DNA of 64,000 nucleotides, from contig CBDCMT010000001.1 in the NCBI GenBank assembly GCA_965219095.1, positions 864,001-928,000 on the forward strand, given 5' to 3'. Positions within the stretch are counted from its first letter, which is position 1; each line of letters starts with the position of its first letter. Of this stretch, positions 1 to 64,000 are shown in pieces. The stretch comes from Bdellovibrionales bacterium. Its GTDB lineage: Bacteria > Bdellovibrionota > Bdellovibrionia > Bdellovibrionales > UBA1609. The notes under the pieces were generated by a model, which saw only the letters and a list, made by a program, of their open reading frames with translations, made no database searches and had not been told where the DNA came from. The translations under genes and the position numbers were made by a program.

Positions 1-725
1 GCCACCATGTAGCCTATTCTTAAACCCGCTAATCCATAAGCTTTACTGAAAGTTCTTAGAACCACTACATTCTTATGATCCTGAAACAACTTAATGCCAT
101 CAAAAGTATCTTTAGTTCTCACAAACTCTTTATAAGCTTCATCTAGAACAAACTTTATATGAGGTTTTTGAAAAGCTAACTTCATAAGCTTGTTTAAATC
201 TTCTTTCGAGCTACATAAACCTGTAGGGTTGTTAGGATTGGCTACGAACACAAGTCTTGGATTTTTCTTCTGTATTGTTTCGATAAGTTTAGTAATGTTT
301 AAATTCATATCCTTTTGATAAGGGACTTCAAAAAAAGGAACTCTACAAACTTGAACCGCTAACTTGTAGCCTATAAAAGAACCCTTAGAAAACACAACGC
401 AGTGGTTGGGATCAAGGGGATTACAGAAACGTTTGACAAGAAGTTCTATAAGTTCACTTGCCCCTGCCCCTAAGGCTATATTTTCTATAGGAATTTTTAG
501 AACTTCACTTAAGGCGGATACAAGCTTATGACCTCTCGGAGAGGGATAAAGATGTAGATTTTTTAAACTCTCTAAAGCTTTTAAGGCTATTTTGTTTCTA
601 TAGGCCGGAATTTCATTGCTTGCTAAACGATAAATATGAGAAGGGTTGTACTTTCTTTTGATTTCACTTAAACTTTGGCCTACTTTATAGGATTTTAGTT
701 TTGAAATAGGATCTGACTTTGTCAT
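1..725 (-). CDS. hisC: Histidinol-phosphate aminotransferase (runs off window start)
   Basis: Manual minus-strand translation from ATG at 725: MTKSDPISKLKSY...RLASNE...ANPNNPTG...LDEAY...RTFSKAYGLAGLRIGY, class I/II PLP aminotransferase motifs. Confidence 0.88.
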   Translation of the reverse strand, partial: MTKSDPISKLKSYKVGQSLSEIKRKYNPSHIYRLASNEIPAYRNKIALKALESLKNLHLYPSPRGHKLVSALSEVLKIPIENIALGAGASELIELLVKRFCNPLDPNHCVVFSKGSFIGYKLAVQVCRVPFFEVPYQKDMNLNITKLIETIQKKNPRLVFVANPNNPTGLCSSKEDLNKLMKLAFQKPHIKFVLDEAYKEFVRTKDTFDGIKLFQDHKNVVVLRTFSKAYGLAGLRIGYMV

Positions 726-776
726 TAAGGTGTTATAGCTTAGTTAGAGAGAGTTTTCAAGCCTCTCTTTTTTAAG

Positions 777-1997
777 CTAGAGTAAGGTGATCTCCTCTTT
801 TTCTTGAGAAAAGCTCTTTTTTATTCTTTCTAGATGTCCATCATCTAGAACTTCAATGATCATCTGGATTTCCACTTGTTTAGGGCCTAAATGATAGGAC
901 ATGCGATCATGGACTACTTGTAAAATGTTTCCGCCACATTCACATACTTTTTGTGTAATTTTATTTAAAGTCCCAGGCTTATCCACCACTATAAACTTTA
1001 ACTCAACAAGATTACGGCGGAGAAAAAGATCTTTTTGAATCAGGCAGGAAAGGAGGTTTAAATCTACATTTCCTCCTCCTAAAATAAGCACTGTAGATTC
1101 ACCAAAATCCCATGAAGCTTTTAAGCTTGCAGCTAAGACTGCGGCTGCAGATCCTTCTACTAAAACCTTAGCTCTTTCTAAAAGAAAGATCATACTTGAG
1201 GCGATCTCTTCATCGGAAACACAAATGATATCATCTACGAGTTTTGAAACATAGGCTTCATACATAAGAGGGCTTGGTGTTTTCACACTAATTCCATCAG
1301 CCAATGTTATAGGCTTAAGGACAGAACTTAAGGGTTTGTTATGAAAAAGATTGTACATATCAGGAGAGTTATCACTCACAACACCGTAAACTTTGCACTC
1401 AGGCTTAAACGACTTGACGACCGTAGCTACACCACTGATAAGTCCTCCTCCTCCTATGGCTACAACAACAGAACTTACATCAGGACACTGGCTTATAATT
1501 TCAAAACCTAAGCTTGATTGTCCTCCTATGATGTAAGGATCCTCATAAGGGTGGATGAAAACAAGGGAGTGTTTTTTTTCAAGCTCCTTGGCCTTGGCAT
1601 AACTTTCGTCATAAAAATGGCCATGCAAAATCACTTCTGCCCCATAAGCTTGAGCGGCTTTAATCTTTACCACAGGAGCGTTTTTTGGCATAACAACTTT
1701 TGATAGAATACCTCTTTGAGTAGCAGCATAAGCAACCCCTTGAGCGTGGTTTCCTGCTGAAGCGGCAATAACACCTTTTTGACACTCTTCATCACTTAAA
1801 GAGTAAATTTTATTTAAGCCCCCTCTGACTTTAAAACTACCTGTAGTTTGTTTGTTTTCATATTTGAGATAAGCTTTCCTAGCTAATTTTTTAGAAACAT
1901 GTCGAGAAAGAAAAAGAGGGGTTTTCATCACTTTATCTTTTAAAAAGTCATATGATGTTTTGCAGAAGCCTAAAGAGATAGGATGTTCAGAACCCAT
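777..1997 (-). CDS. ilvA: Threonine ammonia-lyase with C-terminal ACT-like domain
   Basis: KYENKQTTGSFKVRG PLP-lysine motif, ASAGNHAQG, GGGGLISG, C-terminal DKPG ACT motif. Confidence 0.88.
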   Translation of the reverse strand: MGSEHPISLGFCKTSYDFLKDKVMKTPLFLSRHVSKKLARKAYLKYENKQTTGSFKVRGGLNKIYSLSDEECQKGVIAASAGNHAQGVAYAATQRGILSKVVMPKNAPVVKIKAAQAYGAEVILHGHFYDESYAKAKELEKKHSLVFIHPYEDPYIIGGQSSLGFEIISQCPDVSSVVVAIGGGGLISGVATVVKSFKPECKVYGVVSDNSPDMYNLFHNKPLSSVLKPITLADGISVKTPSPLMYEAYVSKLVDDIICVSDEEIASSMIFLLERAKVLVEGSAAAVLAASLKASWDFGESTVLILGGGNVDLNLLSCLIQKDLFLRRNLVELKFIVVDKPGTLNKITQKVCECGGNILQVVHDRMSYHLGPKQVEIQMIIEVLDDGHLERIKKSFSQEKEEITLL

Positions 1998-2010
1998 AGT
2001 CCATTACAGA

Positions 2011-2235
2011 CTACCAAAAAACACTTAAACCTACAAGAGGTGCAAATTTCACATCTTCTCCCGGCTCCTCTCGCACCATAATAGCTTTAGATGAGATACC
2101 TAAGCCTATTTCAAAATCATTAAAGTGATAAAAAGGTGTGAGTTCAGCCTTACAGTTTGTGCATTCATCCACCCTTTTATTATAAGCTTTATTTAAGTTT
2201 GAGCAAATATGACATCTTCTAAAATAAATGTTCAT
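2011..2235 (-). CDS. Small hypothetical protein with CxxC...CxxC zinc ribbon
   Basis: 74-aa ORF co-oriented with neighbours; CHIC and CTNC. Confidence 0.6.
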   Translation of the reverse strand: MNIYFRRCHICSNLNKAYNKRVDECTNCKAELTPFYHFNDFEIGLGISSKAIMVREEPGEDVKFAPLVGLSVFW

Positions 2236-2411
2236 AATTTTATTTTAAACAAGTCATAAAGAAATAAAAATGTTTTTTATCTAACACTTGATCAAATTTT
2301 TAACAAATGAAATGTTTTTTTACGCTAAGATTCTATAAGAAGCTTTTTTGAAATTTGAAAGCTATAAAATGATTTAAAAAAAATTTTGAAAGTGATCCAA
2401 ATTGAGACACT

Positions 2412-2861
2412 CTAAATTTTATTTTTGACTTCAAAAATTAAATTCCGAGCTTCAAGGGTTCCTGCAAAACTCAATTCAAGCTCTACACAAGGCCAATCTT
2501 GAGGCCAAAATCTTTCATCACTGATTTTTTCAGGCCATTCTATAAAGACCCAGCCTTTTTTAAAGAACAACAAATCCCATAAGCCCACTGTTTCTAAATC
2601 TTCTTCATTCTTTATACGATAAAGGTCTAGGTGAAAGATGCTTCTTTGTTGAAGTTGATATTCGTTCAAAAAACTAAAAGTCGGTGAACTAGCTGTTTCA
2701 TCACAAGCTACTAATTCTAGAACAAATTTCACTAGCTGAGTTTTTCCTGAACCCAAAGGGCCTTTGAGTAAAACCAACTGCCTTTCAGAGAAGTTATTTA
2801 AAAAAAAAGCTGTCAGTTTTTTAAGTTCTTCAAGGTTTTTGACAAAAAATTTTTGTTTCAT
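2412..2861 (-). CDS. tsaE: tRNA threonylcarbamoyladenosine biosynthesis ATPase
   Basis: GPLGSGKT Walker A, SSPTF, HLDLYR, IEW motifs. Confidence 0.93.
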   Translation of the reverse strand: MKQKFFVKNLEELKKLTAFFLNNFSERQLVLLKGPLGSGKTQLVKFVLELVACDETASSPTFSFLNEYQLQQRSIFHLDLYRIKNEEDLETVGLWDLLFFKKGWVFIEWPEKISDERFWPQDWPCVELELSFAGTLEARNLIFEVKNKI

Positions 2862-3262
2862 TCTTTACTTTCTTGAGATTTCTCAATGTGAAGAAAAAGC
2901 TTTTTAGGAGTTATAGAGAGAATTTTAACTCCCACAGGAGTGTTAATATCTTCTTTTTTGAGAAAAATAGTTTTCCAACCTAAGCTTTCATCATTAGCAT
3001 CGATGCTTATAATAGCACCGCTTTTGATGTATTTTTTCACACTTGACTCTGGTCCTGAAAGTCTCAAAGTTATATGCTTAGGAACTTCATTGGTAATCAC
3101 CAAATTAGAACCCAACAAAATCTGTAAAGGAAATTCATGAACTAAACCCCAACCCACTTTCCCTAAAATATTTACCCATAACAGAACACTAATTACTAAG
3201 GCTACGATCTTATAAAGCTTATTTTTAGAAAACAAATCAATTAAAAACTTTTTTAAACTCAT
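2858..3262 (-). CDS. cdaR: YbbR/CdaR-like regulator of diadenylate cyclase
   Basis: N-terminal TM (KIVALVISVLLW), single YbbR-like domain, directly downstream of cdaA. Confidence 0.72.
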   Translation of the reverse strand: MSLKKFLIDLFSKNKLYKIVALVISVLLWVNILGKVGWGLVHEFPLQILLGSNLVITNEVPKHITLRLSGPESSVKKYIKSGAIISIDANDESLGWKTIFLKKEDINTPVGVKILSITPKKLFLHIEKSQESKE

Positions 3263-3263
3263 T

Positions 3264-4061
3264 TTAACCTTTCTTTACAGTAAAAATATCGTACAGTTTC
3301 TTTCTCAAATCAACATGATCCATAGGGCTTGAAAACTTTCCTTTTTCAACATATATGACAGCTTTCTTTTCTTCACTGACAAGTAAAATAATAGCGTCCG
3401 TTTCTTCTGACAGGCCTAAAGCCGCTCTATGTCTTGTTCCTAAAGTTTTATCTAAGGCTGGGTTGTTGCTTAAAGGCAAAAAACAACCAGAATAGCTAAT
3501 TCTATTGTCTCTGATTAAAATAGCTCCATCATGAGTAGGGCTTCTAGAATTAAAAATAGCAAGCAACATTTCTGCACGAATATTACATTCCAGCTTTACT
3601 CCTGTTTCAATGTAATGATCTAAAGCCATATCTTTTTCTATAACTACTAAAGCACCTACTGCTCTTTGAGAAAGTTGTATTAGACCTTTTGAAAGTTCAT
3701 CCACAATGGAACCTTCTTTTATAGAAGAAATGCCTCTGGAAGAAGAAAAAACTTGCTTACTTCCTATTTGTATTAAAGCTTGGCGAATTTCTTTTTGAAA
3801 TAAAATCACAACAATCAAAATAAGCTGAGAGAAAAGAGCTTCTAGAAGCCAATTAAAAGTGATCAGTTCAAACAAAATAGATAGTGCATAAATCAAACCG
3901 ATAAAAGTGATTCCTAAAACTACTTGTAAAGAGCCTGAGCTTTTTGTAAAAAGCAGAATGCGGTATACAACAAGCCATACCAAAATTAAATCAATCACAT
4001 TTCGAAAAGATAACTCTTCTAAAATGATCTTCAGATCGGGCAAAAACAAAGAAAGGTTCAT
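3264..4061 (-). CDS. cdaA: Membrane diadenylate cyclase (c-di-AMP synthase)
   Basis: Three N-terminal TM segments, HDGA and GTRHRAA DAC motifs. Confidence 0.95.
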   Translation of the reverse strand: MNLSLFLPDLKIILEELSFRNVIDLILVWLVVYRILLFTKSSGSLQVVLGITFIGLIYALSILFELITFNWLLEALFSQLILIVVILFQKEIRQALIQIGSKQVFSSSRGISSIKEGSIVDELSKGLIQLSQRAVGALVVIEKDMALDHYIETGVKLECNIRAEMLLAIFNSRSPTHDGAILIRDNRISYSGCFLPLSNNPALDKTLGTRHRAALGLSEETDAIILLVSEEKKAVIYVEKGKFSSPMDHVDLRKKLYDIFTVKKG

Positions 4062-4068
4062 CTTAAAA

Positions 4069-4095
4069 GTATCGGCTTTTTAAATAAAAATCTTA
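4069..4095 (-). promoter_or_regulatory. Putative sigma28 (FliA) promoter of cdaA
   Basis: Minus strand TAAG-N15-GCCGATAC versus consensus TAAA-N15-GCCGATAA, ending 7 nt before the ATG. Confidence 0.5.
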
Positions 4096-4212
4096 AGAAA
4101 AGGAGATTGTCCGTAAAGTCGTTAGGATTTGAAGAGGGGGCTCACCTGAGGTAAACTCAAGGTATTATTAACAAAAAATAGAAAAAAACCCCAAATGAAA
4201 GATACATAATAT

Positions 4213-4337
4213 CGGTAAGTCAAAAAGATAGATCACTGGTTTAAGCCAGTAGTGACCCTGAAATACTTGTAGAAAGAGGTTGACTTTCCGAGACAAATTC
4301 TAAGCCCTTTAGCTGGTCTGGCTTTTAAGACCTCAAA
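4213..4337 (+). mobile_element. IS110 left non-coding end remnant
   Basis: Clearly similar to 55971-56097, which precedes the IS110 transposase at 56175. Confidence 0.75.
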
Positions 4338-4550
4338 ATGTATAGTTTTAGTTTTCCCTTTTTTTCGATTAAGCCTGTGTTTTTACGAAGGCTTACTTGA
4401 AAAAAAGGAAAAAGGATCCTGTAAATTAGTCGAATGTGAAAAATGCACAAACAGCTAAAAACACTTGTTTTTTTGTAATTTTTGCATAAAAATAATTGCA
4501 AGGAAGTGGAAAAACAGATAAAAAACCTTGCAAAACAGAAAGGAAAAAAG

Positions 4551-5258
4551 ATGAGGCCAAAAGACATGTTCAGCACACAAAAGAGAAGCCCTCTTAATTT
4601 TAGAGTAAACGACATTGTTCATAAGAAGCATCCGCTTGTCATTTTAGCTAATAAAATAGACTGGGATCGTTTTGATAAAGTTTTTGGTTCGAAGTATGAT
4701 GAAAAAAAAGGTCGTCCAGGTCTTTCAACTCGTTTAATGGTGGGACTTCAGTGCTTGAAATACATTTATAATTTAAGTGACGAGAAGACAATAGAAATGT
4801 TCAAAGAGAGTCCTCAATGGCAGTATTTTTGTGGTCAGCCTTTTTATTCTTATGAAGATCCCTGTGATAGAAGTTCATTGACTAACTGGAGAAAGAGGAT
4901 GGGGGCTGAGAAGATAGAAGTTCTCTTAGAGGAAACCATTGATTTAGCTTTGAGAGAGGGTTTTGTAAAAAAAAAAGAGTTTGAGAATGTAGTTGTTGAT
5001 ACAACTGTTCAAGAGAAAGCAATAGCTTTTCCTACAGACAGCCGTCTTTATTACAAAGCTTTAAAGACTTTAGTTCACAGGGCTAAAAAAGAGGGTTTAG
5101 TTTTACGTCAAAGCTATAAAAGAAAGGCCAAGGAGTGTTTGTTTAAGAATGCTCGTTATGCTCATACAAGAAAAATACGTTTAGCAAGAAAACAGCAAAG
5201 AAAGCTTCATACTTATCAAAGCTATCAGCGCTTATGGGGAGGAGAAGGCACGTTATGA
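4551..5258 (+). pseudogene. IS5-family transposase, C-terminally truncated and fused to IS110 sequence
   Basis: GRP..RLMVGL..LK..YNLSDE, QYFCG, VDTTVQEK.I.FPTD motifs; sequence switches to IS110 at about 5218. Confidence 0.85.
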
Positions 5259-6087
5259 AGCAGAGTTTAAGAGGCTAAGTAAAAAACACAAAGATATTAG
5301 AAATCTTAATAGCATTCCAGGAATTGGTTCTATCAAGGCTATCAAGATTGTAGCCAGGGTTGTAGTGCCTCACCGATTTAAACGTAATTCCTGGTGGAGT
5401 GGACTGCGGACTTGTAAAGCTACATAAAATGAGTAGTGGAAGGTCTTATGGAACTAAGAAGTCTAGGTTTTGCCCACAAATGAAAAGTGTTTTTAAGATA
5501 GCTGCACTCTCAGTTATAGGAAATAACAATGAATTTAATGATTTTTATGAAGAATTGATCAAAAAAAATTTACCACCACACACTGCTAGAAATGCTACCA
5601 ACTAGAAGAATTGCAGCTTTAACTTTAGGTGTTTTCAAGTCTGGGAAAAAATATAAACCTTATGGAGAACGTAAAAATGTAAATAATAATAAAACAACCT
5701 TATAAAATCATCTGTTTAAAGTTTCTTGCATAGTAAGTAACAATACAAATAATGACTTTATGAGGTGAGGATAGATAGCTTAATAAAAATGATATTTATA
5801 AAAAATTCATTTCGACGAATAGCACATCCTCTATTCCTGAAATTTACTATAATCTAAGGTTTTAAATCTTTGGAATTCATGATTTAAAACTAAAAAAGGT
5901 TCAGATAGACGCATAATAGGAATATGTTTGTTTTACAATGTGTAAAGGAAGAGTCATTAAAAATGGAAAGCAAATGCAGGAAGTTTTCTCTTAGGTGATT
6001 AGAATATTCATGACCGTATGCAAAAAAAATTTTTTATATTTTTTGTAAATGGAGAAGTGTTTTTTCTTGACATACTTTTTGATAGAC
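5218..6087 (+). mobile_element. IS110 3' half (frameshifted Tnp20 domain) plus long right non-coding end
   Basis: 5218-5695 nearly identical to 56694-57259; SIPGIG and SG motifs; TTGACA near the terminus. Confidence 0.82.
5718..5986 (+). ncRNA. Candidate IS110 bridge/seek RNA
   Basis: Nested stems 5750-5757/5952-5959, 5767-5772/5826-5831, 5787-5792/5807-5812, 5832-5838/5918-5924, 5859-5868/5881-5890, giving two stem-loops with large internal loops. Confidence 0.6.
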
Positions 6088-6173
6088 ACTCTAAAAATTT
6101 AACAGAGTTTGATTAAAAAGCCAGGACGCTATGCGTTAAAAGAATGTCGAATTAATTTTTGGAAATGGTATTA
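6075..6173 (-). mobile_element. IS630 left-end stub
   Basis: Matches 9265-9350 and 26880-26978. Confidence 0.75.
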
Positions 6174-6470
6174 TCACGCAAAAATCACGCAATTTTTTTT
6201 GATGGAAAGTCTTTTTCAAATAGGACTTTTGAGATTCATGTCGTCTGCCTGTGTCTGACCTATTTCTGACAACCCTAGCCCCTATTCTTTGAAAAAGCTC
6301 TTTAAAATCAAGGCTTTCAAGGCTTCATGTCGTCTGCTTGTCGTCTGACTTATTTTTACCGATTTAACTCCAACCCCTTAAAAAAGCCAATTATTGCCCA
6401 TTTTCTTATGTTAGTGACGAACAACCTATAACTATTTAATTTTACTGCTCTTTTTTTCCATAAAAATTTG

Positions 6471-6570
6471 TCACTAATCTGTTACTAACAAAAAAAACCC
6501 GTTACTAACAGCCTACTAACAAAATTTTGACTTTACTAACAATTACTAATAAACTCTAAAACTACTAAAA
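6471..6570 (+). promoter_or_regulatory. sigma70 promoter overlapped by phased ACTAA(C) repeat array
   Basis: TTGACT(6527)-17bp-TAAACT(6550); seven ACTAA cores spaced 11,20,11,20,10,19 bp. Confidence 0.7.
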
Positions 6571-6585
6571 AAAAATGAGGTTTTT

Positions 6586-7890
6586 GTGAAAAATAACCCC
6601 TTTAACCCAAATTCAGTTGTTCAGCCTCGATTATTTGCTGGTCGTGTTGATCAAGTACGTCATGTCATCCGAAAAATGTCCCAGGTTCGGGATAAAATGC
6701 CTTCAAGTTTTGTTATATCTGGAGAGCGGGGTATAGGGAAAACAGCTTTAGCTAAACTTATAATGTTCATTGTTCAAGAGAAAGATGAAGTTTTTGAAAA
6801 TCTAAACTTTTTAACAACCTACTATACAGTGGAGAAAGATCAACCTTTTCGTTCTGCTTTTCAATCTTCCCTTAATTTATTAACCGATCAACTTCCCAAA
6901 ACAGCTATAGACAGACTTAACTCCCATTTAGGAAGTTTTTTCAAAGAAGGTAAATTTACGCTTGGGGCTTTTGGTGTTAAAGCAGAATTTGATAAGACTT
7001 TAGAAAAGTCTTCTGAAGATGATATATATCTTAAAGATCAAGCTACATCTATACTTACAAATATTCTTAAAGGGATAGAGGAAGATAAATTGAAAAAAGA
7101 AAAAGAAAATACTTCTCCAGACGGAGTACTTATTGTTTTGGATGAGATTCACAATGTTAAAAATATTGATGGTATAGCTCAAATTTTAAGGAGTGTTATA
7201 ACTACTTTAGATATGAACGGACATGGAAATATAGTTTTTCTAATTATTGGTTATCCTGAAGCAGTTAAGAATTTTTTTAAAGGCGATCCTTCAGCGAAAA
7301 GAAGTTTTGATATGCTCCCTTTGGGAATAATGCCGGATAATGAAGCAGAACAAATATTAACAAAAGGACTTGATCAAGCTCAAATCAAATACGATAAATC
7401 AGTCATTAGCAATAATATAGACAAAGCCGGTGGTTATCCACATTCTATTCAAGTTTTAGGACATAATTTAGTTGAAATTGACAGTGACAACCATATTGAT
7501 CAGGAAGATTGGACACAAGCTATAAAGCAAACAGCTTTGGAGCTTCAACATAAAGATTTTTCACATCTCTACAGTTTCAATGGAAAAGTTAGACAAAGGG
7601 ATGAAGTGCTAAATATTTTAGCACTAATGCCAGAACCAGTATTAAAATCTGATTTAGGAAAAGAATTTAATAAAAAAAATAAAAATATATATGCTAGATC
7701 CTGTTTGCCTGAATTAAAAAAAATAGGGGCTATAAAAGAAGAACCGGAAACAGGATTGCTTTCTTTACAATCTTACCTTTTTAAGTCAGCTATCAGCCTG
7801 CATATAGCCTCTCAATCAGATGAAAAAAAATTACAATTGGAATGGTATCAGGTATATAAAAAATTATTAGAGGGAAAAGAGAATATATAA
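6586..7890 (+). CDS. AAA+/P-loop ATPase (AAA_16/STAND-like) with probable C-terminal winged HTH
   Basis: NPF..P..FAGR N-terminus, GERGIGKT Walker A, IVLDE Walker B, GGYP motif, C-terminal wHTH-like segment. Confidence 0.8.
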   Translation: MKNNPFNPNSVVQPRLFAGRVDQVRHVIRKMSQVRDKMPSSFVISGERGIGKTALAKLIMFIVQEKDEVFENLNFLTTYYTVEKDQPFRSAFQSSLNLLTDQLPKTAIDRLNSHLGSFFKEGKFTLGAFGVKAEFDKTLEKSSEDDIYLKDQATSILTNILKGIEEDKLKKEKENTSPDGVLIVLDEIHNVKNIDGIAQILRSVITTLDMNGHGNIVFLIIGYPEAVKNFFKGDPSAKRSFDMLPLGIMPDNEAEQILTKGLDQAQIKYDKSVISNNIDKAGGYPHSIQVLGHNLVEIDSDNHIDQEDWTQAIKQTALELQHKDFSHLYSFNGKVRQRDEVLNILALMPEPVLKSDLGKEFNKKNKNIYARSCLPELKKIGAIKEEPETGLLSLQSYLFKSAISLHIASQSDEKKLQLEWYQVYKKLLEGKENI

Positions 7891-7932
7891 TTTTAAAAAC
7901 TTATACGAAAGAAGAGATGAAAACTTTAATGT

Positions 7933-9350
7933 TATACCAATTACAGAAATTAATTCGACATTTTTATGTTCAAATTTAAAATTTTAAAATTGACTTAAGG
8001 AAAAGTTTCAATTAGGAGGCTTTAAAAAAGTTTTTTTTGAAGGGAGGTTGAGTTTTCATAAGATATGTTTATTTTATGTATATCTATTGTTGTGTGAATC
8101 GATTGATGGGTTAAAATAAGTGTAAAAAAGTGAGGTTAAGATGTAAAATGAAAAAAATCAGTTACGCAATTTAATTTATAGGTTCAAATTAATTTACAAG
8201 CTTGATTCATCTTGTTGTTTTGCCCAAGATCGAGTGCATAATTTTTTAATCCTGCCCTCCTGATCGCAAAAAGTATTCCAGGCCTCACAACAAGTATTCA
8301 GTATATGGTCATAGTTTTTAAAACATGCATTCGATAATTTGATCCTTCGTAATTGTTGCCAGACTTGTTCCATGGGATTTAATTCTGGACTATAAGGAGG
8401 TAAAGGCATCAGGGATAAATTCTTAGGAACTATCAAAGTCTCTGTGGTATGCCAACTGGCTCTGTCCATTAAAACAATTCCATGATAGTTTTCTTGAATA
8501 TTTTTAGATATCTCATCTAAGTGAATTTGCATCATCCCTGAATTACATTCCGGTAAAATCCAAGCACAGCCTTTATCTTTATCCGGACAAACTGCTCCAA
8601 AAATATAAGTGGATAAAAATTGTCTTTGCCTCACAACTCTAGGCCGTGTGCCTTTTCTTGCCCAAATCCTACTCAAAGAACCTTGCTGAGCTTATTCTGC
8701 ATTCATCCTGCCACCAAATCTCTATTTTATGAGTCTGAATCTTTTCCTTTATTTTCTCCACCTCTTCTGGAAAATGTTCCTTAAACTGTTCCATAGCTTC
8801 TTAATGAACTTTTAGGATGAAGAGAACGACCACTGATCCATACAATATTAAGACGGTCTAAAGAAACATAAACCCCAGAAAGAGAATAGCAACAGTCAAA
8901 TTCATTTGCTAAAAGTTCCTGTATTCCCTTTGCTCCTATGCTTCCTCCTTCTCTCTTGTCTTGAATTTCATCTAACTTGATTTTGAAGTTCTCTTCTTCT
9001 GTCACTGGTAAACGAGGCTTGCGCCCTCTGCCTTCTCGATCTATCAACCCCTCGTAATCAAAGTCTACAAAAAAAGACTGTAACCAGGATTTGATACTGT
9101 GACGGTGATAGAAAACTATACTTGCTGTTTCTTGAATCGATTTTCCTTCTTGCATATGCTGCAAAGCTTGGAGTTTTATCTTGATGTTGGCACTTCTTTC
9201 TACTTTGTAAGTAGCTAGAAAATCATACCCTTGAATTTGTGTAACTAAATCTTTTTTCGACATGACTCTAAAAATTTAACAGAGTTTTATCAAAAAGCCA
9301 GGACGCAATGCGTTAAAAGAATATCGAATTAATTTTTGGAAATGGTATTA
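7933..9350 (-). mobile_element. IS630-family element, split/frameshifted transposase (ORFs 8781-9263 and 8194-8676)
   Basis: GRGRKPRL HTH region, MDRASWH and LPPYSPELNPME motifs; TIRs TATACCAATTACAGAAATTAATTCGA / TCGAATTAATTTTTGGAAATGGTATTA. Confidence 0.88.
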
Positions 9351-9482
9351 TTGGTGTTTAATTTAAAGAATCCCAGAATCAACTTGCTAGTGCAACCGAG
9401 AGGTAATGACAAGCTGAGAAAAAAGTAGCCACCAGACGATTTCATGGCAATCTCAGTTTTGAATAAAAAAAAGGAGGTTGTA

Positions 9483-10360
9483 CTAGGGCGTGTCCTCATT
9501 TGACTGGACCTTTGCTTTGAAGTTTAAGCCAAATAAACATACACGCTATAGATAGTATAGCTTTGAAATTTCTAGCAAGCTTTTCAAATCGAGTAGCAAT
9601 GCCTCTAAAATGTTTAAGACGAGCAAAAAGGTTTTCTATCTGATGTCGAGATTTATAAATATGACGATCAAAATCTTTATTTTTCTTTTTGCTATTTTTT
9701 CGTCTCGGTATTACAGGCTTTATCTTCTTACTATGAGCTTTATCTCGTATCTCATCTGAATCATAGGCCTTATCAGCAATCAAATACTCACTATGAAACT
9801 CATCAATTAAATCACCTGCAACTTGACTGTCGTGGACTTCACCCCCAGTGATTTTAAAACAGAGTGGATTTCCATGCGCATCGGAGGCCATGTGTATTTT
9901 TGTTGTGGATCCACCTCTAGATTTTCCCACAGCACGACTTTCTCCACGCCGAGCTCCACTAGCATGCTGATGAACCGATACGTAACTTCCGTCGATGGAC
10001 ACCCACTCTGTATCAACTTCTTCTTGTAAAGCAAAAAAAAATCATTCCATAACCCTTTTTGTGCCCACCTATTAAAGCGATTATATGCTGTCTTCCAAGG
10101 ACAGAACTGTTCAGGAATGTCACGCCACGGACTGCCTGTACGTAATTTCCATAAAATGGCTTCCATAATATTTCTATTGTTTGCTGAATGATAACAGCCC
10201 TTCCCTCTTAATAATAGCTTCCAGATCCTTTCACATAGAATCTGTTAAAACTTTTCTTAACATAAATACCCCCTTTGTTATGAGCTTTTTACAATCTTTA
10301 TAAATATTCAACAGGCCTAAGGTCTTGAAAAAGGTCTAGGCAAATGAGGACACGCCCTAG
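9483..10360 (-). mobile_element. IS5-family (IS427/IS1031-like) element, two overlapping ORFs, 5' frameshift damage
   Basis: TIR GGGCGTGTCCTCATTTG flanked by CTAG at both ends; LRTGSPWRDIP, IDGS, ADKAYD, IENLFARLK motifs. Confidence 0.9.
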
Positions 10361-10403
10361 TGAATTGCAGTTAGGTCTTAAAAAAAAGTGAAATTATAAA
10401 TAA

Positions 10404-10440
10404 AGAACCTCCGGGAACCCATAGATTCTTTTGAGGAGGC
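10404..10440 (+). mobile_element. ISL3 right-end stub
   Basis: Matches 34132-34168 of the intact ISL3. Confidence 0.85.
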
Positions 10441-10484
10441 GATTTTTAAAAGAAAAGATTGAACATCATAATCTAAAGAATGAA

Positions 10485-10680
10485 AACTAAAGCCTGTTGT
10501 TTGAACTCATCTGTGTATAAAAACTTTTACGATTTAAATTCTTTCCTATTTATTTCTTTCATGTTCAATGTTTGTTTCTGCTTTGGCTTACAGGCTCCTT
10601 TGGTTAGTTACTGATGCACTGCATTATTTCTTAGAAATTTCTTATTTTGAGTTCACTTTTTCAACCCAGTCCACTTTTTA
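10485..10680 (-). pseudogene. IS3-family left end and orfA fragment
   Basis: AAAAAGTGGAC IR core abutting the tRNA; RK..TDEFKQQAL-like degenerate orfA start. Confidence 0.5.
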
Positions 10681-10767
10681 TGGTCCCTCGGGGGAGAATC
10701 GAACTCCCATGCTCAAATGAACATACGATTTTGAGTCGTACGCGTCTACCAATTCCGCCACCGAGGG
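10681..10767 (-). tRNA. tRNA-Leu(CAA)
   Basis: Acceptor CCCTCGG/CCGAGGG, anticodon arm TACGA-CTCAAAA-TCGTA, long variable arm, GTTCGA, encoded CCA. Confidence 0.96.
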
Positions 10768-10971
10768 TTCTTAGTTAAAAAAATTACTTTACCATATAGA
10801 ATATTTACAATCTATTATTTATTTTATGAAAAGTTTGTAAAAAACTGTTAACATAAAGTGTAATTTTTTAACAACTATGGGCTAATAATGTTGAGTTTTT
10901 ATTTGTTTAGATTGTGTTACTTGTCATAAGCCTATGTGTTATAAAAATGAGATTTTGAAAGGAGGATCAAA

Positions 10972-12192
10972 ATGAAAAAAATTATAGAAAAGAAATCATT
11001 TTCTTACTTATTAGTGTTAGCGTCAATTTCTCTACTTTTTTCTTTAGTTACTTTCAAGCTTATTGGAGGAGAGGTTAATTTTGAAGAAGAGTTAAACGAA
11101 CCTTCATTTAGTAGCGAAAAGCTAGAAAGCTTGAATAAAAAAGTTCTAGAATATAGAGAAGAAGATGAAGTAGAAGGTTATGAGGTTTCCCCTAGAAAAC
11201 AAGCTTTACCCTTAAATTCGCAAGAAAACGAAGAAGAGGAACAAAGCTTTCAACCACAAACCGTGGTGGTGGAGGATACTCCTATTACAGAGGAGCAAAG
11301 AAAACGAAATAAAATTAATAAAATTCTTCAAAGAGTTCAGCAAAATACCAATGATGAAGCCACCAAGCAACTTAATTTACAAAGGATAGGTCATGAGGAA
11401 AAATTAATAAGTACCATTGATGAAGCTTTTAATCAAAAAAAAGAAAAGCCGGCTGTAAGTCAGCCCCAACAAACTGTTAAACCACAAAAATCTTCAAACC
11501 AAGAAGTCTCTGATTACGAGAAAGAGATTTCAGAAGCACAAAGAGATGCTGTCATAAACTCCATCCAAGAAGAAATTAGCACCCTTTCTAATAAGTTGTC
11601 AGAAAAGCCTTCTCGTTCTTACACCAACTATTTAAACTCTAAGCATTATATTGGTGGTTTGTTCAACTTCTATACCACCTATCCTCAAGTTCTTAACGTA
11701 GACTTCCGCTGGAGCGGTGGTTTGTCTGTGGGTTTGAGACTAGATGATCCAGGTTTTATTTTAGAAGGTAACTTCATTTACAGTGATTACTACTTAGATG
11801 ACAGAAGAGGCTTTAGTGAAGTCAAGCAATATAATTCTGAGTTGTTCTTAAAGTACTCTATTTTTCCTGAAAAAAGAGTGCGTCCTTATGGAGGTGTAGG
11901 ACTATCTTACACAGTAAGAAAGTACTACAATATAAGAAGCCCTTCTTTTTCTAGAAACATAGACAGTCAAGCTCATACAACATCGAGAGCTATTGACATG
12001 GGGGTTCAAGCAGGAGTCGATATTTTTGTACAAAGACGTATGTCTTTAGGCATAGAATATCGCTACTACTACAACATTAACCATGAATCTGACTCTGATT
12101 CCGTTTTTATTGACTTCTTTGGAATCAATAGAAACTCTCTAGAAAAACAAAGCTATAGTATGGTTTCTGCCGTTATGAGGCTTAATTTCTAA
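10972..12192 (+). CDS. Outer-membrane beta-barrel (OmpA/opacity-like) protein with long acidic N-terminal extension
   Basis: PYGGVG, G..AGVD, EYRYY strands, terminal Phe; AGGAGG RBS. Confidence 0.7.
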   Translation: MKKIIEKKSFSYLLVLASISLLFSLVTFKLIGGEVNFEEELNEPSFSSEKLESLNKKVLEYREEDEVEGYEVSPRKQALPLNSQENEEEEQSFQPQTVVVEDTPITEEQRKRNKINKILQRVQQNTNDEATKQLNLQRIGHEEKLISTIDEAFNQKKEKPAVSQPQQTVKPQKSSNQEVSDYEKEISEAQRDAVINSIQEEISTLSNKLSEKPSRSYTNYLNSKHYIGGLFNFYTTYPQVLNVDFRWSGGLSVGLRLDDPGFILEGNFIYSDYYLDDRRGFSEVKQYNSELFLKYSIFPEKRVRPYGGVGLSYTVRKYYNIRSPSFSRNIDSQAHTTSRAIDMGVQAGVDIFVQRRMSLGIEYRYYYNINHESDSDSVFIDFFGINRNSLEKQSYSMVSAVMRLNF

Positions 12193-12273
12193 AAACTACT
12201 TAAAAAGAGGCTTGTATTTTAAAAGGTTTTTTGATACTCTTTTTCAAGGATTCCATTATGAGAATGACTGGGG

Positions 12274-12831
12274 TTGTCTTTAGATAACCCTTTTTTAATG
12301 GCTCTTGAAAGGGAATTAAAGGAAGAAATGAAAATGCTAAAAGAGTATATGGACAAAATCGAAAAACTAGCCTCTCAAGTGGCCTTAGATCACAACTGTC
12401 TTCTCTATGACTTAGAGTTTAAGAACAGAACTTTAAGAGTTTTTATTGATAAAAAAAATCAGACTGTGAGCTTAGATCATTGTACTCAAGTCTCTGAAGA
12501 TCTGGGAAGGCTTCTTGATCAAGAAGATCTGAAAGATCTGATCAAAACCTCTTACGATCTAGAGGTTTCAAGCCCTGGTCTGGAAAAAATCTTAAAGAAG
12601 TCTTGGCATTTTGAACAATCTTTAGGGGAAACTATAAAAATTAATATGAATAGCAAATATGAAGGAGATCGTTATTTTGAAGGAAAGCTTTCTTATTTCA
12701 AAAACAACAACATCATTTTAGAGAAAGAAGAAACGACCTATACCCTTCCTTTAGAGTTCGTTCATAAAGCTCAGGTTGTCTTTCATAAAAAGGATCATCA
12801 AAAAAGACAAAAAAAAGAGGATAAGTTATGA
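12274..12831 (+). CDS. rimP: Ribosome maturation factor (true start probably a downstream ATG)
   Basis: LRVFID, YDLEVSSPG motifs; upstream of nusA. Confidence 0.93.
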   Translation: MSLDNPFLMALERELKEEMKMLKEYMDKIEKLASQVALDHNCLLYDLEFKNRTLRVFIDKKNQTVSLDHCTQVSEDLGRLLDQEDLKDLIKTSYDLEVSSPGLEKILKKSWHFEQSLGETIKINMNSKYEGDRYFEGKLSYFKNNNIILEKEETTYTLPLEFVHKAQVVFHKKDHQKRQKKEDKL

Positions 12832-14390
12832 CAACAGAAGTAAATTTTTCAGAGCTCAACAAGCTCATTGAGCTTTTAAGTAAGGAAAGAGGTGTTGAAA
12901 AGGCACTGATAACAGATGCTATGATTCAAGGAGTCTTAGCGGCAGCTAAGAAAAAATATGGAACTTATAGAGAGATTGAAGCTCAGTACAACGAAGAAAC
13001 AGGAGAGATTGAACTTTATGAGTTTAAAGAAGTTATTGAGGATGATAAATTTGTAGATGAAGAAATAGAAATTAAAATGTCTGAGGCTAAGCACCTTGAT
13101 CCAGAGGTTCAAGTTAATGACTTTTTAGGAACGAAATTAGATATGACGGGATTAGGACGTATAGCCGTTCAAACAGCTCGTCAAATCATGGGGAAAAAGG
13201 TGCGTGATGCTGAAAGAGAGATCATTTTTTCGGAATTTGAAAATAGAAAAGGAGAGATTGCTTCCGGGATTGCACGTCACGTGGAAAGAAGAAACATTGT
13301 TGTGGACTTAGGCAGAACAGAAGCACATATTCCCCCTAAAGATCAAATCCGAGGGGAGGTGTATAAACCGGGAGAACGTATTCAAGGTTATATCTTAGAT
13401 GTACGTCAAACAACAAGAGGACCTCAAATTGTCATGTCGCGATCTTGTAATGAGTATTTAATTAAGCTTTTTGAACAAGAAGTACCTGAACTCTTAGAAG
13501 GTTTAGTGGAAATTGTTTCTGTGGCAAGAGAACCCGGCCAAAGAGCTAAAGTCGCTGTCCGATCAAAAGATCCTGATATTGATCCTGTGGGATCTTGTGT
13601 TGGTATGAAAGGAAGCCGTATTCAAAATGTCATTCAAGAATTAGGTGGAGAAAAAATTGATGTTGTCCTTTATGATGAAGGCACAGTACAGTCTGTATGT
13701 AACGCCCTTTCTCCTGCAGATATTACAGAAGTTTTTCTCAACGAAGATGAAAGGTCTATGGAAGTGATTGTAGCAGAAAACCAACTAAGCCTTGCTATAG
13801 GAAAAAAAGGACAAAATGTGAGACTTGCGGCTAAGCTTACAGGTTGGAAATTAGACATCATCTCTGAAGACGAAGCTAAAAACAGAATGGCTGAGTCTAT
13901 CTTCAATATCATGCTGATTCCTGGAATGACGGAAACTATGGCTCAAAACTTTTTTCAATCAGGTTATCCTTCTTTTCAGGAACTGGCTAAATCCTCTTTG
14001 GATATGATCACAAAAGTCCCTGGCTATGAAAAACAAGAGGATGCTAAAAGAATTATAGAGGAGGCTCAGAAACTTTGTGAATACTATAAGGATAAGGAAA
14101 TTCCTACTAAATTCAAAAAGAAAACAAGTGAAAAAGTAACCGATGTTCATTCTGAAGCCGAAAGGAAGCTAAAAGAAGAAATGTCTAAGCTGGAAAGTGA
14201 AAATCAAAAAAGCGAGAGTCGAAAAAGTGAAAAGAAAGGAAATAAGCCTGAAGAAAAGGATAGCCAACAAGTCACAAAAATTCAAGAAGAAACAACACCG
14301 CAGAACCCTCAAACACAAGTCTCTCAGACAATAAACACTCAAGCTGTGTTAGAAAAAAAAGAAGAAACAGGAGAGAAAAAGAAAAACTAA
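12828..14390 (+). CDS. nusA: Transcription factor NusA with long charged tail
   Basis: S1/KH motifs AREPG.RAK, DPVGSCVG, AIGKKGQNVRLA. Confidence 0.97.
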   Translation: MTTEVNFSELNKLIELLSKERGVEKALITDAMIQGVLAAAKKKYGTYREIEAQYNEETGEIELYEFKEVIEDDKFVDEEIEIKMSEAKHLDPEVQVNDFLGTKLDMTGLGRIAVQTARQIMGKKVRDAEREIIFSEFENRKGEIASGIARHVERRNIVVDLGRTEAHIPPKDQIRGEVYKPGERIQGYILDVRQTTRGPQIVMSRSCNEYLIKLFEQEVPELLEGLVEIVSVAREPGQRAKVAVRSKDPDIDPVGSCVGMKGSRIQNVIQELGGEKIDVVLYDEGTVQSVCNALSPADITEVFLNEDERSMEVIVAENQLSLAIGKKGQNVRLAAKLTGWKLDIISEDEAKNRMAESIFNIMLIPGMTETMAQNFFQSGYPSFQELAKSSLDMITKVPGYEKQEDAKRIIEEAQKLCEYYKDKEIPTKFKKKTSEKVTDVHSEAERKLKEEMSKLESENQKSESRKSEKKGNKPEEKDSQQVTKIQEETTPQNPQTQVSQTINTQAVLEKKEETGEKKKN

Positions 14391-14396
14391 AACAAT

Positions 14397-16880
14397 ATGA
14401 AAGTTTACGATCTAGCAAAAGAACTTAAAATGGAGACTTTAGTCCTGATGGATCAAATCCGTCAACTTAAGATTCCTGTAAAAAGTCATATGTCATCTCT
14501 TGACGATGAAACATTAGCAACCATTCGTAAATTTTTTTCTGAACAAAACTTCCATAAGAAAAAGACAAAGAAAAAGACAAAAAAGAAAACAACAAAAAAG
14601 AAAGTTACACCAAAAATTCCCACAGCAAAAGTAAGAACTCCTATTACAGCTAAAAAAACGAGTCAGAATGAAAGTCTATCAACTCCTTCACAAAAAAAAG
14701 TTTTAAAAAGTAGAACCATCATTCGTAGAAAAAAAGAAGATATGGCTCCTCCTAAAGAAATTGAAAAAACATCTTTTCTCAAGAAAGAGATTGAAGTTGA
14801 TTCAACTCATACTTCAGAAAAAGTTACAAACTCTGTAACAGATACATCTTCCACAGATACTTCTCCTAATATCAAAAGACGTAACATTCGTTCAGGGTTT
14901 GTTGTGGCTCCTTCTCTAGAAGCAGAAGAAAAGAATGCTAAAGAAAAGGCTGAGATTGCTAGGAAGAAGCCTGTAAAAAAACCCCAAATTCAAGCTCATT
15001 TTCTAAGCTCAGACTTCAAAAAAAGAGAAGTTGTCTTCCAGCCTAAGCAAAAAAAGAACATTCCTCTTAAAAATTTAAAGAAAACAGAAATTACAACTCC
15101 TAAATCCTCAAAAAGGGTTGTAAAAATGTATGAAACGATCGAACTTAATGAATTAGCTCAACAAATTAAAATTAAAAATAGGGAGTTGATAAAAAAATTA
15201 AAAGAAAGTGGTTTAGAGACAAGTCAGGAGAGCTTATTGGATTTAAATACAGTAGAATTTATAGCTTCTGACTTTGGCTTTGAAGTTCAAAACCTTCATA
15301 GAACTTTTAAAGATACTTTAGAAGAGGTGAGAGGTCAAAGGGAAAACGCTTCTGAAACAGTGATCAAGCCCCCTGTGGTAACAGTCATGGGCCATGTGGA
15401 TCATGGAAAAACCACACTTCTGGATGCTCTTCGTAAAACAAATATGGTCAAACAAGAGGCCGGGGGAATCACACAGCATATAGGAGCTTATATGGTGATC
15501 ACAGAAAATAAAAAAACCATCACTTTTATCGATACTCCCGGACATCAAGCCTTTACAGCAATGAGAGAGAGGGGAGCTCATATTACAGATATTGTGATTC
15601 TTGTTGTGGCTGCTGATGATGGTGTCATGCCTCAAACTATAGAAGCTTTAAACCATGCAAAAGCAGCTAAAGTTCCAATCATTGTAGCTGTTAATAAAAT
15701 CGACAAACCCGGTGCCAGTACAGATAAAATCAAACAAACTTTAGGAGAGTATGAGCTTTTAGCAGAAGAATGGGGAGGAGAGACCATTTACTGTGAAGTT
15801 TCTGCCACTAAAAAACAAGGACTCAAAGAACTTTTAGAACAGATTGATCTTTTAGCTGAAATTTTAGAATTAAAAGCCCATCCTAAAAGTTTAGCAAAAG
15901 GTGTGGTTATTGAAAGTCGATTTGAAAAAGGGCAAGGTCCTGTGGCAACTTTACTTGTACAGGATGGTACTTTAAGAAAGTCAGATCCTATTGTGTGTGG
16001 AGATGTTCATTCAAAAATTCGTGTTATGGTAAATGATAAGGGGGAAAAAGTCAACCATATCTTATGTGGTCATCCTGTTGAGATTTCAGGTTTTGAAAAA
16101 CCTCTACAAGCAGGGGAAAATTTTTATGCTTGTAAAACTGAAAAAGAGGCTAAAAAACTTTCAGAAACCTTTAAAAAAGAAACCCAAGAAGAAACTACAA
16201 AAGAGGACTCTGAACAAGAAGACATTTTTGCTAAACTTAAAAAGAAAGAAGTTAAAGAGCTTCCTATTATCCTTAAAGCTGATGTAGCAGGAAGCTTAGA
16301 GGCTATTAAGAATTCTCTTGAAAAACTCAATGAAGCCACCAGTGAAGTGGATCTACGTATAATTCATTCTGGAGTGGGAGCTATTGCTGAGTCAGACATT
16401 TTACTCATTTCAACTCTTAAAGGAATTGTTCTAGGTTTCAATGTAAGACCTGATAGTGGAGCCCATCAAAAAGCTAAACAAAAAACAGTTTCTGTTCATT
16501 GTTACAAAGTCATTTACGAACTTCTTGATGATGTGAAAAAAATGTTAAAAGATATGTTAAGCCCCGATGAAAAAGAATCTGTTACAGGGACTGTTGAAGT
16601 CAGAGAGATTTTTCCTATTACTAAGCAAGGCACTATTGCAGGATGTTTTGTTACCTCGGGGAAAATCACTCGTAACAGTCGCTTACGACTTTTAAGACAA
16701 GGACGTATGATTTACGAAGGAAAACTTAAAAGCCTTCGACGTTTCAAAGATGACGTCAAAGAAGTGGCATCGAATTATGAGTGTGGTCTTATTATTGAAA
16801 ATTACAATGATATTAAAGTAGGTGATGTCATTGAAGCTTTTATTATTGAAGTCGTTAAAAAGGATCTGGATTTCTCATGA
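14397..16880 (+). CDS. infB: Translation initiation factor IF-2
   Basis: MGHVDHGKTTL, GITQHIGA, DTPGH, NKID. Confidence 0.98.
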   Translation: MKVYDLAKELKMETLVLMDQIRQLKIPVKSHMSSLDDETLATIRKFFSEQNFHKKKTKKKTKKKTTKKKVTPKIPTAKVRTPITAKKTSQNESLSTPSQKKVLKSRTIIRRKKEDMAPPKEIEKTSFLKKEIEVDSTHTSEKVTNSVTDTSSTDTSPNIKRRNIRSGFVVAPSLEAEEKNAKEKAEIARKKPVKKPQIQAHFLSSDFKKREVVFQPKQKKNIPLKNLKKTEITTPKSSKRVVKMYETIELNELAQQIKIKNRELIKKLKESGLETSQESLLDLNTVEFIASDFGFEVQNLHRTFKDTLEEVRGQRENASETVIKPPVVTVMGHVDHGKTTLLDALRKTNMVKQEAGGITQHIGAYMVITENKKTITFIDTPGHQAFTAMRERGAHITDIVILVVAADDGVMPQTIEALNHAKAAKVPIIVAVNKIDKPGASTDKIKQTLGEYELLAEEWGGETIYCEVSATKKQGLKELLEQIDLLAEILELKAHPKSLAKGVVIESRFEKGQGPVATLLVQDGTLRKSDPIVCGDVHSKIRVMVNDKGEKVNHILCGHPVEISGFEKPLQAGENFYACKTEKEAKKLSETFKKETQEETTKEDSEQEDIFAKLKKKEVKELPIILKADVAGSLEAIKNSLEKLNEATSEVDLRIIHSGVGAIAESDILLISTLKGIVLGFNVRPDSGAHQKAKQKTVSVHCYKVIYELLDDVKKMLKDMLSPDEKESVTGTVEVREIFPITKQGTIAGCFVTSGKITRNSRLRLLRQGRMIYEGKLKSLRRFKDDVKEVASNYECGLIIENYNDIKVGDVIEAFIIEVVKKDLDFS

Positions 16881-17806
16881 ATTTAAGTTCCTACAATGGT
16901 ATTTTACTAGTTAATAAACCTTCTGGACTGACAAGCCATGACTTAGTCCTCCATGTCAGAAAAACTCTTAAACAAAAAACAATAGGTCATACAGGGACTT
17001 TAGACCCTTTTGCTTCAGGGCTTATGGTTTTAGTCTTAGGAAAGGCTACAAAAATTTCAGATCACTTAAGAGATAAGCAAAAATCTTACACTTTAACAGT
17101 TAAGTTAGGCTTTACCACAGACACCTTGGATAAAACGGGGCAAATAAGCGGACCCTATCCTCTTGTTCAAGACAAAAGGCAAATAGAAAAAGCTTTAGAG
17201 GGAATGGAAGGGCATATGAAGCTTCCTGTTCCTAAATTCTCAGCCATGAAAATTAAGGGTAAAAAACTTTACGAATACGCAAGAAAAGGAGAAGATATAG
17301 AACTTCCTCTGAAAACAATGAATTTTTTTGATATGAAAATTCACAGTATAAAACTTGATGAAATAAGTTTAAGTTTAAAATGCTCTAAGGGAAGCTATAT
17401 TCGTTCTTGGGTTGAAGCTTTGGGAAAAAAGCTTCAATCAGGTGGTTTCGTAGAATCTCTTTGTCGCACTCATGTGGCAGATTTTGAATTGACACAGGCT
17501 GTGGATCTTAAAGAGCTTTTGCCACTGCATTTTTCAAAGCTTTCTAAAAAAAGCTTTTACCCTTTGGAAGAACTTTTTTCTGATTCTAAAAGCCTGTGGG
17601 TGAATTCAAAAGAACAACGTTTGATGTTAAATGGGCAGATAGCCTATTCTCTTAAAAACCGCCTTGTCATAGAGCAGAAAAAAGCCAATCGTTCAGACAA
17701 GATAAGACCTGTGAGAGTTCTCAGTGAAGAGACAGGAGAGCTTTTAAGCTTCTTAGAGCTTGTACCGAGGAAAAAGCCTAAAATCCACAGTCTTTTTAAC
17801 CATTGA
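16877..17806 (+). CDS. truB: tRNA pseudouridine 55 synthase
   Basis: GHTGTLDPFASG, CSKGSYIRS. Confidence 0.96.
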   Translation: MNLSSYNGILLVNKPSGLTSHDLVLHVRKTLKQKTIGHTGTLDPFASGLMVLVLGKATKISDHLRDKQKSYTLTVKLGFTTDTLDKTGQISGPYPLVQDKRQIEKALEGMEGHMKLPVPKFSAMKIKGKKLYEYARKGEDIELPLKTMNFFDMKIHSIKLDEISLSLKCSKGSYIRSWVEALGKKLQSGGFVESLCRTHVADFELTQAVDLKELLPLHFSKLSKKSFYPLEELFSDSKSLWVNSKEQRLMLNGQIAYSLKNRLVIEQKKANRSDKIRPVRVLSEETGELLSFLELVPRKKPKIHSLFNH

Positions 17807-17862
17807 CAAAGTTTACTGTATTGACTAAGTTAAGTTGAGTGGGCTTCAAGTAGGAGGAATAG

Positions 17863-18129
17863 ATGTTACAGAAACAGCAAAAAGAACAAATCGTCAACCA
17901 ATTCAAAAACTATGATTTAGATACAGGAAATCTTAAAGTCCAAGTTGCTCTTTTAACAGAGCGTATCAGGGAGTTGACAGAACACTTTAAAATTCATAAA
18001 AAAGACTTTCACGGTCAAAGAGGGCTTGTGAACTTGGTCAATCGTCGTGTGAAGCTTCTTAAGTATTTAAAGCGAAAAAATGAAAGTAAGTATCGTGATT
18101 TGATTTCAAAACTGAATCTAAGAAAATAA
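17863..18129 (+). CDS. rpsO: 30S ribosomal protein S15
   Basis: DTG..VQVALLT.RI..L..H...HKKD.H. Confidence 0.97.
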
Positions 18130-18151
18130 TATAACATAAGGAATAAAAATT

Positions 18152-20254
18152 ATGAAGTTAGAAAATTTTGAGTTTTCTTTTTGTGGAAAGAAAATAACTT
18201 TAGAAACAGGAGAGATAGCATCACAGGCAGATGCTTCAATGTTTGTAAAATGTGGAGATAATCGTATTTTAGTCACCGTAATCTCTGATACTAAAGAATC
18301 ACAATCTGATTTTTTTCCTCTCACAGTGGAGTACACAGAAAAGTTCTTTTCTACAGGAAGAATTCCTGGAGGTTATTTTAAAAGAGAGGGTCGCCCTGCT
18401 AATGAATCCATTCTCGTATGCCGTTTGATTGATCGTCCTATGAGACCATGCTTTCCTGAGGGCTATCGTCAAGAAACTCAAATTGTAGCTACAGTGTTAA
18501 GTTCTGATAGTCAATTTCCCTTACCCATTTTAGCTACCTTAGGAGCTTCAGCAGCTTGTCACATTTCAAACATTCCTTTTGATGGGCCTATTGCTTCTGT
18601 TCAGGTTGCAGAAATTGATGGTCAACTTGTAGGTAACCCCAGTTTAGAGTCTTTAGAAAAAAGCACTCTTAACATGATTGTATCAGGAACGTCTGAAGGT
18701 CTTCTCATGGTAGAAGCAGGAGCTCAATTTATAGAAGAAAAAAGAGTGATGGAAGCTTTAAAGTTTGCTCATAAGTCCTTAACGACAGCTTTAGATGTTC
18801 AAAACGAAATGAGAAAAAAGCTGGGAGAAAAGAAAAGAGAGTTTTTGCCTCCTCGTATTGATGAAAAGTTCATCACAGATGTGAAAAATTTCGCTACTCC
18901 TCTTTTAAGCCAAGCTCTTAAAACTCCGGAAAAAAAGAAACGATACGAACAAATCAAAGAAGCTTTGAGTAAAACCTTTGAAGAATTTACTGAAACCTCT
19001 GAAAACTCTGAGTCTGAATTAAAAGAACATGAAAATCAAGTTACTCAAGCTTTTAATGATCTAAAGTACAAATTAGCTAGAGACATGATCTTAAAAGAAA
19101 AAACACGTATTGATGGACGAAATTTTACTTCAGTAAGAAATATTAATTGTAGGGTGGGACTTTTGCCGAGAGTTCATGGTTCCAGTCTTTTTACAAGAGG
19201 AGAAACTCAAGTGATGGGATCTGTGACTTTAGGAACAAGTCTTGATGAACAAATGATTGATTCCCTTCATGGCTTAGTGAAAAAACAATTCATGCTTCAT
19301 TATAACTTCCCTCCTTACTCTGTAGGAGAGGTGGGACGTATGGGAGGACAAAGTCGTAGAGAAATAGGTCATGGGTTTTTAGCGGAAAAAGCTCTCTCGG
19401 CTGTTTTGCCTGAGCACAAAGATTTTCCCTACACAGTTCGTCTTGTAGGAGATGTTATGTCTTCTAATGGTTCAAGCTCTATGGGAACTGTATGTGCTGG
19501 ACTCTTAGCTTTCTTAGATGCTGGTATTCCCATAAAAGAAAATGTAGCAGGAATTGCTATGGGACTTGTTAAAGAAGATGATAATTTAGCTATCTTAAGC
19601 GATATTTTAGGTGATGAAGATCACCTAGGTGATATGGACTTTAAAGTTGCAGGAGGATTTTCCGGCATCACAGCTTTACAAATGGATATTAAAGTTAAAA
19701 GTCTTTCCTTTGAGATCATAGAAAAAGCTCTTTTTCAAGCACTTGAGGGAAGATGTTATATCCTTAAGGAGATGGAAAAAGTAATTCAAGAGCCTCGCAA
19801 AGACATCTCTCAGTATGCACCTCGAATCACAACCATTCAAATTAACCCTGAAAAAGTAAGAGAAGTGATTGGTGTAGGAGGAAAAGTTATAAGACAAATT
19901 ACTGAGGAATCGGGAGCTCGTATTACTATTGAAGATGATGGTCGGATTCATGTGGCTTCTTCTGATCCTAAATCAAGTCAGGTGGCTATTGATAAAATAC
20001 AAGCCATTTGTGCTGAAGCTGAAGTGGGAAAAACTTACAAGGGTAGAATCACTAAAATTACAGAGTTTGGAGCTTTTGTAGAAATTTTACCTAATACAAG
20101 TGGTCTTTTACACATTTCAGAGATCGCTCATAAAAGAATTCGCAAAGTATCAGATGTCTTAAAAGAAGGAGAAGAAGTAGAAGTGAAAGTGTTAGATGTA
20201 GATCGTTCGGGTCGTATCCGTTTGAGTAGAAAAGCACTTATAAAGACTCATTAG
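18152..20254 (+). CDS. pnp: Polyribonucleotide nucleotidyltransferase
   Basis: FFPLTV, RREIGHG, SNGSSSM, DMDFKVAG, KH and S1 domains. Confidence 0.98.
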   Translation: MKLENFEFSFCGKKITLETGEIASQADASMFVKCGDNRILVTVISDTKESQSDFFPLTVEYTEKFFSTGRIPGGYFKREGRPANESILVCRLIDRPMRPCFPEGYRQETQIVATVLSSDSQFPLPILATLGASAACHISNIPFDGPIASVQVAEIDGQLVGNPSLESLEKSTLNMIVSGTSEGLLMVEAGAQFIEEKRVMEALKFAHKSLTTALDVQNEMRKKLGEKKREFLPPRIDEKFITDVKNFATPLLSQALKTPEKKKRYEQIKEALSKTFEEFTETSENSESELKEHENQVTQAFNDLKYKLARDMILKEKTRIDGRNFTSVRNINCRVGLLPRVHGSSLFTRGETQVMGSVTLGTSLDEQMIDSLHGLVKKQFMLHYNFPPYSVGEVGRMGGQSRREIGHGFLAEKALSAVLPEHKDFPYTVRLVGDVMSSNGSSSMGTVCAGLLAFLDAGIPIKENVAGIAMGLVKEDDNLAILSDILGDEDHLGDMDFKVAGGFSGITALQMDIKVKSLSFEIIEKALFQALEGRCYILKEMEKVIQEPRKDISQYAPRITTIQINPEKVREVIGVGGKVIRQITEESGARITIEDDGRIHVASSDPKSSQVAIDKIQAICAEAEVGKTYKGRITKITEFGAFVEILPNTSGLLHISEIAHKRIRKVSDVLKEGEEVEVKVLDVDRSGRIRLSRKALIKTH

Positions 20255-20261
20255 TTTAAAA

Positions 20262-21512
20262 TTGAAAGTTTTTAACTTCAAGCCTTCTTTTTATAAAACA
20301 CAAGTAAAAAATCTTAAACTGATTACAGAACATCATCCCTATTGTCGTTCAGTGAGCGTAGGGGTTTTTGTAAATTACGGTACACGTCATGAAAAACCTT
20401 CGGAAAACGGCATAGCTCATTTGCTTGAACATATGGTTTTTAAAGGGAGTTCGAATTATACGGCATTTGAATTGAATCAAAAAATAGAAGCACTAGGAGG
20501 AGAACTCAATGCCTTCACATCAAAAGAATTGACATGCTTCCATGCCAGTGTGCTAAGTGAACACTTAGAAACTGCTTTAGAAGTACTCTCTGAAATATCA
20601 CAAAGAGCTCTTTTTACAGAAAAAAATCTAAAAAAAGAAAAAGAAGTAATCGTACAAGAGATTGAAAGTGAAAAAGATGATCCAGAACAAGTAATTTATA
20701 ACCTGTACTTTGAAAAAGCCTACAAGAAAAATCCTCTTTCACAACCTATTTTAGGAACAACTAAAAAATTAGCTTCTCTCACGCTTAAAGATTTAGAAGA
20801 GACATATAAAAAAAAATACAAAACTCTTCTTATCTCTATAGCGGGTAATGTAGATCACCAAAAAAGTCTTTCATTTGTAAAGAAGTACTTTAAAAAAGAA
20901 AATATAGATTTTCAAAAACCTTCTTTAGCACCTGTTATCTCTCAACATTTTTCAGAAAGTAGAGTTGCTCAATTTCAACAAAGTCATTTGCTTTTAGGTT
21001 TTGAAACTCCCTGTTTTTGTGATGATGATAGGTTTGTAGCTCAACTTTTTACAACTGTTTTAGGAAGTGGTATGACTTCAAGACTCTACCAACTTCTAAG
21101 AGAAAAAAAAGCTCTTGTTTATTCTATTAATAGCTATTTAAGCCAAACCAATAACTCAGGTCTATTGCTTATCTCATCAGCTACTAAAGAATCAAATTTG
21201 AACCTTACTTTAGAACTTATCAACACAGAACTTATGGAGTTAAAAAACAAAGGTGTGAGAGAGGAAGAACTACGTTTTTTCAAAGATCAGTTAAAAGGAG
21301 AGATCATTTTAGCCTCTAATGATATAGAACATCGCATGGAATCTATTGCTTATTATGAAATGTATCATGAAGAGTACAAACAAGTTGATAAAGTTCTAAA
21401 AAGAATAGAGGAAATATCTATAAATTCTTTCAATACATTCTGTAACAAGCTTATAAAGAATATTAGCACTTTTGTTTTAAAATCCGATCCTGTAAAGTAT
21501 AGATATTCATAA
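20262..21512 (+). CDS. M16 (pitrilysin-family) zinc peptidase
   Basis: HLLEH HXXEH motif, NAFTSKE; usual position after pnp. Confidence 0.92.
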   Translation: MKVFNFKPSFYKTQVKNLKLITEHHPYCRSVSVGVFVNYGTRHEKPSENGIAHLLEHMVFKGSSNYTAFELNQKIEALGGELNAFTSKELTCFHASVLSEHLETALEVLSEISQRALFTEKNLKKEKEVIVQEIESEKDDPEQVIYNLYFEKAYKKNPLSQPILGTTKKLASLTLKDLEETYKKKYKTLLISIAGNVDHQKSLSFVKKYFKKENIDFQKPSLAPVISQHFSESRVAQFQQSHLLLGFETPCFCDDDRFVAQLFTTVLGSGMTSRLYQLLREKKALVYSINSYLSQTNNSGLLLISSATKESNLNLTLELINTELMELKNKGVREEELRFFKDQLKGEIILASNDIEHRMESIAYYEMYHEEYKQVDKVLKRIEEISINSFNTFCNKLIKNISTFVLKSDPVKYRYS

Positions 21513-21808
21513 AAGTTTCGCTACAACTGCATAATTTTCTAGATTGATTATAATGTTGGTGGTATGAGACAAGAATATGCAAGCTACGAAGAAAAGAAAA
21601 GAACGATTCAAAATTATGCTTCCTCAAAAGAACCTCCAGGGCAGACGAGCCCATTTTCTAAGTTTTTGGAATCAGTGAAAAATTTAATAATAACAACAAA
21701 ATACCCTGACTGCCTGAGACCTCGACAGACCGCAACGTACCGCTCTAAACTGCTCTATCTATCACGCCAAAAACAAAAAGTAAGGTAAAAGATGATTGAA
21801 CAGAACGC

Positions 21809-21852
21809 AAACTGCCAGAACCTCCGGGAACCCACAGATTCCCGGAGGAGCC
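21809..21852. mobile_element. ISL3 end chimera stub
   Basis: Interior of the ISL3 right end joined to an inverted left IR (GATTCCCGGAGGAGCC). Confidence 0.7.
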
Positions 21853-21865
21853 AATAATAAAAACT

Positions 21866-22135
21866 CCTGACTTCGACACAACACACTGCAACAAGTGAAT
21901 AATTTCAAATAGTTACAATTTTTGGAGCCACAGGAAAGGGTTTTTTAAAGGTCAGCAGATTCAGCAGATGTTGTGGGAAAGAGGCTCATAGAGGAGTCTC
22001 TTTTAAGCGAAAAAGCACTGTAAATTTCTTCTACTTCCTTTGTACAACCTGATGGAAGGCGATAAAGTTTTTTCGTCTTTTTTTCTTTTAAAATACTGTA
22101 CTGATCTCTTTTTAAGATCTTTCTCATTCTTTCAA
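21866..22135 (-). pseudogene. IS1634-family 3' fragment with right IR
   Basis: Peptide homologous to the end of ORF 54980-55753; IR CCTGACTTCGACACAACACA matches 55879-55898. Confidence 0.75.
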
Positions 22136-22392
22136 AGCTTAAATTAGTCGAACGTGAAAAATTGACAAAAGCCTAGGATTTTTATGCTGTATGATCTTTA
22201 TTCCTGTTACTTTCTACTATAGAGGGTTAAATATTTTAGAGGGTTAAATATTTTTTCATAACTTAAACAAAACAGTAGTTTTCAAGAAGGCGTACAGGCC
22301 TTTTAAGCCATTTCAGTGAAAAAAACGAAAAAAGACGCACCTCTAGCATTAACTTTCTAAAATTTTGAGAAGTTCCTGATAAAAGACTATTA

Positions 22393-23429
22393 ACCCGAGT
22401 TTCGACTTTTTTCAGGGCTAAAGGCTAGCTGATATCAACAAACACCTCAGACCTTTGTAAGATTTTCTTGAAGAAGCAACTTACAAGGAAAAACACCTTG
22501 AGAGTTGCAAAAAACATACAAGGAGGTCTAAGATGTTTAATTCTAATTATATCATATCAATTTATGTTCTTGTCGATGATTTTTTAACCCCTCTCATACA
22601 GCAGCATCCAGAACTAGTTTCCAAAAATAAAAGAGGTTTTTCTTGTGCTATGTCTCCCAGCGAAATTATCACTCTTTGCTTACTTTTCCAAAGTTCTGGC
22701 TTTAGGAATTTTAAAGCCTTTTATCAGTTTGCAGAAGTCTATCTTAAACCTTATTTTCCTAAAATGTTGTCTTACTCCCGATTTGTGAACATCAAAAAAG
22801 ACATGGCTTTTTTGATGTTTCTTTTCTCGACAAGCCTTATGAGTAAAACCACCGGCATATCATTTATTGATTCCACATCGATTTTTCTTCAAAAATAAAA
22901 GAATAGGACGAAATAAAGTGTTCTAAAAGTTAGCTAAAAAGAGGCAAAAGTAGTATGGGCTGGTTCTTCGGATTTAAACTCCATATTGTTATCAATCACC
23001 TCGGAGAACTTTTAAGTTTTACCTTAACTCCGAGAAATGTAGATGATCGAAAGCCTGTTATAGGTTTGTGTAAAGGGCTGGTGGGGAAACTCTTTGGAGA
23101 CAAAGGTTATATTTCATCAGACCTTTTCAAAAAGCTTTTAAAAAAGGGAGTTAAGCTTATTACAAACGTCAAATTAAATATGAAGAATAAATTGATTCCC
23201 TTATTTGACAAGTTGATGTTGAAAAAACGTTCTGTTGTGGAAACAGTGATTGGAGTGTTAAAAGGAGAGTTTCATCTTGAGCATTCTCGCCATCGTAGCC
23301 CACAAAACTTTGTCATCAATCTTTTAGGTACTCTCATCTCCTATTGTTTAAAACCTAAAAAACCCTCCATTCAACTTAAAACTCAAGAACAGGGGCCTCT
23401 GAGCAATATATAAAAGTCGAAACTCGGGT
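22393..23429 (+). mobile_element. IS982-family element, frameshifted transposase (22533-22898, 22955-23413)
   Basis: TIRs ACCCGAGTTTCGACTTTT / AAAAGTCGAAACTCGGGT; IDST, GWFFGFKLH, GDKGY, EHSRHRS motifs. Confidence 0.9.
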
Positions 23430-24739
23430 TATTAATAGCATCCCCTTAGCATCCCCTTGTGATCCTAGGGTGTGTCCTCATTTACCTAGACCTTTTTCAA
23501 GACCTTAGGCGTGTTGAATATTTATAAAGATTGTAAAAAGCTCATAACAAAGGGAGGTATTATGTTAAGAAAAGTTTTAACAGATTCTATGTGGAAGGAT
23601 CTGGAAGCTATTATAAGAGAGAAAGGCTGTTATCATTCAGCAAACAATAGAAATGTTATGGAAGCAATTTTATGGAAATTACGCACAGGCAGTCCGTGGC
23701 GTGATATTCCTGAACAGTTCTGTCCTTGGAAGAGAGCATATAATCGCTTTAATAGGTGGGTACAAAAAGGGTTATGGAATGATTTTTTTTTACTTTACAA
23801 GAAGAAGTTGATACAGAGTGGGTGTCCATCGACGGAAGTTACGTATCGGTTCATCAGCATGCTAGTGGAGCTCGGCGTCCCGACTTCAGCGTTTTCCACT
23901 ACTAAAACTTCATAAAAGTGTGCGAGCTATGTTTAGAACAGAGTTGGGGGGTATTTTTCCAGACAGTGCATTTGTAGTGTCAGAAATCTTTTTTTGAGGT
24001 CTTTTCAAGGCTGGAAATTTCTTTTAACATTTAAATATGTTTGTAAAAAAGATTCCAAGAAAGAATAGTTTTATTTCAGTTCAGATTGTAGAGAACAAGA
24101 GAGTGCAGAATAAAGTCATCCAAAAAACCATTCAACATTTGGGGCAATATACAGTTTTAACCCCTAAAATCATATAAAAATCCTATAAGGCACCGTTTAA
24201 AATGTAGTGATCACGATTTTGCGTAACCACTTGAAATCATTAGATTCTTGAAAAGAAAACGCTGAAGTCGGGAAAAGTCGAAACTCGGGTTATTAATAGC
24301 ATCCCCTTAGCATCCCCTTGTGATCCTAGGGTGTGTCCTCATTTACCTAGACCTTTTTCAAGACCTTAGGCGTGTTGAATATTTATAAAGATTGTAAAAA
24401 GCTCATAACAAAGGGAGGTATTATGTTAAGAAAAGTTTTAACAGATTCTATGTGGAAGGATCTGGAAGCTATTATAAGAGAGAAAGGCTGTTATCATTCA
24501 GCAAACAATAGAAATGTTATGGAAGCAATTTTATGGAAATTACGCACAGGCAGTCCGTGGCGTGATATTCCTGAACAGTTCTGTCCTTGGAAGAGAGCAT
24601 ATAATCGCTTTAATAGGTGGGCACAAAAAGGGTTATGGAATGATTTTTTTTTACTTTACAAGAAGAAGTTGATACAGAGTGGGTGTCCATCGACGGAAGT
24701 TACGTATCGGTTCATCAGCATGCTAGTGGAGCTCGGCGT
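23412..24739 (+). repeat. 467-bp direct repeat (23412-23878 and 24273-24739) flanking a mini-IS1634; each copy holds an IS982 IR and the 5' part of an IS5 element
   Basis: Copies look identical except T/C at 23761/24622. Confidence 0.93.
23879..24272 (+). mobile_element. Internally deleted IS1634-family element (394 bp)
   Basis: TIRs CCCGACTTCAGCGTTTTC / GAAAACGCTGAAGTCGGG; encodes MFVKKIPRK..VQIVENKR..KVIQKTIQHLG, an IS1634 N-terminus. Confidence 0.82.
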
Positions 24740-24886
24740 GGAGAAAGTCGTGCTGTGGGAAAATCTAGAGGTGGATCCACAACAAAAATACACATGGCCT
24801 CCGATGCGCATGGAAATCCACTCTGTTTTAAAATCACTGGGGGTGAAGTACACGACAGTCAAGTTGCAGGTGATTTAATTGATGAG
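24326..24886 (+). pseudogene. IS5/IS427-type element truncated by an IS3-like IR (TGATCTTCCCCCAAAAAAGTGGACAG at 24887)
   Basis: Near-identical to 9483-10360 reversed; ends abruptly in orfB. Confidence 0.85.
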
Positions 24887-24929
24887 TGATCTTCCCCCCA
24901 AAAAAGTGGACAGTTTTTATGTTCTTAAA

Positions 24930-25044
24930 TGTAATAGACGTTATATGATCTGACAGTTACCCTTTCTGGGTTGATAAAAAACTGTCTGTCAGTTTTTTAT
25001 CAACCCAGAAAGGGTAACTGTCAGATCATATAACGTCTATTACA
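24930..25044. repeat. Perfect palindrome, 55-bp arms and 5-nt loop, TGT...ACA termini (MITE-like)
   Basis: 24930-24984 is the exact reverse complement of 24990-25044. Confidence 0.95.
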
Positions 25045-25063
25045 AATAAAACAAATAATTTGG

Positions 25064-26062
25064 TTGGGAGTATGGTCTTTATTTTCTATGACTTCTTTTG
25101 CAGATATTTATACCAATTACAGAACTAAAACAATAAAAGATTTACAGGGTGATAAGTTACAGGACTACAAAAAAGCCTTTGATTGGTTTGAAAAGTCAGC
25201 AAAACAAGGAAATGCAGAAGCTCAGAATAATCTTGGTGTGATGTATGTTAGGGGAGAAGGCGTTTTAAAGGATTACGAAAAAGCCTTTGATTGGTTTGAA
25301 AAGTCAGCAAAACAAGGACTTGCAGAAGCTCAGTATGCTCTTGGTGTGATGTATAGTGAGGAAAAAGGCGTTTTACAGGACTACAAAAAAGCCTTTGATT
25401 GGTTTGAAAAGTCAGCAAAACAAGGAAATGCAGAAGCTCAGAATAATCTTGGTGTGATGTATTATAAGGGAGAAGGCGTTTTACAGGACTACAAAAAAGC
25501 CTTTGATTGGTTTGAAAAGTCAGCAGAACAAGGATTTGTAGAAGCTCAGAATAATCTTGGTGTGATGTATAGTGAGGAAAAAGGCATTTTACAGGACTAC
25601 ATCAACAAGGCTTATAAATGGCTTATTTTATCATATGAGGGAAAAGGCGTTTTACAGGATTACGAAAAAGCCTTTGATTGGTATGAAAAGTCAGCAGAAC
25701 AAGGAAATGCAGAAGCTCAGTATAATCTTGGTGTGATGTATTATGAGGGAAAAGGCGTTTTACAGGACTACAAAAAAGCCTTTGATTGGTATGAAAAGTC
25801 AGCAAAACAAGGATTTGCAGAAGCTCAGTATGATCTTGGTATGATGTATACTAAGGGAAAAGGCGTTTTAAAGAATTACCTCACAGCTTATGCATGGCTT
25901 ATTTTATCAAAAGCTCAAGCACATGGCAAATTAGAAGCGATTGTAAGCGAATCATTATCTATACTAGAAAATAAAATGACTTCCTCGCAAATTGCAAGAG
26001 CTCAAAAGCTAGCAAATCAATTTAAAGCTGAGAAAACCATTTTAGAGGAACCTGTGAATTAA
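25064..26062 (+). CDS. Sel1-like (SLR/TPR) repeat protein, probably secreted; start uncertain
   Basis: 36-aa units KAFDWFEKSA.QG.AEAQ.NLGVMY..G.GVLQDY in near-identical 108-bp DNA repeats. Confidence 0.92.
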   Translation: MGVWSLFSMTSFADIYTNYRTKTIKDLQGDKLQDYKKAFDWFEKSAKQGNAEAQNNLGVMYVRGEGVLKDYEKAFDWFEKSAKQGLAEAQYALGVMYSEEKGVLQDYKKAFDWFEKSAKQGNAEAQNNLGVMYYKGEGVLQDYKKAFDWFEKSAEQGFVEAQNNLGVMYSEEKGILQDYINKAYKWLILSYEGKGVLQDYEKAFDWYEKSAEQGNAEAQYNLGVMYYEGKGVLQDYKKAFDWYEKSAKQGFAEAQYDLGMMYTKGKGVLKNYLTAYAWLILSKAQAHGKLEAIVSESLSILENKMTSSQIARAQKLANQFKAEKTILEEPVN

Positions 26063-26159
26063 AAATGATGGATGAGTGGTAAAAAACTCTAAAAAAGAAG
26101 AAAAAAACAAAACCGAGCCTTATCATAAAAAATTGAGTCCTTTGTCCGGCTTCTTTTGC

Positions 26160-26340
26160 GTAAGTCGGTTTCTTAACAGCCCTTGACTTCTGTGGAGAGG
26201 ATGTTTCTTAGATTTTAACGGGGTTTTTTTGAAAGAAGTGTAGTCAGTATAAGTTAGGAGCGGTTTAAAAACCGAGTTACGACTCATCTAAGAAATATCC
26301 TCCTCAGTAGAAGTCAAGGGCTGTTAAGAAACCGACTTAC
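26160..26340. mobile_element. IS66-derived MITE with 8-bp TSD
   Basis: GTAA-starting TIR of 32 bp perfect (about 55 bp imperfect); TCTTTTGC at 26152-26159 and 26341-26348. Confidence 0.85.
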
Positions 26341-26449
26341 TCTTTTGCAGATATAGAAGATGACAGACAGTTTACGACTCAAAAAGTTCTTTATGACACA
26401 GAATTTCAAGATGATGAAATTGACAGTATAAAAGGGCTTTGTTGCACGT

Positions 26450-26978
26450 CCCGACTTCAGCGTTTTCCACTACTAAAACTTCATAAAAGTGTGCGAACTA
26501 TGTTTAGAACAGAGTTGGGTGGTATTTTTCCAGAAAGTGCATTTGTAGTGTCAGAAATCTTTTTTTGAGGTCTTTTCAGGGCTGGAAATTTCTTTTAACA
26601 TTTAAATATGTTTGTAAAAAAGATTCCAAGAAAAAATGGTTCTATTTCAGTTCAGATTGTAGAGAACAAGAGAGTACAGAATAAAGTCATCCAAAAAACC
26701 ATTCAACATTTGGAGCAATATACAGATAAGAACAGGAGCTTCTGAACAATATATAAAAGTCGAAACTCGAGTTAATAGTAAGCTCCTTTTTATGAGCTTA
26801 CTTCTTAGATGAGTCTAACTCTTCTAATCAGGGTTTTTAAGTCCCAGCTTTGCAAAAAAAGGCTGGTCATCCATATTTTCTTTTTGATAGACACTCTAAA
26901 AATTTAACAGAGTTTGATTAAAAAGCCAGGGGGCTATGCATTAAAAGAATGTCGAATTAATTTTTGGAAATGGTATAA
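26450..26978. mobile_element. Cluster of IS stubs: IS1634 5' end (26450-26723), IS982 right end (about 26728-26773), IS630 left end (26880-26978)
   Basis: Direct matches to 23879-24153, 23385-23430 and 6075-6173. Confidence 0.8.
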
Positions 26979-27323
26979 TATCCTGCAATAGGAGAAGAAA
27001 TCAAGAAAAATAGTCTTACAGTGTACTAGGATCCAGTTTTACATTTCTTACAACTTTCCACAATCGTGTAAAGTGCTGTAGCTGTTCTTGAGCCTTTCCT
27101 GGATTCTTGAATTCTGACTTGGTGAGACTTTATCTTGTCTGTAATAGCCTTTTATTGTCATCATATAATAAACTGATTACCGTACTTTATCGGAAGTATT
27201 TAAATGGAGCTAAATTTGTGGGTCAATAAAGATTTTAACCAAGAGAGTTAAAAAAATGTGGAAAGAGAATTCTGACGTATAGGTGGATAAAGATAATAGC
27301 ACAGATGAAATGAAATAAAGGAA

Positions 27324-28994
27324 TTGTTAATGGCAACTAAGAAGAAAACTGTCAAAAAAAAGATCCAAAAATCTATAAAGAAAAAACAAACTCTTGAAGA
27401 TATTGAAAAAAAGCTTTGGCTTATGGCAGATAAGTTTCGAGTCAATATGGACGTTACTGAATATAAACATGTTGTTTTAGGACTTATATTTCTTAAATAT
27501 TTATCAGACGATTTTGATAAATTTCGCAAAAATTTAAGAAAACAATTCAAAGATCCAAAGCACGAAAACTTTTATAAAAACGCTACTAAAAATGGCATTG
27601 AGCAGGAACTAGAAAATAAAGATTACTATAAATCTCAAAATATTTTTTGGGTTCCTGTAGAAGCGAGGTGGTTTGGAAATACTGTAACGGGAGACCAAGG
27701 ACTCCAAGATGACGCTGAACAAGCTTATATAGGGAAAAGAATTGATAATGCTATGGCAGTTCTTGAAAAGGAAAACTCAAAACTTAAAAAAGTTTTGCCG
27801 AAGGATTTTGCAAGACAACAATCCAATGTACGCTTAGGAGAGCTTGTGAATCTTATTTCCACTATTGGCTTTAACGACACTGAACGTCCCTCAAGAGACA
27901 TTTTCACTCATGTTTATGAATATTTTCTGAGTCAATTTGCTTTTCAAGAAGGAAAAAAGGGAGGACAATTCTACACACCTAAGTCTGTAGTAAATTTGGT
28001 TGTAGAATGCTTAGAACCCTACAAGGGAAGAATCTACGACCCTGCTATGGGTTCAGGAGGCTTTTTTGTCTCAAGAAATCGTTTCATTAAAATGTACAGC
28101 GATCAAAAACACTTCCAAAAAACAAAACAAAATATCTCCTTCTATGGTCAGGAATCAAATCCAACAACTTGGAGGCTCGTTGCCATGAACATGGCTATTC
28201 GAGGAATAGACTTTAATTTTGGAAAAGAGCCAGCCGATACTTTTCATAAAAATCAGCACCCTGACTTAAAAGCAGACTTTATTATGACAAGTCCTCCTTT
28301 TAATATCAGTAATTGGGGTAGAGATAAACTCATTAAAGATAGACGTTGGAAGTACGGTATTCCGCCAAAAAATAATGCTAACTTTGCTTGGATTCAGCAT
28401 GTGATCGATCATCTTTCCCCCAGAGGATATGTCGGAATTGTTTTGGCCAATGGTTCGATGTCATCAGATATAAACAATGAAGGAATGATTAGAAAAAAAC
28501 TCCTTGAGTCTGATCTTGTAGATTGCATGATAGCATTCCCTGGGCAACTTTTTTTAAACACTCAAATTCCAGCTTGTATTTGGATTTTAGCTAAAGATAA
28601 GTCTGGAAAAGATGGGAAACGAAAAAGAAAAAATGAAGTGCTTTTTATTGATGCTAGAAATACAGGAGAGATGATTAACAGAACCCAAAGAGCCTTTTCT
28701 GATAATGAGATTCAGAAAATAGCTGGTATTTATCATTCTTGGAGAAATAAAGGTAAAAAATATGCAGATATAAAAGGGTTTTGCAAGTCTTCGGTTTTAG
28801 AAGAAATTAAATCTAACAATTATGTATTGACTCCCGGAAAGTATGTGGAGATAGACATAACTGAAGGTGATGTTCTTTCTTTTCATAAAAAAATGAATCA
28901 ACTCACAAAGAGATTAAAAGATGAGTTTGCCAAATCAGAGAAGCTAGAAAAAGAAATCAAAAAAAATCTATCAAGTATTGGGTTTGAAGTATAA
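27324..28994 (+). CDS. hsdM: Type I restriction-modification methyltransferase subunit
   Basis: LW..AD..R, EYKHVVLGLIFLKY, GQFYTP, DPAMGSGG, YGQE; motif IV reads SPPF. Confidence 0.95.
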   Translation: MLMATKKKTVKKKIQKSIKKKQTLEDIEKKLWLMADKFRVNMDVTEYKHVVLGLIFLKYLSDDFDKFRKNLRKQFKDPKHENFYKNATKNGIEQELENKDYYKSQNIFWVPVEARWFGNTVTGDQGLQDDAEQAYIGKRIDNAMAVLEKENSKLKKVLPKDFARQQSNVRLGELVNLISTIGFNDTERPSRDIFTHVYEYFLSQFAFQEGKKGGQFYTPKSVVNLVVECLEPYKGRIYDPAMGSGGFFVSRNRFIKMYSDQKHFQKTKQNISFYGQESNPTTWRLVAMNMAIRGIDFNFGKEPADTFHKNQHPDLKADFIMTSPPFNISNWGRDKLIKDRRWKYGIPPKNNANFAWIQHVIDHLSPRGYVGIVLANGSMSSDINNEGMIRKKLLESDLVDCMIAFPGQLFLNTQIPACIWILAKDKSGKDGKRKRKNEVLFIDARNTGEMINRTQRAFSDNEIQKIAGIYHSWRNKGKKYADIKGFCKSSVLEEIKSNNYVLTPGKYVEIDITEGDVLSFHKKMNQLTKRLKDEFAKSEKLEKEIKKNLSSIGFEV

Positions 28995-29005
28995 GAAGTG
29001 CAGAA

Positions 29006-29422
29006 ATGAAAATAAACCTTTCACCGCTAGAAAAAACAATTCGATCTCTTGAGAGTTCACTGTTAGTTTATGATAAATATGAAAATACAGAGGATAAAGA
29101 ACTCAAAGTTTCTTTAAAAGAAAGTGTCATTAAATCTTTTGAGATGTGTTATGAAATGTCTCGAAGCTTAATGGATCGTTATTTGAAAGAGTATACAGAC
29201 GAAAAAGTTGATCAAATGACAATTCATGATATTTTTAGACATGGAGAAAAAAATGGAATTCTTTCCAGTGCAGAAATTTGGTTTGACTACAGGAAAAAAC
29301 GAAATCAAACAAGCCATGTTTATGATATCAATATAGCCGAGGAAGTTTTCCTTACAGCCAGGAATTTTTTAGAGGATGTTCGATTTTTATTTAAAAAATT
29401 AGAGGAAAAAATTGAATCTTGA
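29006..29422 (+). CDS. HEPN-domain protein (HI0074/NTase substrate-binding family), putative RNase toxin
   Basis: IKSFEMCYE and RNQTSHVY (RX4HXY) motifs. Confidence 0.88.
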   Translation: MKINLSPLEKTIRSLESSLLVYDKYENTEDKELKVSLKESVIKSFEMCYEMSRSLMDRYLKEYTDEKVDQMTIHDIFRHGEKNGILSSAEIWFDYRKKRNQTSHVYDINIAEEVFLTARNFLEDVRFLFKKLEEKIES

Positions 29423-31037
29423 TCTTGCCCCAGCCTACGAAGAGGTCGTCAAAAAAATTTTTAAAGAGCATATTCCTAATGACGAGGTATGGGCTTTTGG
29501 CTCTAGAGTGAGGTGGATGGCAAAGGATAACTCTGATCTTGATCTTGTGATTGTTTCAAGAAAAAAAACTCCATCTAAAACTCTAACTCTTTTAAAATTA
29601 GACTTTGAAAACTCAGATCTTCCCATTAAGGTGGATATTCTGGACTGGAAAAGCATTTCTAAAGAGTTTCAGAAAATTATCAAGGAGGAGTATGTTATTT
29701 TCCAAGAAAAGAAAATGAATTTTAATTTTAGGTCCTGGGAAAAGTTTAAACTAAGTGAAATAACTACCTTTTTAAACGCAAAGAAAGTTCCTTTAAGCGG
29801 TTTAAAGAGAAAAACAAAAAAAGGAAAATATAGGTATTATGGAGTTTCTGGAGTTGTTGATTATATTGATGATTATACTTTTGACGGCAAATACTTTTTG
29901 ATCTCGAAAGACGGTGAGAATTTGAAGACTAGAAAAACGCCAATTGCATTCGTAGTTGAAGGTAAATATGGAATAAATGATCATGTTCATATATTAGATG
30001 AGAAAAAAGAAGGCATTCTAGACTATCTTGAAAATTATTTTAGATATTTAGATATTTCACCTTATATAACTGGAGCAGTCCAACCTAAATTAAACAAAAA
30101 ATCTCTTGAAAAAATCAAAATACTACTTCCTAAGAGAGATGATCGACTTAAAATTAATAAAGTTGCGAACAATTTTAAGCTTAAAATAGAAATAAATAAT
30201 AAAATAAATAATATTCTTGAATCTTTAGCACAAACAATTTTCAAATCTTGGTTTATTGATTTCGACCCCGTCTATGCCAAAAAGCTGGCATTCGACTCTG
30301 GTTTGTCAAAAAAACAAGCTGAACGTGTAGCTATAGCTATTATCTCTGGGGTTTGTAACCCTAAAAAGTTTGTTGAAGATTTCAAGAAAATGGATCATCT
30401 TTTATCTCAAAAGCTATCAAAAATGAACAAGAAAAAACAAAAAGAACTAGCTTATATGGCTTCTTTATTTCCAGGTGAGTTTGAAGATAGTGATTTAGGA
30501 GAGATTCCCAAAGGGTTTAATGTTTGCAGGATAGATCAAATACTCGAATTAGCCTATGGGAAATCTTTAAAAAAATCAAATCGTGTAGAAGGATCTTATC
30601 CTGTTTATAATTCAGAAGGACGCAGTGGTGTTCATAATGTTTATTCTGTTAAGGGGCCTGGAATTATTTTGGGAAGAAAAGGAACTACTGGTAGCCTGTA
30701 TTGGGAGGATAATAATTTCTTTCCTGTAGATACTACTTTTTTTATAAAACCTAGAAAATCATATAAACTTACTTTTATTTTTTATCTTATGCAAACTTTA
30801 GGGCTAGAAAAGATGAATACAAATGCCTTAACTTTAAATTTTAATAGAAACAATGTCTACAAACTTAAGTTTGTAGAGTTTCCTAGAGAAATAAGAATTG
30901 TATATGAAAACTTAGTTGCTTCCATAAGAAATCTTATGTTTAATAATTTAAAAGAGGTTGAGGAAATAGAGAAGTTAAGAGACACACTTCTTCCGAGATT
31001 ACTGGAAGGTAAGATAGGTTTATCAGACATACAGTGA
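29412..31037 (+). CDS. hsdS: Minimal nucleotidyltransferase (MNT) fused to type I specificity subunit
   Basis: N-terminal FGSRV...SDLDL (GSX10DXD) and LPIKVD; then two TRDs, LAQTIFKSWFIDFDPV and LRDTLLPRLL.G conserved HsdS regions. Confidence 0.9.
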   Translation: MNLDLAPAYEEVVKKIFKEHIPNDEVWAFGSRVRWMAKDNSDLDLVIVSRKKTPSKTLTLLKLDFENSDLPIKVDILDWKSISKEFQKIIKEEYVIFQEKKMNFNFRSWEKFKLSEITTFLNAKKVPLSGLKRKTKKGKYRYYGVSGVVDYIDDYTFDGKYFLISKDGENLKTRKTPIAFVVEGKYGINDHVHILDEKKEGILDYLENYFRYLDISPYITGAVQPKLNKKSLEKIKILLPKRDDRLKINKVANNFKLKIEINNKINNILESLAQTIFKSWFIDFDPVYAKKLAFDSGLSKKQAERVAIAIISGVCNPKKFVEDFKKMDHLLSQKLSKMNKKKQKELAYMASLFPGEFEDSDLGEIPKGFNVCRIDQILELAYGKSLKKSNRVEGSYPVYNSEGRSGVHNVYSVKGPGIILGRKGTTGSLYWEDNNFFPVDTTFFIKPRKSYKLTFIFYLMQTLGLEKMNTNALTLNFNRNNVYKLKFVEFPREIRIVYENLVASIRNLMFNNLKEVEEIEKLRDTLLPRLLEGKIGLSDIQ

Positions 31038-31288
31038 TTGTAAGTTAAAAATTTATACGATTGACCAATAGAGAAAAGGATAAGCTTTAAGAGACAACAC
31101 TCAATCGTTTTAATAAATTGTTATTCTAGAAGGCGTTAGAAATTAACAGAACAGACATAAATGCCTATGATACATAGCAACGAATGAAGCTTCTTTGCAA
31201 TTCTATAGTAGACTAAAAGCAGTGTAAGTAAAAAGGAGGACAGATTATGGTAAAACAAATCACCTAAATTCCCGACAAAAAATATACA

Positions 31289-34272
31289 CTAGTGTTCTGA
31301 CCAGTAAATTTTTTCACAATTTTCAAGCCTTTAATCCAGGTCATTTTATTAAATTATTTTGCCTCCTCAAAAGAATAAAAGTGAAATGCTTAGAGTTATA
31401 CCAATTCCAAAAGTTAATTCTACATTTTCATGTATAAGTTTGATTTTTACTTTTAGAAATTTATAACTTTTAAGTACGGGTAAAGAGTGTATCAAATTCA
31501 TTGGAAAGATATGATTTTCTAATGTTTATATACAATTTAGTTTACAGGCTCTTACAGGCTCGTCTCATTTTTTATAATGGAACTTTTCTCTGGCTGATTT
31601 TCTTGAAAAATTCCATTTTATTATAATCTTCCGTCTGTTCATAATATTCACCCAAGCCTTGGTTCTTTTTCTTAAAGTTTCTATGTCAGGTATTCTTGAT
31701 TTTCCTAAACATTGACGAGAGTACATATTGATTGCAATTTCTGCTTGATTTAACCAACTTCCATGACTCGGAGTATAATGAACCTCAAAGCGAGACCATA
31801 GATGCAAACCTCGCTCTTTTCCATAAAAATCAGTAAGACTTTTTTTTCTATGAGTGTTCAAATTATCCATAACTAGAACAATCTTCTTGGAATCAGAATA
31901 ATGTCTCTCAACAGAAGATAAAAACTTAGCAAAATCCGGACCTGTCCTTCTCTCTGTTACCTTATTCATATAAAAACCTCTCTTAGGCTCCACAGCACAG
32001 AAAACATTTGCTGTACCCTCTCTTTTATACTCATAATCTACTTTTTTTACTTCCGAGGGACGACAACCCGATGGAGGACGAACATCATCAAGTAACTGAA
32101 GAGGCTTTTCATCAATACACACAACAGGCTTTCCTTTAATCGGAGGCTTCTCATACACTTTCAAAACATCCTCCATCCTCTCTATAAATTCATCATTAAG
32201 CTCTGGTACACACCAACTCTTCTGTTGCCAAGGTTTTAGATCATGTTCTAAAAGAATAATCCTAACTTTTTCTTTGCTAATAGAGTCTACAATCTTGTTT
32301 TTTTCTGCCCTCTCTTTAATGAGCTCTAAAGTCCATCGATCAAAGCCCTCCGGAGGATCTGAGCAGACCATAGCTATAATCTTTGACTTTATGCGATCAT
32401 CAAACTTTGGAGGTTTTCCAGGACGAGGATCATCTTCAAGAGCTTTTTTCAGCCCAGAATTCTCATAGTTTTTTTGGATGTTGAAAACAGTTCTAGGAGT
32501 TATCTCTAAGTAATCTGACGCCTCTACGGCAGTTAAACCTTTGTTCCTTAAGTTTAGAACATTGGCTCGATATATGGCTCTTGGATTTTTAGACTTCTTT
32601 ATAATTTTAAGAATTTCTCTCTTATCTTTTGGCTTTAATAAATTGGCTCCTCCCGGGAATCTGTGGGTGAAAAGTAGCTAGAAATCCCCCAAAAAGGCTC
32701 ATATTAATCAAAGCAAGAGTAAGACATTCTATCTTGTATTTTTGAGTTCTTTGAGGCCCTTACTGGCCTCTATCACCTCCGGTGATTGAACTCAAAAACA
32801 TTCATTTTATTTGCTTTTATTTGCTGTGTTACATTAAAATTTTAAAAAAGAAGCACCTACTTCCCAGATGCCTTAAAATGTTATTCAAAAAAAAAAAAAA
32901 AAAGGAGGGAAGAGATGCTTTTGAAGACTATACTAAATGATTGTTTAAGATGGAAGTCTTTTGTATACGGAGACATTTATTTTTCAAAAGATAGAAAGTC
33001 AATTAATGTTCCTATTAAGGCTCGTAAAAATGGCCAAGCTTTTTGTAGTGTTTGTAAGAAGCCCTGTTCAGTGTATGACAGCAGTAAATCATCACGGGAC
33101 TTTGAATCCCTTCCTATTTTAAGTTACAGGGTGTTTTTTGTTTATTTTGTAAGAAGAGTTAATTGTCCTTGCTGTGGGGTAAAAGTTGAGTATTTACCTT
33201 GGGCCGATGGTAAGAAGAGTTTAACGATCTTTTACATGAAGTATTTAGCAGACTGGTGTCGTCACCTGTCTTGGAAAGAGGTTTCTTGTAAGTTTCATGT
33301 CAGTTGGAATCAGGTCTATGCTTCGGTAGAATGGGTCGTAGAATATGGTTTAAAACAAAGGGTTTTAAAGGGAATACAAGCTATAGGTGTAGATGAAATA
33401 CAATGGAAAAAGAACCATCAGTATCTCACCTTAGTCTATGAAATAAGCAAAGAAAGTGTTCGTTTGCTATGGATAGGAGAAAAAAGAACAGAAAAGAGTT
33501 TTAGAAAATTCTTTGATTTACTAGGAGAGAAGTCAAAAGATATACAGTTTGTGTGTTCTGATATGTGGAAGCCTTATTTAAAAGTCATAAAGGAGAGGGC
33601 AAGTGGAGCTTTACACATATTAGATCGGTTTCATATCGTAGCAAGACTCAATAAGGCTTTAGACGAAGTGAGAGCTTCAGAACACAAAAAAATGAAAGAA
33701 GACGGGTATGAACCCCTTTTAACAAAAGCTAGATGGCCCTTGTTAAAAAATGCAGAAAATTTAAAATCTTATGAGAAAGTAAAATTAAGGCATTTAATAC
33801 AGTACAATTTAAAAAGTATCCGCTGTTATTTTTTAAAAGAAGACTTCCGACAGTTATGGACCTATGTTTCACCAACTTGGGCTGGTAAATTTATAGACAG
33901 TTGGACGAGACGAGTCATGCTTTCAAAAATTGAACCTATGAAAAGAGAAGCAAAAACCATACGAAGACATAAGCTACTTATTCTTAATTACTTCAAGGCT
34001 AAAAAAGCCTTCTCCTCAGGGATTGTAGAGGGTTTAAACAACAAAGTAAAACTCACTATGAGAAAATCTTACGGCTTTAGAACCTCTAAAGCTATAAAAA
34101 TCGCCTTATATCATAACCTTGGAAAACTGCCAGAACCTCCGGGAACCCACAGATTCTTTTGAGGAGGCAATAAATTTAACATATGAGTATTAAAACATAA
34201 AAAATAAATAAATAAAATGACCTGGATTAAAGGCTTGAAAATTGTGAAAAAAATTACTGGTCAGAACACTAG
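31289..34272 (-). mobile_element. IS630-family element interrupted by ISL3
   Basis: Near-identical to intact copy 53466-54920; CTAG ends; ISL3 inserted in the first codons of the transposase. Confidence 0.93.
32645..34168 (+). mobile_element. Intact ISL3-family element, transposase 32915-34162
   Basis: TIRs GGCTCCTCCCGGGAATCTGTGGGT / ACCCACAGATTCTTTTGAGGAGGC; 8-bp TSD AATAAATT; zinc finger, IGVDE, CSDMW, DRFH, EGLNNK motifs. Confidence 0.95.
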
Positions 34273-34561
34273 TTGGAAAGTGGTTTGGGCTATCTTATCA
34301 GTTATTTTAAAGTCTCTTGCATGAGGTGATGCTTTTGCTATGGAGGGGAACTATTTAACCCTTGTGGTGATGAATTTTGTTATTGCTCTTTGTATGTTAG
34401 GAACACCTTTGGTTGTAAAAAGTTTAGTTTCTTCTGGATTATCAAGTTTTAGCAGTTCTTTAGTTCCTGTAGTAGGTATGACAATAGCCTCTGTTTACTC
34501 AAAAAGTGCTAGGATAGCCAAGTTAACAAAAAGAAATAAAGAAAAAGATGAAGTTTTTTAG
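34273..34561 (+). pseudogene. 3' fragment of a membrane protein, possibly VirB6/TraJ-like
   Basis: Hydrophobic segments, internal stop, 5' end cut by IS630, overlaps a VirB8-like gene. Confidence 0.4.
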
Positions 34562-35150
34562 GAAAGGAGTTTATATTATGAATTATAAAAAATATTTTGA
34601 GATATGGGCTGATGAACAGGCTCAAAACGTTTTTTTAAAAGGTTTACTCGGTTTTATGTTTTTCATAAATGCAGTTCTTTTAATTTCTGTCGTGATTTTA
34701 GCCACAAACGATCCCTTTATTATCTCTATAAGTGACACTGAATCTAAAATAGCTCATGTTTCAAAAGAAGAGACTCAAGAGCAAATTAAAAAAGAGTTAG
34801 AAAGGGCTATTGAAAGGTTTGTGAAATACAGACATAACTGGGATAGCGATTCAATACAAGAGAAATTAGAAGAATCCTCTCAATTTATAGCCTCTCATTT
34901 TAGAAAGAAGTTCCTAAGAGCTAATCAAGGACAATTAAAAGAAGCTAAAAAGAAGAAAATTAAACAAAGGTTTTATTTATCTTCTGATATAGTGTTTGAT
35001 TTGGAAAACAAAAAAGCTCAAATTACAGGAGATAGGATTCTTATTGTTGATGGGTTTCGTGCTACACAACCTATGAGTTTTAGGTTGGGTTATGAATTTT
35101 CTAAGAGGACGGTTTTAAATCCAGAAGGGGTCTATAGTGCTTCCGTTTAG
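34548..35150 (+). CDS. VirB8/TrbF/TraK-like conjugation protein, C-terminus clipped by IS630
   Basis: N-terminal TM, ERFVKYRHNW and terminal NPEGVY (NPxG) motif. Confidence 0.6.
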   Translation: MKFFRKGVYIMNYKKYFEIWADEQAQNVFLKGLLGFMFFINAVLLISVVILATNDPFIISISDTESKIAHVSKEETQEQIKKELERAIERFVKYRHNWDSDSIQEKLEESSQFIASHFRKKFLRANQGQLKEAKKKKIKQRFYLSSDIVFDLENKKAQITGDRILIVDGFRATQPMSFRLGYEFSKRTVLNPEGVYSASV

Positions 35151-36273
35151 GTTTTCAGGTTCCTAAGATGGAGAAGTTATCAGTTATCAAAGTTTCTAAT
35201 TTAGGCCTGTGGTTTCGTATTCCTCTAAAAAATTGACTTAAACTTCCCTTGAAATCGTCATAGTTTTCATAATATCGATTCGCCGTGACCTCTTTTTTCA
35301 TAAACTTCCAAAGCCTTTCTATAGGATTTAAATTCGGTGAGTACGGAGGAAGTAAACAAGTTTTATATTCAACTCTTTCGCTAACTTCTTGACAGACTTC
35401 GATCTATTGTATCCGGCCCCATCTAAGATAAGATGAATCTCTTTTTCATCGGAATACTTCTTAATGAATATGATAGAGCATATCACATAGAAAAACTTTG
35501 TTAACTGTCTTATAACTCCTGACTACCGTCTTCAAACTATTGATCTCAATAGCTCCACAAACATTCACTCTTTTTCTCCAGCCTGAATTGGTCTTCACTT
35601 CAAACTTCTTACCCTCTCTTATCCAACCATATAAAATCGTAAGGCCCCACTCAGGATGTGTGGAATCAGCAAAGTAAACAGAACCGTCTTTCTTCTTAAT
35701 TCTCTTGTATTTACGCACAAACTTTTTCTGCTCTTCTTTCTTTGCCTTACCCGGTATCGCTGTGGCTTTTTTATAAGAAAAACCAAGGCGATGGAGAAGA
35801 TCAATTACACCACTTGTTAAAGTACGTAACACCAAAATTCTCCTCAATGAACTGAATAAGGGCCTGTGATGATGGAAAAATTCTTTTCTCTAATTCCTTT
35901 AAAAGCATTTTCTACTCTTTCTGAGTTAAAAAAGACCTTTTAGAATTGTAATTGTCGTTGATTAAACATTCTATCCCGCCTTTGTTATAACGATCTCTAC
36001 AGGCTCTTATCGTGCCTTCATCAATGAAAAGAAAACGGGAAATATCTTTACACAACTCACCTTTATCTAAATGGAGGATTGTCATAATGCTTTTTGCGTA
36101 TTTAAGATTTTTCTCTAGAGATAGTTCATAGAGTAAATCTTCTCGCTCTTTTTTTGATAGAAACCCTGACATATGAAGCTATTTTTAAAAACAAATGACT
36201 TTTTATCAAGATCTTAGAATAAAAACTAGACCTCAACTCAAAAAAAACGGAAAACTTAAACGGAAGCACTATA
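35133..36273 (-). mobile_element. IS630-family element, degraded transposase
   Basis: TIRs TATAGTGCTTCCGTTTA / TAAACGGAAGCACTATA; GFSYKK..PGKA, LPPYSPNLNPIERLW motifs. Confidence 0.88.
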
Positions 36274-36303
36274 TAACCGACTTACTTAAAATAGAACTTA
36301 AGT

Positions 36304-37380
36304 ATGAGGTTTTTGATTCTTTTTTTTCTTATCTTTCTTCCCATCCTCTTAGAGGCTTGTGATGAAGAAAATCCCTTCTCAAAACTTAACTCCATAGCAA
36401 CTCTTTTTTGCCCTCACCCACCTTGTCATTTTTTTAAGGCCCTTGTTGATGAAACCATCAGAAATGCAACTGTAAGAGTAGAAACAACAGTCATTTGTTC
36501 AGGACTTGTTATAAGACTTAAAAGAGGAGCAAAAAAATGTAAAGACCCTCTTCTTCTTACAGCAGGTCATTGTGTAGCACCTAGTAAAGATTATAAAGTT
36601 ATTACGGTTTATAATCATAACGGTGATTTTGATATTCCAAGAAAGAATATCTTTTCTCTTTAAAAAAAATGTCTTAAACCTCACAACTGTCTTGTAAGTC
36701 CTGGTTATGTTCTGGATGATGAACTTCATTATTCAGGAGTGGATCAAGCCCTGATTCCTATGCCTAAACGATACCGCAAAAAAGGCAATATCCCTGCTTT
36801 TGAGATCGATATAGAAAGGGTAGCAAACAAAGAAGACTTAGATTCCTGCTTTAAAGACCCCTATCTTCAAGCAAGAATTACTTCAGTTTTAACAGAATCT
36901 CATTTAAAAAAGATGAAAAAAAATGAACTAAAAGCTATAAAAGATTACATACAAAGCCATACTTGCCACAATCTTAGTTGGATGAAAATACGAAGAAATG
37001 AAGGAGTGATCAAAAGGAGCCTAGGCCATAGATGTCCTGGTTTATATGGCATGTCGGGGTCTTTTATGAATTTTGAGTGTCATAACAAGAAAGCTCTTTT
37101 TGTTCATAAGGGACATCTCTTCATAGCTGCTAGTGATGAAGTTTACAACAGAGCAAAGGCAGGTGAGATCATTTACTCTTCTGAATATGAAAGAAAGGAA
37201 TCTTTTAAAAACACAGCCATTTATATTGAACCTGAGCTTCTTGAATTTTATTTTAACAACTACTGTGATTCTAATGTGGCTTATCAAAAAGAAAAGGCTC
37301 CTCCCGGGAACCCACAGATTCTTTTGAGGAGGCAAAAAATATTGACCTATGAATTTTCAAAGTCTTATACAGACATTTAA
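36304..37380 (+). pseudogene. Secreted trypsin-like serine protease with a single in-frame TAA (36661-36663)
   Basis: Signal peptide, LLTAGHC, GVDQAL, GMSGS triad motifs; both ORFs share a frame and the gap is open. Confidence 0.72.
37296..37333 (+). mobile_element. 38-bp mini-ISL3 (left and right IR fused at CCGGGAA)
   Basis: GGCTCCTCCCGGGAA + CCCACAGATTCTTTTGAGGAGGC. Confidence 0.85.
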
Positions 37381-37454
37381 AAAATACCAGTCATAAGATT
37401 TTAAACGCTTTGGGAAGATGTTAGGAAATAAAATGAGAAAAAGAAGAAAAGTTT

Positions 37455-37493
37455 CCTCAGTAGAAGTCAAGGGCTGTTAAGAAACCGACTTAC
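37455..37493 (+). mobile_element. IS66-type end stub truncating the recombinase gene
   Basis: Matches 26301-26340. Confidence 0.8.
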
Positions 37494-37541
37494 AATAAAG
37501 CTGGGGTAGAAAAAGGAGGGAAAATCTTTACTCTTGCCTCT

Positions 37542-38468
37542 GTGTATACTCTTTTAACCAATAGAGCCTATATTGGAGAACGTGAAATCAATAAGAAGAA
37601 AAAAGAGATAAAAAGGGAAGTGGTAAAAGCTGTATGGAAGCCTATTCTTTCAAAATCTATTTTTAACAAAGCTCAGGGGATACTAAAAGCAAATAAAAAT
37701 CGCTATAAGCCCGATGAGTGGAAAATCTATCCCTACCCCTTAACGAACAAGATTCAGTGCGGAGAGTGTGGCAAACTTATGGGAGGAAAGTCAGCTACAG
37801 GAAGAAATAAAAAGCATTACTATTACTCTCACACCAAAGGAAACAGTCTTTTTACAGAGACAGGAAAAAAATGTCGTCTCCATAGAATCCGAGCAGAGAG
37901 AACAGAAGATATTATCTTAAATGTTATTCAAGAGAAGATAACAAAACCACAAATTATCAATCAAATGATCAAAGACTATGAACAATCCAGCGCTAAGGAA
38001 GCTCCCAAAGTACAAGGCCAGCTCTTAAGTGTAGAAAAAGAAATAAAATCTTTAGTCAGGAAGCTAGAAAATCTTTCCATAAGGCTTTCTGAAATCCCTC
38101 ATGACATTCCAGCAGAACCCATTTATGAGCAAATGAGAAGAATCAAAGAAAAACGAGAAAAACTTATGGAAAGTGAGTTATTTCTAAGAGAGGAGCTTTT
38201 AAAAAGAAGCCACTTAGAAGTAGATCAAGAAAGGCTTATAGAAAATCTCAAAGTAACTACTGAAAATCTAAGAAAAACTCCCAAAGAAAAGCATAAAGAA
38301 ATCTATGATAATGTGATTGATTTTATAGAGGTTCACCCTCAAAAGGTACACTTGGGGCTTTATGCCCCAGCAAAACCAGTCTCATTAAGTTGTGTGGGTT
38401 CGACTAGTGTCTTACTTGGTGCCCATGAAGGGATTCGAACCCCCATACCTTGCGGTACTAGATCCTAA
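37542..38468 (+). pseudogene. Large serine recombinase, C-terminal part only (recombinase domain end, zinc ribbon, coiled coil)
   Basis: LTNRAYIG, PIL...F..AQ, YPL...IQCGECG..M, YY, coiled coil; catalytic N-terminus absent; reads into antisense tRNA. Confidence 0.85.
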
Positions 38469-38501
38469 GTCTAGCGTGTCTGCCAGTTCCACCACATGGG
38501 C
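38417..38501 (-). tRNA. tRNA-Leu(TAG)
   Basis: Acceptor GCCCATG/CATGGGC, anticodon arm CTAGA-CTTAGGA-TCTAG, variable arm, CCA. Confidence 0.96.
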
Positions 38502-38546
38502 TGATAAATTATTTTTTTTCATTTTGCTTTCTAAACTATATATTTT

Positions 38547-38942
38547 TCATTTACTTTCTCGTGTAATTAAATTTTTATAATCAGAAAACCTTAATAGTTG
38601 TGCTAATTCTTTTTCTGTGTCCATTTCAATTTTTATAAGCCAGCCTTTTTCCATAGGGTCATCATTTAACACTCCTGGATCATCTAAAAGTTGCGTGTTT
38701 ACTTCTACAACAGTTCCTGAAACAGGAGCATACAAATCACTCACAGCTTTTACACTTTCCACTACACCAAAAACATCACTTTGAGTAACTTTCTGCCCTT
38801 CTTCAGGCAAATCCACATAGACAATCTCTCCAAGGGCATTTTGAGCATATTCTGTGATTCCAACTGTCACTAAATTTTCATCCACATGAGCCCACTCATG
38901 ATTTTTTGTATAATAGTTTATTTCAGGTATTTGAAAGTTCAT
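38547..38942 (-). CDS. gcvH: Glycine cleavage H protein
   Basis: HEW, VGITEYAQ, VESVKA lipoyl-lysine motif. Confidence 0.97.
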   Translation of the reverse strand: MNFQIPEINYYTKNHEWAHVDENLVTVGITEYAQNALGEIVYVDLPEEGQKVTQSDVFGVVESVKAVSDLYAPVSGTVVEVNTQLLDDPGVLNDDPMEKGWLIKIEMDTEKELAQLLRFSDYKNLITRESK

Positions 38943-40015
38943 GTTTTTTCCTCCTTTGATGGTCTTTTTATAAAAGGTGTATTTACAATTTTTGCTCTAT
39001 AAGCTTTTTTTCTTATTATAACGTCTAAAAGTTCTCCTTTTTTTGCATACTCTTTTTTTACATAACCTATACCAATTGAAGCTTTCAAAAGAGGTGAATA
39101 GGTACCACTAGTTACCCATCCTAAGGGTTTTTTGTCAAATGAAATTAATTCGTAGCCTGCCCTTGCTATAATGGAATTTTCCATAACAAAACCAATTAAC
39201 CTATTATTATAATTAGATTTTTTAAGATTTCGAGAGCCTAAAAATTCCTTTTCATTGTGTTTTATAGCCCAAAAAAGACCTGCTTCTAAGGGGTTTATTT
39301 TTTCTGTCAGTTCTTGCCCATAGAGAGGGTAGTTCATTTCTATACGAAGACTGTCTCTTGCAGCTAAGCCTATAGGGGGTACTTTTTTTTCTAAGATTTT
39401 TCTCCATAAAAAGGGGGCTTTTTTAGGTGAGAGAAAGATTTCAAAACCCTTTTCTCCTGTATAGCCTGTGGAAGCGATCATAAGATCTTCATGAAACATA
39501 AAACAAAAACGAGGTAAATCTCTAAAATCTTTAAAAATTTGCTTTAAAACCTCAAAACTTCTAGGCCCTTGTAAGGCAAGTTGGGCCCACTTGTGGCTTT
39601 CATTAGTAATTTTAACTTCAAATGAGTTATTTTGATTAAGCCATTGAAAGTCTTTTTCAATATTAATGGCATTGGTACACAAAAGATAATCTTTTTTTTC
39701 TTTCAAGCAGTAAACTATAATATCATCTATTACACCTGCTTTTTCGTTGAGAAGAAGGCTGTATTGGCTTTTGTGTTTTTCTAATTTTCCCACTTGGTTT
39801 GTAGTAAGCCACTCTAAAAAATCTAAAGCCTTGTCTCCTTGAACTCTAATCTCTCCCATATGAGACACATCAAAAACGCCAACATCTGTTCTTACTTTCA
39901 TATGCTCTTGTTTTTGGCTTGTAAAATATAAAGGTAGCTTCCAGCCAGAAAAGTTGAAGATAAAACTTTTATTCTTATATTCATGGTAAAGAGGAGTAGT
40001 TTGTTCTTTATCCAT
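38939..40015 (-). CDS. gcvT: Glycine cleavage T aminomethyltransferase
   Basis: FDVSHMG, TGYTGE.GFE, GLAARDSLRIE. Confidence 0.96.
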   Translation of the reverse strand: MDKEQTTPLYHEYKNKSFIFNFSGWKLPLYFTSQKQEHMKVRTDVGVFDVSHMGEIRVQGDKALDFLEWLTTNQVGKLEKHKSQYSLLLNEKAGVIDDIIVYCLKEKKDYLLCTNAINIEKDFQWLNQNNSFEVKITNESHKWAQLALQGPRSFEVLKQIFKDFRDLPRFCFMFHEDLMIASTGYTGEKGFEIFLSPKKAPFLWRKILEKKVPPIGLAARDSLRIEMNYPLYGQELTEKINPLEAGLFWAIKHNEKEFLGSRNLKKSNYNNRLIGFVMENSIIARAGYELISFDKKPLGWVTSGTYSPLLKASIGIGYVKKEYAKKGELLDVIIRKKAYRAKIVNTPFIKRPSKEEKT

Positions 40016-40847
40016 TTTTTTTATAAAGCTCTACTGTATTTTCTAACAGTTGATAAATAGTCATAGGTCCTACACCTCCTGGAACAGGAGTAAAAGCTTT
40101 CACCTTTAAACCTTCACAATCAACATCACCGCATAGCTTTCTTTTACCGTTTTTTCTTCCTAAATCATGAATTCCTACATCAATCACTGTAGCATCAGAT
40201 TTGAAGTAGGTTTTATCAAGAAATTTTTTCTTTCCCACAGCTACAACAACAATATCTGCACTTAAGGTCTCTTTTTTTATATCTTGCGTTTGAGAATGGC
40301 AGATGGTCACAGTAGCTCCTTCGTTTAAAAGGAGTGCAACCATAGGCTTTCCTACAATAGCACTACGACCTAAAACCACAGCCTTTTTTGTTTTTATGGG
40401 GATTTTATAATGAAGAAGTAATTTAAAAATTCCGTAAGGAGTACAGGGTCTTATTCCTGGTTGGTTGAGCCATAAACGAGCTTGGTTTATTAAAGTTAAA
40501 CCATCTACATCTTTTGAAGGTGAAAGGTGATTAAGAATGTTTTGACTATCAAGGTGAGAAGGTAGGGGCAGTTGTAATAAAAGACTATGAATTTGAGGGT
40601 TTCGATTGCATTTATGAATTACTTCTATAAGCTGATCTTGGTTTATCTGAGAATCAAGCTTGATAAGATAGCTTTTAATTCCTGTTTTTTCGCAAGATTT
40701 TATTTTATGATCCACGTAGATCTTGCTGGCAGGATCGTTTCCTACAAGAATAACAGCTAGCTTAGGAGGTGAGGGAAGAGAGGAAATCTCTTGACAAAGA
40801 AATTCTAGTTTCTGAGAACACACTAATTGGCCGTCTATTTTTATCAT
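40008..40847 (-). CDS. folD: Methylene-THF dehydrogenase/cyclohydrolase
   Basis: LLQLPLP, KDVDG, PCTP.G, TPVPGGVGPMT. Confidence 0.97.
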   Translation of the reverse strand: MIKIDGQLVCSQKLEFLCQEISSLPSPPKLAVILVGNDPASKIYVDHKIKSCEKTGIKSYLIKLDSQINQDQLIEVIHKCNRNPQIHSLLLQLPLPSHLDSQNILNHLSPSKDVDGLTLINQARLWLNQPGIRPCTPYGIFKLLLHYKIPIKTKKAVVLGRSAIVGKPMVALLLNEGATVTICHSQTQDIKKETLSADIVVVAVGKKKFLDKTYFKSDATVIDVGIHDLGRKNGKRKLCGDVDCEGLKVKAFTPVPGGVGPMTIYQLLENTVELYKKNG

Positions 40848-40996
40848 TTCTGAATTTTATCATACTATTTGAAAAAAGCCTTTGTCACTTTTAAGACAAA
40901 AAACTCTCCTCCATTTATCAATGCAATGCGACTATTGATTGGAAACTTTAATTAGATTTTCATTGACTTTTTCTCAAAAAAAATCAAAAAATAAGT

Positions 40997-41554
40997 ATGC
41001 CTTTTAAACAACAAGCAAAGAGTTCTTCAATACAGTCTCCTAAGAAGTTTCGTAAGAATCCTGATGTATCAGCTTTTTATCGCCTGCTCTATGAGTATGA
41101 CTTGCGTACAGAGGCCTTTAGAGTTCTCAATGAAATGCTTTTTGAGAGGTTATTTCCAAAGGGAGTTCCAAAAGCTTTGACTCAAGAAGTTGAGAAAAGT
41201 CAAGAAAAACATATTATTAAAGACTCCGAGAATAAAATGGCAAAAACACCCTCCACATTAGTTAAAAAGAAAGGCAAAAAACAAGCTTCAAAATCTAAAA
41301 AGAAAGCTAAAAAACCTGTTCAAAAAAAGAAGGCTAAGAAAACCTCCAAAAAAACTTCTAAGAAAGCTAAGAAGTCCTCTCAAAGAAAGAAGGTTAGAAA
41401 GAGTGTCAAAAAACCTATCAAGAAAGAAGCTAAAATTCAAAAAAAGAAGGCTAAGAAAACCTCCAAAAAAACTTCTAAGAAAGCTAGGAAGTCCTCTCAA
41501 AGAAAGAAAGTTAAGAAGAGTGTCAAAAAACCTATCAAGAAAGCTAAAAAATAG
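40997..41554 (+). CDS. Lysine-rich histone H1-like protein with small N-terminal helical domain
   Basis: K/A/S-rich C-terminus with two 39-aa (117-bp) tandem units starting at 41321 and 41438. Confidence 0.65.
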   Translation: MPFKQQAKSSSIQSPKKFRKNPDVSAFYRLLYEYDLRTEAFRVLNEMLFERLFPKGVPKALTQEVEKSQEKHIIKDSENKMAKTPSTLVKKKGKKQASKSKKKAKKPVQKKKAKKTSKKTSKKAKKSSQRKKVRKSVKKPIKKEAKIQKKKAKKTSKKTSKKARKSSQRKKVKKSVKKPIKKAKK

Positions 41555-41649
41555 GACCTGTCAATCAAATTGTGTAACTGATTTTTTCATTTCAAATTTT
41601 ACCTTATTCTTTAATAATCCTAGAATCAACTTACTGGTCAGAACACTAG
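41555..41649. mobile_element. IS256-like IR stub plus IS630 IR stub
   Basis: GACCTGTCAATCAAATTGTGTAACTGA (related motifs near 8157, 31530, 52200, 53707, 58791); TTACTGGTCAGAACACTAG matches the 53466-54920 end. Confidence 0.6.
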
Positions 41650-41710
41650 AGTTTGAAGAGTTTACAGAAAGGAACAGAAAACTCAGAATCTGGTAAGCCA
41701 ATTAAAAGAG

Positions 41711-42244
41711 TCAACAAGATGATGAGAAGTCACTTTTTTGAAATAAAAAATGAAGATTAAGATTTTCTTTTTTTAAAATATCTATAGCTTTAGTGTCTCT
41801 TAAAATAAGACATACTACATCTGTGATTTGAGCTTTATTTTTTCTTAAAGCTTTAGCACTTTTCACCACTTGCCCTCCTGTAGTGATGACATCTTCTATA
41901 ATGCAAATTTTTTTATTTTCAATACAGGCTCCTTCTGCGAGCTTGCAAGTTCCATAACTTTTTGCTTTCTTTCTCACAAAGGAAAGCGGCTTTTTTAATT
42001 TTAAGGAAAGAGCTGTGGCAAGGGGAATTCCTCCAAGAGTAAGTCCTGCTAAAACCTCTATGTGAGAAGGGATAAGAGGAATTAAGGCTTCACTTATTTT
42101 TTCTAAAAGCTCTGGATCGGATTCAATTTGGTATTTGTCAAAATATTCATCACTAAAGGTCCCTGAACGGAGTTTAAAATGCCCTCTCAAATAGGTTTTT
42201 TTATACACAGCTTGTGCTAATTTTTTATGTTCTGATGAATCCAA
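41711..42244 (-). CDS. pyrE: Orotate phosphoribosyltransferase
   Basis: FKLRSG, RKKAKSYG, IEDVITTGG PRPP loop. Confidence 0.93.
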   Translation of the reverse strand: MDSSEHKKLAQAVYKKTYLRGHFKLRSGTFSDEYFDKYQIESDPELLEKISEALIPLIPSHIEVLAGLTLGGIPLATALSLKLKKPLSFVRKKAKSYGTCKLAEGACIENKKICIIEDVITTGGQVVKSAKALRKNKAQITDVVCLILRDTKAIDILKKENLNLHFLFQKSDFSSSC

Positions 42245-42528
42245 TCTAAAAACTCCTTATGAACTTTATCGACAGAAAAACTTACAATACAAGGGCATTC
42301 ATACTCATGATAAGAAAGGATTTCCTTTTTGACTGTCTCGAAAAGCTCTTTTTTTGTTTTAAAAATTCCGACACACTCTTGAGATTCTTCGACTTTTGAT
42401 TTCCAAGAATAAATAGAGTTTACAGAAGGAAAAAGATTGGCACAAGCAATGAGCTTTTCTTTAACGAGATGGGCGGAGATTTTACGAGCTAGTTCTTGAG
42501 AAGGAAAAGTAGTGTAGATAAAGATCAT
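42217..42528 (-). CDS. cutA: Divalent cation tolerance protein
   Basis: LIACAN, SIYSW, HEYECPCI. Confidence 0.93.
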   Translation of the reverse strand: MIFIYTTFPSQELARKISAHLVKEKLIACANLFPSVNSIYSWKSKVEESQECVGIFKTKKELFETVKKEILSYHEYECPCIVSFSVDKVHKEFLDWIHQNIKN

Positions 42529-43574
42529 GATCTTTTAGGAATATTTTTACTTTTTCTTTTTTCTTTCCATTTTTCAAGGGCTAAGGCTCTCATGTCAGTA
42601 ACACTGTCATATTCATCTACAATCTCTACTCCTAAAAGAGTTTCAATGGCATCCTCTAATGTGATAATTCCTGAGAGAACTCCATAGTTATCTACAACAC
42701 AAAACAAATGTTCTTTTCTTTTAAGAAACTGATCAATAGCAGCTCTTATGGACATTGTCTCAGGAACACTGTGAAGAGGTTTTATAAGATTTTTAAGTGT
42801 CAGGTTATGGAGATCTTGAGAAGATGCTTCTAAGATTTTATAACGGTGTACTACACCTACAATATTGTCTATAGTCTCTTTATAGACAGGAATACGAGAA
42901 AACCGAATGGTTTTATGTCCATCTTTCAAAAAAGTTTGAATTTTTGTGTCTTGTTCAAAAGAGTAGATGACCGTTCGAGGGGTCATGACTTCTGAAACAG
43001 GAATACTATCAAGACAGAGTAAGTTTTTGATGATGACACTTTCTTTTTCTTCTAAAGAGCCTTCACTTGCTCCTATTTGTGCTGTTTCAATCACTTCCTC
43101 TCTCGATAGAGTAAGATCATCGGTTAAAATATCTTTTTTGTATGTCTTTTCAAGAAGAATCACTAATGGATAAGCACAGTAAATCATAAGATGAATGACA
43201 TAACCTGCAAAAGGTACAAGCATCCTCCACTTTCTAGCACCTATACTTTTGGGAATAATTTCTGAAAAAATAAGGATGATGAGTGTTAGGAACACACTAA
43301 AAATGGTTACATAAGTGTTGCCATAAAGTTTTTGTACTTGAGCCCCTACTCCTGCAGCACCTAACATGTTAGCAAAAGTATTCACAGTCAATATAGCTAT
43401 TAAAGATCTTTCTAAATTATCTCGAAGTTTATAAACAAGTTGAGCACTCTTGATTCCTTCTTTAATTTTTACTTTTAAATAAGACGGACGTACAGAAAGA
43501 ATGAAAGATTCAGCTAAACTGCAGGTAAAACTTATTGTAACAGCAAACAGAGCATAAAAGATAATCCCTGTCAT
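42525..43574 (-). CDS. CNNM/DUF21-CBS membrane protein (CorB/TlyC-like)
   Basis: CSLAE, SEIIPK, VMTPR, FSRIPVY, TLEDAIE. Confidence 0.9.
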   Translation of the reverse strand: MTGIIFYALFAVTISFTCSLAESFILSVRPSYLKVKIKEGIKSAQLVYKLRDNLERSLIAILTVNTFANMLGAAGVGAQVQKLYGNTYVTIFSVFLTLIILIFSEIIPKSIGARKWRMLVPFAGYVIHLMIYCAYPLVILLEKTYKKDILTDDLTLSREEVIETAQIGASEGSLEEKESVIIKNLLCLDSIPVSEVMTPRTVIYSFEQDTKIQTFLKDGHKTIRFSRIPVYKETIDNIVGVVHRYKILEASSQDLHNLTLKNLIKPLHSVPETMSIRAAIDQFLKRKEHLFCVVDNYGVLSGIITLEDAIETLLGVEIVDEYDSVTDMRALALEKWKEKRKSKNIPKRS

Positions 43575-43590
43575 AAAGTCAGATCACTTT

Positions 43591-44124
43591 CTAACATTTC
43601 ACCTCATTATCTTGATAGATTAGACTTCCCATAGTACCTTTTTGACCTAAGTATTTACCCTGATAGGGGTGTTTAGCTTTTTGATCCATTTTACAAAAGA
43701 CCATTTGACAAATGCGTCGCCCCCTTTCAAGCTCAATGGGAACTGTGTTAGCATTGTAAAGTTCTAAAGTAATCGTTCCTTTAAAACCAGCGTCCACCCA
43801 GCCTGCGTTTTGTATAAAAAGACCTATACGTCCTATAGAACTTCTTCCTTCTACAAAAGCTGTCAAATCGTCAGGGATTTCAAGATATTCCTCAGTTGTA
43901 GCAAGGATAAACGTTTTAGGTTCAATGGTAAGTTTCTCTGCTTTGTGACTTTTGTACTTAACTTGTTTATCTAATTTAATTGTGTCATCGTCTTCAATCA
44001 TCAAAAACTCATTTCCTAAACGACAATCTAAAGAGGCAGGTTGTATTGAGCTAGACTCAAAGGGTCTGACAATAAGTTTTTTTTGGGTGATGAATTCTAA
44101 AATTGTCCTGTCGGAAAGAATCAT
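43591..44124 (-). CDS. dcd: dCTP deaminase
   Basis: QPASLD, EGRSSIGRIG, DAGFKGTITLE. Confidence 0.95.
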   Translation of the reverse strand: MILSDRTILEFITQKKLIVRPFESSSIQPASLDCRLGNEFLMIEDDDTIKLDKQVKYKSHKAEKLTIEPKTFILATTEEYLEIPDDLTAFVEGRSSIGRIGLFIQNAGWVDAGFKGTITLELYNANTVPIELERGRRICQMVFCKMDQKAKHPYQGKYLGQKGTMGSLIYQDNEVKC

Positions 44125-44129
44125 TTCAA

Positions 44130-46259
44130 TTAAGCTTCTTTTTGTTTTTTCTCTAAATGGATTTTAATAAGATCTTCTTGAACATTACGTGGCACAGCAT
44201 GGTAGCGAGAAAACTCCATAGTGAACTCCCCTTTTCCTTGAGTAGCTGATCTAAGTTCTGTAGAGTAGCCAAACATTTCAGCTAAGGGAACTTCTGCATC
44301 TACAGTCACAAAACCTTCTACAGTTTGTGTGCCTTGAATGATTCCTCGTCTTTGGTTGATTTGCCCCATGATATTTCCCTGGAACTCTTCAGGAGCAGAA
44401 GTTTGAAGTCTCATAATGGGCTCTAAAATGGTGGGAGTAGCCTTTTTATAAGACTCTCTAAAAGCCGCCATAGCACAGATCCGAAAGGCCATCTCACTGG
44501 AGTCAACATCATGAAAAGCCCCATCAACAAGTTCTACTTTAACACCAATCACAGGGGCTTTAATGAGAGAACCTTTTGTCATTTGCTCTTGAAAGCCTTT
44601 ATTGCATGCAGGGATGTACTCTTTAGGAATTCGTCCTCCTGTAATTTTACTATTAAAAATATAAGTTTCTTGGTCATCTTTTAAAGCTAAAGGTTCAATA
44701 GAACCTACAATTTTTGCAAACTGTCCTGCTCCTCCTGTTTGTTTTTTATGAGTATAGTCAAATTCAGCTTTTTGACCAATGGTTTCTCGATAAGCCACTT
44801 GAGGTTGTCCTGCTAAAACTTCACAATCAAACTCTCTTTTCATTCTTTCAATATAAACTTCTAAATGAAGTTCTCCCATACCTGAGATGATTGTTTCATT
44901 GGATTCTTTATCCCGGTGGACTCTCAAAGTAGGATCTTCTTTTTTAAATTTTTGAAGAGCCTTAGAGAAGTTATTGGATTGAGATTTTTCCTTTGGTTTA
45001 ATTGCTAAAGAGATCACAGCATTAGGTACGAACATAGAGGTCATGGACACTCTTATGTTACCGTCAGTAAAAGTGTCTCCCGAAGAACAGTCCACGCCAA
45101 AAGTAGCTACAATATCTCCAGCCTTAGCTTCTATAATATCTTCCATTTCATCAGAATGCATATGAACCAGACGTGGAACTTTAACTTTTTTCCCGTTATT
45201 TACATTATAAATAAAATCTCCTTTTCTAAGAACACCTTGATAAATTCTCATGTAAGTGAGTTGTCCGAAGCGACCGTCTTCAAGTTTAAAAGCTAAAGCC
45301 ACAAGAGGTTTGTCAGGATCAGGGACAAGGTTTACTTTTTCCTCATCCTTATCTTGATTAAGACCTTCATTGCTACATTCAGAAGGGTTAGGAAGGTAAT
45401 CCGCTACTGCATTTAAAAGTAGCTGAACTCCTTTGTTTTTATAAGCTGAACCACAAAAGACAGGAGTAAGTTGTAAAGATAAAGTTCCTTTACGTACAGC
45501 TGTTTTAATCTCTTCTTGAGTAGGCTCTTCTTCCATTAAATATTTTTCACCTAAGGTTTCATCAAAATCTGCTACTTTAGCAATCAATTCTTTCCTCCAT
45601 TTTTGCATTTTTTCAACTAAATTATGAGGGATTTCAGTCTCTTTAACCCTTTCACCGTCATCACCTTCAAAATAATAAGCTTTTTTTGTAATAAGGTCTA
45701 TCACTCCCTCATGTTGATTCTCTAAACCAATAGGAATTTGCATCATAACAGAATTATGCCTTAATTTTTCACGAAGCTGCTCACAAACACGAAAAGGGTT
45801 AGCCCCTGATCGATCCAACTTATTTACAAAAGCAAGGCGAGGAACACTGTAACGCTTCATTTGTCGATCTACAGTAATGGATTGGGACTGAACCCCCGCC
45901 ACACCGCAAAGAACTAAAATAGCTCCATCCAAAACTCTTAAAGAACGTTCTACTTCAATGGTAAAGTCCACATGCCCTGGAGTGTCAATAATGTTAATTT
46001 CAATGTCTTTTTTATCCCATCTTACATTAGTAGCTGCAGACTGGATGGTAATACCCCGTTCTTTTTCCAATTCCATAGAATCCATTTTAGCTCCCACACC
46101 ATCCTTTCCTTTCACATCATGGATGGCATGAATGCGTCCTGTATAAAATAAAACACGCTCTGTGAGTGTTGTTTTTCCTGAATCAATATGAGCTGAAATT
46201 CCTATATTTCTTACTTTTTCAAGCACCCATTTTTGAACCATTTTATTTTTCTCCTTCAA
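44130..46259 (-). CDS. fusA: Elongation factor G (spirochaete/delta/mitochondrial-like type; start probably at MVQKW)
   Basis: [27 protein letters not shown]. Confidence 0.97.
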
Positions 46260-46303
46260 CTAAATTAGTATAAATTTACATTAATTTAGTATATGAATTT
46301 ATC

Positions 46304-46990
46304 ATGAAGTCTCTCAAAGAGCAAATCCTAGAATGGGGCTGGCCTGAAGATGAAGAGGTTGGCTGTGTCACAGACTTTACTACTGCTTCTATGCTTGTAG
46401 AAGCCTATAGTTTAGGCCTTTTTCCATGGCCTAGATCTGAGAGGTATGTGCCTTGGACCAGTCCCTTAGAAAGAGGGATTTTAGAGTTTAAAAATTTCCA
46501 TAAACAGAGAAGTTTTTTAAAGTTTTTACCTAAAATCTCAAAATTATGGACTATAAGCTTTGACCGTGCTTTTCAAGCTGTTATTGAAGGTTGTGCTTTA
46601 GCCCACTCTGAGACATGGCTTACAGAAGATCTGAGAAACTCTTACTGTAAGCTTCATGAAAAAGGCCTTGCTCATAGTGTGGAGTGTTGGGAAAAGGACG
46701 AACTTATAGGGGGCCTTTATGGTGTGTTTATTGAGGGCTTTTTTAGTGCGGAAAGTATGTTCTATAAAAAAAGTCAAGCCTCTAAAGTATGCTTTTATTC
46801 TCTTACAAAACATCTTGAAAAAAACAAAATAACTTGGATGGATTTGCAAATGATCACAAGCTTCACTCAGTCTCTAGGAGCTCTCCTTGTTAAAAGGGAT
46901 GAGTTTTATGAAAGGTATTTCCTCCAAAGGGATTTAAAGAAAAAAATTTTTTGGCCTAAAAAGCACAAGTTTGTAGAAGATTATCTTTGA
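46304..46990 (+). CDS. aat: Leucyl/phenylalanyl-tRNA-protein transferase
   Basis: AY..GLFPW, AHSVECW, GGLYGV, ESMF. Confidence 0.94.
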   Translation: MKSLKEQILEWGWPEDEEVGCVTDFTTASMLVEAYSLGLFPWPRSERYVPWTSPLERGILEFKNFHKQRSFLKFLPKISKLWTISFDRAFQAVIEGCALAHSETWLTEDLRNSYCKLHEKGLAHSVECWEKDELIGGLYGVFIEGFFSAESMFYKKSQASKVCFYSLTKHLEKNKITWMDLQMITSFTQSLGALLVKRDEFYERYFLQRDLKKKIFWPKKHKFVEDYL

Positions 46991-47059
46991 GTCTTTATCG
47001 CTCTGTGCCAAAAAATCAAAGTTGTTTTATGGCTTTACAAGTGCTATAAGGGAGGTCTT

Positions 47060-47317
47060 ATGAGAGAAAAACTACATCCTAAGATGAGAGAAATTGTATT
47101 TAAAGATGTTTCTTGTGATTTTTCTTATAAAACCATTTCAACGTTAAAATCTAAGGAGTCTATTGAGTGGGAAGATGGAAAAACCTACCCTCTTGTGTGT
47201 GTGGAAATCTCTAGTGCTTCTCATCCTTTTTATACAGGACAACAAAGGCTTGTGGATACAGAGGGCAGGGCTGAGAAATTCTTTAAAAAATACGGAAAAC
47301 GACACGGTAAAAAGTAA
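47060..47317 (+). CDS. rpmE2: 50S ribosomal protein L31 type B
   Basis: [24 protein letters not shown]. Confidence 0.95.
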
Positions 47318-47903
47318 AAAACTGCCCCTTAGCTTTTATTCCCAAGAAACCACTAAAGTAGCATGTGGGCTTTTAGGAAAAAGGCTTGTACGTATCTTAA
47401 AGAAGCAAAGACTCTCAGGTTTGATTTATGAAGTAGAAGCTTATTTAGGAGTGAGAGATCCTTCTTGTCATACTTATAAAAATAAAAAAAGTTTGCGTAA
47501 TCAAGTTATGTATGAAAAGGGAGGAACATGTTATGTGTACTTTACATATGGTATGCACTACTGCTTCAATGTTGTAACATCTCGAAAGAGTGTTCCTGAA
47601 GCTGTCCTCATTCGTTCTGTATTTCCCTTTGAAGGTGTTCAAAACATGTTCTTTCACAGAAAGCATCTTAAGAGAAAAAAAGACATTGCTAATGGCCCAG
47701 CTAAACTTTGTCAAGCCCTTCAAATAGATAGAAAATTTAACGGAGTGAGTTTAGATAGTGATTTACTTTTTATTGAGAAGGACTTTAAAAAGACAGGAGC
47801 GGTACTTTCTTCCGAAAGAGTAGGGCTTAACCCTTCTTATGATTCCTGTTTTTGGCCTTTAAGATTTTATTTAAAAGAGTATGAATCTCTTATTACAGTT
47901 TAA
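47304..47903 (+). CDS. 3-methyladenine DNA glycosylase (MPG/AAG); start codon unclear
   Basis: [36 protein letters not shown]. Confidence 0.92.
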
Positions 47904-48955
47904 GAACAAATTTGTGAGAAATCAACAGGAAGGATATTTTTTTTTTCTAGCTGTGAGTTAAACTGAAGTTCCATAAGCTTCCATGTATTCTCCTCTATAG
48001 ATTCAGCATCTTTTTCCTGCACCCTTTTTAACTCACATAAGTTTTTTGCAAGATTTTCGTACTGAGATTTTTCAAAATTAAAAAAAGATAAATTTTGAAT
48101 GATCTTTCTCGAAGCAGAGAAATCTTTTTTTTGAAAAATTTCTATAAAAGAATTCTCAAGAAGTTTTAACGTGTCTTGAGAGTTTTTTGATTTGTTATAA
48201 ATAAGTTGAAGCACAGAAAACTTAGGCTGTCCTTTGATGTCTTTTATTTTTTCTATAATATTTTTTTGCATTTCTATGTCGGAATCCATTCGCAAAAGAA
48301 GGTCTGTTGCATAAATAGAGATATTGTTATTTTGAAGAGAAGTAGCTTCTAAGAGCCACTCTTTTCTTAAAAAATTGAGAGTCTCTGGTAATTTCTCTGA
48401 AGCTACTCCCAGAAAAAGAAGCCCCTTTTCTAAGCTTTGGTGATAGAGAGTTCTTTCAGGGTGAAAATAATCCTCTTTAGCCTGTTTTTGATTGCACCAG
48501 TTGTTTTCCTCATTTAAACAAGAAATAACTTTCTCAGAAAAAACTTGAATGGAATTGGCATATTCTTTAATTTTTTCCGAACTTAGTGCTTCTATCATGT
48601 TCTCTGGATGGTGATAAGAGAGAACTTCTTTTGGCAGAATTTCTTCTGGAGTTTTCTTGTGCGAAAGAGAATCTTCAGATAAGGCTTGAGAAGAATCGTC
48701 TTTACTACCTTTAGAACCTTCTTTACCTTCTGCACTAGATTCTAAATTTTCCCCTTCTTTTTCTTCTAATTCTTCTAAAGAAATTTCTTCACTTTTGCTC
48801 TTTTGTAAGATTTGTGTGGAGCTTTCTTGTCGAAAACTCATCCAAGTAAGAAAACTAAAAAACAAAAATAAAGTTATAATCGGTTTCATTATTGAAATTA
48901 ATCTTTCATATTTTCCATGAGTTGAATTTTTTCTAAGGAACCTGACCAAATCCAT
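47900..48955 (-). CDS. Hypothetical exported helical protein (start probably at MKPII)
   Basis: Long ORF with a signal-like N-terminus; no recognised motif. Confidence 0.6.
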   Translation of the reverse strand: MDLVRFLRKNSTHGKYERLISIMKPIITLFLFFSFLTWMSFRQESSTQILQKSKSEEISLEELEEKEGENLESSAEGKEGSKGSKDDSSQALSEDSLSHKKTPEEILPKEVLSYHHPENMIEALSSEKIKEYANSIQVFSEKVISCLNEENNWCNQKQAKEDYFHPERTLYHQSLEKGLLFLGVASEKLPETLNFLRKEWLLEATSLQNNNISIYATDLLLRMDSDIEMQKNIIEKIKDIKGQPKFSVLQLIYNKSKNSQDTLKLLENSFIEIFQKKDFSASRKIIQNLSFFNFEKSQYENLAKNLCELKRVQEKDAESIEENTWKLMELQFNSQLEKKNILPVDFSQICS

Positions 48956-50775
48956 AGATGTTTTCCTGGATTACCAAAGGGGTTAGAAACTTTGTACCAA
49001 AAAGGAAATCTTATATCTTGAGTATCTTTTTTATCAAAAATCACAACACGAATACTTTTTTTTCGATTAAAGGTTTGGAAAATAATGGTGTCTGCTGTAC
49101 TAGGGCCTTTTCTTAGTCTAATGGATTTTGAAGATTTCAAATAGGCTTGTCCTATAAAATCTGAAAAATTATAAGAAAGAGCTTTATGTTTTATATAAAA
49201 TTGAGTATTTTCTTCAGAAAGTTCGCAGTCAAGACGTATAGGTTTTTCTTTGATGAGGATGTTATTTTTATAAACATAGGCTCTTTGTCCTTTGTATAAA
49301 ATAGGATAATAAGATGTTTTTCTGCCATTGAGTTCTGCTTGGCCCCCTAAGAGAAGAAATCGAGAGTTGAGTGTGGGACTATGGAGTTCAAGAGGTTCAT
49401 TGTTTTTTGTTGTAGGAAGAATTCGAATATTAGTCCTTCTTACAATCAAAGCTTCTCTTGCGGGGTTTAAGAAAATATTATAAAGGGGAAGCTCTACAAT
49501 ACTCCAGGGTTTCTCATATTTTAAAACTTTAATCCCTAGGTTGAATTGAGTGTTATCTATAAAACCGCAGACTCTTTCTTCCCTTTTTTCTGAATAAAAA
49601 GGGACCTCTTCTTTTTTAAGAAAATGAGTGGGTCTGTATTTAAAACGATCGGGAAGTATGAAATTTTTGTTGTTAGAAATATCCATTTTTAAAAGTTCCT
49701 TAAGATATAAGTTTTTTTCTTTTTCGATAACATTGGCTGTAAAAATAGAACGAAAGTTGTAGACAATCTCTTCAAGAACTTTTCTTTCTAAGCTGTTTTC
49801 TGGAAGATATTGATGAAAAAGACTATCTCCTGTTATAATCAAACTATTAAGAGCTTCTTTTAATCTTTTCACTTTAGAATTATTTGGATTTAGGAAGTAA
49901 CAGAATTTTTTGCGAATTCTTTCATTGGTTTTTAATCTTTTGAAGCTCACTAAAGATTTTCCTTGATTGTAATTTGAACTCCAAGTTGTTATTGCTAAGC
50001 GATAATATTTTGTTTCTCTTGTGTAACTTCCATTTATTTTTTGTCCTCGAAAAGGATTTTCAAGAAAGGTGTTAGAAGAACACATTTCGTTAAAGCTGTA
50101 TAAGTTGTTTCTTATAATTTCAAAACCTTCATAAAGTATCTCTAAACCTATATTGATGTTGCGATATGTATCAAAAAGAGTGCTGGGATCGTTAAGGAAG
50201 TTTTTCCAAGTTTTTAAATTGAATTGCATAATCCCTACATCACCACGATGGTACAGTAATTGATAGCTGTTTTCCTTACAATTTTTTACAAAAATAGGAG
50301 AGTAAGTACTTTGAAGAGCTTCTGTAGGAAGTTTCATAAATCGATTGAATTCTTCAATAACATATTGAGATTTTGAAGGGCAAGAGTCTATGCTTTGGGT
50401 TTTTTTAACATGAATAAGACGGCTTTCATGCTGTCCTACAGCTAAAGCTGTAAGTAAAAAAGTGTAGTAGGTGTAGTTTTTATGATATTCAGGATTGTCA
50501 TTATAATAATCTAATCTGACAAGTTTGTCGGCTCCTGTGATAAAGGCAATGAAAATACGACGAACATATTCTGAGAGACCCTTTTCGGTATTATTTTCCA
50601 AATAAATAGGACCTACAGGTTTGATGTCTGAAGCTATATTAATAAAATTTTTATTTTTATCTACAACTTTGAAAGTAGGATATAGAGTGCTTTTCCTATA
50701 AGTATTGAGATTGCTTTGGGCTGAAAAAATCCCAAAAAATAGCATGAGAATTACGAAAAAAATAACTTGCCTCAT
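48898..50775 (-). CDS. Secreted lysozyme/lytic-transglycosylase-like protein with SH3b-like C-terminal domains
   Basis: Signal peptide, QHES and GDVGIMQFN motifs, NIRILPT and IRLRKGPS..WYKV SH3b-like segments. Confidence 0.55.
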   Translation of the reverse strand: MRQVIFFVILMLFFGIFSAQSNLNTYRKSTLYPTFKVVDKNKNFINIASDIKPVGPIYLENNTEKGLSEYVRRIFIAFITGADKLVRLDYYNDNPEYHKNYTYYTFLLTALAVGQHESRLIHVKKTQSIDSCPSKSQYVIEEFNRFMKLPTEALQSTYSPIFVKNCKENSYQLLYHRGDVGIMQFNLKTWKNFLNDPSTLFDTYRNINIGLEILYEGFEIIRNNLYSFNEMCSSNTFLENPFRGQKINGSYTRETKYYRLAITTWSSNYNQGKSLVSFKRLKTNERIRKKFCYFLNPNNSKVKRLKEALNSLIITGDSLFHQYLPENSLERKVLEEIVYNFRSIFTANVIEKEKNLYLKELLKMDISNNKNFILPDRFKYRPTHFLKKEEVPFYSEKREERVCGFIDNTQFNLGIKVLKYEKPWSIVELPLYNIFLNPAREALIVRRTNIRILPTTKNNEPLELHSPTLNSRFLLLGGQAELNGRKTSYYPILYKGQRAYVYKNNILIKEKPIRLDCELSEENTQFYIKHKALSYNFSDFIGQAYLKSSKSIRLRKGPSTADTIIFQTFNRKKSIRVVIFDKKDTQDIRFPFWYKVSNPFGNPGKHLWIWSGSLEKIQLMENMKD

Positions 50776-51452
50776 ATATAAAAATATACAGCAAGATCAG
50801 TTCCTAGTTGAGAGGTGTTTTATTTTGAGTTGAGCCTTTGATCCATGTATTTTTTTTAAAACAGTGCCGTTTTTTGTCACTTTTTCAGTTTTTTGGACCT
50901 AAATTGTGTGACTGAAGATAATACACTGCAATGGAAGTGTTGCATTAAGTTATAGTATTCTTAAGGTAAATTGAAGGTTAAATGAAAATGCCCTTTCTGA
51001 AAGAGCCTAACAAGATTACGGACATATTCGAAGGGATTAATCCCTACTCTCATTCTCTTAATACACCCTGCTTGCAACATAAGCTCAGCAATTAATTGAT
51101 TTCTAGAAACACTGATCTTACCTTGATTTTTTAGGGATAGCCTCTACTTCTTCTTAGGCTTTAATTTTAGAACTTTCCAATATCATTTATTTTGAGATAA
51201 GGGAGAAAAATCAAAAAAGAGTTTTACCTGTAGAAGCAAAGTGACACCCTTTCTTTTTCATATTTACAATTTTTTGACAAAATTGATACTTTATTTAAGG
51301 TGAGTTATATGAATTTTTTTTAAGACCTCTTATGTGCCTTATTTGCTTCATTTTTTTCAGAGTACACCAAATATCAATAATAAGGTTTTTTCGTATATAG
51401 CCTTGATTTTTATAAGAAAATTTGATCCTCTTACAATAAGACACACTCAAAA

Positions 51453-51526
51453 GGTGGCGTGGGAGAGTGGTTATCCAGAGGACTGCAAATCCTTGCACAC
51501 CGGTTCAAATCCGGTCGCCACCTCCA
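51453..51526 (+). tRNA. tRNA-Cys(GCA)
   Basis: Acceptor GGTGGCG/CGCCACC, anticodon loop CTGCAAA, U73 discriminator, CCA. Confidence 0.96.
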
Positions 51527-51712
51527 ACCTTAAAAATTAGACAACTTTACCTAAATTCGGGGTTAAAAATATACACCACAAGCCTTCTAAGGGCTTTAAA
51601 GTTTGAGAAAGGCCATTCTCCCTCTAAAAAGACAAAATTTTAGAACCCAAAGTCAAAGTCTTTTTTTTGCTCCTTCTTTTTTGCACCAGAAAAATGCTGA
51701 TAAAGCTCGTAC

Positions 51713-52240
51713 TATAGTGCTATCAATAGAAAGATGTTCGTTTTTAAAATCTTTTATAAGATGAGAGGAAATCTTCTTTAGAAATTCTAGATTTCTCCCA
51801 ACGAGTGAAATGAGAGCGAACGTTCTTTAAGTGTCCATGAGGTTCCGAAAGAAACCTCCAAGAGGTTCCAGCCCTCAAAATCCATAGGACTTATACTGGT
51901 CACACTTTAGAATCCATACACAGAGAGGGGGGCTAGTTTTTGTAAAAATGTTTTGATAACATAAAGTTTTATGCAAACAATATCTTTTATGGGAGCCTTA
52001 TTATCAAAAAAAGAGCGTCAAGAGCTTTTATCAGCATTAAAACGAAAAGATATGCTTATACCAATTACAGAAATTAATTTGACATTTTTATGTTCAAATT
52101 TAAAATTTTAAAATTGACTTAAGGAAAAGCTTCAGTTAGGAGATTTTAAAAAAACTTCTTTTGAGGAGGCAATTAATATTTCAAATCATCTATGAAAAAG
52201 TCAGTTATGCAATTTAGTTTACGGGATCAGATTACAAGCC
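51713..52240. mobile_element. Degraded IS630 end fragments with ISL3 and IS256-like stubs
   Basis: TATAGTGC IR and MGALLSKKERQELL resembling the 36172 ORF start; 52057-52150 matches 7933-8030. Confidence 0.6.
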
Positions 52241-52263
52241 CTTCCTTTTAAGAAAATGAGTGT

Positions 52264-52968
52264 TTAGGTTTTAATTCTTTTTGTCTTTGAGATAACAATT
52301 ATAAAACATTCCTTATTCTTTGTGCAGGGAACTTTAATCCACCGCCTCATTTTAATTAAATACCTCCTTTTAACGTTCTCAAGTTTTAATTCTTTAACAG
52401 TATGTGCAGGAATTTTAGGATCAATACTACTATAGACCCTTGGCCCACGAATAAAAACTTCTACTTGAGATAAAATTTGATTTTGAATTTCATTATCCCT
52501 ATCATAAATTTCATACCAAGGATTTCGAATGGTTGTGAGATAGTCATATTTACATTCATGGAGAAACTCAAAATTTCTATGAATCTGTCTATGATCTTCA
52601 GTGTACACTTCTATAACATTACCTTCTTTAATCTCTCTAAAGACTTCCGTAGGAGCAAGTACGTTATACTTATCAAAGAAAATCCTAAGAATCTTAACTT
52701 CTTCTTGATTTCTCAATTTTCCTGTATTCTCTAGAATGGGCTTTAGCTTGATGATCTCCAAATAGTTCCTTGCCTCCTCAAGAGAAGCGATTTGTTTTTC
52801 TTCAGGATCTTCAGAGAATTTTTGAAGAGAGTCAGAGGTGTAAGGGGTAAGGCTATAGCCTCTTCTCTCTAAAATGCTTTGTATTTCTTCAGTCATGAAC
52901 TTCATTTGATCAATATGATCTATGTTTGATGAAATAAAAAGTTTCTGTTTCAATCTTGGTTTTGCCAT
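52264..52968 (-). CDS. Hypothetical protein preceded by a sigma28-like promoter (TAAA-N16-GCCGATAG)
   Basis: 234-aa ORF; no recognised motif. Confidence 0.65.
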   Translation of the reverse strand: MAKPRLKQKLFISSNIDHIDQMKFMTEEIQSILERRGYSLTPYTSDSLQKFSEDPEEKQIASLEEARNYLEIIKLKPILENTGKLRNQEEVKILRIFFDKYNVLAPTEVFREIKEGNVIEVYTEDHRQIHRNFEFLHECKYDYLTTIRNPWYEIYDRDNEIQNQILSQVEVFIRGPRVYSSIDPKIPAHTVKELKLENVKRRYLIKMRRWIKVPCTKNKECFIIVISKTKRIKT

Positions 52969-53282
52969 TGGAATCTCTATCGGCTTTTTTAAGTAAATTT
53001 TTTAAAAAAAAGTAAAAAAGTGAGTTATTTTTACTTTTTCGTATCTTAATAAGACAACTTTTTTTCTCTTGTATCTTTTCAAGACAAATTTTTGATCCGA
53101 AAGGAAAGATTTATAAACAAATGAAGACTTTTAGGCACTACTTCTTTTAAAGGTATTAGGGGAATGGTATGTATAAAAGTAGTAAAATCAGAAGAGGATT
53201 GTTTTTAAAATTTTCTTCGATTTCTTTTGTGATTTTTTCCCAGCTTAACTCTTTCTTGAGGGCGAACTTGAAAGAAAATTCT

Positions 53283-55015
53283 CTATTTTTTTTCTTGAGT
53301 GATTCCGGGAGAAACCATTTCTTTTTCCAACTTCAAAATCAGTTTATCGACAAAAACAGCTAACAAGGCTGCGGGAATAGCTCCTAATAGGATCAACTGA
53401 GAGTTTACTGTGGCCAGACCTCTAAAAATGGGATCTCCTAAGCCCCCCTGCTCCAACTAAAGCGGCTAGTGTTCTGACCAGTAAATTTTTTCACAATTTT
53501 CAAGCCTTTAATCCAGGTCATTTTATTAAATTATTTTTATATTAAAAAGAATAAAAGTGAAATGTTTAGAGTTATACCAATTCCAAAAGTTAATTCTACA
53601 TTTTCATGTATAAGTTTGGATTTTTACTTCTAGAAATTTATAACTTTTAAGTACGGGTAAAGAGTGTATCAAATTCATTGGAAAGATATGATTCTCTAAT
53701 GTTTATATACAATTTAGTTTACAGGCTCTTACAGGCTCGTCTCATTTTTTATAATGGAACTTTTCTCTGGCTGATTTTCTTGAAAAATTCCATTTTATTA
53801 TAATCTTCCGTCTGTTCATAATATTTACCCAAGCCTTGGTTCTTTTTCTTAAAGTTTCTATGTCAGGTATTCTTGATTTTCCTAAACATTGACGAGAGTA
53901 CATATTGATTGCAATTTCTGCTTGATTTAACCAACTTCCATGATTCGGAGTATAATGAACCTCAAAGCGAGACCATAGATGCAAACCTCGCTCTTTTCCA
54001 TAAAAATCAGTAAGACTTTTTTTTCTATGAGTGTTCAAATTATCCATAACTAGAACAATCTTCTTGGAATCAGAATAATGTCTCTCAACAGAAGATAAAA
54101 ACTTAGCAAAATCCGGACCTGTCCTTCTCTCTGTTACCTTATTCATATAAAAACCTCTCTTAGGCTCCACAGCACAGAAAACATTTGCTGTACCCTCTCT
54201 TTTATACTCATAATCTACTTTTTTTACTTCCGAGGGACGACAACCCGATGGAGGACGAACATCATCAAGTAACTGAAGAGGCTTTTCATCAATACACACA
54301 ACAGGCTTTCCTTTAATCGGAGGCTTCTCATACACTTTCAAAACATCCTCCATCCTCTCTATAAATTCATCATTAAGCTCTGGTACACACCAACTCTTCT
54401 GTTGCCAAGGTTTTAGATCATGTTCTAAAAGAATAATCCTAACTTTTTCTTTGCTAATAGAGTCTACAATCTTGTTTTTTTCTGCCCTCTCTTTAATGAG
54501 CTCTAAAGTCCATCGATCAAAGCCCTCCGGAGGATCTGAGCAGACCATAGCTATAATCTTTGACTTTATGCGATCATCAAACTTTGGAGGCTTTCCAGGA
54601 CGAGGATCATCTTCAAGAGCTTTTTTCAACCCAAAATCCTCATAGTTTTTTTGGATGTTGAAAACAGTTCTAGGAGTTATCTCTAAGTAATCTGCTGTCT
54701 CTACGGCAGTTAATCTTTTGTTCCTTAAGTTTAGAACATTGGCTCGATATATGGCTCTTGGATTTTTAGACTTCTTTATAATTTTAAGAATTTCTCTCTT
54801 ATCTTTTGGCTTTAATAAATTTAACATATGAGTATTAAAACATAATAAAAAAAAATTAAATAAAATGACCTGGATTAAAGGCTTGAAAATTGTGAAAAAA
54901 ATTACTGGTCAGAACACTAGAGTGGTGATTCCAATAATGATGACTGCAGTCGTTCTAATGCCTGCTAAAATAAAAGGAAGTGCAAGAGGGATTTCCACAT
55001 ATCTTAAGATTTGAC
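53283..55015 (-). pseudogene. Diverged copy of the 3' 281 bp of the ABC permease gene, split by IS630
   Basis: 53283-53469 plus 54921-55015 align to 59205-59485; extra C in the run near 53443. Confidence 0.88.
53466..54920 (-). mobile_element. Intact IS630-family element, transposase 53742-54827
   Basis: About 70-bp TIRs bounded by CTAG; CIDEK, MDNLNTH, SWLNQAE DDE motifs. Confidence 0.95.
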
Positions 55016-55898
55016 TATGAAAACTTAAAGGTTATGGAAGAAAGAGGGATCAACTATGTGGTGGCTTGCAAATTAAAAACTCTTCCTAAAGAAAAGAAGC
55101 AGGAAATTTTAGATAGCAAAGACTATAAACTGTGTAGCCTTGGGTTTGATCTTTTTTGGAGGAAGGAGTTTGAACATGAATCAAGGAGGCTTGTCGTAAG
55201 CTATTCAAAGAAAAGAACTCATAAAGATAAAAACCAGAGAGAACGTTTGATCAATCGTTTAATGAAAAAAGCAAGAAACAATCAAATTCCTGTCAATCAG
55301 TTGATTTCCAACCACGGAACAAAAAGGTTTATTAAAGTTGACAAAACAAAAGCAGTGATAGATGAGGAGAAAATATCTAAAGAAGCTCTATGGGACGGTC
55401 TTCATGGGATCATTACAAATATTAAAGAAAAATCGGCCCAAGAACTTTTAGAACGTTACCGAGGACTTTGGAGGATTGAAGAGGCTTTTAGAGTGAACAA
55501 GCACTCATTAAAAATGAGGCCTATTTATCATTGGAAGAAAAGACGTATAGAAGCTCACATAGCAATCTGTTTTTTAGCCTATGCCATCTCCTATACGATG
55601 AAACACAGACTCCATCAGGCCGGCCTAAATCTTAGCATTGATAAAATGAGAAAAATCCTCATAAAAGACCAATACAGTGTTTTAGAAGAAAAGGCGACTC
55701 AAAAGTTTTATCAAATTCCTTCTCGAAACACGAAGGAAATAGAGGCCATCTAGAGCCTTTCACCTTCAAAGAAACTCTACCATGAGGCTTCTTTCACAAA
55801 ATTCCACCCAACAATAAATAACCCTGATTCTGTGACCCCAGAATCTCTTAACCTATTGTAATTATTAATTTGTCGCTATGTGTTGTGTCGAAGTCAGG
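55016..55898 (+). pseudogene. IS1634-family transposase C-terminal half with right IR
   Basis: WDG.HGIITN, Y.GLW.IEEAFR..K, RPIYHW, RIEAHI.ICFLAY. Confidence 0.88.
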
Positions 55899-55967
55899 AT
55901 AAAAAACTCAAACAAAAAAACATCAAAGCCTTAGTCCTTCACCTTCTTGTATTAACAAGCCTGATCT

Positions 55968-57259
55968 AGACGGTAAATCAAAAAGACAGGTCACTGGTTT
56001 AAGCCATGATAGTGACCCTAAAGTACTTGCAGAAGGAGGTGAGCTTTTCGAGACAAATTCTAAACCCTTTAGCTGGCCTGGTTTTTAAGGCCTCAAAGGG
56101 AAAAGCAAAAAAAAGATGTAAAATAGGATTTCAAGACTTTATTTATAAACAAACCAACAAAGGAGGAAAATAAAATGTATGATCACTATATAGCCGTAGA
56201 TTGGGCACAAAGTAACATGGCCATTTCAAGGATGACAGGCAAATCAAAAGATATTAAGACTATGGACACGATTTCAGATCTTGGGAATCTTCGTGCCTAT
56301 TTAAAAACTCTGAAAGGTAAGAAGATATTGACTATCGAAGAGACTACAACTTCGATAGTGGTTGTATTCAGAATTAAAGGATAGTGTTGATGAGTTCATA
56401 GTCTGTGATCCTCTTCGGAACAAACTTTTAAGTGAAGGGGCTAAAACTGATAAAATTGATGCTGAAAAACTTGTTTTATTGTTACGCTCTGGCCTTTTGA
56501 AACCAGTTTTTCACTCAGGTGATGAATTCATTTACCTTCGTAAGATTGTCAGTGGGTATGAAGATGTGGTTAAAAGAGGAGTTCGTGTTAAAAACCAAAG
56601 ATCAGCTCTGTTTCGAGCTTCCCATCTTGATGCTAAGAAGCAGACTCAATTAAAACGGGCAGAAGAGATATATTTGTTCTAGAAGGCTTAGATAAAGCTA
56701 TCAGTTCTTATGGGGAGGAGAAAGCACGTTATGAAGCAGAGTTTAAGAGGCTAAGTAAAAAACACAAAGATATTAGAAATCTTAGTAGCATTCCAGGAAT
56801 TGGTTCTATCAAGGCTATCAAGATTGTAGCCAGGGTTGTAGTGCCTCACCGATTTAAACGTAATTCCTGGTGGAGTGGACTGCGGACTTGTAAAGATACA
56901 TAAAATGAGTGGCGGAAGGTCTTATGGAACTAAGAAGTCTAGGTTTTGCCCACAAATGAAAAGTGTTTTTAAGACAGCTGCACTCTCAGTTATAGGAAAT
57001 AACAATGAATTTAATGATTTTTATGAAGAGCTGATCAAAAAAAATTATCCAACACATACTGCTTATTGCTAGAAGAATTGCAACTTTAACTTTAGGTGTT
57101 TTCAAGTCTGGGAAAAAAATATGCCTCCTCAAAAGAATCTGTGGGTTCCCGGAGGTTCTTTTGAGGAGGCAAAAGGGCTCCTCCCGGGAATCTGTGGGTG
57201 AAAAGTAGCTAGAAATATAAACCTTATGGAGAACGTAAAAATGTAAATAATAATAAAAC
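55968..57259 (+). mobile_element. IS110-family element, frameshifted transposase (56175 to about 57120); right end cut by IS66
   Basis: DEDD motifs AVDW, IEET, KTDKID; SIPGIG and MSGG Tnp20 motifs. Confidence 0.9.
57123..57216. mobile_element. ISL3 end cluster: fold-back right end plus IRR-AAAAG-IRL junction
   Basis: Insertion relative to the homologous site at about 5652. Confidence 0.8.
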
Positions 57260-58790
57260 GTAACTGCTCACTCTCGTAAGTTTTTATTTAAAGCCATAGA
57301 GATGGCTTCTAAAGAAGAATACCCTCTATTTCTCATTGTTTTAACATAGCTGGTAATGCGACAAAAATATTTCGCCATTTCTTCTGTTCTGAAACACCCT
57401 GACACTTTCTTTTTCACCTTAGTCATTCTTAGATCTCTTTCAGCTCTGTTATTAGTAGAATCTACGTTCTTTCTTTTAGAAAAACACAGTATTTCTGCTT
57501 CATACTTTTTAAATCGCAGCCAAAGGTTTTGAGCTTGTGTGTGCTTTAGTCGTCCTTTCTTGCCATTTTTCTTAGGAAATTCTGGAAGCTCTTTTAAGCC
57601 TTTTGTAAGAATACTCCTATACCTTCTCTGAAGAGTTTCGTACTCTTTTTGAGTCAGAACTCTTGACTCTTTTTTATGAACTAACTCCACAGTCTCTTTA
57701 AGAAGTTTTTTGAGATTTGTAGCCCATTTGAATCCATTGCTTTCTTCTATAAATTTAAGCTCTCTCAAAAGGTGAGCCACACACAAAGCATGAGTTATCT
57801 TATCATAACAAAAGTAAGGACTCCAACAATCATGCACAAGCACTCCTCCATATCTATCCAAGAGACCAATATCTTTTATGGCTTCCCTTCCACCTGAAAG
57901 GTGGAGAAACTGCAAGACTAATTCTCCTGAACTATAAGTATGAATCCAGTAGTTTTTACCCTTAACCCTCATAGAGGTCTCATCAACATGAATGACCTCT
58001 GATTCAAGTATCTTTTCTTTCATCTGCTCTTCCCAACTTTTAAGAAACTCTCCTAATTCAGCAATGTATCTCAACATAACTGCAGGAGAAATCATTCGAC
58101 CTATAAGCCCCATGTAATGTTCCCCAACACGCTCTAAAAGACAGCATCTGAACTATAATGAAATTGATGATGGAAGCTCTAATGCCTATACCATACTGAA
58201 GAGGACCACTCATACCTTTAGGGAATTGACCTTTATTTCTAGCTCCACATGAGGGACAATCCTTAACTTCAGAAGTTACAGTATGGGTCTGAATTTCATA
58301 AAAAATATCAATCTTTTTACGCTTCTCAAGGCTTTTTACCTCTGCTGTCTTTAAACACATCCCACACTGAGAACACTCTGAGGGAGAGACAGTCTCCTCG
58401 CTGTTTTGTATCTTTACTGATAAGTCTAGAGCCCTTTTTCTGACTCCCACTAGCTTTCTTATTACGATTCCCTTGACGACTAAAATCTTGCGAAGGAGGA
58501 AGACCGCTGTTGCTGGAATTTTTTCGAACCTGTTTTTCTAAAAGCACAGCAATCAGAATGTTCACAACCTTAAAGAGAGATTCAAAAACCACAGAAATCT
58601 CAGTAGGCACAGAACCTTTCTTTGCAAACTTATCAAAGTCACTTCTTGTATTTTCAATCTCATTTCTGATGGAGGTCTTATTTATTGTCATTTGAAAAAA
58701 GTATTTAAAAGAAAATCTGTAAGAGCAAGACTTTTATCTTAAAACAGGTCTAAAGTTAGGGATAACTGAACAATGTAGGTGAGCAGTTAC
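57260..58790 (-). mobile_element. IS66-family element (TnpC-only type), frameshifted
   Basis: TIRs GTAACTGCTCAC / GTGAGCAGTTAC; NSSNS.LPPS, HVDET, CVAHLLREL, TNNRAERDLR motifs; no TSD. Confidence 0.9.
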
Positions 58791-59204
58791 AAATCAGTTA
58801 CACAATTTGGTTTACAGACTCAATTATAGATTCTCTATTCTTCTTGTTTTGAAGCCTCACAAGTAACATGTCTCATAGGGATGACCAGTCAGTCAAACCA
58901 GAAAAGTAAGTCACCGGTTTGAAGGATGATGTCTGTAGTTTCCTTAAAGTTTAAGAAAAGGCTTGGTCGTATAATTATGCGATCTTCTGTTTAAGTTCAA
59001 AGTTTATTTTTTATTGATTCAATCAGTTTGATCTTGTTCCATAGTTTTCGTTGTTAATTCATATCTTATGAAGATATCCTTCACTTCCTTTCTCATAACA
59101 AGGTTAGCACATTAAATCAACTGACAACTCTAGATCAGGGTAAGTGTTGCTATTGCTCCGAAACACTGAAGTCAGAATAAATAAAAATTATTTAAACAAA
59201 TTCT

Positions 59205-60755
59205 CTACTTCTTTTCTTGAGTAATGCCGGGAGAGACCATTCCTTTTTCTAACTTTAAAATCAGCTTATCGACAAAAACAGCCAGCAAAGCTGCAGGGAT
59301 AGCTCCTAATAAGATCAACTGAGAGTTTAATGTGGCTAAACCTCTAAAAATGGGATCTCCTAAGCCCCCTGCTCCGACTAAGGCGGCTAGAGTTGTGATT
59401 CCGATAATGATGACTGCAGCGGTTCTAATGCCTGCCAAAATAAAAGGAAGAGCAAGAGGGATTTCCACATACCTTAAGATTTGACCATTTGTAAGCCCTA
59501 AGCCCTTTGAAATCTGAATGTATTTTCTATCTAATTTTGAAATACCAGTGTAGGTATTTCTCACAAGAGGTAAAAGAGCGTATGCACATAAAGCGACTAT
59601 AGCAGGTGCAAAACCAATGCCTAAAAGAGGAACTAAAAAACCTAAAAGAGCTAAGCTGGGAATGGTTTGTAAAAGGTTAATTACAGGAAAGAAAGTCTTG
59701 GCTAAAAATTCATAGCGGGTTAGTAAAATTCCCAAAGGAAAACTTAATAAAAGAGCGAAAAAAAGAGCTGTGAAACAAAGGTATAAATGCTCCTTTATGA
59801 TTTTCCACAAATATGATCTTTTTGTAAAAGCATAGTGAAAAAAGTTATCTGTTTTAGAAGTAGTCCTGACCTTCCCTTTTATGAGATTATTTTCTAAAAG
59901 AAAATTGTGAGCTACAGTTGAAATCTCTTGCTTGTCTTTATCTACAGCCTTATTCATAGCTATCATTTCTTTTTCGGAAATAAGATCTTTCATGATATGA
60001 AAAGCTTTTCTCAAAGAAGGGCTTTGCTCTAAAGTTTTTTTCTTTGCTAAAAAACAAGCATAATAAGGGGGAAAAAATTTTCTATCATCTTTGAGAGTTT
60101 TTAAACGATAAGCTTTGATTCTACCATCCGTAGAATAAGCTGTGATAAGGTCTGCTTTTTTATTACGAACAGCAGAGTACATAAGACCCGAATCCATAGA
60201 AAGAATATTTTTAGGAGAGAACTTCAATCCATAGGTTTTTATAAAATGATTAAAGCCATCTGGTCTTTCCATAAACTCATGTGGTGTTGCTATTTTTTTC
60301 TTTTCTACTTTGTTGACCAGATCTGAAACATAAAAAACATCCTTAAAGTAAGGGTCTGATTCTCTAACTGCTATAGTATAGGTGTTATTAAAACCAAGAG
60401 GAGGAGACCATACAAGTTGAAACCTTCTTTCGTACTCTCTTTGAAGAAGGTTATAAATTTTATTAGGATCTTTTAACCCTTTCTTCTTTAAGATCATCAC
60501 ATACCCTGTTCCTGTATAATCAGGGTAGGCGTGAATGTCTCCTGAAAGCAGAGCTTCGAATACAAACTGGGTTCCTCCCAAAGCGTATTTTCTCACAACT
60601 TTTTGAGAAAATTTTTTCTCAAGTAAGAGGGCTAAAATCTCACTTAAAATGATGGATTCTGTAAATTTTTTCGAGCCTATGACAAGAGGTTTTTTAGCAT
60701 GAAGAGTATTAAAATTAAAAAAAAATAAGAAAAGAAAAAAGGAAAACAGTTTCAC
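59205..60755 (-). CDS. Glycine betaine/osmoprotectant ABC transporter, fused substrate-binding and permease
   Basis: IGSKKFTES, YPDYTGT, GFNNTY, FFPPY; QTIPSLALLG and GAGGLGDPI permease motifs. Confidence 0.93.
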   Translation of the reverse strand: MKLFSFFLFLFFFNFNTLHAKKPLVIGSKKFTESIILSEILALLLEKKFSQKVVRKYALGGTQFVFEALLSGDIHAYPDYTGTGYVMILKKKGLKDPNKIYNLLQREYERRFQLVWSPPLGFNNTYTIAVRESDPYFKDVFYVSDLVNKVEKKKIATPHEFMERPDGFNHFIKTYGLKFSPKNILSMDSGLMYSAVRNKKADLITAYSTDGRIKAYRLKTLKDDRKFFPPYYACFLAKKKTLEQSPSLRKAFHIMKDLISEKEMIAMNKAVDKDKQEISTVAHNFLLENNLIKGKVRTTSKTDNFFHYAFTKRSYLWKIIKEHLYLCFTALFFALLLSFPLGILLTRYEFLAKTFFPVINLLQTIPSLALLGFLVPLLGIGFAPAIVALCAYALLPLVRNTYTGISKLDRKYIQISKGLGLTNGQILRYVEIPLALPFILAGIRTAAVIIIGITTLAALVGAGGLGDPIFRGLATLNSQLILLGAIPAALLAVFVDKLILKLEKGMVSPGITQEKK

Positions 60756-61567
60756 TTGTTTTCTTTTCTTTTTCTTTTCATAAACTCAGCTACAAAATTA
60801 TTTTTAGGATTTTCTAAAAAATACTCCTTTGTGCCCTGTTGAACCACTTTCCCTTTGTCCATTAAAAAAATCACATCTCCTAAGCGGAAAGCCTCCTGAA
60901 GATCATGAGTGACGACAATAATAGTTTTGTTCAATTTTTTATTGAGCCCTAAGATCTCTTCATGAAGGCTTTGAGTTAAAAGAGGGTCTAAAGCTGCAAA
61001 AGGTTCATCCATAAGAAGAACAGGAGGATCTTCCATCAAAGCCCTTGCAATACCGACTCTTTGTTTCTGCCCTCCACTTAATTCATGGGGATAGCGATGG
61101 CTGAGATTTTCATAAGATATGGATACAAGACTCATAAGCTCTCTGACTCTTTTCTCCCGCTTTTGAGAATCAAGTCCTAAAATTTTTGCTAAAAAAGAGA
61201 TGTTGTCTTTAACAGTTAAGTGAGGTAAAAGTCCTGCTCCCTGTACAACATAACCAATACCACGGCGCCACTTTATAGGATGTACCTCGGAAGACTTCCA
61301 ATCTCCAATAAAAATCTCACCTGAGGTGGGCTCAACAAGTCTATTGATCATTTGTAAAATAGTTGTTTTCCCACAGCCGCTAGTTCCCATAAAGCAAGCC
61401 ATCTTTCCTTCATTAACCTCAAAGGAAATGTTATCAACAGCTACAATATCTTTTTGAAATTTTTTTGTTAAGCTTTTAACTTTGATCATTTTACTTTGAA
61501 TACCCATGGTATTCTTGAGTGGTAAAGGCATCAACCTGTATAGCTTGATCCCTAAGATCTTCTGCAT
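60752..61567 (-). CDS. Osmoprotectant ABC transporter ATPase, no CBS domains (start probably at MIKVK)
   Basis: GTSGCGKTT, LSGGQKQR, MDEPF, VTHD. Confidence 0.93.
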   Translation of the reverse strand: MQKILGIKLYRLMPLPLKNTMGIQSKMIKVKSLTKKFQKDIVAVDNISFEVNEGKMACFMGTSGCGKTTILQMINRLVEPTSGEIFIGDWKSSEVHPIKWRRGIGYVVQGAGLLPHLTVKDNISFLAKILGLDSQKREKRVRELMSLVSISYENLSHRYPHELSGGQKQRVGIARALMEDPPVLLMDEPFAALDPLLTQSLHEEILGLNKKLNKTIIVVTHDLQEAFRLGDVIFLMDKGKVVQQGTKEYFLENPKNNFVAEFMKRKRKENK

Positions 61568-63890
61568 ACAGAAGCTCTTCTGCTTCAGTTGAACTTATGA
61601 GCTTCATTTCTAGAGCTTTTGTTAATTGATCCCTCCTTCTCATCTTTCTTGGTATCTTTTTTTCTCTGACAGCTTTTTTGACTTTTTTGCGGATATTTTC
61701 TACTTTCTGAAGGGCTAAAAATGCTTTATCTAAAAGATGAAAACTATCGTTTTGAGGAATAAAAATACCTTTTGTTAATCTTTCTCTGTTTTTAGGAGAT
61801 GTCATAACCTGACAAAGTTTACGTTCTACCTCTTCAGAAGGAAGGCCTTGAAGTTGATTCAAACGAGACCAATCATAAAGTATCTTAAAGAACCAACCTA
61901 AATAAGGAGGTTTAAAGTTTTTTAGTAAAATATCAAAACCTCTTTGAACATGGTATAGAGAAGTTCCACAAGCGTATTCAACATAAGGAAAGTCTTCTTT
62001 TTGACAGCCTTCTTGTTGGTAACGCCACAAGACAGCATGAGATATATAAAGCCATGAGACAATATCTGCAAACTGACCTGTAAGTTTTTCTTTAAATTTA
62101 AGTTTTCCCCCTAGTAAGATCATTGCAAGATCAGCTAACAAAGCAAAACTAGCACTCGCCCAAGCTATTTTTTGATAATATCTTAAGGTACCCTTAGGGG
62201 CTTTAGGATAAAAGTATAAATAACCTCTTGAAAGGCTTAAAATCAAAACACGACATAAAGTGGAAAAAATATGACTTATATGGGAGAAAAAAACTTTATC
62301 AAAATCTTTAAGGTTATTTTCCTCAACAGCTTTAATCTCTTTATAAGCATAGGGATGTGCTCTTAGAAGACCTTGTCCAAAAATCATAAGAGTTCTAGTT
62401 AAGATGTTAGCTCCCTCAACAGTAATACCGATAGGAAGTCCAATATAACCTACAGCTAAAGGATTAGAAGGGCCCATAGAAACGCCTTTGCCAGCAATAA
62501 TATCCATACCTTTGATGAGTGCTGTACGAGAGGTTTCTGTACTATAGTACTTTGCTATAGCTGTGATTACAGGAGGACTGATTCCATCTACAAGAGCTCT
62601 TAAAGTAAAAAGCCTTAAACTTTCTATCCAATAATTACCAGCACCAATAAAACTTAGTGGTTCTCTAATTCCTTCAAATTGTCCAATGGAAACACCAAAT
62701 TGTTTTCTTACCACAGAGTAAGCTGTACACACGTAATGGGTCAGCTTTAAAGAACTCACACTTTGTGAAGGTAAAGAAATTCCTCTTCCCATACCCAAAC
62801 AAGCCATTAACATCTCCCAGCCATGTCCTGCTTTCTCTAAGCCCCCAATAATAGCTTCCTCAGCTATGACTTCCACGTCTTCTCCTTGAATGGGGCAATT
62901 ATTAAAGGGAATGCCCATAGGATCATGTCTTTTTCCTCTTTTAATACCCTTTGTTGTGGAGGGGATTAAAGCCAAAGTAATACCTATGTTTTTTTTCTCA
63001 GATAAGAGATGATCAGGATCTTTGAGTTGAAATGCAATGCCAATCAAAGTGGCAATTCCAGAAAGCGTGATCCATCGTTTGTTCCAATTGATTCTTATTC
63101 CTAATTTCCCATCATTTCTTTTGTACAAAAGGCCTTTTGATCTCAAACTTCCTGCGTCACTACCTGCCTTAGGCTCAGTTAAGCCAAAACACGGAATTTC
63201 TTCTCCTGTAGCTAATCTAGGTAAGTAATAGTTTTTTTGTTTCTCAGTTCCGTAATGGAGTAAAAGCTCTGCAGGCCCTAGGGAGTTAGGGACCATAGCA
63301 GTAACCCCTACAGCTAAGGAACGAGAGGTTAACTTTTCAATCACACAGGCATGTCCAAAGGGACTAAAACCTAAACCTCCGTATTTTTTGGGAATGATCA
63401 TACTAAAAAATTTCTTTTGACAAAGAAATTTAAAGATATCTTCTGGAATATCTCTGTTTTTCCAAATATTCCAATCATCAGTCATTGTGCAGAGTTCTTC
63501 GACCTCATGGTCTAAAAAGTCTTTCTCCTGTTGACTTAACTGAGGTTTTTTGAGTTGAGACCATTCTCTAAACTTAGGGATTCCTGAAAAAAACCCTGAC
63601 TCCACCCATACGACTCCTGCATCTAAAGCCACTTTTTCTGTTTTAGAAATAGGGGGCAGAACCCTTTTCATAACTTTCATAATTATAGCAGAAAATAAAT
63701 ACCTTCTTATGGGAGAAATGTTAACTAGGAGTAAAATCAAAAAAACAAAAAAAGCAGTTTGAGGTGTTGTGTAGTAAAGAGAGAGGCTGGGAAGGGCTAA
63801 AAGCCAAAACCAAAAAGGAGCTCTTAAGTAGCCAAATAATAAAATAAGAAACACTACGAAAAGAGCTAAAAAAAAGGTCATTAATATCAC
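61491..63890 (-). CDS. fadE: Long-form acyl-CoA dehydrogenase
   Basis: MVPNSLGPAELL, FGLTEP.AGSDA, ITVEGANILTR, DUF1974-like C-terminus. Confidence 0.95.
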   Translation of the reverse strand: MILMTFFLALFVVFLILLFGYLRAPFWFWLLALPSLSLYYTTPQTAFFVFLILLLVNISPIRRYLFSAIIMKVMKRVLPPISKTEKVALDAGVVWVESGFFSGIPKFREWSQLKKPQLSQQEKDFLDHEVEELCTMTDDWNIWKNRDIPEDIFKFLCQKKFFSMIIPKKYGGLGFSPFGHACVIEKLTSRSLAVGVTAMVPNSLGPAELLLHYGTEKQKNYYLPRLATGEEIPCFGLTEPKAGSDAGSLRSKGLLYKRNDGKLGIRINWNKRWITLSGIATLIGIAFQLKDPDHLLSEKKNIGITLALIPSTTKGIKRGKRHDPMGIPFNNCPIQGEDVEVIAEEAIIGGLEKAGHGWEMLMACLGMGRGISLPSQSVSSLKLTHYVCTAYSVVRKQFGVSIGQFEGIREPLSFIGAGNYWIESLRLFTLRALVDGISPPVITAIAKYYSTETSRTALIKGMDIIAGKGVSMGPSNPLAVGYIGLPIGITVEGANILTRTLMIFGQGLLRAHPYAYKEIKAVEENNLKDFDKVFFSHISHIFSTLCRVLILSLSRGYLYFYPKAPKGTLRYYQKIAWASASFALLADLAMILLGGKLKFKEKLTGQFADIVSWLYISHAVLWRYQQEGCQKEDFPYVEYACGTSLYHVQRGFDILLKNFKPPYLGWFFKILYDWSRLNQLQGLPSEEVERKLCQVMTSPKNRERLTKGIFIPQNDSFHLLDKAFLALQKVENIRKKVKKAVREKKIPRKMRRRDQLTKALEMKLISSTEAEELLYAEDLRDQAIQVDAFTTQEYHGYSK

Positions 63891-64000
63891 AATAATTCCA
63901 TTCTACACTAAGGAGTTTGTTTTTCAAGGTTAGGAGCGAAAACAACTACAAGCTGATGAGGCTTTAAAGAAACCTGTACAAAAGAACCGATTTGGTAGTT

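What the first reader, a model, noticed from the sequence alone, without database searches (positions are those of the whole stretch)
27324..31037. Type I R-M module with a HEPN toxin whose MNT antitoxin is fused to HsdS
Seen: the operon is hsdM, then HEPN (RNQTSHVY = RX4HXY), then one 541-aa ORF. That ORF has an intact MNT domain (GSX10DXD) read in-frame into a two-TRD HsdS, and its start overlaps the HEPN stop. Established: in HepT/MntA type VII toxin-antitoxin pairs, MNT neutralises the HEPN RNase by AMPylating the Tyr next to the RX4H motif, and PrrC shows a ribonuclease can guard a type I R-M complex. Inference: the antitoxin is tethered to the M2S methyltransferase. Loss, proteolysis or inhibition of the complex (e.g. 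by Ocr/ArdA-type mimics) could then release the RNase, making this an R-M-coupled abortive-infection or addiction system. Similar fusions may exist in databases; I know of no functional characterisation.
Basis: partly seen in the sequence, partly recalled or inferred. Interest (0 to 1): 0.82.

Follow-up and report, generated by a model that had tools for sequence, protein, structure and literature searches.

The report
Antitoxin fused to restriction specificity subunit
A bacterial toxin-antitoxin pair sits inside a restriction-modification operon with its antitoxin fused to the DNA-recognition subunit, a layout repeated across many bacterial phyla that likely makes the cell depend on keeping that subunit intact.

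Summary
Confirmed: hsdM, an HI0074-type HEPN (RNQTSHVY) and one 541-aa ORF joining an HI0073-type MNT (GSX10DXD) to a two-TRD HsdS. The fusion is not a private error. 70 of the 80 best genome loci, from 14 named phyla, carry it, 65 with the HEPN directly upstream, and a second MNT lineage is fused too.

Comparative signs of coupling: a G-loop Trp occurs in 138 of 139 fused MNTs but 16 of 151 unfused ones. The toxin is lost or inactive in 6 of 10 loci with a broken HsdS, against at most 1 of 16 with broken HsdM or HsdR. Published Zymomonas methylomes imply a fused HsdS is active.

Best reading: the antitoxin likely needs intact HsdS, so the toxin guards hsdS. Triggering by Ocr or ArdA is untested. 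Loss of HsdM or HsdR is tolerated, and unfused pairs are the majority (1 of 30 fused in a sample not ranked by HsdS).

The window copy looks eroded: no hsdR, SPPF in HsdM. Ten literature searches found no description of the fusion. The scan earlier noted HEPN/MNT pairs nested in type I operons elsewhere; none of the notes shown described this fusion. New variant of a known kind.

The parts
27324..28994 (+). hsdM, type I methyltransferase subunit (likely start 27330); motif IV reads SPPF (28290-28301) instead of NPPF, so likely impaired
29006..29422 (+). HI0074/PF08780-type HEPN, predicted RNase toxin; RX4HXY motif at 29300-29323 with the predicted AMPylation site Tyr106
29412..29711 (+). MNT (HI0073-like nucleotidyltransferase) domain of the fusion, predicted antitoxin; GSX10DXD intact; fusion-associated Trp35 at 29514-29516
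29712..29735 (+). short, low-confidence linker; holds an in-frame ATG (29715) without a Shine-Dalgarno match
29736..31037 (+). HsdS part of the fusion (TRD1, conserved region, TRD2, conserved region); in frame but departs at 19 of 93 conserved columns (median 2)

Best explanation
This is a HepT/MntA-type toxin-antitoxin pair embedded in a type I restriction-modification operon, with the MNT antitoxin fused to the N-terminus of HsdS; the fused MNT likely silences the HEPN RNase by AMPylating Tyr106 and likely needs the intact HsdS part to do so, which would make the cell dependent on hsdS. Shown: gene order, fusion, motifs and recurrence. Inferred from characterised relatives: RNase toxicity and AMPylation. 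Inferred from Zymomonas methylomes: the fusion works as the S subunit of M2S. Inferred from comparative patterns: dependence on HsdS, with Trp35 as a candidate contact. Truncation, loss or degradation of HsdS would leave newly made HEPN unmodified and arrest the cell, while loss of HsdM or HsdR would not. The window copy is likely an eroding remnant in which the toxin-antitoxin part outlives restriction.
For: (1) Recurrence: 70 of the 80 best genome loci are fused, from 14 named phyla. Of the 70, 65 have a HEPN directly upstream (63 with RX4HXY), 70 keep GSX10DXD, 63 show hsdM and 52 show hsdR. Metagenomes: 48 fused among 82 MNTs in 80 loci, 43 with HEPN. (2) Repeated origin: a second MNT lineage is fused too (60 of 150 listed representatives; separate branch, support 99), plus G027 with an EcoR124-like HsdR and L284. 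(3) Obligate fusion is common: 43 of 96 parsed linkers have no start codon, and in the second lineage only 6 of 58 have a Met near the HsdS start. (4) Trp at GSRxxW: 138 of 139 fused against 16 of 151 unfused MNTs, the strongest discriminating column. In the two searches that used no W pattern it was 25 of 25 against 10 of 120. Among 40 nearest fused/unfused pairs the unfused partner lacks W in 32 and the reverse never occurs. The window's closest unfused relatives (G006, P0121, P0122) have G. (5) Among W-type loci the HEPN is lost or inactive in 6 of 10 with broken HsdS, against 5-7 of 95 with intact HsdS and 0-1 of 16 with broken HsdM/HsdR but intact HsdS (Fisher p 0.0009-0.005). (6) In this genome both other HEPN + MNT::HsdS copies have a shortened HsdS and a damaged HEPN. 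(7) Z. mobilis uvs51, CU1rif2 and ATCC 10988 each list two HsdM and two HsdS genes, one HsdS with its S domain starting at residue 109. The methylomes of CU1, CU1rif2 and uvs51 show four motif strings that form two reverse-complement pairs, 100% modified (PMC8088579 passages and supplement).
Against: Unfused pairs of the same families are the majority: 1 of 30 PF08780 loci sampled across the phylum was fused to HsdS. Acetobacter plasmids carry the same operon with a stop between MNT and hsdS. 4 of 10 W-type loci with a broken or missing HsdS keep an intact HEPN (L131, L132, L172, L250). Several of the other 6 are related Poribacteria, show general decay, or may be assembly indels. The tree-based test on well-supported branches had only 7 independent pairs and was not significant (median p 0.125). 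The Trp is absent from the second fused lineage and from G027. The predicted linker is flexible. 16 of 96 fusions keep an ATG at the normal HsdS start position, so some loci may make free HsdS. The Zymomonas inference rests on a supplementary table that was cut when stored, and the paper does not assign motifs to genes.
Confidence: 0.5

Rival explanations
1. Incidental fusion. An ordinary HEPN-MNT pair is one of many cassettes nested in type I operons; loss of a stop codon joined MNT to hsdS and both domains work independently. The pair maintains itself and its plasmid or island, not HsdS.
For: Only 12 of 82 loci have hsdR directly after hsdS, and 49 of 65 scanned inserts (of 123 found) hit Pfam, mostly defence-type families. 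Fused and unfused forms interleave on the tree (29 changes). HsdS also takes other N-terminal fusions (GIY-YIG in P0055 and P0061), and one MNT is fused to an SLT domain (L264). The linker is flexible, and the ancestral HsdS ATG is retained in 16 of 96. Embedding in type I R-M is frequent (Payne 2024, passages).
Against: A Trp is nearly invariant only in the fused state. Toxin loss follows HsdS breakage but not HsdM/HsdR breakage. The fusion persists across 14 phyla and arose in at least two MNT lineages.
Confidence: 0.27
2. PrrC-like guard. The fused MNT reports the state of the M2S/R2M2S complex, so a phage anti-restriction protein (Ocr, ArdA, Stp-like) or infection-driven proteolysis switches off AMPylation and the HEPN causes abortive infection.
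For: The antitoxin is covalently part of the subunit that DNA mimics engage. Trp35 lies in the solvent-exposed G-loop beside the GSX10DXD motif (PMC11586414 section 8). hsdR is present in 52 of the 53 fused genome loci where it could be seen. Precedent and a general proposal exist for R-M-linked HEPNs (PMC3710099 passages; PMC12707154 passages).
Against: Broken hsdM or hsdR is tolerated with an intact toxin (and the window itself), so loss of the complex is not the trigger. Covalent AMPylation would have to be reversed or outrun (inference). There is no ATPase sensor as in PrrC. No phage data exist.
Confidence: 0.2
3. The fusion is an assembly error or a private mutation in this genome.
For: The genome is IS-rich and full of broken genes, and the junction was not checked in reads.
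Against: The closest fused homologue P0037 (72% identity over the MNT) and more than 100 other loci are fused at the same point, and the window MNT carries the fusion-type Trp.
Confidence: 0.02

Closest known systems
HepT/MntA type VII toxin-antitoxin, class I (Shewanella, PMC7641770; Legionella HEPN-MNT, PMC11586414; structures HI0074 1jog and HI0073 1no5)
   Same: PF08780 HEPN with RX4HXY next to an MNT with GSX10DXD. The closest solved relatives are HI0074 (E 3e-11), Legionella HEPN 8xdj (E 9e-9) and HI0073 (E 1e-20).
   Different: The MNT is not a free protein under 150 aa. It carries a 430-aa HsdS at its C-terminus and a Trp where HI0073 has Gly, and the pair lies inside a type I R-M operon.
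PrrC / EcoprrI
   Same: A HEPN ribonuclease gene embedded in a type I R-M operon and proposed to be held in check through the R-M proteins (PMC3710099 and PMC12707154, passages).
   Different: PrrC is an ABC-ATPase-HEPN protein silenced by binding EcoprrI. Here the toxin is a bare HEPN and the predicted brake is an enzyme fused to HsdS.
Genes embedded in type I R-M operons (guilt-by-embedding; Payne et al., bioRxiv 10.1101/2024.01.29.577857)
   Same: Defence cargo nested between hsd genes; these loci carry much of it.
   Different: The main text has no occurrence of MNT, hsdS or nucleotidyltransferase. Here the cargo is fused to a core subunit. Its supplements could not be seen.
Fused MNT-HEPN proteins (FhepTA, PMC13000451)
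   Same: An MNT working as a domain of a larger protein.
   Different: There the MNT is fused to its own toxin. The paper has no occurrence of HsdS or restriction.

Membership tests
HepT/MntA type VII TA, class I | HEPN of PF08780 or PF01934 with RX4HXY | tested here: met
   PF08780 E 3e-24; RNQTSHVY at residues 99-106
HepT/MntA type VII TA, class I | Adjacent MNT (PF01909) with GSX10DXD | tested here: met
   PF01909 and PF18765 hits; G30-S31...D42-L-D44; overlapping genes
HepT/MntA type VII TA, class I | MNT is a stand-alone protein under 150 aa | tested here: not met
   541-aa fusion; NF047752 below its cut-off; size statement from PMC7641770 passage
HepT/MntA type VII TA, class I | HEPN is a toxic RNase neutralised by AMPylation of the motif Tyr | not testable with these tools
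   Only motif conservation: Tyr in 100% and His in 98% of 102 HEPNs from fused loci
Type I R-M system | HsdM with intact motif IV (NPPF/Y) | tested here: not met
   Window copy has SPPF; 85 of 86 homologues from fused loci have NPPF
Type I R-M system | HsdS with two TRDs and conserved regions | tested here: met
   PF01420 in 2 stretches, PADLOC Specificity_I and Foldseek hits to 1ydx and 1yf2; many conserved positions altered
Type I R-M system | Cognate hsdR | tested here: not met
   None at the locus. The two hsdR queries from fused loci hit only an unrelated-family hsdR at C2:386425 (about 26% identity). PF04313 gives that gene and one partial match. Present in 52 of 70 fused homologous loci, out of view in 17.
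Type I R-M system | Methylates a bipartite site | not testable with these tools
   No methylome for this genome; indirect support for the Zymomonas homologue
PrrC/RloC guard nucleases | ABC-ATPase fused to HEPN | tested here: not met
   138-aa bare HEPN
PrrC/RloC guard nucleases | Embedded in a type I R-M operon | tested here: met
   Lies between hsdM and hsdS here and in most fused loci
PrrC/RloC guard nucleases | Activated by a phage anti-restriction protein | not testable with these tools
   No data

The most novel reading that the evidence does not exclude
A widespread, repeatedly evolved guard system in which the specificity subunit of a type I restriction enzyme is itself the antitoxin enzyme. 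The state of HsdS (DNA-mimic binding, proteolysis, TRD swapping) controls AMPylation of a HEPN RNase through the Trp-bearing G-loop, giving type I R-M a built-in abortive-infection backup and addiction.
Probability: 0.22. Interest if true: 0.85.

Novelty: new variant of a known kind. Interest (0 to 1): 0.62.

Why it matters
Type I R-M systems are generally held not to be addictive (recalled, not from a call), and PrrC and PARIS are the named guards of restriction. An antitoxin built into HsdS would give these systems a direct toxin lock on their most variable subunit. If anti-restriction proteins trip it, it would be a mechanistically new kind of guard. The architecture is common in databases but hidden under the label 'restriction endonuclease subunit S'; even a PADLOC HsdS profile (PDLC03138) matches across the MNT. 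A complete natural copy sits on pZMOB01 of the harmless, tractable Zymomonas mobilis ATCC 10988, so the question can be tested directly.

Tried and rejected
Complex prediction of MNT (1-100) with HsdS (108-541): verdict 'no answer', not used either way. Sequencing runs: 4 holders from one study and no RNA holder listed; the junction was not examined in reads. The viral collection gave no MNT-pattern relatives and mostly plain HsdS matches. No match in 5,426 E. coli genomes with a Nitrosomonas HEPN-MNT-junction DNA query. Z. mobilis ZM4 HsdSp (PMC8432527; deletion viable) was considered as a natural test and rejected: it is a different, 420-aa HsdS with no HEPN. The first internal-start count was confounded by GTG codons in the MNT's last strand and was redone on the linker alone. 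No HEPN column tracked fusion strongly (best 0.84 against 0.40). HsdS columns that differ between fused and unfused reflect TRD lineage and were not used. HsdM departure counts (22 of 194, median 3) are confounded because no homologue is closer than 54%, so only SPPF is leaned on. GGG enrichment at the W position in unfused MNTs (6 of 13 Gly codons) is too thin to show direction. Promoter and terminator scans were at chance level. Literature: sought the fusion, and sought background; none returned a description of MNT-HsdS. The library lacks most subscription papers; bioRxiv supplements were closed, and the one held supplement of PMC3710099 was only 4,325 characters.
Full report
Observation. 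Pfam gives N6_Mtase plus HsdM_N, NTase_sub_bind (PF08780), and Polbeta/NTP_transf_2 followed by two Methylase_S stretches. The motifs R99-x4-H104-x-Y106 and G30-S31-x10-D42-x-D44 are intact. The nearest solved relatives are HI0074 and the Legionella HEPN for the toxin and HI0073 for the MNT. The AlphaFold model (pLDDT 83.7, linker below 50) matches HI0073 and HsdS structures. One PADLOC HsdS profile already spans the MNT (PDLC03138, residues 3-285).

State of this copy. The locus lies among IS fragments in an IS-rich 3.1-Mb genome. There is no hsdR at the locus; the only full-length match to the hsdR queries is an unrelated-family gene in a separate operon. HsdM has SPPF where 85 of 86 homologues have NPPF. 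HsdS departs at 19 of 93 conserved columns against a median of 2, whereas the MNT departs at 1 of 29 and the HEPN at 2 of 15. Lineage distance explains part of this, since no HsdM homologue is closer than 54%. A 97% copy of the 3' part of hsdS elsewhere differs by 7 non-synonymous changes and 1 synonymous change and is frameshifted. The genome's two other PF08780 loci also precede an MNT fused to HsdS sequence. One has a HEPN without the motif Arg and a one-TRD HsdS; in the other both genes are cut by IS elements. I read the window copy as eroding, with the toxin-antitoxin part and the fused reading frame still intact (inference).

Recurrence. 25 of the 120 best protein hits have the MNT+HsdS architecture. 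A scan with MNT patterns found at least 575 relatives in the genome collection; of the best 80, 70 are fused, 3 split and 7 alone. Of the 70, 65 have a HEPN directly upstream, 4 have none and 1 is at a contig edge. 63 HEPNs keep RX4HXY, all 70 MNTs keep GSX10DXD, hsdM is seen in 63, and hsdR is seen in 52 (17 out of view, 1 not found). They come from 14 named phyla. Metagenomes add 48 fused, 2 split, 18 alone and 14 contig-end MNTs. This ranking favours fusions and gives no frequency. In a sample not ranked by HsdS, 1 of the 30 best PF08780 loci in the phylum was fused to HsdS. A second MNT lineage, the one on contig C1, is fused in 60 of 150 listed representatives and forms its own branch. 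G027 has a fusion in an operon with an EcoR124-like HsdR. Split and free forms occur among close kin: Acetobacter plasmids, two Zymomonas plasmids and G006, whose free pair is 59% identical to the window's MNT.

Is one protein made? Of 114 distinct fusions, 96 could be parsed. 43 have no ATG, GTG or TTG between the MNT and the first HsdS Trp; 16 keep an ATG exactly four codons before it, where 79 of 93 unfused HsdS proteins start. In the second lineage 6 of 58 have a nearby Met. So many loci can only make the fusion, and some may make both forms. The window has an ATG seven codons before the Trp with no Shine-Dalgarno match.

Is the fused HsdS active? Z. mobilis ATCC 10988 carries hsdM-HEPN-MNT::hsdS-hsdR on pZMOB01 and a plain type I system on pZMOB02; pZMOB03 has none annotated. 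In PMC8088579 (passages, section 7, supplementary files 1 and 5, the latter cut when stored) ATCC 10988, uvs51 and CU1rif2 each list two HsdM and two HsdS genes, one HsdS with its S domain starting at residue 109. The derivatives show four m6A motif strings at 100%, which are two reverse-complement pairs. Two systems and two sites imply the fused subunit methylates. This is my inference; the paper does not assign the motifs. That fusion has no start codon in its linker.

Signs of coupling. The residue three after GSR is Trp in 138 of 139 fused and 16 of 151 unfused MNTs of the window's lineage, with contig-end rows dropped. One of the two patterns in each locus scan contained this Trp, but the two protein searches did not, and they give 25 of 25 against 10 of 120. 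In 40 nearest fused/unfused pairs the unfused partner lacks the Trp in 32, both keep it in 8 (7 of these among the 13 closest pairs) and the reverse never occurs; these pairs are not independent. The tree-based test on well-supported branches had 7 pairs and a median p of 0.125. The position lies in the solvent-exposed G-loop described for the Legionella MNT (PMC11586414, section 8). Among Trp-type loci the HEPN is absent or has lost a motif residue in 6 of 10 with a broken HsdS and 5 of 95 with an intact one (7 of 95 if two Glu-to-Lys changes count). I reclassified ten rows by eye after my patterns miscalled them. Where HsdM or HsdR is broken but HsdS is intact, the HEPN is intact in 15 of 16 and doubtful in one (p 0.0009-0.005). 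Against this: four loci keep an intact toxin without full HsdS, several of the six are related or generally decayed, and the second lineage lacks the Trp.

Mechanism. Shown: anatomy, motifs and recurrence. From characterised relatives: a class I HEPN RNase neutralised by Tyr AMPylation (PMC7641770 and PMC11586414, passages). Inferred: the fused MNT depends on the HsdS part, so damage to hsdS lets unmodified toxin accumulate, while loss of M or R does not (0.5). Rivals are an incidental read-through fusion in a cargo hotspot (0.27) and a phage-triggered guard (0.2). For the first rival, hsdR follows hsdS directly in only 12 of 82 loci, and 49 of 65 scanned inserts hit Pfam families such as AAA_13, AAA_21, SIR2, TIR, RVT, Fic and Abi_C. 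The guard model is compatible with the best reading but has no evidence of its own.

Comparison with what is known. It works like a HepT/MntA pair and meets the sequence tests for class I except that the MNT is not a small free protein. It is not a PrrC member, having no ABC ATPase. Anantharaman 2013 (passages) proposed R-M-linked HEPNs as PrrC-like backups and stated that HEPN domains fuse to nucleases and ATPases but not to methylases; the passages seen do not mention MNT fused to HsdS. Payne 2024 (passages) documents embedding in type I operons without MNT or hsdS in its main text. I also saw passages of PMC12839542, PMC2701414, PMC13000451, PMC12707154, PMC10123105, PMC8432527 and 10.1101/2021.04.16.440249; none describes the fusion. 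Searches found no paper on it, within a library that lacks most subscription journals and with bioRxiv supplements closed.

Verdict. A real, widespread and apparently undescribed domain architecture with comparative hints of functional coupling to HsdS and a ready test system in Zymomonas. New variant of a known kind; interest 0.62.

Noticed in passing
G000:C1:175225-178272 (L258): Second hsdM-HEPN-MNT::hsdS locus of another MNT lineage; the HEPN lacks the motif Arg and HsdS has one TRD (363 aa).
   Followed up: yes
G000:C2:530913-533493: Third HEPN + MNT::HsdS start; the HEPN is split by one IS and the fusion runs in frame into a transposase.
   Followed up: partly
G000:C2:2191502-2192652: 97% duplicate of window 30131-31258 (3' part of hsdS), frameshifted, behind an IS.
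   Followed up: partly
window 28287-28301: HsdM motif IV reads TSPPF, like the motif recalled for the m4C methyltransferase M.PvuII (recalled, not checked); could be decay or a change of target base.
   Followed up: no
window 29691-29718: AGGAGG precedes an out-of-frame ATG whose 7-codon frame ends in a TGA overlapping the in-frame ATG at 29715; possibly chance, possibly a coupling relic.
   Followed up: no
G000:C2:381415-389671: Complete type I operon whose HsdM begins with a helix-turn-helix-like extension, with two inserted genes between the hsd genes.
   Followed up: no
L121:7980-9881: The fusion appears to carry two tandem MNT domains before HsdS.
   Followed up: no
L264:1863-2990: MNT fused to an SLT transglycosylase domain, downstream of a PF08780 HEPN.
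   Followed up: partly
L135:7953-9614, L211:3403-4983, L253:9740-11251: Reverse-transcriptase genes inserted between the fused hsdS and hsdR.
   Followed up: no
window 34340-35150 and 37542-38468: TraE/VirB8-like fragment and a serine recombinase next to a tRNA-like stretch, suggesting remains of an integrative element broken up by IS copies.
   Followed up: no
window 25064-26062: Sel1-repeat protein (8 repeats) upstream of the locus, partly duplicated elsewhere in the genome.
   Followed up: no
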